A stretch of DNA of 64,000 bases from Asterias rubens (Eukaryota): positions 2,976,001-3,040,000 of the forward strand of contig NC_047073.1 of the NCBI RefSeq assembly GCF_902459465.1, given 5' to 3'. Below, in pieces: positions 1 to 64,000 of this stretch. Below the pieces are notes generated by a model. That model had not been told where the DNA came from. It made no database searches and was given only the letters and a program-made list of their open reading frames with translations. Made by a program: the position numbers and the translations under genes. Position 1 is the first letter of the stretch; every line of letters starts with the position of its first letter.

Positions 1-552
1 CTTGTACTGATAACATCAACAATATGGTGACTTTGAGACAGCAGCTCACACAGCAGACAAACCGCTTATTTCCCCTTAAAACCACTAAGCATACATGTAT
101 ATTGATCTGAAATCAATCTTGATATTTGACTATTTGCAGGGCAAATGTCTCTGACAAATCAACCTGCCATTACAGTCTATAGGTGAAGATTTGTTGTCTT
201 TGTAGTTTTTGTTTCATTTTCAAACATGCTCTGTGTAACAAGAAACAAGCTGATGGGTGACAAAAATGTGTCTAAGGTAGAAGTGGTGATTCTGCGAATC
301 AGAACTGAGCAGTTAGGATGTTTTAAACAGAACACTCTGTTCATCTTCAGGAGAATACTGGACTACTGAAGATGCTTGGGCTTTAGTATTGTTGATGTTT
401 ACAAAGCGGTTTGTTGTTATTGTGTTGGACTTTTTTCCATCGCAATGCCAAGAAGTTTGCGTGGTACAAAATAAAAAGTCTAAATGTTTTTCTTGGTAAC
501 ATCATTTACCAAGTTCCCTCTGATTTTGCAAGAGACGGTGCAGTCTACTCAC

Positions 553-605
553 CTCATATACGCGTGTAGAACACTAGACAGCACTGGTCCTCAAATGTCA
601 TTTAC
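553..605 (-). ncRNA. Candidate internal exon (53 nt) of a spliced minus-strand transcript divergent from jun
   Basis: On - strand, ...tttctgctttctttcag|GTAAATG...TATGAG|gtgagt. Strong acceptor and donor; stops in all three frames. Confidence 0.5.
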
Positions 606-1556
606 CTGAAAGAAAGCAGAAATATTCAAACCCGATGATTACTACAGATCAGATATTGAAATAGCGCCAAGGCACAGTTACCACTATCTTATTATTAAAA
701 GGCACACTCCAATTACTCAATTAAATCTTAATTCACAAAGACAGCCTGGAGACAGCATGATAATAATCAATATTTTCACAAACATCGTCTCAAGGGGAGG
801 GGGTACGTTTGCGAATAGAGAAAGAAGGGGGCCAAGTCATTAGGAGTAGTTGAAACCCATTGATGGATTCAATAATGTGAAACTAACGTAAGGTATCACA
901 ACGGGTGCGCCCTTCAGAGCTTATCAGGATCCAACTTGAGGCTGTACGGAAAGGGGGATTTTACCCTCCGAAATACACCTAACCATCGTCAATTCCCAAA
1001 GCAATAGTGGGGAGAACTTTTTAATCTTTTCACTTCCACGAGCTTAGAGCCAGTTATTCCTGGGGGAGGCTATTACCAAGGTTTCAGGCCCATGTTTTTG
1101 AAACTTTGGCGCCCAACGTCAATATCATGGTCACGCAGATCATTCTTCAAACAGTACAGGAATACAACATCCCAAAGACTCAATGCTCTTTTCAAAGATT
1201 TATTGAATGAAAACTTCAGGATGCTTTATTTTTAAATCAATCAAATAAAATACCACAAGGAGACTACGTCTATTTTGGGATGAAAGTTCTCTTCTTTTTT
1301 ATCGAGGTAAGATTTAATCTGGCTGTTAATCCTAACAAGAAGCAAGTTGTCCACTTTGAACGGTTCCAGAAATGTGAACTTTAAGGGATTAAAAAACACA
1401 CCCATTGCTCCAATCCTTCTCTTCCTTGCTATAAATCAAATATCAATCTTAAACATTGTAAACTTGTAGATCGTTTGAATAGTAAACACAAACCTCTTCC
1501 CAAAACACTTGATTACATCATACATCAACCTTGTTTTCCCGGTCAGCTACTTTTTG

Positions 1557-1760
1557 TATTACGGAAGCAGGGAATTCTGTGCTTACGGCAAGCGTATTTC
1601 ATGGGTTAGCGACAAATTTTGGCTTCTGCGCGTGCATACTCAACGTTAGTAGGCATTCTACGCTTACAAGGCTAGCGCAGAAATTCTGCGCTTGCACATT
1701 AGCGGGGAATCGTGATCGTAAACGTGGAATTCGACGATAAGCCATGAAATTGGGCCCTGG
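1557..1760. mobile_element. Partial PIF/Harbinger-like (CWG-flanked) MITE
   Basis: Ends in ATGAAATTGGGCC-CTG. Body (acggaagcaggga...gggttagc...ttttggctt.tgcgcgtgc.tactc.acgtta) matches the copy at 46929-47070. Confidence 0.65.
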
Positions 1761-4638
1761 TAAAGTGCAACCTGGTGCAAGTATGTTGTGCAAGTGCCAC
1801 AACTGGGATTCATACCCACATATCAAAAACACCACAGAATAAGTCTGGCGCTCTTAATTAACCGATCGGCCACAACAACTGAATCTCAAAGTGCATCTTG
1901 GCTACGCGCAATTAGACAAAATAAATAACTCTTGGTGGTAAAACGTAAAATCCTTCATTACAAAGACCATCTCTATGCCCAAAATACTATCATTTTGTGT
2001 ACGCCGTAGTCTGTGGAAAAAAATCTTGACGAACATCTCCAAAAATAATATGATTAGACTTGAAATATTTGTATGAAGATAATGACTGTTGGAGGCAACT
2101 CTTACATCCTCTGGGATAGAAACCTTCTCCTGCATCCCCAAGATGCACAGTGATAATTGCACTCACTGGTATGCAACTAATTACCATCTTTCACTCCACC
2201 AATTGCAAAACCTTCCTGAGATCAGCCCGAAGATAATTGATGAAAATTTGACTTCCTATCCAACGATTTCCCTAGCCTTACAGTCGGCAACATGAACACG
2301 ATCATCTTCCCACATATCTGGCAAATATTTGTTGCCATCCGATGGGAATCGTGTGCCCCGACGTCTTGCACTCGATGTTGGAGTCAACCGCACAGGAAAT
2401 TCTCCCAATTATACCACTTTCCAGGAGTTTTAGCTAATTTCCCTCAATACAAAATGACAAGGTCTTTGGTAACTACAACTGACAATGTAAAGCTCATGCT
2501 ACATGTTTAGTTCAAGCCAAATATCAATAAGATGAAGTAAGATTTTTATTTGTTTACCAACTCTACCAAATTGCATACAGGTGTACGGAAATATGCATAC
2601 ATTAGTGCATAGTTGTCGCCCTTAACCAGGCACTTTGTAAGTAGCTGTAATGTATGAAAATTTGACTGGTGACTTTTCTACATGATTCCAGCTACTTATC
2701 ACTGCTAAAAGAATAACTCATCTAAACAAAGTGATTTAATTGAATAACTTGGAAATGATTTTGTTTGCAGATATTTTTCTTGAATGACTACGTGGTAATT
2801 CACAACAAATTAAAGGATTTATGCAAATTAATATTGACAGACTCGCACAGTCAATGCTATTCCTATAAATCACACAAAAACAACAGAGAAAAATCACACC
2901 CTACAGTTTTGTTTATAACCATTATCATTAAATAGTGTTGATTTTTATCAGAATTTTTCAAAGGAAATTATAATAAAAAAAAAACTTCAAACCTTGAATT
3001 TTCAATTGTCAAAGTGTCTTAATTGTATTATTTTTTTAATGTTTTTTAACAAAAGCGCATTTATGAATGAGAATAAAAGAGTAGTGACTCATTCTTAAAT
3101 GTCCGTTTAAAACCTTGTTTTGACCCTTTGTTTTTGTTCTTCAATTTTTACTGATTGATCAATAAAACTTAGCACAGCCTCGTAAGGAGTGACATGCAAT
3201 GACACCTGGCAAAACAGTTCATGCACTTCAAATCCAAGCTTTCACTTCAACAATACAACTGAGTATCCATCAGCTTCTTTCCATTTTCTTCTCTCTATCT
3301 TTTTCCTGTTTTTTCCCCGTGTGAGTAACCAATGCTAAACCTTTTAAGGCTGCAAAAGACCTCCTCCCCAATTCCTTGGAGACTTTCTTAAAGATAAATT
3401 AACAGCGAAGTAAGCGGTTCTCCCCCAGTCAACTTGCCAACACCAAGACCAAGCATCAATTTTCTCAAATTAAAAAACTCACAACTAATTTGTACAGTCC
3501 ATGCAGGATCCTAAACAGTCCACCGTGTTTATCGGTAGCAAGGGGGGAGAGTGGGGGTTGTTGGCCCCTCGTGAAGGGGGCACAAATTAGGGGGGCGCAC
3601 ACTTCCAGGGAGGTCATTGCCTGTCAACAAGGGCAGCAAGTGGGTCAATAGCCTACTGATGGCTAGGTGCAGGACAGAGGTGAACAGCCACAAATTTGTT
3701 AAGTGAGGAATCGGTCAAGGTTTGATAAAGAGTCTTACATCACAAGATGATGGAGGGGCCTTTTCTGGTGGTCAGAATGGGTAATAGAACTTGAAACAAA
3801 CAAAATCATGCTTTCTTTTTTAAACCTAATAAACAATTCTCAAATTTGTAAACAACTATGCATGTTAATTCATGAAACCACTTTTTAAGTCAAAAATCTG
3901 GATTCTAGAAATCCTTAAAATCTTGGCTTTTAGGGGTTGAACGTCGACGCGAGACAACATTATTAAGATATGACAAAGTGAGAATTAGGACAATTGTAGG
4001 ATCATCAAACAGAGTATGGAATAAATTTCAACCCTGCAAAGTTGAAGGCTAAGCACAGGATATCAGAGGCTTCCTCAGCAATGTTTCAGTGGCGAGCTTT
4101 TTCTACACAGTGTTATTTTTGACAAACCCCCCTAAGCCAAAACATATCTATACAGACCATCTCTTCTGTGTGAAATGTTGACGAACCCTACAGGGTAGCC
4201 AAAATTAGTGCACTACAATGACCCCTCTGTCAACGATTGACCCTGTCATAATTTCTGGGTCTGTAGTTTGGATTGACCAGCAAGAATTGATTCATATGTG
4301 TATATTATTCAGGATGTACACATAATTGTGGTTATACAGTCACCAGATATAGACTATGAGTAACCCAATATTATTCTTCTTCTTTTCAAAATGCCAACTT
4401 TCATAGAAACAGCTGGATGTCGGTTAATGCAAACAGCTAAACTCTAAAATCTTTAGAAGTGTATGGTGTTGAAAGTTGGTGGCTTATCATCATAGGGCCA
4501 AAACATCATAACTAAAATGTTTTTGAAAACTTTTGGACTTCATACTACACCTTGGATGTTACAAAAGCAGACACAAAGAACTTCAAAAAGAACTTGCACT
4601 CCCCTAAACAAAGAAATATAAGGAGACCCTTAACAATA

Positions 4639-4740
4639 GGGCTAGGTTGCTCAGTTAGTACAGCGCCACCAACTGAGGTCCCAGGTTCGAGTCCTGCTCC
4701 AGTCGATTTTGCTTAAATGGTCAACCCAAAAGTGTATTGA
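4639..4740 (+). mobile_element. tRNA-derived SINE (degenerate)
   Basis: A-box-like ttgctcagttag and B-box ggttcgagtcc, followed by ctccagtcgattt, which is shared with the copy at 52289. Confidence 0.6.
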
Positions 4741-5373
4741 ACATAAACCTCTGTGATGTGTTTTCCCAGTATTAAAATAATGAGGGAATAAACGCAAAGC
4801 TGAGAATTTGTAAGTCTTATTTGTTTTTGATAAAACCAACATTTTTATTGTTGCTGAATACGTCTGAGTTTGGCCATATGAGTTCAGATGGTTGTGGCAA
4901 AATTTACTATTGCTTTGGCTATAGACTAGATACTGTAGCTACAAAGGAAGGGCCCGTTCTTCAATGCTGCCAGCAGCGAAAGCCATAGCTGAAGACACTC
5001 AATCCAAACACAGCGAAGAACATGTTTGTCACACTCATGGGGACTAAGCCCTGGGAAGTAATGTTTGAAATTAGCTGTGAAAATGTACATCAATATGCAC
5101 CATGTTCAATCAGGCCCGTGTGCTGTGGTGCATTGTTTATTTTGAACTCTGCAACTTAATAATCGCACTTGACGCATAGAATAAGAAGCGCGCATAAAGT
5201 TACAAATCATGTAAATGTCCGAATAAACAATGCGCCACAACACACAGGGCAGATTCATCATAGTGCATATTACAGGTATACTACAAGATTCAAATAAGAG
5301 AAACATCTTCAATTGCTCAAAGAACAAACACTCAAAGTCTTAATGCAGCTAGCCGATTGTGCCTCAAACTCAC

Positions 5374-5463
5374 CGTGGTACTAAAGTGCAGTTGATGATG
5401 ATCTGTGTAAAATGGTTAAGCTGACAAGTCAGCTTGGTCCTGGCAGCGACTGGAACCCTTTAG
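5374..5463 (-). ncRNA. Candidate internal exon (90 nt) of the divergent transcript
   Basis: ...gaattcttttcaatttcag|CTAAAGG...GTACCACG|gtgagt; stops in all three frames. Confidence 0.5.
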
Positions 5464-5837
5464 CTGAAATTGAAAAGAATTCATTCATAATATTTCCACA
5501 ACTATTGTTTCAAATAATTATCAAGCATGAAGTTTTTTTGATACTACTACAGGTATCCAAAAAGCAAAACCCACCAGAAAACAAACAAAATGACAACATT
5601 AACTGGAAGGTTAAGTGATAATTTGGGTACTATGCAAGCAGGCAATGGGAATTATGGTCAGGGCTACTATTACGCCATGGTTCAATTTTAAAGTTTACAA
5701 AAAGAAAAAAGCTAGTTAGAAACAAAACACAAAGTTAAACAATGTAATCGAGAGCATGCAGGGAGGGGTCCAGACTCCATGGACCCAACCCCTCCTTGGG
5801 TCAATGCCTATACACCATTCAACAGGTAATCCACTAA

Positions 5838-6173
5838 GGCATAACGAAAAATGCGTTATGTTGGCGTAACGAGCCCCCAAAAATAGGGTAGGTAGGTAAG
5901 GATCCCCCCCCCCCCCCAGCAATGAAAAATTACATGTTTTCTAGTTTTTTAAGCCGGTAGTATACACAATAACAAAAAGAAACAAAAGAAAACAAGGCAA
6001 CACACAACAAACAGTATATTTTTAAACTCCTATTGACATTTTTTTTTAATTACATGTCTTTATAGATTTTAGTCATTAAATTCCTTCCCTTGAAAAAATA
6101 AAAAAATATCCAGGGTCGGCCATATTTTTAGGGTAGGTCGGGTTACGCCAACATAACATTTTGTTGTTATGCC
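5838..6173. mobile_element. PIF/Harbinger (Tourist-like) MITE with TAA target-site duplication
   Basis: TAA-GGCATAAC...atgttggcgtaac at the left end; gttacgccaacat...GTTATGCC-TAA at the right end. Confidence 0.75.
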
Positions 6174-6276
6174 TAATTATGCTGTTTGCATTGTTAGTCA
6201 AGTCAGCAAAACAATATTTGTAAGTGGGAGAATAACTATTTGAAACAAGTTTCATTTTAGAAAATTGTGATCTTAC

Positions 6277-6358
6277 CAGTCAAAGTTGAAAATGCATATT
6301 GCAATGACAGTTTCTGGTGCTCCACTGTTGGGTTTACTGGTAAAGAACTTTAGTAGAT
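6277..6358 (-). ncRNA. Candidate internal exon (82 nt) of the divergent transcript
   Basis: ...ttctcttcttttcttttcttttgacag|ATCTACT...TTTGACTG|gtaaga. Very strong acceptor; open in one frame only (LLKFFTSKPNSGAPETVIAICIFNFD), with no recognisable homology. Confidence 0.55.
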
Positions 6359-7073
6359 CTGTCAAAAGAAAAGAAAAGAAGAGAACAAACTTTTAATTCA
6401 ATCACTAATATTGTTTTCATGCTTCACTTGAAGAAAATGGTTCATTGGAACATTCCGTAAAGCATACAAAGTGTACCTCATAGATAACCTTAGGAAAAAA
6501 ACTTGAACTTATGTCTAATACAATCATTGAATGAAGGCTCCTTCATGAAACAGAAGCACAGCTTTTTCATTGCAGTTTGTGTACAAAACTTGTGTAAATA
6601 AAGTACTTTCTCAAGATGTTATGGTCCAGTAAAAACTTTGCAAGACCTTTGGTCTAATGAAACTCCCCTAAGTTTGTGCCCTTTGTTCGTTATAATTTTT
6701 AAAAATGCACACCTAAAAATGCACACCCACACAACAATTGCTTCTGTAGATCCACTCACACCACTGCCCTTGGAATGATCTATGACTGTTTCTAAATGAT
6801 CAAAACTGAAACTCTAAAATCATGTACCCAGATAACAACCAACTCACCACAAAGGAAGTCAAAGTTTTCAAACAAACAATTCAAGGTGTAATTCTGCTAT
6901 ATTCATGTAAAATGTACTATTAAATACACCACAAGAGAGACATCAAGTTGTTTGAGGGCCATTTTGAGGAGTGCAATTAAGCATCTTTAATCATTGGTCT
7001 TGTCACTGTTTTTAAGGGGTGATCACAAAGTTTGGCAAACTAGGTGTTGTGTGAAATATTAAATTCATTGCTG

Positions 7074-7406
7074 TTAAAGGGACACGTTGCCTTGGATCGG
7101 GCAAGTTGGTCTTTGTGAAAAGCGTTTGAGAAAAAAAAAACGCAAGGTTGGAAAGATATTTTAAAAGTAGAATACAATGAACCACACAATAATGCCTCGA
7201 GTTGCGCGTGATCGTGATTTAACAAGCGAGCCATTCAAATTTTTGACTCCACAAAATAGCCGACCGTGTTAGTTTGCTTAATAAAAGGCAATCCACGCGA
7301 TTTCAAGGCATATTTATGTGGATTATTATTATTCTTCTTTAAAAACACCTTTCCAACCATGCATTTCATAACAACTTGCCCGATCCAAGGCAACGTATCC
7401 CTTTAA
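7074..7406. mobile_element. Kolobok-type non-autonomous element
   Basis: TTAA-AGGGACACGTTGCCTTGGATCGGGCAAGTTG ... CAACTTGCCCGATCCAAGGCAACGTATCCCT-TTAA: TIR of over 30 bp, TTAA duplication, RR...YY termini. Confidence 0.8.
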
Positions 7407-8446
7407 CATTTTCAGCAAGTTTTAAGACCTAACATGTTTTAGTTTTGTAGCATGACGGATGTACAACTAAATTTGCTATTTGCATTTCAACGAAGTAGCG
7501 TATCACGATTCGTCTTTATCCAATGCTTGGTGCCAAAACATTGGCGACGCATGCATTGGTTTGTGCACAGCAGTCAGCGTGCACATCTCTTTTTTCGCGA
7601 AGTGATTAACATTTATTAAAACAGTTGCTAGATGAAAACACTTGATAGCTCTGTACAAATGAAGAATTCAACTTTATTTTGGTATTAGTGTTGTTTATCT
7701 TTTTACACAACAGCAAGCAGTCTCCGAGTTTGAAAAATATGTAATTCAACTTCAACCTTGATTTTCTCCACACACAGGGTTTTGACTGTGGTGCAAGATT
7801 ATTTTGGTTCACTAAAGCTATCAATATAATGTTGGCAAACAGCCAACAACCTCATGATCCTCATGGAAAAAAAGACTTATTCCAAGCTAGTTACAATGTA
7901 TTAAGATCATAGTTTGCAAGGAAGTTCAACTCCCCGCCAATATACATGCTGAATCCACTCAACACCTGTATAGGAAAGAAACGTACATATGTAGGTCATT
8001 GAGAAAAAAAACTAAGAAAAGGTTCATTTTAAGCTTTTTAAGAATGAATGCACCAGCATGACCAGTAGGAAGGGGCTGTCAGTATTCACTTACTAGTGGG
8101 AAGTATAAGGCTGGGGTATAGACTTATACCATGTAACATTGTATACCTGTATTATGTATCACGTACACCCTTTTTATGGAGTTAAAAGCGGTCACGAGTA
8201 GGCCTTACTGATACTTAATCATAATAGACAGTTTGTGGTTGATGTAGTATTGTGAGGAGAGCTGGTCGAAGGGATCTGAGAAAACTAGTGTCTCCAATGA
8301 GGAAAGGGTCTACGAAAACTTTTAAAACTCTAAAATACATAGTGGAAAGATAAACTAAGTGTAATCTTTCAGTTAAAGACAAAACAAACTACATTGTTCA
8401 AGGGTGAGGTTTTGAGAAATCTCAAAATAAAATTTCTATATTGCAG

Positions 8447-8623
8447 TATAGACCTTATGCACATGACGTCATTTCAGTAGGGTACCCTCACCTAGAGGTC
8501 AAAAGGAGGTTGTTCATTGGCCAATCCTGTGCGCTGCGCGTACAAATCTGTGCGTTTCGATTGTTTTGTCACCGTTTTCCCACTAAGATGGCCGGTGGAT
8601 GACGTCAATGCATAAGGTCTATA
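8447..8623. mobile_element. Short MITE with CRE palindromes in both terminal repeats
   Basis: TATAGACCTTATGCAcaTGACGTCAT ... ATGACGTCAaTGCATAAGGTCTATA. Confidence 0.75.
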
Positions 8624-10744
8624 TGGAAAATTAAATGACTTTCTTTAATTTTTATTTATTTTAGTATTTATATACATTATATGTATATTTTTGGGCAGAT
8701 TTTGTATTTTCAAAACAAAGACTGTTGGGAAGAAACATTATAATAAATTGATAAAAATTGTAAACTTCAATTCACAAATACTTTAGGCTAGCTGTTTTAC
8801 TGCTTATAATGCTATATCACTTGCAGTCAGTTAGGATTTCTTGTATAATGCATCCAGTAACATAAATTTTAGTGGATAGACCCTATGAAACATTGACAAG
8901 CTGATACGGGTTAGAAGCCTTGATTTACGATGCCAGTATACGTCACATTCCTGGAAACAATGTTCTGGAATGGCATTCATCAAACAAGTATTATCACTGA
9001 ACTTGAATGATGTACACTGTTAACTGTAAGCTGTTCATAATAATGTATACCGTAGAGCTAAGTCCTAGCTCTGTGCATACTGTATACCACCAGACAACCT
9101 AAACAACCATACTACCTGCATTCAGGCATACACTAAAAACTGAACAGTGGTTTCACCACGGCCAAGGTCAAGTCTGTCACCTTGACTGTGTACAATATGT
9201 TGAACATATCAAATTTGTTACAAAGCAAAAAGAAACATTACAAAGGGATTTGTTCAAACTACACATTCATCTTGGGTGTTTCACAGTTTTTTTGGAAACA
9301 TCCAGGATCTCTAATAATGAATGATCAAAGACGATGATCATGGATTTCAATGATGATTTTTGATGATTTTTTTTAATGATGGGCTACCATAAGTATCAGT
9401 TCAAAATGCGCACTGTGGAGTATGCTGGACAAGTGCCAAATAAAAGTACGTAGTACAATTTGTATGCACGCTGGGAGCCCATGACTAAACACCACAATTG
9501 ATCGTGCAATAAAAAGTGCTTTATACTCATGTAAAACAATATGTTTAAGTGTACACTTCACTTTTAAACGGTCATTTATTTTCATGACACAAGCTGGAAT
9601 ATGAGAGAGTCAACATTATTTTCATTGACGACTAAATGGAATGGAATATTAACCTTTTAAAGAGGTACAAATGTACACTAAAAAGTTTTTTTGGATGATT
9701 GTGCAACTGTGTAAACAAACGAAATGCAGGTGTCCCCCCCCCCTGTCACAAGACCTGCCAGTTACAATGGAACAAAAGTGGTATTGTGCTAGTCTACAGT
9801 TAGAAACACAAAAGGGTGTGACGTCATATTCCAAAGTGTATTGTATCGTTTACTGGTCGTACGCAATAATGAACGTAGACATGTGTGATGGAACGAATCT
9901 ATGTCCATTTTACTCACTGTATATTTATCAGGTTTATCAAGTCATTTGAGAGAGCAAGACCGTTTTAATTCCGGAAAGGGGACTTCCACTTTTAAATCTT
10001 TAGGTCTATGGGAAACATTAAAAAAAGGACACCAAGCCCAAGACCAGGGCAACAGAGGCCATGCCTCCATGCATATTTCCATGCTTGGAAAATGACAGTA
10101 CAACTGTCTGAGTTAGTAAGCAGGGCTACAGACCCGTTTCCTCACAGAGACAAAAGAGGCATTTTTGCCTCTGGTCATCATTGCCTTGGTGCCCCTTCAA
10201 AGGTTCCAGACACACATTTTTATATCCCCATAGTTATCCTGTACTTAATAAAAACTGCCTTGCCCAAAAGAACCAAGTGTAAGGCATGTTATTAGGCAGT
10301 ATCATCCAAAGATTTCACTGTGGGTAACCAATGATATCTTTATTGAGGAGATACAATCAGGGTAATACCCCTTCTGGGATTAAGAGGGTGACAATGTTCC
10401 TGTGTCTCTCGATTGGTAAATCCACGGATTCTCACTTCACGCTAACAACAGGAATGATTTTCATTACTTAGGACATCAGGGAGTTGCTATCGACAATTCT
10501 CAGCATTTTAAAGTCATCAAAATTAAACAGAAAATCAGATTTCTGCTTTGTGTCGTTGATGTAGGCCTACACATTGAAATTGCCTCTTTGAAAAAAAAAT
10601 CCTTTAAAAAAAAAATCCAAATTGGTCAAGATTGTGTGACCATCACTCTGCTGCAGAGTAAGTTGCAATACAACTTCACCGAGTATTTTGAGTCCCTCGC
10701 AATTCTATAACTTATGTAGCAGCATGATTAATTGGTTTCCTTAC

Positions 10745-10756
10745 CGTTTGCTTTTC
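10745..10756 (-). ncRNA. Candidate 12-nt micro-exon
   Basis: ...ctctgtatttctcttcag|GAAAAGCAAACG|gtaagg on - strand. Confidence 0.35.
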
Positions 10757-11838
10757 CTGAAGAGAAATACAGAGGCTAGGTACAAGTCTATATTGTATAC
10801 ACACACACACGTAAACATACGTAGTGAAATGACGAAGTAGTAACCAACATTGTTGCAACAAACTGTATTTTGTCATGACATTATCAGGCAGTTGACAAAA
10901 TCCCTCTGGCTCCTGCTTAATTTACTCAGTAAATGAATTTACACAGGTGCCTAATGCAAACAGTGTTCTACCCAAAGCTCATCCAAGCTATAATAGATCT
11001 CTATTTCAAAGTCTTGACACAAAAAGGGAATTAAGATTGATCTTGAGGTGCTAGAATGGTGCTAAAGCAACAGGTGAAATGGAAATTCAAGATTATTGTC
11101 AGAAATGTTTGCAACAGATGCTAGCAAATCATTCAATGTGTCCAAAACTTCTCTGGAGAGTTCACGGATATACAACCATTTAGACACAATCTTGTTCATG
11201 AAGAATTTACATTAAAAGGAGGATTGTACAATGTTTTGGTTTCTAGAGCTAGCTTATAAGAGCTGGGCATAGAAGCAATCATCCTTGCTCAGCAGTTAAG
11301 CATGAACAAAGTCTGCTTTGTTTAAACCAAATTACCAAAATAAATAACAATTTTGTGTATCTGAATCCATGCAAATTTGTACCAAACACACAAATTTACT
11401 CTAAAAATTGTGTTTTTGTTTTTTTCATGCAACTAAGTGTTCACATTTTAAGAGTTTTTTAAATATTCACCAGAATTTTAAGTGACTTTTTTGACGGAAG
11501 GGATTCCTCAGTTGCCATCCCTAGTACGTAGGTGACAACAAAAAAACACATTTAAATATTTATTTTTTGCAATCTATAGATTTATTGCACAAGTCAAAGC
11601 GTGGTGCAATTAAAACAGATTTATACCTGTTTCATTACTCCATGGTCAAGCAAATAACTGTACATCGTGCATAGATGGAATGAGTTTTCATAAACGGTGT
11701 AGAAGCCCAGTGTGGTGGAATTCATTATGCAGAATTAGGATACCACTTCAGCTTGGCACGGCCAGAATAAACACTGTATAATGCTCATCCACCTAGCTAG
11801 TCCCAATCCCCCTGGCCCCAGCTTTTCATTCACTTTAC

Positions 11839-12076
11839 CTTGAAACCAGACATATTCACTTTGAATCTCCACTTAAATTTCCATGTGAGTAGATAATGGC
11901 ATTACACACTGTGGCTTGGCATGATGGGGCCTCCTCCTTTCATTCATGAAAATCAACCCAGACGAAGCCAAGGGCAATTTCAACCAGAGCCTAGACAGAC
12001 TGATCAATATTCATCAAGCCAGTGAGAAACAAGAGTGCTGTGCAAATAACGGAATTTTCCTCTCTCCTCAGGATTC
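11839..12076 (-). ncRNA. Candidate internal exon (238 nt) with several short ORFs
   Basis: ...tgttctactacag|GAATCC...ATGTCTGGTTTCAAG|gtaaag; all frames interrupted. Confidence 0.35.
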
Positions 12077-14528
12077 CTGTAGTAGAACATGAGTGCTTAT
12101 AGGTTCTTGCCTCTTTGAGATGTGCGTTTTAAAGATGAGCTGTGGTATCTAAACATGTAGCTTAAATAATTCATCCTTCCTTAAAAATCTATCATGAGGA
12201 AACACCTAGTCAGAATTTAAGATTTCTCACAGTTTTCAGTTTCAAGAAGAAAAAATATTCTTATTTTGTTTACACATAGGGGGCCTATTGGTTTGTTTAT
12301 GAGGTCAATATTTCTTTAATTGGTAGCACGTTACTGGATTTAACTCTAAATTTATAAAAAACACTTTGTGCCCAAAATGCAGTATTTGGTAAATAAGACA
12401 GAATAATTTAACATTCAGATACGTCATAGCTGAATTGCATTTTCAAATGTATCTCCTTTGTACAACCCTTTATTAACAAAGTCATTTATCATCAAGGCAT
12501 GCAGTATAAAACCAATCGGAATACCGAATGTTCTTATTCCAATACGATTTTGGAAAGGTAAACTAAATTTGTTTAACTATATTTGCTTACTGTTGACAGA
12601 ACCCCACGTTTCTCTAAAATATGTACCAGTCCAGGGATTATCAAAAAGACCAGGTAAAAGTCAAGAAGATTCAGTTGACAGTTGGCTAGAAAAGATAAGT
12701 ACTGAAAATAATATAGCCAATGAAATATTTTAGTGGGTGATAGTTTTTTGTAAAATAAATTGGTTTTAACAAATACAAAATCTGGAAATTGGCTGTGTTG
12801 TCCTTCAACTTCTTCAGTGACTAGCCTCTGGGATCATCTAGCGTGTCAGTAAAATAGTTTCTTTTTAAACACTGAACTAGCCAGCAGGACCACTTGGGGA
12901 GAACGTCGACTAGTACTCAGGTGTTTTACCTGGCACACTTGGCCAGCAAACAGTAATTAAGGGACAAATGCTCATAAACAAAATCTCTATTCAACTCAGC
13001 ATAAATTTATCTTCTTCCTGTTTGGTTTGCATCTAGACCAGTTTTCATTAGTCCAAGGTTAATAAGAGAGGAAAGGAAAAAACCCACAACGAATACACGT
13101 GTACCTCGCCCTGCCATGCCCATCCGCCAATATACAGTTTCCACTTAACTACAATTATCTCAACTCTTGGAGAGCCAGCAAGCGAGCACTAATTGCTACT
13201 GGCTATTCTACTCCCAAAGCCAAACGTGAACAAATAAATTGCAGTAACTTCTCATATTTCCAATGATATGCGCATACTGAATTAAGTTTCATTGATGATT
13301 CTGCACATTAATCCCAACTGGGTTAGTAATACAGCAACCCAGACCTCAGACGGACTTGTGATCAATATATTGTCTCTGTTATCAGACCTTCAATACATGT
13401 TACAAACACTGCAAAGGCTACATCTTGTCACTGTCCGGTATACACGCTTAATCGTTAAATGGGTATGGTCAAACAGTCAAGTCCAGTCCAGTAAAGGGCA
13501 AAGTTAATTTGTTCATTATTTGAATCTGAGAAATAAATCAGGCAATAATCTATTAATTTACTTATTTGCCATTTTCTTTTGAAAGGTATGTTTACCTTTT
13601 TCTAACATATGATTTTTATTTTACTTTTAACAATTCAATTGTCTTGTAATTTGTATAGATTCTGGAACAAACAACAAGGATACTAAAAAAAAACAGAGTT
13701 GGATTGTGGTTAAATTATCCCAGAACACCTGAAATGATATGCAGAACCTCACCTGATAAAATACAGACAAACTGATTACTTATTAAAAGCTTCAGTCTTG
13801 TTTTGCATTCTTGTAATGGAATTCTACACAAACCACAGAACGGCCTTGGTTTATTGCAAAACCACAACAGATTGAAAAGGCTATGGACTGGCCCTTCTAG
13901 GTAATTCAACAATACTGTGGCATACCAGTGATTTTCTACACACATTCCAGTGTGTGGTAAGCTTCATTCAGGTGTGTTTACCATGATTGAATACAATCAA
14001 ACCTTTCTTAGGGGTGATGGAGCCTGGACTCTGTGAGCAAACCACATTTCGTTATGAAGTCCAAAATAGTTTGACTACAATATTAAAGGGGGAGGTTTTG
14101 ACTAAATTCAGTCATTGACATACTAAAAAATGTAATAAACAAGTCTGAACCCATGAGATTAAGGGTCAAAATCACAGGTAGGGTTCATGCTCGTTTTTTT
14201 GTCAACCTATGCTGATTTATAGAAAACATTAGAAATACATTCATATAAATACCTCGGACAGTTTTGCTTTTCCTATTGGTGGAGAGCGCGTCATGTGAGG
14301 GTGTTTGAACAGATGATAATGACCAGCTGGAGCTGTTTATAACCAGTTGTTTGCGGATACGTTTAGATGCATACTAATCACTATATATACGCGCACCAAT
14401 GCATATCCGAAAACTGTCTCAGTCATAAAAATGCAATCCCCTCGTACAGAGCTCAACGTCGTTGTAAAACGGATAAGTTTTACAAAGTTTTGTTTTACTT
14501 TATTGCACCTTTTTAACCAAAAAAAGCA

Positions 14529-14709
14529 TTTATGAATGGACATTCAAGAGTAGTGACTCGTTCTTAAACTGCCATTTGAAACCTTGCAGGGTCGTGGCCG
14601 TGCGATTAAGGTCCTCGCCTTCGGCTCGGGCCTTATCACATGGCCACGACCCTGCCGGTTTTAAACAGCAGTTTAAGAACTCGTCGCTACCCTTTTATTC
14701 CCTTAATAA
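14529..14709. mobile_element. Palindromic (hairpin) MITE
   Basis: ttatgaat...agagtagtgactcgttcttaaactgc...cagggtcgtggcc / ggccacgaccctg...gcagtttaagaactcgtcgctacc...aataa. A fragment of the same arm lies at about 3050-3115. Confidence 0.6.
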
Positions 14710-17516
14710 AAAACTTACAACAACATTTTCATCAAGAAGGTTGAAGTTCTTGAACCATAGAGCATCTTCTATGGTTGAACACATCAACTTTTAGAGCAAA
14801 TGTTAAATGGATCATGGTCCACAGACCAGAATTAACTTACCACAGATTAAAATTAGAAAGAACATTCTACAAACATTAACATGTTACGTAGGCAAAACTG
14901 TTCTCATTTGAACAACACTAACATTTATCATGGTCCCAAAGTCTGCTGTCCTTTCTTAATAAATTTAAACAAATAAATCACTGACATACAATGTAATATG
15001 GAGAGGTTTTTTTACGAATGGTGTCAAATTTCGTTCAAATAATAACAAGCATTGTTTTGTGTTGCTCTAACCATAGCTCCCAGCTATGACTGGTGACCCA
15101 CTTTGAAAAAAACGAAAAAGCATACTGTGCAGAGTTGAGCATTGTTGCTGTACTACTGTGTGTGCATTATTTCCTTTTCGTTTACAAAACATCACATGAC
15201 TGGCACTGCATAATACTAGTAAACCCAGACCGCTTGGTTTGCATGATGTAATTTCTATAAAAAGATCATAAGTAATCATGTGACGTCACTCTGCGTGGGC
15301 TGAGAGTAAATATTGGATCAATAGAATAAAGAATGAACTCCAAATCAAAAGGGAACTGCTATAACACCGCCAGTCAGTATCACTCAACTTTGAGAGTATT
15401 GAGGCCTTGTTTATCTAACCTTAGAAAAACGAACTTTTTATTTTTAGTGTGGTAAATGTTTTCAGACATCCCACACAACACTCCATCAATGTTTTCTCAA
15501 CATTGCTGGCCGTGCAGTCATGAAAAATACAATGAACATTATTATATTGGGAAAATTAGCAAGGAATACAATTGGTGGTGTAACCAGAGGGGGATCCCCT
15601 GCTCAGAATTAACACTAGTCCCCCAAAATGAGATTTAAAAAATTGACAAATGAATTTAACGATATATTAAATAGCCCCCCCCCCCCAACCCAAAAATATA
15701 TATGGTATATATTTTAAAACAATTACAACTTTGCCCCCACTTTGCCCCAAATGAAAAATGATTATTTTAATATTATAACGGAAACGAAAATTACAGCAAG
15801 ATTCATGCATCCAGACTCGTAAAAAGTTTTAAGATGTCAGATATAGGCCTACGTGCACAGCAATGTACAGGGTGGACTTCCCAGTCTTTGGGACACTCTG
15901 CTTTAAATTTGTGCGCCCTCAACTTTATCATCCATTTCCACTTTAAATGGATTGAAAGTGAGTACATTTTGGACACCCCAATTTTTAATTTAAAGCAAAT
16001 TTGGACAACCTGTTTGCAAATTCTGGCTAACTCTGATTGGAAGCACACATCCTGAAGTCATCTTCAAGAACGGTTTGTGGAAAATGGAGAAGACCTTCTG
16101 ATATGAATCACCAGCTGAGGCTCTGGACGACAAGATTCATTGACGAGAACAGTCTGAACAGACTAAAACACTGGGCAGGGATTTCACATTGTCTCAATGT
16201 AAATGTCACATGGACAATTGAAGTAGGCAGGGTACTCTAAGGACAAGGTGTGTACAGCAACACTGAGAAAGCAAAAACCTTAATCCTACCTCCATGCTCC
16301 TACTTTGTTTTCTAATTCTCCCTCCATGGTTTTCTTCTTACTGTTTGTGTTTTTTTTCATTGGTAATCATTAAACTTGTGCCTCCAATTAATAACAATGG
16401 TCCTTATTGCTACATACCTAAAATCATATTGCTTGAGTCCCAACCATGATTTAAATTGCAACTTTCAAGCTTTTTTTAAAAGTAAGTTTGTTGTTTGCTT
16501 GGTTTGGGGGGGGGGTGGTTGGGGATCTCACTGATAAATTTCCTAGTTCCGCTCCTGATATTTCATTGTTAACTGACAAAAATATATCAGTTTAATGGTA
16601 TTTCAAAGGACGATAGTTGTTGTAGGTCCTACTGCTCTGGTCGTTGACTTTGGAAACAAGATAAATTTAAAAATTCCCATTAATTTGTACATGTATTTTC
16701 TAGAATCCTTGCTCTATGGTAGAATGAGGCCAATTTAATTGATATGAGGACCAGTCTTACTGGTGTTTTTTACAATAATGATTTTCTCAAGGAATGTTTG
16801 TGACGTCAAAACATGTTGTATACACTCGCACATGCTGGAATTCCCCTTTCTGATGTTATATTATTATTTATTTGTAATTGTATGAAAACTTATTTGACGA
16901 ATGAAATAACATACGTCAACTTCCTACTTCCCCAAAATAGATTTTGTTGTTTTTACCAACTGTCATAATAATTTCTTAGGGTAACATCAACGTGGTTGCA
17001 ACAACTTTCATTTACGCTCGCCGCTCTCGTGTACGCATTTCTCTGCATGTTAAATGCTGTGTTAATATCCATAAACCCAAATACAAATACTATTGGCAAT
17101 AGACAGTAATGTAAAGTTATACTTCTTGGGTTTTTGCTTTTCAAATAGATGTTAAATTTTTAGCAAAAATGAAAAGGGCAACCGGTTAATACTAGTACAA
17201 ACTGTGTGGAAAAGTTGTGGCAGGATAAGGACAGTTATTACTACGTACATGTACATGTATATCCATGAAGGACCCTCCATGCATACATCAATTACAACCA
17301 TATTACAACATTAATACATGGGCCAAAGCATCGTCATACGGAAAATGGTTCGCCATGCTGTGTATACGATGGGTCGAACATGATCATTCATAAGTTGTAT
17401 TGTAGTTCAAAGTTTGGATTTTGTGACACTCAGTTCCGTGTTTTTATTATTGTATTTTGTGTAAATTTCCACGTTTTCAAAACACTACTTTATTTCTACG
17501 TTTGAAAGGGTCTCAC

Positions 17517-17700
17517 CTGCCTTTTGATGCGTGCACCGCTCAGCGATGCACTGCCACACAATCGGCGAGCTTTGATATTTACTTTCGTTATCGCAGATTT
17601 TCCATATAAGGTAAAGCAACGTGTGGAACAGTTAAGGGTCGCTCATGTGAGCCTTTGTTATGAAAATCGTTCAACTTCCGGGGTACCACGAAAAGATCAT
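17517..17700 (-). ncRNA. Candidate first exon of a transcript divergent from jun (5' end approximate)
   Basis: Strong donor CAG|gtgaga at 17517/17516, immediately downstream (on -) of a GC-richer CArG/ETS/CRE block; only 4-5-codon ORFs. Confidence 0.45.
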
Positions 17701-17707
17701 GACGTCA
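17602..17707. promoter_or_regulatory. Immediate-early-type module: CArG + ETS + CRE
   Basis: CCATATAAGG 17602-17611, ACTTCCGG 17674-17681, TGACGTCA 17700-17707. Confidence 0.6.
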
Positions 17708-17860
17708 GGAATCGGTCATTATTATGTAGTGGGGGTGTTTCGTACTAACTGTGGCGGTGAAGTAGCATTTTGATATAGAAATAACAAAACATTTTAACCA
17801 AATGTATAACTTGTATCATAATTGCATGATCTGTTTATAGTATTTTTCTTCTTCTCAGTT

Positions 17861-18166
17861 TTACCTCACTAAAATATGATCGTAGATTAATACGTGCACT
17901 GTTATGATAAAATATTTCACCTTCTATCGAGTGTTGTGTGCCGCAACGCATTCCCGCCATCAGTGACGTCGAATGGCACTCCCCGCCGTATTTCCCACAA
18001 TCCATTGCTCTATTTAGCTATTCCTATGGCGACCAATCAACTTATCAAAAGGGAACCCTCATTATAATACATGACATCACCGATATCCAATCAGAAGCCT
18101 TCCTCGTTATGTCATCCGTCATATGCTATTTTTAGATTACTTAGTCAATCTATAAAATGTGAGTCA
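17861..18166 (+). promoter_or_regulatory. jun proximal and core promoter
   Basis: TTACCTCA 17861-17868, TGACGTC 17964-17970, CCAAT 18033 and 18087, TGACATCA 18072-18079, CGTCA 18117-18121, MEF2 site CTATTTTTAG 18126-18135, TATAAAA 18151-18157, TGAGTCA 18160-18166. Confidence 0.8.
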
Positions 18167-18344
18167 GCACTCGGATAGGAAACCTATTCAGAGATTCGCT
18201 TGCTAGTGAAACCACGATAAAGCAGAGAGCTGCGACCAGCTAGTTCGATACACACGTAAAGGGGATTCCTCCTACATTGTTTGTTCATTCAGTGACTCAG
18301 CCAGCGTGTAACACCGTCGATCCTGTACGGGGGCTAAACTGTTT

Positions 18345-19313
18345 ATGTCCCGGGAAAAACACGCTAGAAAGATGGAGACCGTTCAGTTTTACGACGATAC
18401 ACACAACCCATGGCTCAACAAGAAAAAGACCATGACGCTGGACCTAGTAAATGGTGGACCAGTGAAGAAAAGAACCACGATTGCTGTTCTTTCTACGCCA
18501 GACGTTCAAATGTTGAAACTGGCCTCCCCAGAACTCGAAAAAATGATAATCTCCCAGCAAGGAACGGTGTGTACCACACCGACACCAACACAGTTCATCT
18601 GCCCCAAGAACGTTACCGATGAACAGGCGGCGTTCGCTCAGGGGTTCGTCGAAGCCCTTCAGAGTTTACATCAGGGGCAACCGAACTCACAAGGTGAAGG
18701 CGACGATGACGATCAAGACCAAGAGGACAACCAGATTGCGTTCATGCAGGTTATCCAGCAAGCCCCGTCACAACAGAACTCATGTATTGTTACAACGGCG
18801 AACGCCACCGCCGCGGCGGCCCTGGATTACAACCCCGCCATGCACACCACCACAAGTCTGCCCGGTGCTACTGTGAGTTACCCAAGCCGAAGTTCCGCCA
18901 TCGCCTCGACGATGTCCATGTCAACAGTCGACACAACCGTCATCAACAACGGGTGGTCGCATGTACCGTCCCACATCAAACAGGAGCCGCCAGAGCAGCC
19001 CCAAATAGTACCCGTATTCCATGGGCATGGTGCCACTCCTCCCTTGTCCCCCATCAACATGGAATCGCAAGAGAGGATCAAGGCTGAACGCAAACGGCTG
19101 AGGAACAGAGTAGCGGCTAGCAAGTGCCGACGACGAAAGCTTGAGCGTATCTCCCGTCTTGAAGACAAGGTTAACGATTTGAAAACACAGAACACAGAGC
19201 TTTCCACCACAGCCACAAAACTGAGGGAACAAGTATGCCAACTCAAGCAGAATGTAATGGAACATGTGAAGAGCGGTTGTCAAGTCATGCTTGCACAACA
19301 ACTTGCTTTCTAA
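18345..19313 (+). CDS. JUN: Transcription factor AP-1 subunit c-Jun (intronless, 322 aa)
   Basis: [11 protein letters not shown]-terminus; [12 protein letters not shown] docking motif; STP/LASPELE/TTPTPTQ phospho-sites; IKQEP; [11 protein letters not shown]; b[34 protein letters not shown]...HVKSGCQ. Confidence 0.98.
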
Positions 19314-19665
19314 ACTGATAATGTACACTGCTGAACTCTTGTAAATAATGGAACAGTTTCATCTTTAAAAAAATATATGTAAATATTTGTCAAAGGTTTT
19401 CTTCTTGAGTTGGAAATTTTAAAGTACTGAACGTTGGGGCGGGCCTCACGTGCTGGAAAAAAGTGCTGAGGATGATTCAAAACTGCATGGTGGAGCAAAT
19501 TTCCAACTTAAGACATGTTATTGTTATGCGAGATATCGTACATAAATTTAAGCCATAAATTGTCGTTTTACTACAAGAAATGGTACAATTAAAATACAAA
19601 TCCGTAGGATTTTTAAACCAAATCTCTTGTTAAATCTTCTGAAGAATTGCTTTCAAAGTCTTTTT

Positions 19666-19671
19666 AATAAA
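19666..19671 (+). terminator. Likely jun polyadenylation signal
   Basis: First AATAAA I found after the stop, about 350 nt downstream, in U-rich context. Confidence 0.45.
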
Positions 19672-22600
19672 GGCGCACTTATCCGCATATTTGATTAGGA
19701 GTAGAGGAATGGGGTTGTGAACAAAGACCATTCGACCTTCGCGCATGCATAAATGAGCTACTATCGATCGATTTCGTACTGGGTAGAACGTGCATATTTT
19801 ACCGTCGCCACACACACCGACCGGACCGTACAGTACACCAGTCAGTGCATTGAAACCGCCGGCCCAACATGCTAGCCTGTTTCCGCCGCATGAATTTTGC
19901 GATATAAATTTATGACCAAGTCTGCATGGACTGAGCGATCGCCTCCGGCCATGCGTTTGCAACCTAGCTATTTCAGACGCTTTTGGGGGTGAAAACTTGA
20001 ATTTTAATTAAAAAATACCCGTTGACATAGCCAGCTAATACAACCCTCTTTCGGAGGTTGCGGTTGGTGTATGTTTTTGCAGGCGATGTGTGCTGATAAT
20101 AATACGTTGTGGCCTCTGTAATTTTATGCACAGTTCATGCCAGTATTTTATTTGGGGTCATGTCATTGACCCAGAAGGAATTTATTATTGTACAAGGACA
20201 GACGATTATTGTTGTCTCTCGCGAGGACAGATTGCCGCAGGAACAGGGTTTAAAATCCTGATGGTTTACAGGGTTGAGGGTTTTTGGCGAGGTGAAACAA
20301 ACAATTGAATGATCATTAATCCACTCTATGGGTTAAAGTCTGCATGATAAATTGAAGTAAACATTGCCAATATTAATGTATACTGTTTATGACATATTTT
20401 CTGCTTTAAATCATAATATCATTTGCTTGTTTTCAAAAGTATCTATTTGAAATGATATTTATCAGTCTGGTTGAGAAGTTATTTCAACTGCAAATTCTAT
20501 GGGAGTAAAACCTAGATGGATTTGCATGGTAAAGACTTTCTGACGACTTGTGGAAATCATTGAAAATGGTTGATCTGAATGTTAAAAATCTGGAAATGAT
20601 AAAGAATAGCACAATTTAACAGATGCAGAAAGAAAAGACTGCGGGTTGTATTAAATATATGCAAATCTGTACGCTACAATGTGGCATTCTATGAAATGGC
20701 ATGATGCCACAGTTTATGTATATATTTGAAGATTCTCCATTTTCAAGTTGATATGGTGGTAAAGAATGCACGCATTGTCACACAGTTCTGCCATAGCAGA
20801 GATGTCTTGCCAAAAGACTGCGTTTGTTTGAAGGAATTGTTGAAATAAAATTGTGAAAAAGAAAGAAAAAAAAAAATTTTGTCATGTTGTTTCTTTAAAA
20901 AGATTGAGTCTTTTTCTTCATTAGATGTTCTTAAAGGTTGATTAGTGCCCTGGAAATTACATCCGCAGGAGAGCTACAAATTCTTCCTGAAAATAAACCT
21001 TTTTCCTTGCTCTACAAAACAAATTTTAAATCTTCCAGATTTTGGAAACTTGTTCCCTACAAGGGTTAATGTAATTCTGAGTATCTCCCTGGAATAAAAA
21101 TACAAAATCTGATGCAAAGGTTGGTAACTCTATACGTAAAGGTTCACAATAAATTCACTTACCACTAAAATGAAAACAAAAACAAGGAAACTACTAAGTT
21201 CATGAAACATCAAAAATGAACAAATGATTTTCTACTAAATTAAGGAAATCAGTTGAAAATTTGTAAGACAACTAAATAAAGCACTGACTGCTTGACTACA
21301 CTTGGAGTCCTCAGACGCACATGTCACTTAAAAGGGAGTGTGATGGTGGTTGCTAATTCAACCCGGTCAATTTTGTTAAGTTTTTTTAAAAGGTCCGGAC
21401 TTGTGATCTTTACAACAAAATGTTTAAAAAATATCAAATCTGTACATGGCATCAACAAATTTTTGTTTCAAAAAAATGGTTTCTATATTAAAGTTTGTTT
21501 TGTTTCATTGAAACCAACCAAACAAGAAATGGATACATTTAAGTATTTGATTTTTTTTTTTTAATCTCCACTATTTCCGGGGGTTGGGTATGTAATTTAG
21601 TTATTTGAGCAAACTCCACACCTGTAACAATTGTTCAGTAATTCGAACCAGTGGATTAGGGTCACATCAGATCAAGATCAAGGGTCCCTAAACACGTGGA
21701 TCAACTGATGAAACAAGAACACATCTGGGTTGATGAATGAGCCTCTGTTGTCAATAACCTAACAAAATGAGTCACTGTTTGGCTGTTAATGCATAGTGTT
21801 TCCTGAGAATTCCCCAAGTATTCCAATAAGGAAATTTGTCCCTGTCCAGGAGTTTGTTCACAAACTACAGAATTCAAAACTTTGTAAGTTGTCTTTTTGA
21901 GGAGGCAAAACAAATAAAAATGTTTAAATACACAAAATGGATGACATTGCAACCATCCATTTTGTTTGCCTGTGGTTCATACTCAGGCAACCTGTAACTT
22001 TGAAAAGGAACTTACAACAAGAATTTGTCAAAGTACCCCAGAGGCAATTTCTGTTATATTAACATTAAAATAAAACGGAAATCTTGCTGCTGTAGAAGGG
22101 GTTGCAAAGCTCCCCTCCCCTCTCCACAAAAGTGAAAAAGCAAACCCTCTGCTTTGACAAAACATGACAATGTCTTGTTTTAGATTAGATCAACCACAAT
22201 CCAATCATGGGACAAGGGCTTAATTTACATTATATTGTCTTTCTATTGATTCATAAGCTTTTATTTTCAAACTCAAGGTTATGGAGATTATTTTTTTTCA
22301 ACAAGTTTGTAGGAAAATATACTTGCATTTTACCAACAAAAGTTACAACATGGACTCCATACGCCTAAAAATAGTATTTACAATTTGCATGTTTCTGAAT
22401 AAATTTATGTACATGTACATGTATCTGATAAAGAAAGTGTTCAGGTTAAATTGTGTAAGGTTACCAAAAGAAAACAAACTTATTATTACCTTTATTGAGA
22501 TAAACACATGTGATGCAACATTGTCATGGCAAAATATAATACGGAAACTACCTGGCAATAAACTACCTGACACATTGAACTTTGCACAATTTCTTCCCTC

Positions 22601-25400
22601 TTGTTCAATGGCATGATAAGGATGATAATAAGAGGAACTCGGTTGATAAGATGAAATGTTATGTGCCATATTGCTCCCACCAATCTCTCTCATCGGATAT
22701 TTTTCGTACCTGTGTGTAAGCTTTTGGTCTCCGCCTTCTCTTTTTTCCAAAGAGTTTTTTTTTTTAAGTCAGCCTCATTCAAAAACAAGTTACTTTTTCT
22801 CCCTCTTCCCGCATTGATTGTCTTTTGTTTTGGGATCACAGATGAACTTGAGGAATATTTTCCATGATTTACAGTTACACAATTTTATTGTAAAGGTAGT
22901 TTGTTTTATCACTAAACGCTACAAAGATGCGGCATCATTCATAAGTTTAACTTCCCTCGTCGGTGACTGCATGGGGCACCCTTGACCCTCCTCAAAAAAA
23001 CTACCAAGCCCTCCCTAACCTAAACTTAAACTTAGTTGTGGACATTTATAATCTATAAGAATTCTAATACGATAGTTTGTTAAACTTCATGCTTAATTTG
23101 ATTTAGCCTGCCTGAGCTATCATGGAGATCACTCACTTCGTTTTGAATTTTAGACCATGGACATTGATTTTAAGATTGTAGTGTGAGATCAATGTGTGAA
23201 TTAACTACAGAACATTTCCAACCAATAGAAGGGACCATCCTTTCTCTATGATCCAACCATGGAGGTAGAAATATGATCCAACTTCTACCTCCATGATCCA
23301 ACAAACACAAGCTAACACTTGCCACGAATTGTGGAAGGTTTGTTTTTTAATACCAACCCCCACGGATACCAACCACAACGTAATGCAAGTCATCGTTGGC
23401 TTGCTCTATAAAGTACAATAAATGAATCGATGATCAAATTCTTTATTTGTTCATGGTTCAACCCTCCTAACATTCCCAGTGAGGTCCGTAGCACTACCCG
23501 TTAGTATCCATCGACTGCCCAATATCTATGCCTTTAATTTTCAACCCATAATTATTTCGCTTGACACCATACAACATGCCAACGTGTACAATAATGTGCA
23601 AGCATGCATGGGCATGTTTGTGTAGTACGACTACGCGGCCATTGTAGTAATACAGCTAGCCAGCAGTAAGTGAATCAGCTGCCCACACAATGGTCAACAC
23701 GATGAGTCATGGGGTTTCCCACACTAGTATCGTGATACTACTCATCATTGCTCTCTTTCTGGCAAATGATATTATAAGTCTTATAGGAGGGCATGTCCTA
23801 CAATGGTGTACAGTTACAAATAACGTGTTGAATGTACTACCGTCAGTGTGTTGTAGTTTTGATCTTGTGTTGTTATGTTTTATGATTCAAATGTAGACCA
23901 CATAACCAGGATCTAGGAACGTGCATACATTGAATACGGATATAAAGATCAGTTTGCAATGTACACTAAACCATCGTGAGAGGCCGGCCGTGTGTGATTT
24001 ATTTAGGAGCAAGCTAGTTCACTATAGGAATGTACCAAAGTCCTTGTACGAGATAGCCTAGACATCATTTTAAAGTGCGTCGACCACCATGGCAGAGTAA
24101 TTTGAATCTCCATGATCATACAGGGGGAAATGGTTTGATAAAATGTCAATTTTAGTCAAGCCAAAAAGATAACCATAACTGAGTGACGTACTTCTGAAAA
24201 ACAAAACTATATTTATGTTGATCTGAAGTTCTAAATTGAATACAATTTCTCGGGAGAAAAACAACCGCTGTAATATCAATCCAAGATGTATGACTTGTCT
24301 TCAACAAATTTGGAACCCACGAAGTTAAAACATTGTTCTTCACAGAATGCCGAATGCACCCACAAACACTAACGAATAGGAAATTGTAAAAAAGTTGAAA
24401 TTGATGTTGTCGTATGTGCGAATGTTCTAGAAACATTCGGTTCCGTTTCCTAGCCGATGGCTAATACCTACCATAGCAGGGAATGGACATACTATGTTTT
24501 CTGTGACCTACATGAACATGCACATGAAAGGATTTACATGTATATCCTATGTCCTTCGTTTCTCTGAACGTATTTCCTAACATTGCAACACAATGGCCCC
24601 TACGTCAACTTCGAACTATACAATTCACGGACTCACGTGATGCCGCTTTACGTTCAATGGAAAAGCAACGTCACATGACACGTGACATCGGTAGCTTGGG
24701 GTGTCCTTACTCTATGGTATTTTCAACCAACAGACCGCGGTGTTCTTTGAAAACCATATTATTATTTAGATTGTAGAAATCAATACGAGTTTTGAGAAGA
24801 CTACGAGGTATCGATGGAAGACATACTTTGTCAGTTGTAATTATATCGTTGAAAAATAATGTGTAACTGCGAACTGATATTATGTTCGATTCAATCTGTA
24901 TCAATTAACTCAGTGTTTGTAGGATCACTTTTTATAGCTCCATGGTAGGATCATTAGAAAAGGGTTTTTTTCCGCCGAAATAAGAAGATACTTGTTTTTC
25001 AAAGGATGTGTTACACGTGTGAAATAACTGCTTTGTAAATGGGCCGAATGTAGTGTTCCGTGGTAAGATGTGTTTTGTGCCAGCATGGAGGAAGGGTTCC
25101 ATCGACATGTACATCCTTGGTTCCACCATGGTTCCACCATGGTTGCGTTCCATTTGCCGTGGGTGGTCCTACATGTATATAACTTGAACAAAGCACCCCC
25201 CCCCCCCCCCCAATTTGATTATCGAAAATAACTACTCGACCCAACCAGCCACTCTACATCACGTTTCGAAGTGTATACCAAACGACCACAGGACCAGAAA
25301 ATACATTGGTATTTTCACAAACTGCAGTAAACCTATTACATGTATATGTGTTGTGTATGTGAAAGGAAGCGTCAGCAGACGCGAGACAGCGACACTTTTA

Positions 25401-25417
25401 CAGCGCCCTCTCGCGGC
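25401..25417 (-). promoter_or_regulatory. CTCF-like motif
   Basis: Reads GCCGCGAGAGGGCGCTG on -, close to the CTCF core CCRCNAGRKGGCRS. Confidence 0.5.
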
Positions 25418-28269
25418 AAATGTGCGTGTAAAAATAAACGACAGAGTACAGATTTTAACATTTCTACTTATTTGGAGAGGGGGGGTACACTTGTAGTAGT
25501 AAAAATGTATGGGTGGATATTGGGCAAATGTTTCTTTGATTTTGAGTATTCTCTGGAGGAGAGAACTAGAATAATTTTTTTAAACAGTGAACTAAGATTT
25601 ATTGATGATTACCAATCCTGTACTTGTTATATTTCAAAATACTTTATATAAAAAAAACTTTTAAAACATATTCATTATGACATTAGACATTGTTTAGTAA
25701 GTAGTAGTAGTTGGGCGAGAGGTTGTCTTCAGTCAACGCCATCTCTGGATCTCCTGATTAATAAGAAGATCTGCATTTTACAAAATATGTTTCATTTCCT
25801 CAAGGATTTTGCAAGTCAATCTTACACACTTACAGTAACACTTCTGCTTATCTTTTTCTAAGTAATTTGGGACTTAATACGAATTCAAAATTGTCATTGC
25901 AAATATTGCTAAAACAAATATTTGTTACAGCAATTAGTTCATTGCAAAGATACCCTTGCCTGTTGAACTAACCAATATTTTGTCTATTTCATGTATAATT
26001 AATTTTGGGTCATTGAGAAACTATGTCCTAAGGGACCCATACTGACGGACAATCAACAGACAAACCCCCCCCCCCCTCACAAGGTCAGGTTTGACCATGG
26101 GGATTGGCAAGCATGACTCAATAGTTTTTTTTCCTGGTCATTACATGTTGCTGTAATTTTGCCTCCTTGCCAACTTGCGTTTATCAGAGATCTGACAATT
26201 TAGAGGTCATCCTGGTGACCCAGCATAACTGTCATGGTGTCCGAGCCAGCCATAACTTGTCTAGAGTGTCTCCATAGACACACTCATTTTTTTGTCTTTT
26301 TTTTTTTGTCCTATTCAATTCCCCTTTTGTAATTAGTAACACAGATAATGCTGACATTGGCTCCAAAATAATTACTCACTTTAGGCCACTTGGGGGTTCA
26401 AAACAAATTAAGTTAGAAAAAGCTGTAGTTTCACCCATCCACCCCCCCCCCCCCCCTTTTTGTGGATTTAACCTCAATGACGATAGGCAGGACTTGGTTA
26501 GACTTGGACCCAGTTACACTCCACAATTTAATATCAGACTCAGTCAGACAACAGGTACTCAACTTGGGTACTTGTATTGTAACTTAACTAGCTGGCCATG
26601 CTGACAATACCTTTGGCATCCAGTAGATTCACAGTCAGTGGTACTATCATTATCAACTGCATTGTACAGTATGTTCCTCGCCATACGTTGTAGCATTGCG
26701 TAGCCGTAGAAAAACGGGCATGACAGGGCACTGCTGGTGGTTCTGGTTTAGTTATTTTTAATCGTCCTTGTTGATTTTGATTTGGATTTGATAATTGATA
26801 ACCGGCATGACTGGGAGCAACACTCAGTCAATGTGATGCTCGTGACAATTGTCACAGAGGTAGAGCCTTGACTCTTGAGCATGTTGAGTTAGACTGACTT
26901 ACAATCATTAAATTTTTTATTATAGAGTTTCAGAGTAGAGTCACGATCTAGAACATGGTTTTTTAATTTCTGCAGCATGGGTTGTTGTCAGGCCTACAGG
27001 CTTATGTAAAATCTGAGGATTTATTAACTTAGTTCACAGACACAGGTCCTTACATTCAAGTTGACTTGAATTTATTAACTTTTAGTTTTATTCATTTCTA
27101 ATTATAATTTTTGTTTTAATTAATCTGACCATGGAGCTGGTAGACTGACTCTGCTGAAGGTTCTGATTGAAAAATTAGATTTTATTTTTAGTTAGGAGAA
27201 AAATGAATAGGCCTACATTCACAATTTGCAAATAAAAAAGATGCTGTGTTGCACTACTTACCTCTGTGTGTTAGCAAAAATGCTCACTTTGAAGATGTTT
27301 ATATTTTAGTATAGAACTTTTTGCTGAGACCTGTTTGTGTGAAGAAAAAGGTGACACAAAGTGTCTAAATCCGAGCACCACTGATGACTGACACTTTCGG
27401 GCAGACGACATTTTTTGTTTCCACTTTTTGCATTTCGCGCTTACATTACGCATGCGCACAACAATGACAATAAAGTATCAAAAGAGGGCGCTATGCAACT
27501 TTCTCGATCAGACATAAAGGTTCTTTATGTCTGTGCAACCATGTGCAACTACCACTACAAAATAGTTGCAAGATGTGGGGCCTACCCGTCGATGATTAAT
27601 TTGGGGGGTTAAAACACTTTTAAGTGATTCCAATTGGGGAAAATTACGTTGTTGTGAAAGAATCTTCAAAATCATGTCAAACATTGTGGAAAGCAGCGTA
27701 TAACAAAAGTAATACTCCACTTAGAATTCGCGTAAAGAAATGCAGCCGCGGGACTCGTTCGAAAATTCTTGTTTGTTTAAAAAACATTTAAACTGGAGTT
27801 ATTAATATTGTTCGCATTTATTCATAATCTTCAATCAAACTTTTATGTTGCCTCTTTTAATTTAAACCATGCTAGCTAGGGCATTTGAGCAAGACAACTA
27901 TTTTCTTTATCACATGCTTTTTAGGGGAGGGGGGGGGCTGTAGTAAAACTTTACAATTATTTTGTACAAACTCTGCCTCTCTGCACCCAAATAAAACATA
28001 TTCTGATGACAACACGAACAAAACAAATAATTGTCAAAAGATTCATATTTTGGAGGGGAAAAAACAGTGCGCGCGGAGATGGGATGGTCTGCCCGGATGT
28101 TTTCCACTCTCAGACCCGTGAGCAGGGTACAATTTTTCAGGCGTCTCTAACGCTCACATCTCTCGGTCTGCACAACGGTTAAGGGACGGTTTGGTGAAAA
28201 TGTTAGATAGCCAACATTTTATGGAAACACAAATGGCGTAAAAAAAAATTAAAAAATTAACTAATCTTG

Positions 28270-28884
28270 CTTATGGGCCGCCGACCGAGAGCTGTGATCC
28301 ACTCACGCAACTCGTTGCGTGACGACCGGTAAGCTGAGATGTATTGGCCTATTACTCTGGTGCTCAGACTTCATGAAACCTTCTCCACAAAGGCCATAAT
28401 TGCAGATGAATTCAGGCTTTAAAGTATAACCCTTTCCCCTCAGAATTGGGGGAAATGCTTTATGAAAACAGCCAGCAAATCGGTTGGGAAATAATACCGA
28501 TAGGCCTATGCTTCTTTTCTGGGGATAGGAATTATTATAGCAACAATTCCAAACCTGCCAAAAATCGAAAAGAAATCTGAAGTTTAGTATTGTGAAAAAT
28601 ATAATATTTGATAGGTTTATTTCAATGGTCTGAGAGACTTTAAAATATTTATGTGTGGTAATTTGAATAGCATTTGGTATTGAATTTACTAGCATTAATG
28701 AGCCACATGACTTTATTAGCGTGATGGTCACAGATCACCCAGCCTAGCCTGTGCCTGCGTGGAGAGCACAGACATAAAGAACCTTTTGTCTGTGGTCGAG
28801 AGCGTTGTGTATAGCGCCCTCCTTCGACGTAGCGTGCCTAGTAACCTAGACACTCGTGATTACTTCCTGGTTGACGGCATGCAT
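28270..28884 (+). promoter_or_regulatory. NXNL2 promoter region with candidate non-coding first exons
   Basis: CpG-richer blocks ending in donors CCG|gtaagc (28328) and CAT|gtaagt (28884); acceptor ccttaccctatcag| at 29820 lies upstream of the ATG. Confidence 0.4.
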
Positions 28885-29862
28885 GTAAGTTTTTCCGTCG
28901 ACTTTCTAACCGGTGTAATTTTACATAACAATGTTGACAACCGTCGGGTTGTCTGGGACAAGTTGTAAAGGCAAATCAAACTATCCATTTAAATTTTAAT
29001 AGTGTATAGATAGACGTCAAGTTGGTGTTGCTGTCAGAGTGTGGGTTTGGGTCACAGTCTCATTTACTTAACACTTTTATTATTGCTTGAGCAAGTGTAT
29101 TTAATAAAACATGATTACTGCTTTGCCCTTTGACACTGAGCATGTAGCTCCCATGTGTTGGATAACTTTCCGTATGGCGCCACCACTTATTCACACATTT
29201 TTACAAAAAGGGATATCTCATTGAGGTAAATTAGATACTATATTATTTCATATCGAATTAAGAAGTGGTGGCGCCATACGAAAACTTTTCCCAAGAACCA
29301 GTTGTCAACAAGGAGGCCAATATTACCTGGTACCCAACACATTTGGTTGATCATGGGTACCAGTTGGTATCATCAGCCGCTAGTCAACAAATGGTCATTA
29401 ATATGCAAACTTGGTCGATGTGTGCAACTCCTTGTGTAGTAATCGTTATTGTTTCAATTAACTCCCACTTTTCCAGATGCCTGGAATTTCATCTTTGAGA
29501 GGGCAAGGCCATTTTGATTTTGCCAAATCTCAAGTGTGTGGGAAACGATGGGTCGAGACCAGGGCACCAGGGGCCATGGTCAATGTCAGCTTCATTGGAC
29601 TCTGCATAGTTCCAGAAATCCTAGTTTCCTGTCTAATTTCTCTTCTAATCGTTTTCCCGTCTTTTTTTATTTGTTCAATTTTGCAGTGGGCCAGGGCGCA
29701 GCTTCACACGATTTTCTGACGAAGCTTGAATGAATTCATTAAGACCATAATATCACCAAGTCTTGCTGTAGGGTTCCCAACACCTCTTCTGCCAGGATAT
29801 TGTGCACCTTACCCTATCAGGCAAAAAGTCGCTGGACGTCTGTGGAGCAGACACTGACCATC

Positions 29863-30155
29863 ATGGCCGAGCTGTTTCAAGGGAAGACACTTTCAAGCAA
29901 AACGCTTTCCGAGGTGGACATACAGGAGGCATTGCAGAATCGTGTGGTAGGGCTGTACTTCTCAGCAGCATGGTGTCCTCCATGTAGACAATTCACTCCA
30001 ATGCTAAGAGAGGTGTATGAGGAACTCAGGACGCGGGGAGCACCGTTTGAGGTCGTGTTTGTTTCCTCGGACAAAACTTCAGAGAATTTACGGCAATACA
30101 TGATGGATGAACATGGCGACTGGTTGTATGTTCCCTTTGGAGATCCCTTAATAAG
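29863..30155 (+). CDS. NXNL2: NXNL2 coding exon A
   Basis: ATG in accATCATGG context; ends ATAAG|gtgat. Confidence 0.92.
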
Positions 30156-30702
30156 GTGATAATTACATTATTTCTATGCTGACAACCACACAAAAATGAA
30201 CCCCTTGCACAATGTGCATCGCACCTACAAGAGCTCATCCTGTCCGCCATTTTGAGGGGGGTCTTGACTGATCTATTAAGCCCGGCCCACAAAGTTGTGC
30301 AACAAGGTTTTTTTCTCTTGCAACTTAGATGACCAATTGAGTTCAAACTTTCACCGGTTTGTTATTTAATGCATTGTTGAGATACACCAAGTGAGAATAC
30401 TGGTCTTTGACAATTACCAACAGTGCCCAGTGTCTTTAATCAATTCACAGCCCATCAGCTAAGATCAAAGAAATTACCAATTATGTGCAATGAAACCTCT
30501 CTATTCCGCAAACATAATAAGATTTTCCTCTTTCTGCTTTTCCTTTAGTGAGCTAAAGAGCAAGTACAGCGTCACTGCCATACCCCAGCTCATTATCATC
30601 AAACCAAATGGAGACATCATAACCCCTCTAGGACGGAAACACATCCAGGATCGCGGTGTATCCTGTTTCACCAGTTGGTCACAGACAATGGAGAAACACT
30701 GA
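29863..30702 (+). CDS. NXNL2: Nucleoredoxin-like protein 2 (RdCVF2-like thioredoxin), join(29863..30155,30549..30702), 148 aa
   Basis: ALQNRVVGLYFSAAWCPPCRQFTP, PFEVVFVSSD, HGDWLYVPFGDP, KYSVTAIPQLIIIKPNGDIITPLGRKHIQDRGVSCFTSW closely resemble vertebrate NXNL2; phase-2 GT-AG intron restores the frame (293+154=447 nt). Confidence 0.93.
30376..30440. mobile_element. Terminal fragment of the abundant Kolobok-type MITE inside the NXNL2 intron
   Basis: gttgagatacaccaagtgagaatactggtctttgacaattaccaacagtgcccagtgtctttaa matches the end of the 48374-48762 copy. Confidence 0.7.
30549..30702 (+). CDS. NXNL2: NXNL2 coding exon B
   Basis: tttctgcttttcctttag|T GAG CTA AAG... to TGA at 30700-30702. Confidence 0.92.
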
Positions 30703-32030
30703 GGGTTCAGACAGATGCGTAGGTTGCTCCTAGAAGGTACACATGCAGCGGACAATCAGATTTATAGAGCTGCTAAACACACAATTTACCATGGCTCGGG
30801 AAATTACCTTTCTCTGTGGTTAAACAGTGGCGAGCAATCAACTTGGATTTCTGTGTGATGTAAATTATGCATATATGTACAGATTTTAAAAGATGAACGG
30901 ATTTGCAGTTAGCTGAATCTAAAATTTACCTCCAGAAAATGAATTTTCTCCAGCAAATAGGGGAATTAATTTTTGGGAACAGTTTTGCTATACATGTATA
31001 TATATATATACAACATAAAGCATTTATATTCAGAAAAGTTCTTTAAGTGTAAAATGCAGTCAAATGTGGGCTGAAAATCAATGACCCACCAGTGCTAAAC
31101 AGTTTCTGTGGCATGTAGCATGCTAGCCTTTTCCCAAGTGATTTTTATTTGTGAGTATGTGTCACTCAATAACATCTGCACACAGTGGTCTAGAGCTCGA
31201 AATTTGAAAGAAAAAAAATCCCCAATATAGCAGTGCTTGGAGCTGAAAGCAGGACCAGAACTTGTTCACAATACTAGAATCAAAATGACACAATGTGACA
31301 CTCACAGTGACACATGACACAATGTCAGGGCAAGTGTCCTGGTGCCCCCTGTTGTTGTTCTGGTGCCCGATTGACATTTTCCTCATTAGAGGTGCACCTC
31401 ACCATGGGGACAATTTCCAGGCCCCTTCAAAAATCAAAGTTCATCGGGCATGACATGTATTTTTGGCATTCATTAAAGAATATCCATGTCTTTTTAAAAA
31501 GCTGAAAATTATCTTGCTCTGAGCTGGCTACATAAAAGTAGATAGATTCCAAAAATCTACTCGGCAAGTAGATACACACATGGTTTTACCGCAAACCAAA
31601 TATATATAGATAGATTCACAAAGCAATTAGGGGTGCCCTGCAGTGACGTGATAACTCTGCAATTTGACCCATCACCCCATCAAAGAAGGCAGCCTAGAGG
31701 CTGTTTTTATGAATGTACATGTACCCTTCAAAAAGGCTAATGATGTATCGAGCCTTTGGGCAAGGCTATCCTAACATGCTCAGCAGAATAATGATATTTG
31801 GCTGGGGGAATTGATCTGCAATGTCACCTCACAGAAATACCCTGTTTTTAATGTTAACTGTTGTGTGATTTTAGTCGCCTTTGAGTGCAATCTCCTTTTT
31901 ATAAAATTATATAAATTATACTTTTATCGTTGGTAGGGGTCTGGTTTTAGTATCTTAAGATGACAGTTTGTATAACTCTGTATAACATTGACAGCCCCTG
32001 TTTAACTTGTAATCATTGTGGAAGATTTAG

Positions 32031-32040
32031 AATAAATAAA
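32031..32040 (+). terminator. Candidate NXNL2 polyadenylation signal
   Basis: Overlapping AATAAATAAA about 1.3 kb after the stop. Confidence 0.35.
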
Positions 32041-32599
32041 AGTAAAACCGACACTTTTGCACCAGAAACATTGGGGAGAATGGTCAGTTTTTTTGTAGTA
32101 ACAAGGTTCCTCAGCTAATTTACCTTAAATACAGTACAACAGGATTCATGTATGTGTCCCACACTAAAGTACAAAGCAATTATAGTTAAAAGCTTTGCCC
32201 GAGGACATAGTTCTCACGGGGTGGGGGGGGGGGGGGGGTGGGTGGTCACCACACTCTGACATCTGGAATTATCTGTTGCACTATAGACCACTCAAAACGC
32301 ACATAAGCCAAGACTCCACAACATTTGTTTGAATAGTATGTGAATTTCATAGGTTACAAAGTCTTAAAGAAAAAAAATACACATTTTGTTTTTAACGCCT
32401 AACCAGGGCAAGTTTTTTTCTGTTGTATTGTGGCGTTTTCAGCATTTAAATCCTTTCCTCTCAGTGGAAAACACTTGTAAGTAGCAATGTCTTTTGGGGA
32501 TTGGTGTTCTTACAAATTTAAACATCAAGCTTCAAATAGGTATATTCAGATGTCTGTGCTGTATAAACTAACTAAAGTGTTGGTGTCCAGGGTATACAC

Positions 32600-32680
32600 T
32601 CCCGAGTGAACGGGACTTGTGTCCTTGGGCAAGGCACTTAACCATAATTGCTTCTCGACCACCAAGGAGTTTATTTGGTT
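32600..32680 (+). mobile_element. SINE central-domain fragment
   Basis: gtgtccttgggcaaggcacttaacc motif typical of metazoan SINE conserved domains (recognised from memory). Confidence 0.45.
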
Positions 32681-32747
32681 CAGTTGAGGGTTGATGCTGT
32701 TGTTGTGAACTACCGTTACATACGACCAACTCGCAAGGTTGAACCCC

Positions 32748-33121
32748 TTAAAGCCATTGGACACTTTCGGTAAACAGTATTGTCCAAGGCCCACACTTCG
32801 TGTATCACAACTTATATATAAATTAACAAAACTGTGACAATTTAGGCTCAGTTGGTCATCGGAGTCGGGAGAAAATAACGGGAAAACCCACCCTTGTTTC
32901 CGCACGTTTCGCCGTGTCATAAAATGTTTTTAAAATAAATCCGTAATTCTCGATGTCGAGAATTGATATTGTTTTAATGTTTTCTCGAAAAGTAAAGCAT
33001 TTCATGGAATAATATTTCAAGAGAAGTCTTTCACCATTACCTTCTGTAAACCCTGTAAGTTATTTGTAAATCTGTGAACTTGTAATTTTGTTTCTGTTCC
33101 GAAAGTATCCAATGGCTTTAA
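32748..33121. mobile_element. Kolobok-type MITE (second subfamily)
   Basis: TTAA-AGCCATTGGACACTTTCGG ... CCGAAAGTATCCAATGGCT-TTAA. Confidence 0.8.
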
Positions 33122-33772
33122 GCCGGTACGCACGGCAGACTAATAAAACAATGGAATTACCAAAACAATTAAAGAACAAGAAAACCAGGCAACGGTTGAA
33201 ACATTCTGTGTACAATAACAATTAATTAAGTAATTTATTTAAAAAGTGAAAGCTTACAAAGAGATGACAAAACTAAGTTAGATATATAGCATAAATCAAG
33301 GCAAAGTTCGTAGATGAACTGAATCAGTTTAACAAAGTAAGAATTCGGCCGAATATCAATGAAATTAGAATATTTAAAAGAAATACCAGTTTTCTTGCTC
33401 TATTGACCCAGGAGTGCTCGGGAACCGGTAGGTAGCCTTCTGTAGTACATCACAGTTAAGGTAGTCCAAGACCCTCAGTACCACGCCCAAAGAACCCCCG
33501 TCCAATAGGGCCGTCAGTCCCCACGGTAGAAGCGGTGAACATCACATCCCAGAGGTTTGCATCGGTCAGCATCCCGTCACGAGCTATGGCATGCATTACC
33601 TTCTATACCGCAGAATTTCTCAAACATGAAAGGAAATAATTGCGGCATTTATCAAAGCACAGTAAAAAAAAAAAAGGAAGGTACCGCTCAGCACACACAT
33701 GCTGGCTACAGGTTTAAAGGTACAAACTGTGACCACATAACAGGACATATCGCTGCCAGCATGGGCTGCCAG

Positions 33773-33949
33773 GGCCAAATTTCATAAAGCATTTTACCAC
33801 AAAAACTTGCTTTAAAGCACATAACAGTATTGCGTGGGAGAAATGGGTTAACAGTTGCATTGTTGTGGCTAGTGCCCCACTCAATTTTTGTTCAGCAAAT
33901 AAATTTGTCAATCAGTATGTTCTGCTTAAAAGCTTGATGAAATTCGGCC
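33773..33949. mobile_element. PIF/Harbinger-like MITE with CAG target-site duplication
   Basis: CAG-GGCCAAATTTCAT ... ATGAAATTCGGCC-CAG. Confidence 0.75.
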
Positions 33950-34278
33950 CAGGGCTGTTTTGCTTTGGGGATAAAGAATATAACTTGTTTTATTGTTATT
34001 ATTATAGCTGCATACTTAACAACTAATGTTTCGATGGCTTCAAGTCAGGTGCACACAGTGCAAACCTTATGGCATGGCAAGCTGATGTTGTAGCAGATCA
34101 GTGGCTGAAATCAAAGTTACAAATAAAGCAATTTCTTACAAAGACGATGTACAGATTCACAAACTATCGGGACAACATTAATTATTAGTTTCTGAAAGCG
34201 CATCAGATTTCAACATTAAATATACAAGTTATAACGCACCAGAGAAACATTTTCGTCAGTAGCTTTCAAAGAATATCT

Positions 34279-34675
34279 TTAAAGGTAATTAGGTAAGTTT
34301 TTTTTGGTAATTGTCAAACACCAGTGTTCTCACTTGGTGTATCTCAACATAAGCATAAAATAACAAGCCTGTGAAAATTTGGGCTCAATCGGTCATCGAA
34401 GTTGCGAGAAAATGATGAAAGAAAAACACCCTGTCATGGTCACACGAAGTTGTGTGCTTTCAGATGCTTGATTTCGTGACCTCAAATTCTAAATCTGAGG
34501 TCATGAAATCAAATTCGTGGAAAATTACTTTTTTTCTCGAAAACTACGTCACTTCAGAGGTAGCCGCTTCTCACAATGTTTTATACTATCAACCTCTCCC
34601 CATTACTCGTTACCAAGTAAGGTTTTATGCTAATAATTATTTTGAGTAATTACCAATAGTGTCCACTGCCTTTAA
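34279..34675. mobile_element. Kolobok-type MITE, main subfamily (reverse orientation)
   Basis: Ends taattaccaatagtgtccactgcct-TTAA; body is the reverse complement of 48374-48762; left TIR degraded. Confidence 0.8.
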
Positions 34676-34950
34676 CGGATAGCTTGATTTTTATCATTGC
34701 ACAAATTTATGCAAGTATCCATAAATAGGCCAGTGTGTCACCATTTGACTCCACATTTCAAATTTGGAATTGCCAAAATCAGGCCTGATACGTATTGGGA
34801 GCAAATGCCCCTGTGCCCCCGGAGTCATTGCCTTGGTGTCCCTTGAAATGTTCAAACACAAATTTTCATATCCATCATTGAGGTGCCCTTTATTAAGGAA
34901 AACTGCTTTTGCCCAGAAATATAAACGATGCAAATTTATCTGCTAAGTGT

Positions 34951-34966
34951 GCTGCCACCTAGCGTT
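34951..34966 (-). promoter_or_regulatory. CTCF-like motif between the convergent NXNL2 and P4HTM 3' ends
   Basis: Reads AACGCTAGGTGGCAGC on -, matching the AGGTGGCAG core. Confidence 0.5.
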
Positions 34967-35123
34967 CCAAAGTCTCACAGTGTGTGATTCAATGTCTACT
35001 CCGTAGTGTCACCAAGAACGCTGCAGAATGAATGATAAATATTCCCGTATTCTCCTCCACCACCAAAGCTGACTCATAAGATACAGGCTCTTTAACTTGT
35101 TAATAGCACAATTCAATTACAAA

Positions 35124-35434
35124 TCACAACTCTCCATTTGTGTGATGTCTTCTGCCGTGCACATTCACTCTTTCAAGTTCATCGAGTTCCTTTTGCAAAT
35201 CCGTCACGGCGTGTACCTCCTGAGGTACGGCAAGGTCTAACGAGGCTTTCGTCTCCTCAGTCCCTCGCCCGTCATCGTCGTCGTCTTCAAGGGCCTTCTG
35301 GACGCTCTCAAGGTGCTCTACGTGTTTATCGTAAGAGTCATCCACCCAAATCCAATTGTTTGCGATCCATTTAGTTCCTTCCAGGACCTCACAGCCGCCG
35401 TGTAGAGAGTAATGGTTTAGGTCACCCATCCAGC
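35124..35434 (-). CDS. P4HTM: P4HTM exon 9
   Basis: gcacag|GC TGG ATG GGT GAC...; [29 protein letters not shown]; acidic tail ending TNGEL*. Confidence 0.93.
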
Positions 35435-38400
35435 CTGTGCAGGGTCAGCAGAAATACAAATTGATTATCTACAGTCTTTCAGGTTTTCTTCCCTATGGAA
35501 AGCATTCAATGCACATATTATATATTATAAAAAATAACCTCCGATTTTAGTCTGCGGTTGATATGAGGCTATATCTTCCCAATATGCCAAAATGCATAAC
35601 ACTTTCAATTGGGTGGGTGGGGCTAAGAGCTAACTATGTCAACAGACTTAGTAGGGCTTACCAAAATGTAAATGATTGCGTTCAAAACAGAAAAACATAA
35701 TGCAATAGCTCACAATGACGCACAAATTGTAAGCAAATCATATGGTGTCGGCATAGTATCACATTATCTTCTCGGCAAGGTCTTTCACAATGTTATAGAT
35801 ACTGCTCGAGTGTTGTGCTATGATGGGGCAGATAGGGGAAATAATGGGTGAGTATTTGGGTGAGTACATTTGAGCGAGACTATGGTATGAGAAAGCATGG
35901 TTGACTATTAGACCTATCACGGATTTGAATTTTCAATAGCATTGGACATCTTGTCTCAGTTTATTGATGTTATAAAATGGGCCAGATATTTGCATGCTCT
36001 TATGGCTTTTACGCTATAAAGCGTAGCTTTTAAACAGTGAAGTGGGGGGGGGGGCGAGGGTGTTATTTGCCCGAAATTGTTGAACGTTCTTCTCTATTTT
36101 TGTCTTGCTGTGCCTGACGTTTCCCAATTGTTTTGCTTGAATTTTGGAGGATAGTTGACCGAACCGTTCCACGCTGGGTCGGATGCGCTTGACACACATT
36201 GGGCCTACGCCAAAAGGCAAGTTTAGCCCCCCACCCCCCAATCGCCAGTTTGCTAATTACCTGTTGTTTGGTTGATGTAATGATTGTACCACATGACAGC
36301 TTTTCCTTTCTCTGGTTTGATAAATAAATTGGCATCGTGGCAGTGCTGGCTCAAGTCGTAGATCTCTGTCTTCGTTGCCTGTTAATGACACAATACATGT
36401 GTGATATTGTTATCAATATTACTTCAACTCAAAATGCTTCCCATGTGCGTATGCTTTGCACACCCGAAGTTTTCACTCTGTTGGCTACAAGCTGGCATAC
36501 ATTCACCAAACATTACCCATTTCATCGTTGACAAAAAAAACCCGTTCAATTTGAGAACAATCTATCTTTGAAGAATGTGTACAACTAACCTAATCAAAAC
36601 AACCATTCAATTTCACTCAGACCCAAGTATATTTAAAAGCATGGTAAGAAGGGAACTAACCATATTGGTATAATAAAGCTCGTTTGCGTCTTGTCATTTA
36701 CAAAGACAAGCATCCAATCTAACAATTACTTATATCGTTCAATTGAATATTATACATATATATAAACCCACATGCCTTATAAATGAAATTGAATGATTGT
36801 TTCAACTGAAGAAGCTAAATCAACTATAAAACAGGATTTTGTTTGCCACACAAATATGACTGGAGACGTCTATACTATTGTTTATGTATTATTTTTCCCG
36901 CAAAGTTGCTGTTATAAACAACTATACGTCATGACGCACAGCATGCAGTGAACAAAATAGTTTTCTAATCCACTAACGGCAGCTTTCATGGCCCATTGTT
37001 AAGGCATTTCACGTCAAACGCTTCATAATTCGAATATGTTATTAATATTTAATTTGACTGCACCTGTTCACTGTTGGTAATTCCTTCTGGAATTCAAAGC
37101 AGGATTTTTCTTCATGAATAATTAAAGGATTGCAAACCGAACAATACTGCTATGACTGAACACTGTGCGCAAATCTCGTGTGTATTCAAACGTTGGACCA
37201 AAAGTGCCATATTTTCGGGCAATTTGGACTTTGGCCTCAAGTGCAACCTCGTTCCCAGGGTTAATCGATCTCCCCACTTCATATATTTGGATCCAGCATG
37301 TGCTACTCACTAGTAAACCCCTGGGGCCAGTTTCATAGAGCTGCTTAAGCAAAAATATTGCTTAAGCACGAAAATAGCTTGCTTATTTGTTTTTATATGT
37401 TACTGCCAAAATGTCCATGTCGTATGCATTGCTTGTGACTGATATTTAGCTGTTGTTTACTTAGCAAAACAATTGAGTGGAGTCTTCGCCGGTAATCTGA
37501 TTTTACTAAGCAAGGATTTTTTTGCTTAAGCAAAATTTAGTGCTTAAGCAGTTGAGGCTTTCCATTCAGGACACACAATTCGAACTGCCAGTAAGTTTTG
37601 CCTTCGTACTGCATGGCTGCCTGGACCCAATTTAGAGCTGCTTAAGCACAAACTTTTGCTTAAGCAAAAAAATCCTTGCTTAGTAAAATCAGATTACCGG
37701 CCAAGACTCCACTCAATTCTTATGCTAAGTAAACAACAGCTAAATACTAGTCACAAGCAATGTATATGGCATGACATTTTGGCCAGTAACATGTGTAAAA
37801 TAAGGGAGCTGTTTTCGTGCTTAAGCACATTTTTTGCTGAAGCAGCTCTATGAAATTAGCCCCAGGGGTTTACTAGTGAGTAGCACATGCTGGATCCAAA
37901 TATATGAAGTGGGGAGATCGATTAACCCTGGGAACGAGGTTGCACTTGAGGCCAAAGTCCAATGCATTTAAATAACCCATTACCGTCCAATTGTAGCTAA
38001 TACAAACTCACTTTCTCCGAGTACGTCCCGTTGTCTGCAATAGGAAACGCTGTTTCCCCTCCACGTAGAGTGTCGTCAAGGTAGTATAGGATAGTCATAA
38101 ACCTGAGATTAAACAAAATACTTACCATTTATAAATGAGACAAAATGAAAAAGCGATGTCTGCCTGTATCAGTTGTGACTTCCATTGGTTTATCTCTTTT
38201 TTTTTTATATAGGACTCTCGTAGAATGACGATTGTTTATTAAAGGGTTGGGGTATTTTTTGTACGATACGAAACACAAACGCCCGCAGATTTAGATTAAA
38301 CTTACACCGTTAGCAGAAAGCTTCCCTTCAAATATTATTTCAAGGTAGTGGACACTATTGGTAATTACTCAAAATAATGATTAGCATAAAACCTTTCTTG

Positions 38401-41400
38401 GTTGCGAGTAATGGAGAGAGGTTGATAGTATAAAACATTGTGAGAAACAGCTCCCTCTAAAGTGAAACAGTTTTCGAGAAATCTGCTTAGCAATATTTTC
38501 TGCTTAACAGCTTTATGATGAAAGTGGGCCCAGTTCCCAAGTGCCTTGCCCTTTATGTCAATAAAACCAACATCAGCCACTTTAAACGGGGCTAGCTATA
38601 GACGTGCACGGCTCAATGCATAGTGCACTTTGAGTTCCAGCAACTCAGAATGGTAAATGAAGTGACTTGTCATGAAGCGTACCTGCAGAACCTTCCGGTC
38701 TGTCCGTTCCTCATGCATTCCATATCACTGTCTAGCTCATTGGAATCGTAATGAGCGTGGAAATGACCCCCAGTCTCGTACCGTACGACCTAATGGAGAG
38801 AGGTCAAGGGTCATATTATTTCTAGATTGAAATAAATTCAAATAGTTATTTTAATACACTATTGTGCTTGTGGTATCATCACTTGGTATCATCACTCAAT
38901 CGGTCATCGAAGTTGCAAGAAATTAATGAAAGAATAAATATACCTAGATGGACCGTTATTAATTGTTTGCGCAGCTTCCCCCCCCCCTTTTCCCCACGTT
39001 AGACTTCAGGACTTGCAATTACAAGGCTGTAGGTTCGAATCCCCTAAGTTTACCGCCGATTTAAAAATTATATACTAGAATAAACATTGTCTTCTATAGT
39101 CACCAAATCACAATTTCTCGAACAACAAACAAGCAAACAAAGACCAGGAGGGAAAACACACAGATTGATCCCTTCTATTAAAATGAGAATTCTAACTACC
39201 CTTGTGCTCTTGGAAACTGACAGATGTCTGCACTAGGCTCTCCAAGGCATACACACAAAATAATGACTTTCAAATTTAGAATAATCACCGACAGGGCTTG
39301 AAGGCCGAGCTCCTATGCCGACACAAGTGCAGTTAAGTGAAAAGGCACAACGACATGCCAGGGGTTTCTACAGTATATGAGTGCTAAGGGGTATAAGGAT
39401 ACGAACCTGAAGCTGCTCACTCCACTGAACTATCGTCTCAGGCAGCTTCGTTAACGACACAACCCTGAGGATATCAACCAGCAAAAGAAAGATACCACGA
39501 TGGGTAAATGCAAATCTGATGTACAGGCAGGAAACGTGAAACTGTCATTGATGCATCAGGGGATAAGTATATAGAACTGAGGGAATTGAGGCGTCTTAAA
39601 GGTCGGAATGTCACTGTCAGTCACATTGGTGTCACTGGTTTGCACTGAGGTCACTGAGCCACACTGTCGTAGGTGGGTGTCGTTACAGTTCACAATAAAG
39701 TCACCAAAAGTACAAAAGTCAAGTCACAAAAAATACAACGATTGGTCTGTATATTTTGTTGTTGTATAAATGAATCTCTGAAGAAGGCCCGGTTAGGATC
39801 GAAAGCTAAGGCCATCTACCATACTCATTAAATATACAAATTATTTGATATTACTTGAGAGGATTAATTGATAAATGTAGCCCCAAAATTGTACCCAAAT
39901 GTGTAGCCGGACCTAAATGTCGCCACCAAGTTGTACCTAAATGTCGCCCCGACCTTAATGTAGCGCCAAAGTTGTACCTAAATGTAGCCCAGCTTTTATT
40001 TAAAGGTACACGATTGTAAGGCCAACCCTGTTTCCTTTTTTAAATTGTTTTAGTGTAACAATTATTTTCGAGAAAACGGGCTGCAAAAGTCACGCACACC
40101 TATTGCTCTAATAGCCACAAACACGAATCTACTAGATATTCGTCTCAGGAAGTCTGTTGGATCATGTTAGATGCTCAGTCTGAGATTTAGTACAAACTTC
40201 ACTGGGGACAAGCAGCGGTGTCGCCATGACTTTTTGGGTTTGGCAGCAGCAGCACAGTTCCAGCAACAACAGCAGCAGCGGCAACAGCAGCAGTTTCAAG
40301 CAGCAGTAACATAACAATGTCAGCAGCAGCAACAGCAGCAACAACAGCGTGGGGCAGCATGCTTCCGAGCAACAGCAATTTGGTTTACTTGTGTTACCCC
40401 TGACCCGCATGATTTGTCCTTGTTTTTTGTATCCCTCCTGTTGTTGTTCCCATTTGGTTTTGTTTTCCTCCTGTATGCTCCGCCCTCAGCCGCCCTCTTG
40501 TAGTGTTTATTTTTTGCTTTTGTTTTCTTTTTCAAATATTTTATTTGAGTTAATTTAATTTAATTTAACCTTATTTATTCATTTATTTAATTATGTACTT
40601 ATTTTCCTCATTTCTTGCTTTTTTTCATAATTGTTTTTCCGTTAATGTTCTGTCTTGTGCTATTGTAACCTGATTGTTTGTATTGGTCGAATACATAATA
40701 ATGAAAAACAAAAAACAGCGCTGCATGTTTTGAAGTTTCAAAAGGGGAGTCAACGAGCTTACAAACGCTTACATTACTTATGATTAATGCAAGTGGAGAG
40801 TACATTACGGAGGTTAGGGCGTCAGACAAACGTAAAAAAACTTTCTGTGGTATATTATTACCTCACTATTTGGCAAAGATTTAACAAAGTAAGCAGACCT
40901 CTATACACAATTAGGATATCATTCAATGGTTCAACTTATTCAATTTTGAAAATTATTTTGTTATTCGTTTTCGAAGCCAACTTGGAAATCTGACACCGAC
41001 CAAAGGAGTTAAAGGTTTACTGCCATCTCAACGACCAATTCAAATTGCTTTATAATGCGAGCTGGATTACTGGAAATCGGTAATTTTCATTAAAAATCTT
41101 TTATAAACGTATTCAATTTATATGCACCCATTTTGAACATTTCGCACAATAAATGCCACCACCTGCACCGGGGCGATGACCATGTTCAGGGCATACTCAT
41201 TTGCATTGTGCCGCCTGTGGCGCCGCTAAGCGGTTGTAATGTTGTGTCACGAAGTTGGTTTGTGGCTAGATGGGGACGCTGTGAGGTTCAGTTTGTCTGG
41301 CAACGTGCATATATTTAGACCTACCTTATGATCAAAAACTGGGGTTTGGGGAAAAAACACTTCAGGATGGGACCAGTTCTCAAATAAGCTTCTGAGAAGT

Positions 41401-44400
41401 TGTGACCCGGATGCTTTTAGAGTGTACGGCGACACTATGCACACAATGATGGCGTGCACAGTTAAAGATATGGCCGCTGCCGGTATGCTACATTACTCAC
41501 GAGCCTCGACTCGAAGTATGACCTCAGCTAGAAGTTCCAGCTAATAAGGCACTGCCTGGTTTAAGTCCCGTAACAAAAGTGTTCGGTTTAAAACAAAACA
41601 TGCGGAGCCCCAAGTCGGAGCGTACCCTAAAGACGTTTCGAAACAGAGCATGCCCCCCCCCCAAAAAAAAAAAGTCTCTTTAGAGACCAATTCAAGAACT
41701 GACTTCGCGGAGTGCAGTTAATTACGATCCTATAAGCTAAAGTAGTAGTCCCCAATATCCGATAAACCTACTCCGAATAAAGTAAGACAGTTCTCTAAGA
41801 ACAAACTCTACCTGGCAAGTAGATACACACAAGGTGTTACCGCTAACCAAATATATATTGATACCTCACCATGCAATGCCTCAAATCCTACACACAAAAT
41901 TATTGATTACCAACAATAGGTTACCAGCCAGAATAATATACAGTAGCCATTGCTGCAACTGGTATCCTAACCCAATCATTTCTTCTTTATAAAGTGTAAT
42001 ATTTTGTGCTTCACAGCTTTGAAATTGGGCCATGATAATGCGTTTCGCGAAGAGGAAACAATGTGAAGAAAAAAAATGTTTATATGAACAAAATAATGGG
42101 GCAACGGCTGGCATGAGGGGGCCTTAAAATTCAATTTAGCAACGCAAGACGAACTTACTTTAATATGTGTACAGCTTAGTCCTAATGCCGATGCCATCGG
42201 TAATAATTTGGATTGTCATCCAAGCATGCCATCTCAATTATTGCATTGACAGATCGTAAAATCCTCGCCGCTGGGCTTAATATATCTATAACGGGATTGG
42301 ATTTCAGCACAACACAAAACATTGACCGTTAACTCTACGGTGACGGATTTTGATTAAACATTAGAATTTAAAAATGCACTGATCAGGCAAACCCTGCCTG
42401 TGCATTAATATCACATCAGTATTGGCCGCAGCTGGAAATTTGACAGTTTTGAAAACCTCAGGAAAGCATTACGGTTAAGGTGTGCAGAGGGGGAGAGAAA
42501 CATGGATCTGGACGGCAGGTGGTGAAGCACGAAATTGGACAAACTGCTTGTTGTTCACGTCTTGAAATCGAACTGAATTATGGCAGGGCTGATGTGTGAT
42601 GGACTACAATCACAACTGGGGGTTTAAAATAGCCAGCTTTCGGAACACGTACGTGTGCCCTTACAAATACCAACTTACGAGGTAATTATAGAACAATGCT
42701 ATCTTTGTTCTGGTACCCATCATATTTATTTACTTACTTATTTATATGTTTGTTTACTTATTTATTTGTGTTGTTTTGTCTAGGAGGGTATACGTAGTAA
42801 AACCAAACGGTCATTGTACTATCAAATCCCAATTGAATCACAAGGTATATGGTTCTCAACTAGTCTGGTAGCCCCTTCTCAGTCCAATAACATCGCACAG
42901 CATACCAATGCCAACATTTTATTATAAGAGCCCCCTAACCCTAGACAAGTCGACCTACCTCCAAGGGGAGCGAATCGGCATGCATCGACACGGCTAATAG
43001 AAGGGTAACCACCGGGCAATGAGGTGTGAAGTGCCCCGCTCCAAATCACCCGAATAGAACCAACAGTTTTAATATTGAGGCGGATGAAGACATGCGGCAA
43101 TAACGTGACGTGATTGCCGTATTATGCCAGTGTGCTTGGGATAGCTCTGCATCACCTCAAAGCCCGGAGTCTCTCTGCGTCTTGTCCATCAGGGAGATGG
43201 GCTTTGAGAAAGAGAAAGAAGCCTTAGGGCGTTCTCGTCATTTCTTAGTCCACATCCTCATCATCTTGTCTTATACAAGCTTCTAAATGTATCTCACTCA
43301 AGGAGCCCAATAGATGCTAAGTCTTCAACAACCAAACGCAATAAAGGTCGATCAGCCGCCATTAATGTATATAACACTAGAGACGGGTCCGCGTTGATGT
43401 GAAGCAGCACCTTATGGGATATTTCCTCCATACATTTTTCTTAAAGAGGTTGTATACGTTTGGTATCAATGTATAGATGATGTACAACATAAACTAACAC
43501 GTGAACATTTCATTTCAGGTGGTAGCGTTGTTGAGATATCAACAAAAACCTGGAGCAGAAGTCCACGCTGGAAGAAAAATCTACAATAGACCTTTTCGCA
43601 AATACCGGGGCGCGCGCGTAAAGCTTGGAATTAGGTGCATTGTGGTCTAGCTGGTATCCAAATTTGATCCATATATATCCCACAATGCACCTCATTCAAC
43701 AGTCTGCGCTTGCGCATTGGTATTTGCGATAAGGTCTATTGGCACATTCTGGGAAACGTTATTGTCAGATTAAAATTTGTGGGATAAAAAGTGATATGTT
43801 TTTCCATAACCGCAGTACTTTGAAGTGAAAAGTTTCTCAAAATGCATAACAATTTCAAAAGATGCTCGGTACTTCTCACCAAGGAAGTTTATATCGCCAT
43901 TCATTTTCAGAGTCATTAGCAAACGCCATACCTTTTTTTAAATAAAAGATCTGTATTAGCTACGTTTTGTCATGAAAACTTACGTAAGAATCTTGGATAG
44001 TATAATAAATGTTATAATCAAATTAACTTCGAAGTACTACGGTTATGGAAAAAGATACCCCCCAAACTGTGTATTTTTACAGGAATTGGTCTACATGTGC
44101 GGAAATAATTTGTACAGGTTTATTTTTATTGCCTATAATGCATTTATGTATGTATTAAAACAATCGAACGGTTCCAAAAAACAAATGAACACACTGCCTT
44201 TCAAACCAACTTTAAAATGCTTCAAGTCGTCTCTACTTATCATCTTACAACACCACATGGAACTATTAAGATTAGAGGCATGGTGCTATCGAGACGGAGC
44301 GGAGAAAACCAAACTTAATTTTGTGACTAAACAATTTCGAAGCGTGACTTCATACACGGCGCCAATTACGAGGAGTTTAGATGCGTGGGTGAAGCGAGGA

Positions 44401-47400
44401 CAGAGACGAAACTGTGGTACTGTTTACTGATTAATACAAACCCAATTAAAGGAAAAGACAACTCGATTAAAAGAGAAATTTTGTATAACTCGTTCATGGG
44501 AAATATCAAGGGGTAAACGCTAGCAAAGCTCGCTGTTTTCCCCGACAACTTCGGTGTCTTAGACGTAGAATTGGGTTGATTCATTTTAAACAGTCATCAT
44601 CTTCTCTGAGGTGATCTTTATAATTATCCACAAATACACTGACCTTTCTCAAACTCTAAACGGTTTGGGAATAGTATTTAAATGAAGTTTAAAGCTTGGC
44701 GTCACCGCATGGTGCGAATCTATTTAGATACTGTTGACTGTTATTTAAATTGTGGTTCGAAATGTGTTTGAATGAGGGCTCGTCGATACCCAAAGAAACG
44801 GAGAACTCGTTTTGATTTTGTGTACTCAAGAAAATACTGTATCATATTATGGAAACACATATAAATTATATGCTTCGTAAAAAGCTAGGATGGTTGTGCC
44901 TTCTGCTCTTACTACCAGCCAGGGGCCGTGTTCACGGAACTAGTGGATAATACCCTTGCCTACATCATTAGGGAATATGAAGGGGGCAACCCTGTTTCAG
45001 CCGAGTTGGCAACGTGCCCCTTGGTTGCATTGGATTTGGGCCGATAGCCCAAATCGGTTAAAAAGTGGCCTTATACCTTGTGGTGTTGGGAGATCCCTCA
45101 TGAAACAAAATTAAAATTAAAATAAATTACTTTTAGGTGAAGATTGTATTGAAACATTATTCAAAGTTGAGAGGACTTCTAACCAACCTTTTCTGTAGGT
45201 TAGCCAAGATAGGGTCTTTAGCAGGTCCGGGCTGGCCCAGCCAGGCTTGTTTGCTCTCCCGTATCCGATTCTCCTGATGTCCGGTCCGTTTCCAAACCCA
45301 ATTCTCTACGTCCATTAGTCTGTCATTGCTGACCAGGATCATGAACTCATCCAGGGTCAGCCATCCATCCGAGTCAGGGTCCAGATTGAGGTCAGAGTAC
45401 ATCTGCAGGACATCCTTGGGTCTCAAGAAGGTGTTTTCTGTGTTGAGGACGGCTAGGACTTCTTCAGCATCAAGAACCTTTGTAAACGACAAAGAGGAAA
45501 AGCCTTATAAAGCTTCCTTATTTCAAAATTTCCTTTACTGTATTACTTTAAACTTTCCGGTTATTATAACTGATCCGGATCAGGGAGCCCTGACCCATCT
45601 ACGGGCCGGTCAGGCTGATTGGAAAAGTGGTTCAAAAATTGTATTTTTTACTCGAATTTTGAAACCGTTTCGGGTCATCGGTGACACCTAATGGGTCAGG
45701 GGTCAATTTCACTACTGCAGTCTAACCACTCATTTATTTAGGCGTACGATCTCCAATGATAACCATTTTAAATGTTGTGATGATTTTGCTGTCGGGAATA
45801 GACGGACGAGGACTACGCTGGAGGCGGTAAAGATGCTGATGATAATTGCAATCGGCAGCGTAATGTTACAATGGTCACATCTCATTCAGGCAGATCGACT
45901 TACAGATTCTGGGCGCAACAAGTAGGGCCTACTTCAGCATATTGAGTGGCTTTCATTAGTTTGTTCGAAAACAAACATAATGGAGGACATCAGGGTCTGT
46001 AATGGGAGTATACGTTTGGCTGAAATTCGAGTCATGAAAGTTCTTCAGTTCCACGTTATGACGGATACTAATAAGTGGAATTGACCTACTTTGGTTACCG
46101 TTAATTTCTCCGGGGAAAAACATGGAGCGTCATTGAGTCAAATCATTGCTAGAATTATGTACAATGTAAAATGTTGTTTGTTTTTCTTCCTTTTGGTTGA
46201 AAACGAATGTGTATTTGAACGGGATGAGTGCATTCAGCGTTTGTTTTTCTTAATATCTTCAGAGTAGGCCTACTTTTATGTTAGACTAGCTTATGCAAAA
46301 TAAGGCAAAGCAAGAGCGACGAAAATGGGCTTTGTTAAAATAAACTACAAGCGGAAATAACAGTTTAAAAGAATATAGACAAAATGATGCACCCTCTTGT
46401 GCCACCCAATGTTTTAACCTAGTTTTACTGCTGTTGATGAGAGGGCACGTGTGGGTGACTTTAAACAAAGGAAAAACAAAAAATTTGATATCAAGGTTTT
46501 TAAATGTTTTATCTCCCCATGGACATCAAGCCAGATTTTTAGGGATATATATATATATATTTTTTTTTTTTTGGGGGGGGTTCGTTTTTGGGATACGGGG
46601 TGTTTGATTGTCAATATTTGTTACTATTTACTTTACCATATCATTGTTGACATCCAGCTCATTAAACACTCCACTCGTAGTCTCCTCATCAGTCGGAGAG
46701 TCTTCCTCTGTAGTGTCTACATCATCCTCGTCTGTATCCTCACTGTTAGCCAACGAGTTGTAATAAGCCTCATCGTTAACTCCACTAGGGTATAAACCTT
46801 CATTCAGTGCTCGGCCTACTATATACTCGCACTCCTCCGGCGTCAGGAAATCTGGAATTTCTATTTAAAAGAAGAGATTAGTGTAGGGAAAAATTCAGAT
46901 TTTCTTCTTCTTGAGACTATCAAAATATCTGGGCCCGATTTCATGGATCTGCTTACCGTAAGCAAAGAATCGGCGCTTACGGAAGCAGGGAGTTATGTGC
47001 TTACGTCAGTCGTACTTCACGGGTTAGCAGGTAATTTTGGCTTGTGCGCGTGCGTACTCCACGTTACTACACTGTAAAAAGTATCCGTATTTTAACGGAC
47101 TCCGTAAAGTGAATTATTCCGTAAATTTCGCCGTTATTTTACGGGTTTTCCGTATATGCAAATATTAATTACGCTAATGAGCGTAATTACAATCAACCAC
47201 GTTTGCCCAAACACCTACACATAATAAAGTACATGTAAGTATATATTTAGTTTCAGCCACAACCGTGTACACATGTACAAACCCACGTTAAGGGATTTTA
47301 TATTTTACGGAATGAAAAACTTTGTCCGTGTCTCATCTTGCGTGACTTGTTCGAACAGTGTGTGGGTGTGAGAGTTTCACGCTCAAACACCAGGTGATAG

Positions 47401-50400
47401 ACCAAGATAGGAAGGCTGGTGGGGCATTAGTTAAACCATGAACATTGAATATCTAGGCACACGATGTAAGTATGTATATACACCTCTTATTCTGCAGAGG
47501 TGTGATTGCGGAATGAACGGAGTGGTCTCTGTATGCACGACAAGTTTTTGTAGCGATGGGTTATGTATGCTCGGCTGCCATTGGCACATGGTTTGTACAA
47601 CAAACATACTACATTCATAATCGTATGTAGTTACTTCTCAGTTTGGCAAGGAGTCTAAACCTTAATTTACCGAGCAGTTCTAAATGTCAGGATAATGTCA
47701 GGATAAAGCTGTTTAACACTGGACAATATTGGTAATTATAAGAGATATTAAATTTGCATCGGGGATGAAGAACATTAATTTTGGTTTGTACCCATACACC
47801 GATGTGTGTTAGCACTTTTTATTCTGCACAGTCCCGAGTCCTGTGAACAAAATATCACAGGCATGTTACTCGGTAATTGTCAAAGACCAGTCTTCTCACT
47901 TGGTGTATCTCAACATACGCCTAAAATAACAAACCTGTGAAAATTTGTATCTCAACATACGCCTAAAATAACAAACCTGTGAAAATTTGTATCTCAACAT
48001 ACGCCTAAAATAACAAACCTGTAAAAATTTGAGCTTAATTGGTCTCGTCGAAGTTGCGAGATAATAATTTATCGTGTCACTATAGTTTTACTCTCATTGA
48101 AAAAAGTCAACAAATATTGTTTTTCCAGTGCATTTCCTGGAATAAGGAAGACGTGCTTTTGTGTCCAGAAGAATCCACTTGCCACGTAAGCTCATCAGGC
48201 ATGTGCTTCGTTTTTGAAAGGGCAAGGGCACCAAGGCATTTTCTCCTCGGTAAAGGGTAGGGCTCCCTATGAGGAAATTGTAAACTTCTACCGGGGCATT
48301 TCAAGGGCATAAAGGCAGTGACCAGGGGGCATGGAGGCAACCGCCTTCACTGCATCAGTGAAGTATCAGGTCTTTAAAGGCAGTGGACACTATTGGTAAT
48401 TACTCAAAATAATTATCATCATAAAACCTTTCTTTACTACGAGTAATGGGGAGAGGTTGATGGTATATGAAACATTGTGGAAAACGGCTCCCTCGAAAGT
48501 GACGTAGTTTTCGAGAAAGAAGTAATTTTTCACGAATTTGATTTCGAGACCTCAAGTTTAACATTTGAGGTCTCGAAATCAAGCATCAGAAAGCACACAA
48601 CTTCGTGTGACAAAGGTGTTTTTATCTTTCATTACTATCTCGCAAATTCGACGACCGATTGAGCTCAAATTTTCACAGGTTTGTTATTGTATGCATATGT
48701 TGAGATACGTCAAGTGAGAAGACTGGTCTTTGACAATTACCAATAGTGTCCACTGTCTTTTAGCACGTACACTTCTTTACTCATGTTGTTTTGGCTCCTC
48801 ACGTGCACGCACTTTTGTTTTGGACGCTATTGGTGTGAACTAAAATGTTAACTCAGCACTCAAACCTTGGTTTCCTGCCGCCCATGAGATTGAGTTGGCT
48901 ACAAGACTACTGGTTTAATGGCTTACATGCTCGAATGAAGTCATCAGTGTGTATAACAACCCATTACTTTCTTACACACTGTCTTTCGTTTTTCCTGGGT
49001 AGTTTTAGAGCTAAGTGTTTTGCGATCACTGATGCATGGCCCGGTAAATATTTTTACACGTTGAGTACTGCCTCATATCCAGCAAAGTGACTTTCCTTAG
49101 AAAGTTAGTTTTTCACTAACTGTAAATTGTAGCCCGTATGGACCTAGTGCATTAACGTAAAACGATGATGAACCAATCATCATTATCATCAAGCTGGAAC
49201 CACCCCTTGATGGATGCCCCCCCCCCCCCCCCCATTTGCAATTTCCATTTTCTTTTCCGTCACTTGTCATTCTTTAAGTTGCCACCTTGATTTGAAACTA
49301 TGGAACCGCACACCTAATTAAGCGTGTCCCACAGTCATGATTATGGCCTAATGAACTATCTGACCTCTTGAAGAGGGTGTCCCTCTCAAAATGACGTCAT
49401 GTGTAGACACTCTAAACACTTCCGGGTCAGAATTTACCAGATCCGGGTCCCATCGGGCCTGATCCGTTTTGGGGTTAGTGTGACCCCAAAAACTACCGAG
49501 AAAAGGGTCAAATTGACGCAAAATCGGGGCACAAAAACTCATTTCATTAAACCATTCCCCGTGTCATCAAAGAAAGCGGCCAATGCAAGGGGTATATCAG
49601 CCATTGGTTTATATCCCGCACATAAGCGATTCTGTGTACATTAATTTAATTCACAAAATGTTGCAGGAAGTAGCCGCGTGTGACGTCAGAGCAAGAAGTC
49701 AGTGAGTCGAAAGCAATCAACTTTGAGATACTAAACCTTTTAAAGTAATATTCTTTCGCCAGAAGACGATCAGAGCGTACTGATCGAAACGTCGAGTTGA
49801 AACCAACGGTTCTCAGCTGACGGTTCTTTTCAGAACCACCCCAACTCATTAGAGATAGTCATTACATGGTGTTACCGCAAACCTTTCCATATCGTATTTC
49901 CACCATGCAAAGTTTCAAGTCCTACTTAAAATAATATTACTGCATTTTTAACTTTATATGCCTTTCAATGTTTCATTTGGATGCTTTGGGAAATTCGTAA
50001 AGCGAACGCACCATAATGAACCTTCTATGTCCAGACTTACCAATAATGCTTATGTACAGGAATTATGCATGCACGGGGGCAACATACAGCAAGAAATCAC
50101 GCCGGGATTGTCTTACCGAACACCGGCGGCTGTAGAGCCTTCGTCTCCACTCGCAAAATCCTACCCGGATCGGCCTCAAAGAGACGCACGTGGCCTTTCT
50201 GAAAAGAGCAAACATAAAGACCGGAGATAAACTGGAGGGGAACACTGAGTCAACAGACACGCATCTCACTCGAGGGAAGAGTCACCAGTTGGATCAACAG
50301 ACAGATGGAACTGTTTCCAGTTTAGGTGATGGGGGTTATATAGGCCCACTGGCGAAGAGGGTAACAGCTTTCATTTAAGACGTGAGGAGAATTTGAAAAC

Positions 50401-53400
50401 AAAATGAAGATGCGGCTAGCAAGGTTTTTGTGTCTTTACTTCAATGGGATATCTGCGGCATAATACAGTGGTGAACTATTATCATGAAGCCTTAAAGAAA
50501 ACAATTTGTAAGGTTTTAGACTTGATTCAAGGCGTTGCCTCGTATGTACATGCACTGATTATAAACTTTAAGAAGGATCAATCCATTCACGAATGACTAT
50601 CAATCGAATAGACGGACGGCGCATTAATTATATCATGATTACTGAACTATGTAGTAGTTCAGTATCTTTCTCTAGATCGGGGTGGCAAAACCGCGTGAAC
50701 GTTCACGTTACCAAGTCTGTGAGAAGCTGCGTCGTTGGCTGTGTTTAAACGCTTCCTCAAGACATTTTTTATTTCCAGAACCATCCTAATTTGCTTCTCT
50801 TTTTGTTTCTCTATCAGCCTGTCGTTGGTTTTGTTTTTGTTCTTATGTTGCCCTCCCTTTGTTAATGATTGTTAGGCGCTCTGTTCTTTGTATAGCGCCC
50901 TATAAATGTTTTGTATTATTATTATTTATTATTAACCCGCGACAGCTGCGTGGGAATATTAGTTCGCCTGAGCTTAGCACAGCCTCTTGTCTTGTGCACC
51001 CACCACACCCCTCCTTTCTTCTTATGCAGTGTATACACAGGTGAAATTGAGGTATAAAATAAGGTGAACATTTTGATTATTCTACTATGATGTCAGCTTG
51101 GTTTATTTCGGCAAAGCACAATACAACAAAATGACGTAAACCTCCATAAAAAGAAACATTGATCATTGTACCTATATAGAGCGTGTCACAAATTCATGAT
51201 ACTATGTAGAACGTCAGTAGTGACGTCAAGTATCTAAACAGTCACCAAAATGTACATAAAGCCGAAGCAAAACAAAAAGGGCCGTATGCAAAGCACGACA
51301 TTATTGCGTCACTCGCCAACTATTTGTTTTTTTCTTGAATTAACTGTTATCCTTGCCTGCCCTGACTAGAGAAAAACTATGAAGAATATTCCTTCACACT
51401 GACTTGACATCAAAGTGAGCTTGATCTGAATGATTATGTGCTACCCATACATAAGTTCCGTGTTTGACGTCAACAGTTGACGAGGCTTTGCCGAGTAACA
51501 AGCCGTATGGTCCCCGTATGGTCTAAGCTCGCCTCGGTGATGACAAATCTCACTGACGGGCCATGAAGGTATATTGCCCGTGGATGGAATAACCCAGATT
51601 TAAGGATATGTGATAATACACGATTCTCAGTGATTTTAATTTGTTTCTAATATAGCGTCTGACATAAAAAATCTCAAAACGCTGTACAGAATTTTACATA
51701 ATTATTACCAGTTGACAACTAGTTGACTCTGATGAATGTTCGGTTTGGATCGACAGCTAAGGGCATCTCCACTATCAAATTTTATATATCTATACAAGAG
51801 TTATAAAAGTAACAGCTAAACAAGTCTTGAGATGTGCCCCCTTTCTTCTGAATTATCAAAATTTGATAAAAATCGTACAATGAAATCTCCATAATTAGAT
51901 TTGGTGACGCCTTCCATTTATAGGGTGCACAAATTGTGCCTGCAAAAAGTCCAGGCTCTGTGGCTCTTTTGTAAACATGAGATGGGTTAGAATCACATTA
52001 GAATAATGTGCAAGTGATTGTTTCCACAGAACTCGGGAAAGTACCGAGTATACAGTGCTAACACACATCACGGTGTATGGGTAAAAACCAAAATGAATGT
52101 TTCTATCAGGATGTAAGGCATTTGTTTCAAGCATATACAACTTATAGTCTCAGATAAACATTGGCTACTCCAGTTTTGTGAACGTGAAAAATCATAGTTT
52201 ATACATTTAAATTAATTAAAATACTATAAGTAAAAAAGTCCCGAACAAATAATTTCATATTGACTATGAAAGTGAGACCACCAACATAGGGCGAGGTAGC
52301 TCAGTTGGTAGAGCGCGGTACCGGCGCACCGGTACGTTAATCTGGAGGTCATTTGGTTCAAATCTCGCTCCAGTCGATTTGTCTCAAGTTGTTCAAACCC
52401 CAATTGATTGAAATACATGTTGACTTCGTTGACGTTGACTTCACGAGCAAAACGGAACCGTACAAAGGACAGGTTTATGACATGTTTCAGCATGCAGTAT
52501 GCCTAAATCAACAATTAAAATAAAATCAATTATAAGGGGCGTTTGAAATCACACTCTAAATGGATTGACGACTTTAATACCAGTTTACTTCTCCGTTTTA
52601 AGTTCCATTTTAAGCTTAAGGCGGGGAAAAAACCTTGAATTACCTTCAGATCAAAATAACACTGAAAGCCTCTATTCATTCCTCCACAGCTTGCAATTAA
52701 ATTTGAGAATCGTACGAGGCCAGCAACGAACAATTTGGCTCTACACCCTTTTTTTTTTCCAGCCGTTCGTCACTTGCAGTGTTTGCCCAGCAGTTAGTGT
52801 CATATCTGTTCATTCACGATGCTTTCTAGCGCGACTACCTTGTAGCACAAAAGACTCTGTCTCGAGTTCAAGCTTAATCAAATAAGGGGAAGTCGTTGAT
52901 TTGCAACTAATGGGAAAGTTACTTGGTTGTGTAATGATACATCAGTTACCGTTGAATTGGTGACCCACTTATCAGTATGTTAAAGGGTTGTATAATACGT
53001 TACGTGGTAACGAGTAATGGGGAGCTGTTAATAGTACAAAACATTGTGAGAACGGCTCCCTCTGAAGTTAAGTAGTATTTTGAAAAAAGAGGTAATTTTC
53101 ACTCAAATCAGGCCTGAAGTAATTTTTTGAAAGCAAATAAATTTGCACAACACTGGTGTTTTTTTCTATAATTATTCTCTTGCAACTTCGATGACCAATT
53201 GAAACCAAATTTTCACAGATTTGCTATTTTAAGCAGATGTTGTGATACACCAAATGCGACTACTGGTCTTTGATAATTACCAAAGGTGTCCAGTGCCTCT
53301 AAAGGCTAACTTGAATAGAAGTAAAATAGACTACGGTTATGGAAAAAAGTTCAACGTGCTGTCCCCAAAATTTGAAGAAGGAGCGCCCGTGGTAATGCTT

Positions 53401-56400
53401 CTAAGATTGTGTATTCCTGTACTTATGCAGTGATCATTCTACCTGCGTGGACATTATTTAAAGCTCCGGATTTTTGGTGATATCTTTAAAACGTGTACAC
53501 TGTTTGAAAGTAAATTTGTATGGGTTAGTTATACTGTATAATATCTACATTTATATAGGATTTAAAAATTCGAACGGTTCCAAAAACGAAACTTATACTT
53601 TCCCTTTAAGCAAAATAATATTGAGGGCTTTGATTTGCAATTAATGGGAAAGTTGCTTATGCTTAGTCGTGTAAAATTATGATTTATTACGATACATTAG
53701 TTATGATATACCAATGATGACCTACTTATTTTAAATTCACGAGTAAGCCCATGAACGCCATTCCAATTCCCCTATCGACTCTATTAGGCTTCAGATTGAT
53801 GTTTACTTTGTCACAAAATAACCAAACCCACGTGCGAACTTTATTCCCAATGCGGTAGAGGCAATTTTTCTAATGGCTGGCTGTATAAAGGATGAATATC
53901 TTGCCTGCGATCATCTCGTATAAAAAATATCCGAAGTCAAAAACAACTACTTGATTTGATTTTCTTTGTTTCACCACACTTTCCCAATTTAAAATCTGGT
54001 ATTTTAATGCCATCTTGAATTAACCCACTCAAGTCAATGTAACCAAACCGAGGCTGGAATGGCAAATAGTCTGGTTCCCTTTTTTGTGTACAATCTTAAC
54101 AGCATGCATTACTGTTATTGGATACAGCGAACATAAACCAAGCTGGTGAAAACATCAGCCTATGCAATAACAATCGGTAGTTTTCAGTCACTGGACAAGC
54201 CCCGTTCAGATGTGCTGCTATTTTATTAACTCATTCTAGGCACATACCATTACATTAAGAAGACATTAAAAAAATATATATACATTTTACTCAGTCAGTT
54301 TCCCTTTGTGTATTATTTGATATTATTTTGAAATAAAAAGTCGCATTGTGGTCCCCCGGCTGCCGCTTCCCATGTTGTATAGTAAACTTGAATGTGATCC
54401 CTGGCTGCACGGCAGTTACAGGTTGTATGACTTCTCACTACACCCAGAACAAAGATATTGACAAACTAATAAGACCGCCAACATATACCTCAGTTGATAG
54501 AGCGACGACACGTAATTCTGGAGATCGTTGGTTAAAGTCCACCTCTAGTTAATTGTTCTTTGTTCAAGCCCAAACCCATTCAAATAAATTTGTGTTTATT
54601 ATTTGACAAAAAAACAATCAGCAAATCAGTACAAGGAAAATATAAATTCCGAAAAATCATTATAAAAAAAAATCAGTACAAAGAAAAAATAAATTCCAAA
54701 AAATCATTACGAATTCTTGTAAATTTTGTGTTCCTCTTCATTCGAATGAAGATGTGTCGGTTCCTTTGAGATTTGCCTTTTCACGCTAGAGAGCTCATTA
54801 GCCTTCGAGAATCCGTGATGCCTGTCGTTTAAGATTGTATATAAATAGATATGTAGATTAATCATCTATAGGGAAATCTATTCAGAGGTAGTTCAAGATT
54901 TCTAAATCTTCCCTGAAGGAATTCAAATGAGTGAGCGTAAAGCGCTCGCATTGTTGTAATAATTTTGTTGAAATTGCATTTTTCTGTTTTCATTAATACT
55001 GCTTCTTAAAGCTGCAAACTGAAGTGATAGGCTCCAGTGATTATTTACAATGGGAGATTTTCAAAAGCTTCAGCCGAACGTAAGGATTAATCCAGTTTAG
55101 ATGAAATTCAAGAATGTTATGATAATTTGTGTGAAAATTTGCAAGATATCTTTTGGGATATTACATCAACGTTTAGGGTGAGTATCTGCGTAACCACACA
55201 TTTTCAGTGGTTTGAGGCAAGTGGTATCTTGAGACCAAGGACAAAACAACAAAGGAAAAACAAAAGTAACCCATAGGAACATTCTAAAGACTGTGTCGCT
55301 CCAGAAGGAAAATTGTGGATTCCAAAGTCTATGAGGAACATAGGAAAGAAAGGGACAAAGGAAAGAAAAAAAGAATGTCCCACAAGGATGCATTTTAGAA
55401 AATGTGACACGAACATTATTTTGTGACTTGTTTACTCATTCCTCAAAAACTACAGAATCTCAGTTAGTAAGATTTGAAGGGAAGCTTTCAAACCATGTAA
55501 GTTTAGTTTGAATCTGTGGACATTTTGCAAAAAGTACCTGAATCCTTTAAAGTGTAGTCCTACATCCTTTCGATAAAACTAAAATCAATATTTCCACAAT
55601 AGTCAGCATAATATTATATAGCTGATCGTGACACTTCATGTTTTCTCTTAATTTCAGTTCATTTTCCAAAGTTCTTAGCTCCCTTTGTATGTCAAGGTCT
55701 CCTGTCTATTCTAAGCAATGTATCTGAAATGCACAAATCAAATAATCTTCACGACATACATGTACGTAGCGAGGTAAGCAAATCCAGAATTATGATGCTT
55801 CATGGTTGTACGGGACCTTGATGCATTTGTTAAAAGCCCGTCTGAGAAAACCGTAAAAAATATTTATTATTATTAAGTAAAATAGCCACTGGACTGCGAA
55901 ATACAACTGGACTGTAAGTACATGCGTGGAGAGAGAACAAATTGTATAAACTAATTTAAGTAATGCGCATAGCTTCCACATATTCCCAAATAACGCTTTG
56001 TCTGATTAAGGCAGCTAGAAATTTCACAGTGCGTCGTTTTGTTTTAAAGATAATTGCAAGTCCGCTAATTGTCAAAGACTAGGATTCTCACTTCGTGTTT
56101 TCCAACATATGCATAAATTAAAAACAAACTGTGGAAATTTGGGCTCAATTTGCTTTCGAAGTTGCAAGAAAACAATGAAACACACTTGGTGCACAAAAAT
56201 GCGAGTGCTTTCAGTTGTCAAGGCTTCAGGCCTAAAGTATTTTTTTCAGATTCAAATTTTTGGGTGAGAAATCCCCCCCCCCCCCCTTTCTCAAAAACTA
56301 CGTTAATTTACGGGCAGCCGTTTCTCACAATATCAACAGCTCTCCATTGCTTGTATATACCAACACGTTTCTATGCCAATAACTACTTAGAGTTTTTACC

Positions 56401-59400
56401 AACAGTGTCCAGTGTCTTTAAGCCTGGGGTGAAGTCAAATCACATCCTGTGTTTTCCACCTACCGAGGTATTTTAAAGTTTGCGTAAAAAACAGAGCAGC
56501 CGATTTCGGTTGAGAGTGGGCGTTTGGTTTGATGATTTTTACAGTCGATGTTTGTTGATAGTTGTTAAGTTATGAGGACAATATTTTTGTTCAATATTGT
56601 TTTTACTGAAGTATGTTGCATATAAACCAATATGGTAGCCAGCTAAAATCATGTATGATGTGTGTTGGTTTGTTTGCATATAGAGAGTACAATTTGTTTT
56701 GTCCGGAAACCATTTCTACTTGAGAGGGTCTCAATTAATTCTGTTTAAATCTTTTTTTTTTAATCACTCAGTAGCTGAGATACAGAATGTATATATATAA
56801 TAAACGTCAGAATAAAACAGTAATTGTTTTTTTCTTCATTTAGTTAGTGCTCGTTGTGAAGCCAAGGCCTCTCAATAAAGCAATCTGTTTCATGAACCCA
56901 AATGGAGAAAAGACAATGAAGGAGATTTCAGCTTTAGATGTGCACGGAAACCCCCCAACAAAATTACTCCAGGGAAAACCCACGCAGTCAAATAGGGACT
57001 GAACACTCAATCCATGCAGTGCCCCCAGTGGGGTTCAAACCAGGGTCCTAGATGTAGAAGATGGGGAAGTATACCACCACGCCAACCCAACCACCCTGTT
57101 CAAAAAAAAAACATAGCCCAAGTATACTCAAATTAATTAGGCCACTTCATTTAAATTCCCATAGCTTATTCCCCGAATGTGGGTCACACTGGCGAGGGAA
57201 CCTTGATCTTTGGTGGAATGACACCCAGCATTTCCCCCAATGAACCAACTATACATGGTCAGTGCATCCTGTGGCAATTAACTCATTAATATGTATAAGC
57301 CGGATAGAACAAAACAAAATATCTTCACTATACAATAACAAAGCATATAGGACTACAATAATCCCTGGTGGGATATCAGTATCCGTTGCACAAATTCCGA
57401 TGCTGTACGCAACAGAGGAGTCCAACCTGGGCTAGTTTAAAATAAGGGAATTTTGTTAAGTTGTTAGGCACAAGTAATTGTATTAATCATTAAAGATTCG
57501 AGAGCCAATAATTATATAAATAAATTAACGCCATATTCATGAATGAAGCTATAGTCACTGCATGCATGCAGAGCCCAAGTTGATTGAGCTGCTTATAGGC
57601 AGAGGAATTTGTTTAGCAACTTAATTCCTGCTTTGCAAACATAAGCAGAATACCAGCCACAAGCATGTTTCCGTTGTGCTTAGCTATTTTTTGAAGATTG
57701 AGCAGCTATATCAAGTTGGGCCCAGGTGCTCTGCGAATGCTTATTTGAACGACAGAGCTACTAAGCACCATATTCCATCTGAGTACAGCTGTGTCTAATT
57801 TTATATAGCTGCTTGAGCAGAAGTGCTTACCATTTTCTGCTGAGATAAAATATGCAAGTTATAACATGCTTGGTGCTTCTTAAAGGCAGTGGATACTATT
57901 GGTAATTACTCAAAAATAATTATTAGCACAAACCTTACTTGGTAACGAGTAATGGGGAGAGGTTGATAGTATAAAACAGTTTGAGAAACGGCTCCCTTTG
58001 AAGTAACGTAGTAATAACTTCGAGACATCAGATTTAGAATTTGAGGCCTCGAAATCAAGCATCTGATAGCACACAACTTCGTGCGACAAGGGTGTTTTTT
58101 CTTTCATTAATATCTCGCAACTTCGACGACCTATTGAGAAGACTGGTCTTTGACAATATTACCAATAGTGTCCAGTGTCTTTAAATTACCCATAATATTA
58201 ATTTAGATTACTTTTTGGGGTATCCATAAAGGTCTAGATATGTGTCAATTTTAACACTGTCAGTTTTGGCAGTGAACAAGCAACATTTCCGTAGTAGTCA
58301 CAGTAAAAAGTAAATAAAATTTAATTTTCGCAAGCATTATTTGTTTTGTTCTTAACTATTTGATGTACTTCATAGAGCTGAAGTAATACCATGGGCACTA
58401 AGTAAAGATGTTGTTTGTGCATCTATCGAGCGTACCCCCCCCCTCCCCCTACGACGCGGCTGCTTTGATGTTTTTATTTCATTATTATGCTTCAGGTATC
58501 CTAACATCACGAATGTAGGTTGGCTAATAAAGTTCCGGTTGTATGAATCTCATCGCACCCACTCCAACTCCCCCTTTTTTGAGTTTTCCCCCCATATTTA
58601 TCTCACAATCTGTATTTTTCTTTCACTAGTTTATCTAGAAGCAATATTTGTTATAAATAATAAAAAGTACTATCTCCTGACTAAGAAATTATTGACATTA
58701 CCTCACTCCACTATTGGGGTTTTACAGACATAATGTTCCATTTGCCCGTCGGGGACGTTGTGTGTTTACCAGCGATAATAACCCAATGAATATTTTGGTC
58801 TCAGAGCCATCAGTTTAGACTCCCAGGGCAATAGACAAAATAGACCAATAATAATTGTATCGACATGAGAATTGTTGTTCCCCATTTTCAAGGAATCATT
58901 ATTCGCATACATACAGAAACAATACCTCAAAAGGAATAACACATTAAAGATGTCATTTTCACTTCATAGTTCAGCTACCATACATAGAAATAGTTCAGTT
59001 ACCTAATTATTATAACAAACCTATGCAGGGGAGAAGTGCACGAGTAAACTACGAAGTACACTAGCCTGACCCAGTTTAACAAAAACATGTAAGCAAAACA
59101 ACACATGCTTATCCATGATAAGGTTACCAGCCACTGCTTCACAAAATCCGCATGTGACTGGTATCCGGCTCATTTTTGCTGAGCAGGAAATTGTAAAGCA
59201 ATGTAGAAGAATGCGACATTCAAAGGGAAAGTGAACATTTCATTTTTAGAACCCTTCGATTGTTTTAATCATAATTGCAGATTCTATTTACAATCAAACT
59301 AACCCGTGAATATTTGATTTCAACAGTTGGTTGCGTTTTTGAGATGTTGCCGAAAATCCGGAGTGGTTTTGTCCGCGCAGGAAGAATAATCCGTAATTGG

Positions 59401-62400
59401 AATAAACAAGCTAAGAACCGTATCCGACAACAACTTTTATCAGGTTCAATATTTGGGAGATAACATATTCGTCCATAACCGCATCACTTCAAGGTGAAAT
59501 TATTCTCAAAATGTTGTATACTATCGAAAGATGCTGAACTTCTGACCAAGTAAGTTTTTATTGCGATTGGATTTCCAAATCCCTTTACAGAATTCGGCTT
59601 GCCCTTGCATTAAGCCCCCACCTTCAACTCCACTGGGTGTGCCAGATATAATTTCTTTTTAAAAATCGATGATGTACTATTTCTTTTAAGAAAAAAACAT
59701 CAGTTTACGGTTGCATTAATTCTCAAATTCTCAATTTTATCAAATCACAAACTACAATGGATTGTGCGATGATCGTTACACGCGTCAAGTCTAAACATCA
59801 GTTTACGGTTGCATTAAGTCTCAAATTCTCAATTTTATCAAATCACAAACTACAATGGATTGTGCAATGATCTTTACACGCGTCAAGTCGTGCCTAAAAA
59901 TAAAATTATTTCGTACTTATAACACGCTCGCTCGCTATCACAATCTACTGCAGTCCTTTGGTGTATTATTCGTCGCTGTTAGAAACCAGCTAATTATGTT
60001 GTTGTTTGCATCAGTATTTTCATAATCATAGAAATTCTCACTGATAGAAACAATAACCATCCTTGGTAAGATTCCATGTACCATTAGGCTTGACCACTCT
60101 CCGGGTCAGGCTAACCCTGAAAGTGGTTAAAGAATGAGTTTTCAATTCATATTATTCTCAGTCATTCTGACTCGATTCTGTGTCAGTTTGACCTGGGTGC
60201 CGGGTCATACTGAATCAAAGATGGGTAAGTTAAACGGGACTCGGAAATTATTTCGAAATTATTTCGATTGAAATGTCCGTTGTTTTAGAAGTCAAACAAA
60301 GTATTTCGAAAATTTAATTCTCAAAAATTTGAGATTTCATTTGTGTTCTTTTATTAGGTCAATGCTGCGGCCGGAGAAGTGGACTTCGTTAAACGTGGGC
60401 AAAACAAAAGTTTTTTTATTTTTTGTATACACTGTCTCTAACTGGAACTTTCACATTGACTTTTATTGTATCTTAGTTGACAATCGTGACAACAAATCAG
60501 CATTACGTTGTCGAAAACCAATATATGACCCTATACCCTTCACTCCCACAATCACGAGTGCAACTCATAAACCTTATATCTAACTCATATATGAGCGTGT
60601 ACGATCGACAATTATTCTGGAATTGCTTAAGTGGCGCCTGGCGCTTTTTATTTTCATCCAACCGAGTAAGCACTACTCTTTGAATCAGATTCAAGTACGA
60701 GACGAGTAAGTGGGGCACCCATAAGTAACTCTCATCTTTCCTGCTTTTTGTGCCTTTTGGGAAATTCAAAACTACCCTTCTCCCTCCGGCACTTCTAAAA
60801 ACAAACCTTTCTCACCCGAAAAAGGTGTGAACATGAACGAAAGAAACGTATTCTTTAAAAGATCAGTCCTATAAAACTTCAATTAGATAAGAGCAACACA
60901 AAACCTTTTAACTGCCCGCAGGTTTTGTCGTAACGCCCGCAGTCTTTTTCGCGCCAAAATTCATACTCGAGAAAGCAGACACAATTTGCATTAAAAATTT
61001 GCCTTTTGCCTCTAGGCGCTCATACCTTTATTCTTTTCTGTTGAATTCGTTAATTTCTATTTTGCTGTGGAGTGAATGGGAAATCCTTGATGTCAGAGAC
61101 TGTAGGTTTCTAAACTTATCCACACGCTAGGTTAGACACAGTGTCCCGTGGAGATATTTTTGATTTGACTCAGAAATTATTATTATTATATTTCAAAATG
61201 ATATGATGGAACTGCCACTTCCCACTGACCGGAACTTTGAATGATTTGGGACTCGGGGACTCTACACATAGTTAACCCATAATAATATCGGTACACTGCA
61301 AAAACTGAGGTGTTACAGTTGATACCATAGGTGCTGTCACATTTTATAGATACCAAAGACAGATTTTGAAATTAATTAATAATAAATAATAATTAATAAT
61401 TAATAATAGAGAGTTAAAATAACAGCAATGTTATTGTTTTTGTAATGTTATTAACCATGGCGTAAACTGTGATCCTTTTTTTGGGGTATCTATGACAGCA
61501 TCCGTCTTTGCTTGAAGTGTGCGTATGGTGCTCCTGTCACATATTTTACAGATTTTAGATTTGTTATAATAATCTATCTTACCCTGTTAAGGCCTAAATG
61601 TATTTACTTTTTCCACATGAGCAACTATAGGCCAGCCTCTGGTGGGTCGATGAGGGACTGGCTTGCCCACAAGACTGTATAAGGCTTAATATTTTGTCCC
61701 TGGATTTTTTTCTTCTTCTTAGGTTTAGGCCTCGATAGACTTTTTAGGCTACTAAATTACTACAGTTTTTCTGATTTTTTTTCCCAAGAGCAAGAAAAAA
61801 ACAACAACAAAAACCCCAAAGAAACCGGAAATCTGACTAAAGTAGGAAGAGTTTCTTGCCTGATGGTTGAAAAAAACCTCCCGATTCCAATAATTTTATA
61901 TTTTTGCTTCAAGGAGGCTTATATCACGGCTGGATACCCCTTGTTTTCTGTTGAGGCTTTTCCGAACCCCAGTGCTGGTTTATTCATTGCTAGCGTCTTG
62001 AACTTGTTTTTCTCTCTCCCTCTCTCACTTTTCCAGATTCCCCGAAGTTGAGAGTCTGGACAAAGTGGTTTCGTGCCTTTTCAAAGGCTTTTGCATTTTG
62101 TCCGTCTCTCTCGTTCCAAATTCGTCGAAATATCTCTCCACTTGAAGTGTGTACATAAAACCCACACTCCGTTTTTTGACCAGATTGAGCAGCCTGCATA
62201 ACCGGTAATAATTACCGGTCTAGATGCTTACAGAAACGTCTGCAAGCAAGTCCCTGCTTTCTCTCGACCGTTCTAGTCTTCCTACTTAAAGGCACCGGAC
62301 ACCTTTGGTAATTGTCAAAGACAAGTATTCTCACTTTGGTGTATTAACAAACTTGCATGTAATAACAAAGCTGTGAAAATTTAGACTAAAATTGTCATCG

Positions 62401-63087
62401 AATCTGCGGGAGAATAATGAAAGAAAAATGCCTTGAAAAGGCTTCAGGTCTGTAATAATTATTTGAGTGAGAGATTACCTCTTTCTCAAAAACTACGTTA
62501 TTTCAGAGGGAGCCGTTTCTCAAACGTACCGTCTACAACTCTCTATTGCCCGTTTACAAGTAAATTTTATGCCAACGATTATTTTGAGTGATTAACAATA
62601 CTGTCACATTTCCTTGAATTTATACACGGAAATGGTTTGCTCTTAACAGATTGGATATGTTATTGTCACCTTCGTTGTTTGGCTTCGTAAACCGTTCGGC
62701 TTTTAAGATTTGCCAAAACAAACTAAAGCTTTCTTCTGTTAAAATTGTTCGTAAGGCTTCGATTAAAAACAATTATAAAGCATTTATAAAGTGAGCTAAA
62801 CAGTTTTTGCTCGAAGTAATTATCAATTTCGAAGTAAATGCCACAACATAAGAAAGAAAGAAAAAGAAAGGAAACAAAAAACATTTGAAAGGAAAGTAAA
62901 AACATGCTAATAAAGAAACTAGGTAGAGAGTGCTTACCGCAACGGGGTCCAGCTGGTATAGCTTCAAATTCTCCTGCACAACGTCGTTTGGTTGCACACG
63001 TTGCACGACGGACATCATGATAAAAAGCGCCAACATTCGGCACACTTCTTGTCTCGATGGTATTCGAACGGAGAGTTTCAATTCCAT
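35124..63087 (-). CDS. P4HTM: P4HTM-like prolyl 4-hydroxylase, 9 coding exons, 1431 nt / 476 aa
   Basis: complement(join 62938-63087, 50117-50198, 46637-46860, 45188-45477, 39407-39464, 38683-38789, 38012-38102, 36261-36378, 35124-35434). All introns GT-AG with matching phases. Motifs [11 protein letters not shown], two EF-hand loops, [42 protein letters not shown]. Confidence 0.93.
36261..36378 (-). CDS. P4HTM: P4HTM exon 8
   Basis: attaacag|[39 protein letters not shown](G)|gtaatt. Confidence 0.92.
37224..37962. repeat. Large inverted repeat: 104-bp perfect outer arms around two inverted MITE copies
   Basis: 37224-37327 is the exact reverse complement of 37859-37962; inner MITE copies (37321-37552 and 37621-37864) are diverged from each other. 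Confidence 0.9.
38012..38102 (-). CDS. P4HTM: P4HTM exon 7
   Basis: tttaatctcag|(R)[30 protein letters not shown]|gtgagt. Confidence 0.94.
38341..38481. mobile_element. 5' fragment of the main Kolobok-type MITE
   Basis: aggtagtggacactattggtaattactcaaaataat... truncated after tttcgagaaa. Confidence 0.7.
38683..38789 (-). CDS. P4HTM: P4HTM exon 6 (HxD iron ligands)
   Basis: ctctctccattag|[35 protein letters not shown](R)|gtacgc. Confidence 0.94.
39407..39464 (-). CDS. P4HTM: P4HTM exon 5
   Basis: gatatcctcag|(R)[19 protein letters not shown]|gttcgt. Confidence 0.9.
39770..39830 (+). mobile_element. Penelope-like terminal remnant with hammerhead-like core
   Basis: CTGAAGA-aggcccggttaggatc-GAAA-gcta; a similar degenerate copy lies at 51729-51775. 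Confidence 0.5.
39873..39995. repeat. Degenerate minisatellite (aaatgtagccc / gttgtacctaaatgtcgcc units)
   Basis: Repeated aaatgt(a/c)gcc and ttgtacc motifs. Confidence 0.6.
40242..40380. repeat. Imperfect (CAG/CAA)n tract
   Basis: cagcagcagcacagttccagcaacaacagcagcagcggcaacagcagcag... Confidence 0.75.
43441..43940. mobile_element. Kolobok-type element interrupted by a nested hairpin MITE (43585-43740)
   Basis: Starts TTAA-AGAGG. Insert has AATAGACCTTTTCGCAAATACC...GGTATTTGCGATAAGGTCTATT termini. Host body resembles 59300-59590. Confidence 0.55.
45188..45477 (-). CDS. P4HTM: P4HTM exon 4 (EF-hand region)
   Basis: gtttacaaag|VLDAEEVL...[13 protein letters not shown]...[10 protein letters not shown]...LANLQK(R)|gttggt. 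Confidence 0.93.
46637..46860 (-). CDS. P4HTM: P4HTM exon 3
   Basis: cttcttttaaatag|(E)[25 protein letters not shown]...acidic...[10 protein letters not shown]|gtaaag. Confidence 0.93.
46929..47070. mobile_element. Truncated PIF/Harbinger-like MITE abutting another repeat
   Basis: CTG-GGCCCGATTTCAT start; same body as 1557-1760; ends at acactgtaaaaa. Confidence 0.6.
47904..48029. repeat. Tandem 3 x 42-bp repeat inside a Kolobok-type MITE fragment
   Basis: tgtatctcaacatacgcctaaaataacaaacctgtgaaaatt at 47904, 47946 and 47988 (one substitution in the third copy). Confidence 0.9.
48374..48762. mobile_element. Full-length Kolobok-type MITE, main subfamily
   Basis: TTAA-AGGCAGTGGACACTATTGGTAATT ... 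AATTACCAATAGTGTCCACTGTCT-TTTA. Confidence 0.85.
49755..49890 (+). mobile_element. Penelope-like terminal remnant with variant hammerhead-like core
   Basis: CAGAAGA-c-GATCAG agcgta CTGATC-GAAA-CGTC. Downstream catggtgttaccgcaaacc motif recurs at about 31580 and about 41835. Confidence 0.5.
50117..50198 (-). CDS. P4HTM: P4HTM exon 2
   Basis: tttgctcttttcag|[27 protein letters not shown](E)|gtaaga; 82 nt. Confidence 0.88.
52289..52410 (+). mobile_element. tRNA-derived SINE
   Basis: A-box TAGCTCAGTTGG, B-box GGTTCAAATC, non-tRNA 3' extension shared with the copies at 4639 and 54486. Confidence 0.7.
52981..53302. mobile_element. Degenerate Kolobok-type MITE
   Basis: ggtaacgagtaatggggag...ggtctttgataattaccaaaggtgtccagtgcct. 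Confidence 0.7.
54486..54580 (+). mobile_element. tRNA-derived SINE (degenerate)
   Basis: cctcagttgatagagcg...taattctggagatcgttggttaaagtcc...ttgttcaagccc. Confidence 0.5.
56044..56421. mobile_element. Kolobok-type MITE (reverse, degenerate)
   Basis: ctaattgtcaaagact...ccaacagtgtccagtgtct-TTAA. Confidence 0.7.
56940..57095 (-). mobile_element. tRNA-derived SINE, reverse orientation
   Basis: On -, tggcgtggtgg (A-box-like) ... ggtttgaacccc (B-box-like), followed by gggttttccctggag. Confidence 0.5.
57572..57722. mobile_element. PIF/Harbinger-like MITE with CAG duplication
   Basis: CAG-AGCCCAAGTTGAT ... ATCAAGTTGGGCC-CAG. Confidence 0.65.
57880..58184. mobile_element. Internally deleted Kolobok-type MITE
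   Basis: TTAA-AGGCAGTGGATACTATTGG ... CCAATAGTGTCCAGTGTCT-TTAA; lacks part of the body seen in 48374-48762. Confidence 0.85.
59695..59889. repeat. Tandem duplication, 2 x 98 bp
   Basis: aaacatcagtttacggttgcatt...acacgcgtcaagtc at 59695 and 59793, with few substitutions. Confidence 0.9.
62287..62615. mobile_element. Kolobok-type MITE (right end degraded)
   Basis: TTAA-AGGCACCGGACACCTTTGGTAATTGTCAAAGAC... Confidence 0.7.
62938..63087 (-). CDS. P4HTM: P4HTM exon 1
   Basis: [50 protein letters not shown]|gtaagc. Phase 0 joins exon 2 (LDPVA-KGHV); in-frame TGA lies 4 codons upstream of the ATG. Confidence 0.8.
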
Positions 63088-63720
63088 CCTTTCCCGTCAG
63101 TAAAGTTAATCCCGGGGTCTATGGGGGAGATTGCAGGGAGGTTTTCAACCGTTCAACCGTCGTCACGAAGTCATCCTCATTCAAACAAACTCAGTGCACT
63201 GGCTTATTCCTATGTAACGTTCCGGTATTTATACGCACAAATTGATCACCGATGATCTAGTAATGTTTGGGTAGACTTGTTTGACTTGGCCGCGACGTTT
63301 CATCCACGTGACAGCTCACCGTGAGTTGGCGCGCTCTCTCTGTCTCTCACTGCGTCTTTGTTGTAAACCAGAAAGATACCTGTGTGTATGATGATCAGTC
63401 GCCAGCTATCATTAGCGCGTCTTCAGTTTAACGGATCTAAAATGTCACGTTTTACTTCTCTCCCCGGTCGCTGGTGCCACTGCCCTTCGGGATATGCTAA
63501 AATAAAAGAAGGAAACACACGATGAATTATTCCCCCTGGTACTCACACTGCTCGTGTTTCACTTGATGGAGTTACCCACACGCGGTGGACTGATAAACAG
63601 CTCCATTCGTGGGGATAAACCACAGCTCTCCGCAGTGTCGGAGAGACGGCTACGATGACTTGGGTAACAAATCGGCAACACGAAGCCGTTTTTTTTCTTC
63701 AAATAACACACTTGCACGCG
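63088..63720 (-). promoter_or_regulatory. P4HTM 5' UTR / promoter region
   Basis: CpG-richer block upstream of exon 1 with an E-box (CACGTG at about 63306); exact TSS not determinable. Confidence 0.35.
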
Positions 63721-64000
63721 GTTATTTACCATTGGCTGTATATATAATATAGGTATCGGTGTGTGCGGAATTCAAAAGAAGAAGTGGTTGTATTTGGACG
63801 TTTGTCGGGTACAATTGCACTAGAGCGATGCCCGCACAATGAACATCGCTCAGGCGTTTACAATTACATTGTACACCCATTAAACTACAATTTGATCGAC
63901 TGTTACATACAAGAAACAAACAGTAATACGGGTAACTGCCAGGCATGTCAGACTGAATACAACTGGGCAGCATTTCGCTCGCAGAAGTGACTCTGACTCT

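What the first reader, a model, noticed from the sequence alone, without database searches (positions are those of the whole stretch)
30151..30159. Intron retention would yield an RdCVF-like truncated trophic factor
The coding intron begins ATA AG|G TGA, so read-through ends one codon into the intron and gives a 98-aa product lacking the C-terminal part of the thioredoxin fold. Vertebrate Nxnl1/Nxnl2 make the short trophic factors RdCVF/RdCVF2 in this way, by retaining the equivalent intron with an immediate stop. The donor (gtgata) is also weaker than consensus. The dual enzyme/cytokine gene design could therefore exist in an animal without rods and cones. Caveat: GTGA donors give such stops by chance fairly often.
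Basis: partly seen in the sequence, partly recalled or inferred. Interest (0 to 1): 0.7.

Follow-up and report, generated by a model that had tools for sequence, protein, structure and literature searches.

The report
Sea star NXNL2 intron stop codon
The common sea star's nucleoredoxin-like 2 gene has the same intron and immediate stop as the vertebrate gene that makes a short survival factor, but the stop follows from ordinary splice-signal letters, the RNA seen is almost all spliced, and the idea is already published for other eyeless animals.

Summary
Observation confirmed. The window is Asterias rubens. At 29863-30702 lies the annotated gene 'nucleoredoxin-like protein 2' (148 aa, WCPPC active site). 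It has one coding intron (30156-30548, 393 nt, phase 2). Read-through gives ...GDPLIR, then TGA at 30157-30159, so 98 aa.

The intron sits in the same alignment column and phase as the lizard NXNL2 intron, so 'equivalent intron' holds.

The stop is no more than chance gives. In a phase-2 intron, any GTAA or GTGA donor reads xxG-TAA/TGA. Eight of 11 homologues have the immediate stop, and all eight have such donors. The three with GTGG, GTTT or GTAC donors (sea cucumber, acorn worm, tick) lack it. This fits the roughly two-thirds expected (P about 0.45).

In four RNA-like runs the spliced junction is always present. Contigs from the unique part of the intron appear in only two runs, at 1.3% and 3.5% of the spliced contig's depth. 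That is the level of unspliced precursor.

Retention-made RdCVF in animals without rods and cones is already published for Hydra, scallop and amphioxus. Echinoderms were not in that work.

Verdict: an ordinary, constitutively spliced NXNL2 orthologue. A working short isoform is not excluded, and I put it at about 12%.

The parts
29309..29435 (+). Non-coding 5' exon (its start is a lower bound), joined to the acceptor at 29687. An alternative 5' exon ending at 28884 joins the same acceptor.
   Evidence: Contig joints 29435>29687 (X8) and 28884>29687 (X9), both GT..AG. Donor letters.
29687..30155 (+). First coding exon: 5'UTR 29687-29862, CDS 29863-30155 (residues 1-97 plus 2 bases of codon 98). 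Carries the WCPPC active site.
   Evidence: exact spliced map to P0001. Pfam Thioredoxin_8 E=1.5e-17. Contigs.
30156..30161 (+). Splice donor GTGATA (exon side AAG). It is sub-consensus at +5 and +6.
30157..30162 (+). In-frame TGA followed at once by TAA, read only if the intron is kept. Ends a 98-aa product ...GDPLIR.
30156..30548 (+). The only coding intron: 393 nt, phase 2, GT..AG. Orthologous in position and phase to the vertebrate NXNL2 intron.
   Evidence: Not conserved beyond about 45 nt against a related asteriid.
30310..30445 (.). Interspersed repeat of about 130 nt inside the intron. It cannot be used to measure retention.
   Evidence: More than 4000 first-look candidates in the genome, copies about 90% alike. 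Very high summed contig depth in all runs.
30549..32050 (+). Last exon: CDS 30549-30702 (stop TGA 30700-30702), then a 3'UTR of about 1.35 kb. AATAAA at 32031. Some contigs run on to about 32134-32205.

Best explanation
This is the Asterias rubens orthologue of NXNL2, a 148-aa tryparedoxin/nucleoredoxin-type thioredoxin with an intact WCPPC site. It is made from a constitutively spliced two-coding-exon gene. The intron is ancient and keeps its position and phase 2 across bilaterians. The stop right after the donor is a mechanical by-product of that position. In phase 2 the first intron base completes a codon, and bases +2 to +4 (T-R-A in the common GTAA and GTGA donors) spell TAA or TGA. The small amount of intron-containing RNA is most simply unspliced precursor. 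Shown here: gene structure, orthology of the intron, dependence of the stop on donor letters, and dominance of the spliced form. Inferred: that the protein acts as a disulfide reductase, and that the intron signal is precursor rather than a mature retained-intron mRNA.
For: The spliced CDS equals XP_033636656.1 'nucleoredoxin-like protein 2 [Asterias rubens]'. It is 54% identical over 144 aa to lizard NXNL2, whose identity is confirmed by 89% identity to Pogona NXNL2. The intron is in the same alignment column and phase 2 in 11 homologues. The immediate stop is present in the 8 with GTAA/GTGA donors: Asterias, a second asteriid, Patiria, Acanthaster, Amphiura, Anneissia, one unnamed eukaryote contig, and lizard. 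It is absent in the 3 without such donors: Holothuria GTGG (stop 42 codons in), Ptychodera GTTT (4 codons in), Ixodes GTAC (44 codons in). 8 of 11 is not above expectation. The spliced joint is in 4 of 4 runs, at contig depths 133, 188, 23 and 9.9. Unique-intron contigs occur only in X7 (30129-30343, depth 4.65) and X8 (30162-30312, depth 2.5). Runs X1 and X2 hold about 2% of intron words. The intron sequence decays to noise about 45 nt after the donor against a related asteriid, while the exons stay almost 90% identical over the 5'UTR and coding stretch compared. One third of the intron is a young interspersed repeat.
Against: Only assembled contigs were available, not raw reads, and tissues are hidden behind coded run names. 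A cell-type-restricted retained isoform would therefore be diluted or missed. In X1 and X9 a 3% isoform would fall below assembly depth, so their silence says little. All four sea-star donors lack the usual G at +5, which fits a kept sub-optimal donor, though only 2-3 independent lineages are involved. The retained intron is the last intron, so a retained mRNA would escape junction-dependent decay (inference). Retention has been shown by RT-PCR in Hydra, scallop, amphioxus and lamprey.
Confidence: 0.8

Rival explanations
1. Regulated retention of the intron in particular cells (for example the optic cushion, nerve cord or tube feet) yields a 98-aa truncated thioredoxin-like protein. It would be secreted unconventionally and signal through a basigin-like receptor, as RdCVF/RdCVF2 do in vertebrates and as reported for Hydra and scallop.
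For: The architecture is identical to NXNL2: same intron position and phase, stop one codon in, and a 98-aa product against 101 aa in lizard. The product is cut at the same place in the fold. The sub-consensus donor lacks +5 G in all four sea stars. Intron-bearing contigs exist in two runs while the flanking intergenic DNA has zero depth, so they are RNA and not DNA carry-over. No exon junction lies downstream of the stop (inference). There is precedent in other invertebrates.
Against: The intron signal is only 1.3-3.5% of the spliced form, and no contig was shown to span the whole intron. By comparison, the paper reports lamprey retina RdCVF at about a quarter of RdCVFL. The stop tracks the donor letters and is lost in sea cucumber, acorn worm and tick. 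The intron shows no conserved elements. No protein, secretion or receptor evidence could be obtained here.
Confidence: 0.12
2. Retention occurs but is non-productive. A detained or slowly spliced intron would tune the amount of the full-length enzyme without the short protein having a role.
For: There is a low but real intron signal in the two highest-expressing runs. The donor is sub-consensus. The retained form would carry a 3'UTR of about 1.9 kb, which could make it unstable (inference).
Against: Nothing distinguishes this from plain precursor RNA. The level is within ordinary background, and no conserved intronic element was found.
Confidence: 0.06

Closest known systems
Vertebrate NXNL2 (RdCVF2 / RdCVF2L)
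   Same: Protein of about 150 aa with the Thioredoxin_8 fold, 54% identical to lizard NXNL2. One coding intron at the same codon and phase 2, with a stop one codon into the intron in lizard (101 aa) as here (98 aa).
   Different: The sea-star protein keeps the full WCPPC redox motif, where lizard has WCSLC. Substantial intron retention is documented for vertebrates in the literature but was not seen here. No receptor or trophic data exist for echinoderms.
Invertebrate NXNL genes with reported retention (Hydra NXNLa/b, scallop NXNL, amphioxus NXNLa; Ait-Ali et al., bioRxiv 10.1101/2022.01.06.475223 and PMC9396122)
   Same: Same concept: a spliced form gives an active thioredoxin, and the last-intron-retained form gives a truncated protein of about 104-108 aa ending at an in-frame intronic stop. 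This includes an animal without eyes.
   Different: In those species retention was shown by RT-PCR, and for Hydra also by peptides and receptor binding. Echinoderms were not among the species studied. Hydra genes have five introns and scallop has two coding introns, against one here.
16-kDa thioredoxins / tryparedoxins (PDB 2lus, 4fyu, tryparedoxin structures)
   Same: These are the closest solved structures by sequence: 2lus E=3.6e-41, 4fyu E=8.8e-37, tryparedoxins about 1e-18. They share the WCPPC-type single-domain reductases of about 145 aa.
   Different: They are known as enzymes only, and no truncated signalling isoform is attached to them. Their gene structures were not examined here.

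Membership tests
NXNL (nucleoredoxin-like 1/2) genes | Single tryparedoxin/nucleoredoxin-type thioredoxin-fold domain of about 150-215 aa | tested here: met
   Pfam Thioredoxin_8 E=1.5e-17 on exon 1, and the tail of the same model on exon 2. PDB relatives. AF2 model with mean pLDDT 80 and thioredoxin-like strand/helix order.
NXNL (nucleoredoxin-like 1/2) genes | Closest named relatives are NXNL2 rather than multi-domain nucleoredoxin | tested here: met
   54% identity to lizard NXNL2. Profile search returns proteins named NXNL2 from echinoderms, hemichordates, molluscs and vertebrates. Own-genome paralogues on contig C5 are only 38-45% identical. No formal tree with NXNL1 and NXN was built.
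NXNL (nucleoredoxin-like 1/2) genes | Coding intron at the conserved position splitting the fold before the cis-Pro loop | tested here: met
   Same alignment column and phase 2 in Asterias, 3 other sea stars, brittle star, crinoid, sea cucumber, acorn worm, tick and lizard NXNL2.
NXNL (nucleoredoxin-like 1/2) genes | In-frame stop at or near the start of that intron, giving a product of about 100-110 aa | tested here: met
   TGA at 30157-59, 98 aa. The feature is non-specific, since it follows from phase 2 plus a GTRA donor.
RdCVF-type bifunctional gene (enzyme plus trophic factor) | A sizeable share of mature mRNA keeps the intron in some tissue | tested here: inconclusive
   Intron contigs at 1.3% and 3.5% of spliced depth in 2 runs and none in 2 others. 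These are contigs only, tissues are unknown, and no contig spans the intron.
RdCVF-type bifunctional gene (enzyme plus trophic factor) | Truncated protein exists, is exported, and binds a basigin-type receptor | not testable with these tools
   No proteomic or binding data were reachable. The only database record of the exact 98-aa sequence is a gene call on a 708-nt ENA contig (P0225), probably environmental DNA given the metagenome holders of the intron; it is not evidence of a protein.

The most novel reading that the evidence does not exclude
Sea stars, and by shared architecture brittle stars and crinoids, use cell-type-specific retention of the ancient NXNL2 intron to make a secreted 98-aa truncated thioredoxin. 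It would signal metabolically through a basigin-like receptor. This would extend RdCVF-type signalling to echinoderms and fill the gap between the published cases in cnidarians and molluscs and those in chordates.
Probability: 0.12. Interest if true: 0.5.

Novelty: new member of a known kind. Interest (0 to 1): 0.2.

Why it matters
If a working short isoform existed in sea stars, it would add a deuterostome phylum to the published series (Hydra, scallop, amphioxus, lamprey) and support an ancient origin of RdCVF signalling. The result here is mostly cautionary. An 'immediate stop after the donor' is nearly automatic for phase-2 introns with GTAA or GTGA donors. Neither its presence nor its conservation can therefore be used as evidence for a retention-encoded isoform. 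Only RNA and protein data can decide.

Tried and rejected
- **Conservation of the stop as a test of function.** Rejected as uninformative, because the stop co-varies exactly with donor letters +3/+4.
- **Conservation of intron sequence as a sign of regulatory elements.** None found beyond about 45 nt against a related asteriid.
- **Looking for the exact 98-aa product in the 15-billion-protein collection as a proxy for retained transcripts.** It exists only as a gene call on a 708-nt ENA contig, probably environmental DNA, so it is not RNA evidence.
- **Intron word share across public runs.** Most holders are DNA or marine and macroalgal metagenomes. Only X7 and X8 of the RNA-like runs hold part of it.
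- **Comparing retention with the gene's own 5'UTR intron.** Not possible, because that intron is full of repeats.
- **Measured genome-wide donor statistics for A. rubens.** No annotation or intron set was reachable. Sheth et al. 2006 (PMC1557818) gives the matrices only in figures, so the roughly two-thirds expectation rests on the established MAG|GTRAGT consensus.
- **Scallop positive control locus (P0248).** Not on record.
- **Rfam scan of the gene region.** Only sub-threshold plant miRNA look-alikes in an upstream repeat, dismissed.
- **Sea urchin orthologue.** None appeared among the best 120 profile hits, so that class is untested.

Full report
**What is there.** The window is from Asterias rubens. 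Exon 1 of the gene translates to a protein 100% identical to 'nucleoredoxin-like protein 2 [Asterias rubens]' (P0001, 148 aa, XP_033636656.1). An exact spliced map gives CDS 29863-30155 plus 30549-30702, with one coding intron of 393 nt (30156-30548, GT..AG, phase 2). Unspliced RNA would therefore read ...GDPLIR and stop, giving 98 aa. A TAA follows the TGA directly.

RNA contigs add the untranslated parts. A non-coding 5' exon (29309-29435, or an alternative one ending at 28884) is joined to the acceptor at 29687. The 3'UTR runs to about 32050, after AATAAA at 32031, with some contigs reaching 32134-32205.

**What the protein is.** Exon 1 matches Pfam Thioredoxin_8 (E=1.5e-17), and exon 2 matches the end of the same model. 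The nearest solved structures are 16-kDa thioredoxins (2lus, 4fyu) and tryparedoxins. The redox motif WCPPC is intact.

An AlphaFold2 model (mean pLDDT 80) shows strands 28-34 and 62-68 and helices 39-57 and 73-83 in exon 1. Exon 2 supplies most of helix 95-103, the Ile-Pro loop, strands 111-115 and 121-122, and helix 128-145.

**Is the intron 'equivalent' to the NXNL2 intron?** Yes. P0015 is lizard NXNL2, 89% identical to Pogona NXNL2 and with hundreds of vertebrate NXNL2 hits. It is 54% identical to the sea-star protein over 144 residues. Its single coding intron maps to the same alignment column and the same phase 2, and its read-through also stops after one codon, giving 101 aa.

I found the same position and phase in these homologues:
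- Patiria
- Acanthaster
- a second asteriid (L001)
- the brittle star Amphiura
- the crinoid Anneissia
- the sea cucumber Holothuria
- the acorn worm Ptychodera
- Ixodes (its intron 2)

**Is the stop more than chance?** No. In phase 2 the first intron base finishes a codon, and bases +2 to +4 form the next one. With the usual donors GTAA and GTGA, that codon is TAA or TGA.

Across the 11 homologous introns, the immediate stop is present in exactly the eight with GTAA or GTGA donors:
- Asterias
- L001
- Patiria
- Acanthaster
- Amphiura
- Anneissia
- the unnamed contig L012
- lizard

It is absent in the three with other donors:

| Species | Donor | First stop |
|---|---|---|
| Holothuria | GTGG | 42 codons in |
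| Ptychodera | GTTT | 4 codons in |
| Ixodes | GTAC | 44 codons in |

Taking about 0.66 as the share of donors with R at +3 and A at +4, 8 of 11 has a binomial tail of about 0.45. The 0.66 comes from the established MAG|GTRAGT consensus and was not measured here.

Many unannotated short gene calls among the homologues also end one residue past the boundary. That shows how common the pattern is. Conservation of the stop across four of five echinoderm classes is therefore real but carries no information about function. No sea urchin orthologue turned up among the best profile hits.

**The donor.** AAG|GTGATA matches 5 of 9 consensus positions, with a predicted U1 duplex of -6.7 kcal/mol against -11.8 for a perfect site. 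All four sea-star donors lack G at +5. This is a mild hint of a kept sub-optimal site, but it rests on two or three independent lineages, and such donors are common.

**RNA.** Only assembled contigs of public runs could be laid, so depths are rough. The spliced joint (skips 393, GT..AG) is present in all four runs, in contigs of depth 133 (X7), 188 (X8), 23 (X1) and 9.9 (X9).

Contigs in the unique part of the intron occur only in two runs:
- X7: 30129-30343, depth 4.65, or 3.5% of the spliced contig.
- X8: 30162-30312, depth 2.5, or 1.3% of the spliced contig.

Flanking intergenic bins have zero depth, so this is RNA and not DNA carry-over. No contig spans the intron, and the level is what unspliced precursor gives. 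In X1 and X9 a 3% form would be too thin to assemble, so their silence is weak evidence. A word search with the intron alone found it mainly in DNA and marine metagenome runs. X1 and X2 hold about 2% of its words.

The middle of the intron (about 30310-30445) is an interspersed repeat with over 4000 candidate copies and cannot be used. Against a related asteriid, the exons are almost 90% identical over the 5'UTR and coding stretch compared, but the intron loses all similarity about 45 nt after the donor.

**Prior knowledge.** Ait-Ali et al. (bioRxiv 10.1101/2022.01.06.475223; review PMC9396122) report the following:
- Intron retention of NXNL genes gives RdCVF-type proteins in Hydra, which has no eyes. 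This is backed by peptides and receptor binding.
- The same occurs in scallop, amphioxus and lamprey.
- They conclude that the signalling predates photoreceptors.
- They note that every Hydra NXNL intron has an in-frame stop, yet only intron 4 is retained. That agrees with the point that a stop alone says nothing.

Echinoderms are not mentioned in either text, and I found no paper on echinoderm NXNL genes.

**Mechanism and odds.** My odds are:
- About 0.8: an ordinary, constitutively spliced gene for an active thioredoxin-like reductase, where the stop is a by-product of intron phase and donor consensus.
- About 0.12: a working RdCVF-like short isoform made in particular cells.
- About 0.06: non-productive retention as a dosage control.

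One inference favours feasibility of the short form. The retained intron is the last one, so no exon junction would lie downstream of the stop. The 3'UTR would, however, grow to about 1.9 kb.

**Verdict.** This is a new member of a known kind and of low interest unless tissue-resolved RNA or protein data show the short form.

Noticed in passing
window 30310-30445: The NXNL2 intron holds an interspersed repeat of about 130 nt. The genome has over 4000 first-look candidates, and scored copies are 88-93% identical. Summed RNA-contig depth over it is enormous in all four runs, so it is embedded in many transcripts.
   Followed up: partly
window 29104-29639 and 31516-31649: Two further stretches with very high summed contig depth, presumably repeats. 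The first lies in and around the 5'UTR intron and the second inside the 3'UTR. The first gives only sub-threshold look-alike hits to plant miRNA families MIR7723 and MIR2619, which I take as chance.
   Followed up: partly
window 28884/29435 to 29687: Two alternative non-coding first exons are joined to the same acceptor. The donor at 29436 (TGT|GTAGTA) is very poor (3 of 9 consensus letters), yet it is used in the highest-expressing run.
   Followed up: no
L017 (Holothuria leucospilota orthologue P0263): The sea cucumber protein reads WSPPC instead of WCPPC, so it lacks the first active-site cysteine. It also lacks the immediate intronic stop.
   Followed up: no
G000 contig C5: 3835002-3847426 and 15705597-15741780 (L004-L008): Five weaker matches (38-45% identity) in two clusters, probably multi-domain nucleoredoxin-type genes. 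In L004 the exon seems to end one base later (phase 0, AAG|GTAAAA) than in the NXNL2-type gene, with a stop five codons into the putative intron. This was judged from the sequence only.
   Followed up: partly
runs X15-X22; protein P0225: The sea-star intron and the 98-aa open frame turn up in marine and macroalgal metagenome assemblies. This is presumably environmental DNA of Asterias.
   Followed up: no
window 32215-32245: A run of about 20 G with a few interruptions lies just past the longest 3'UTR contigs.
   Followed up: no
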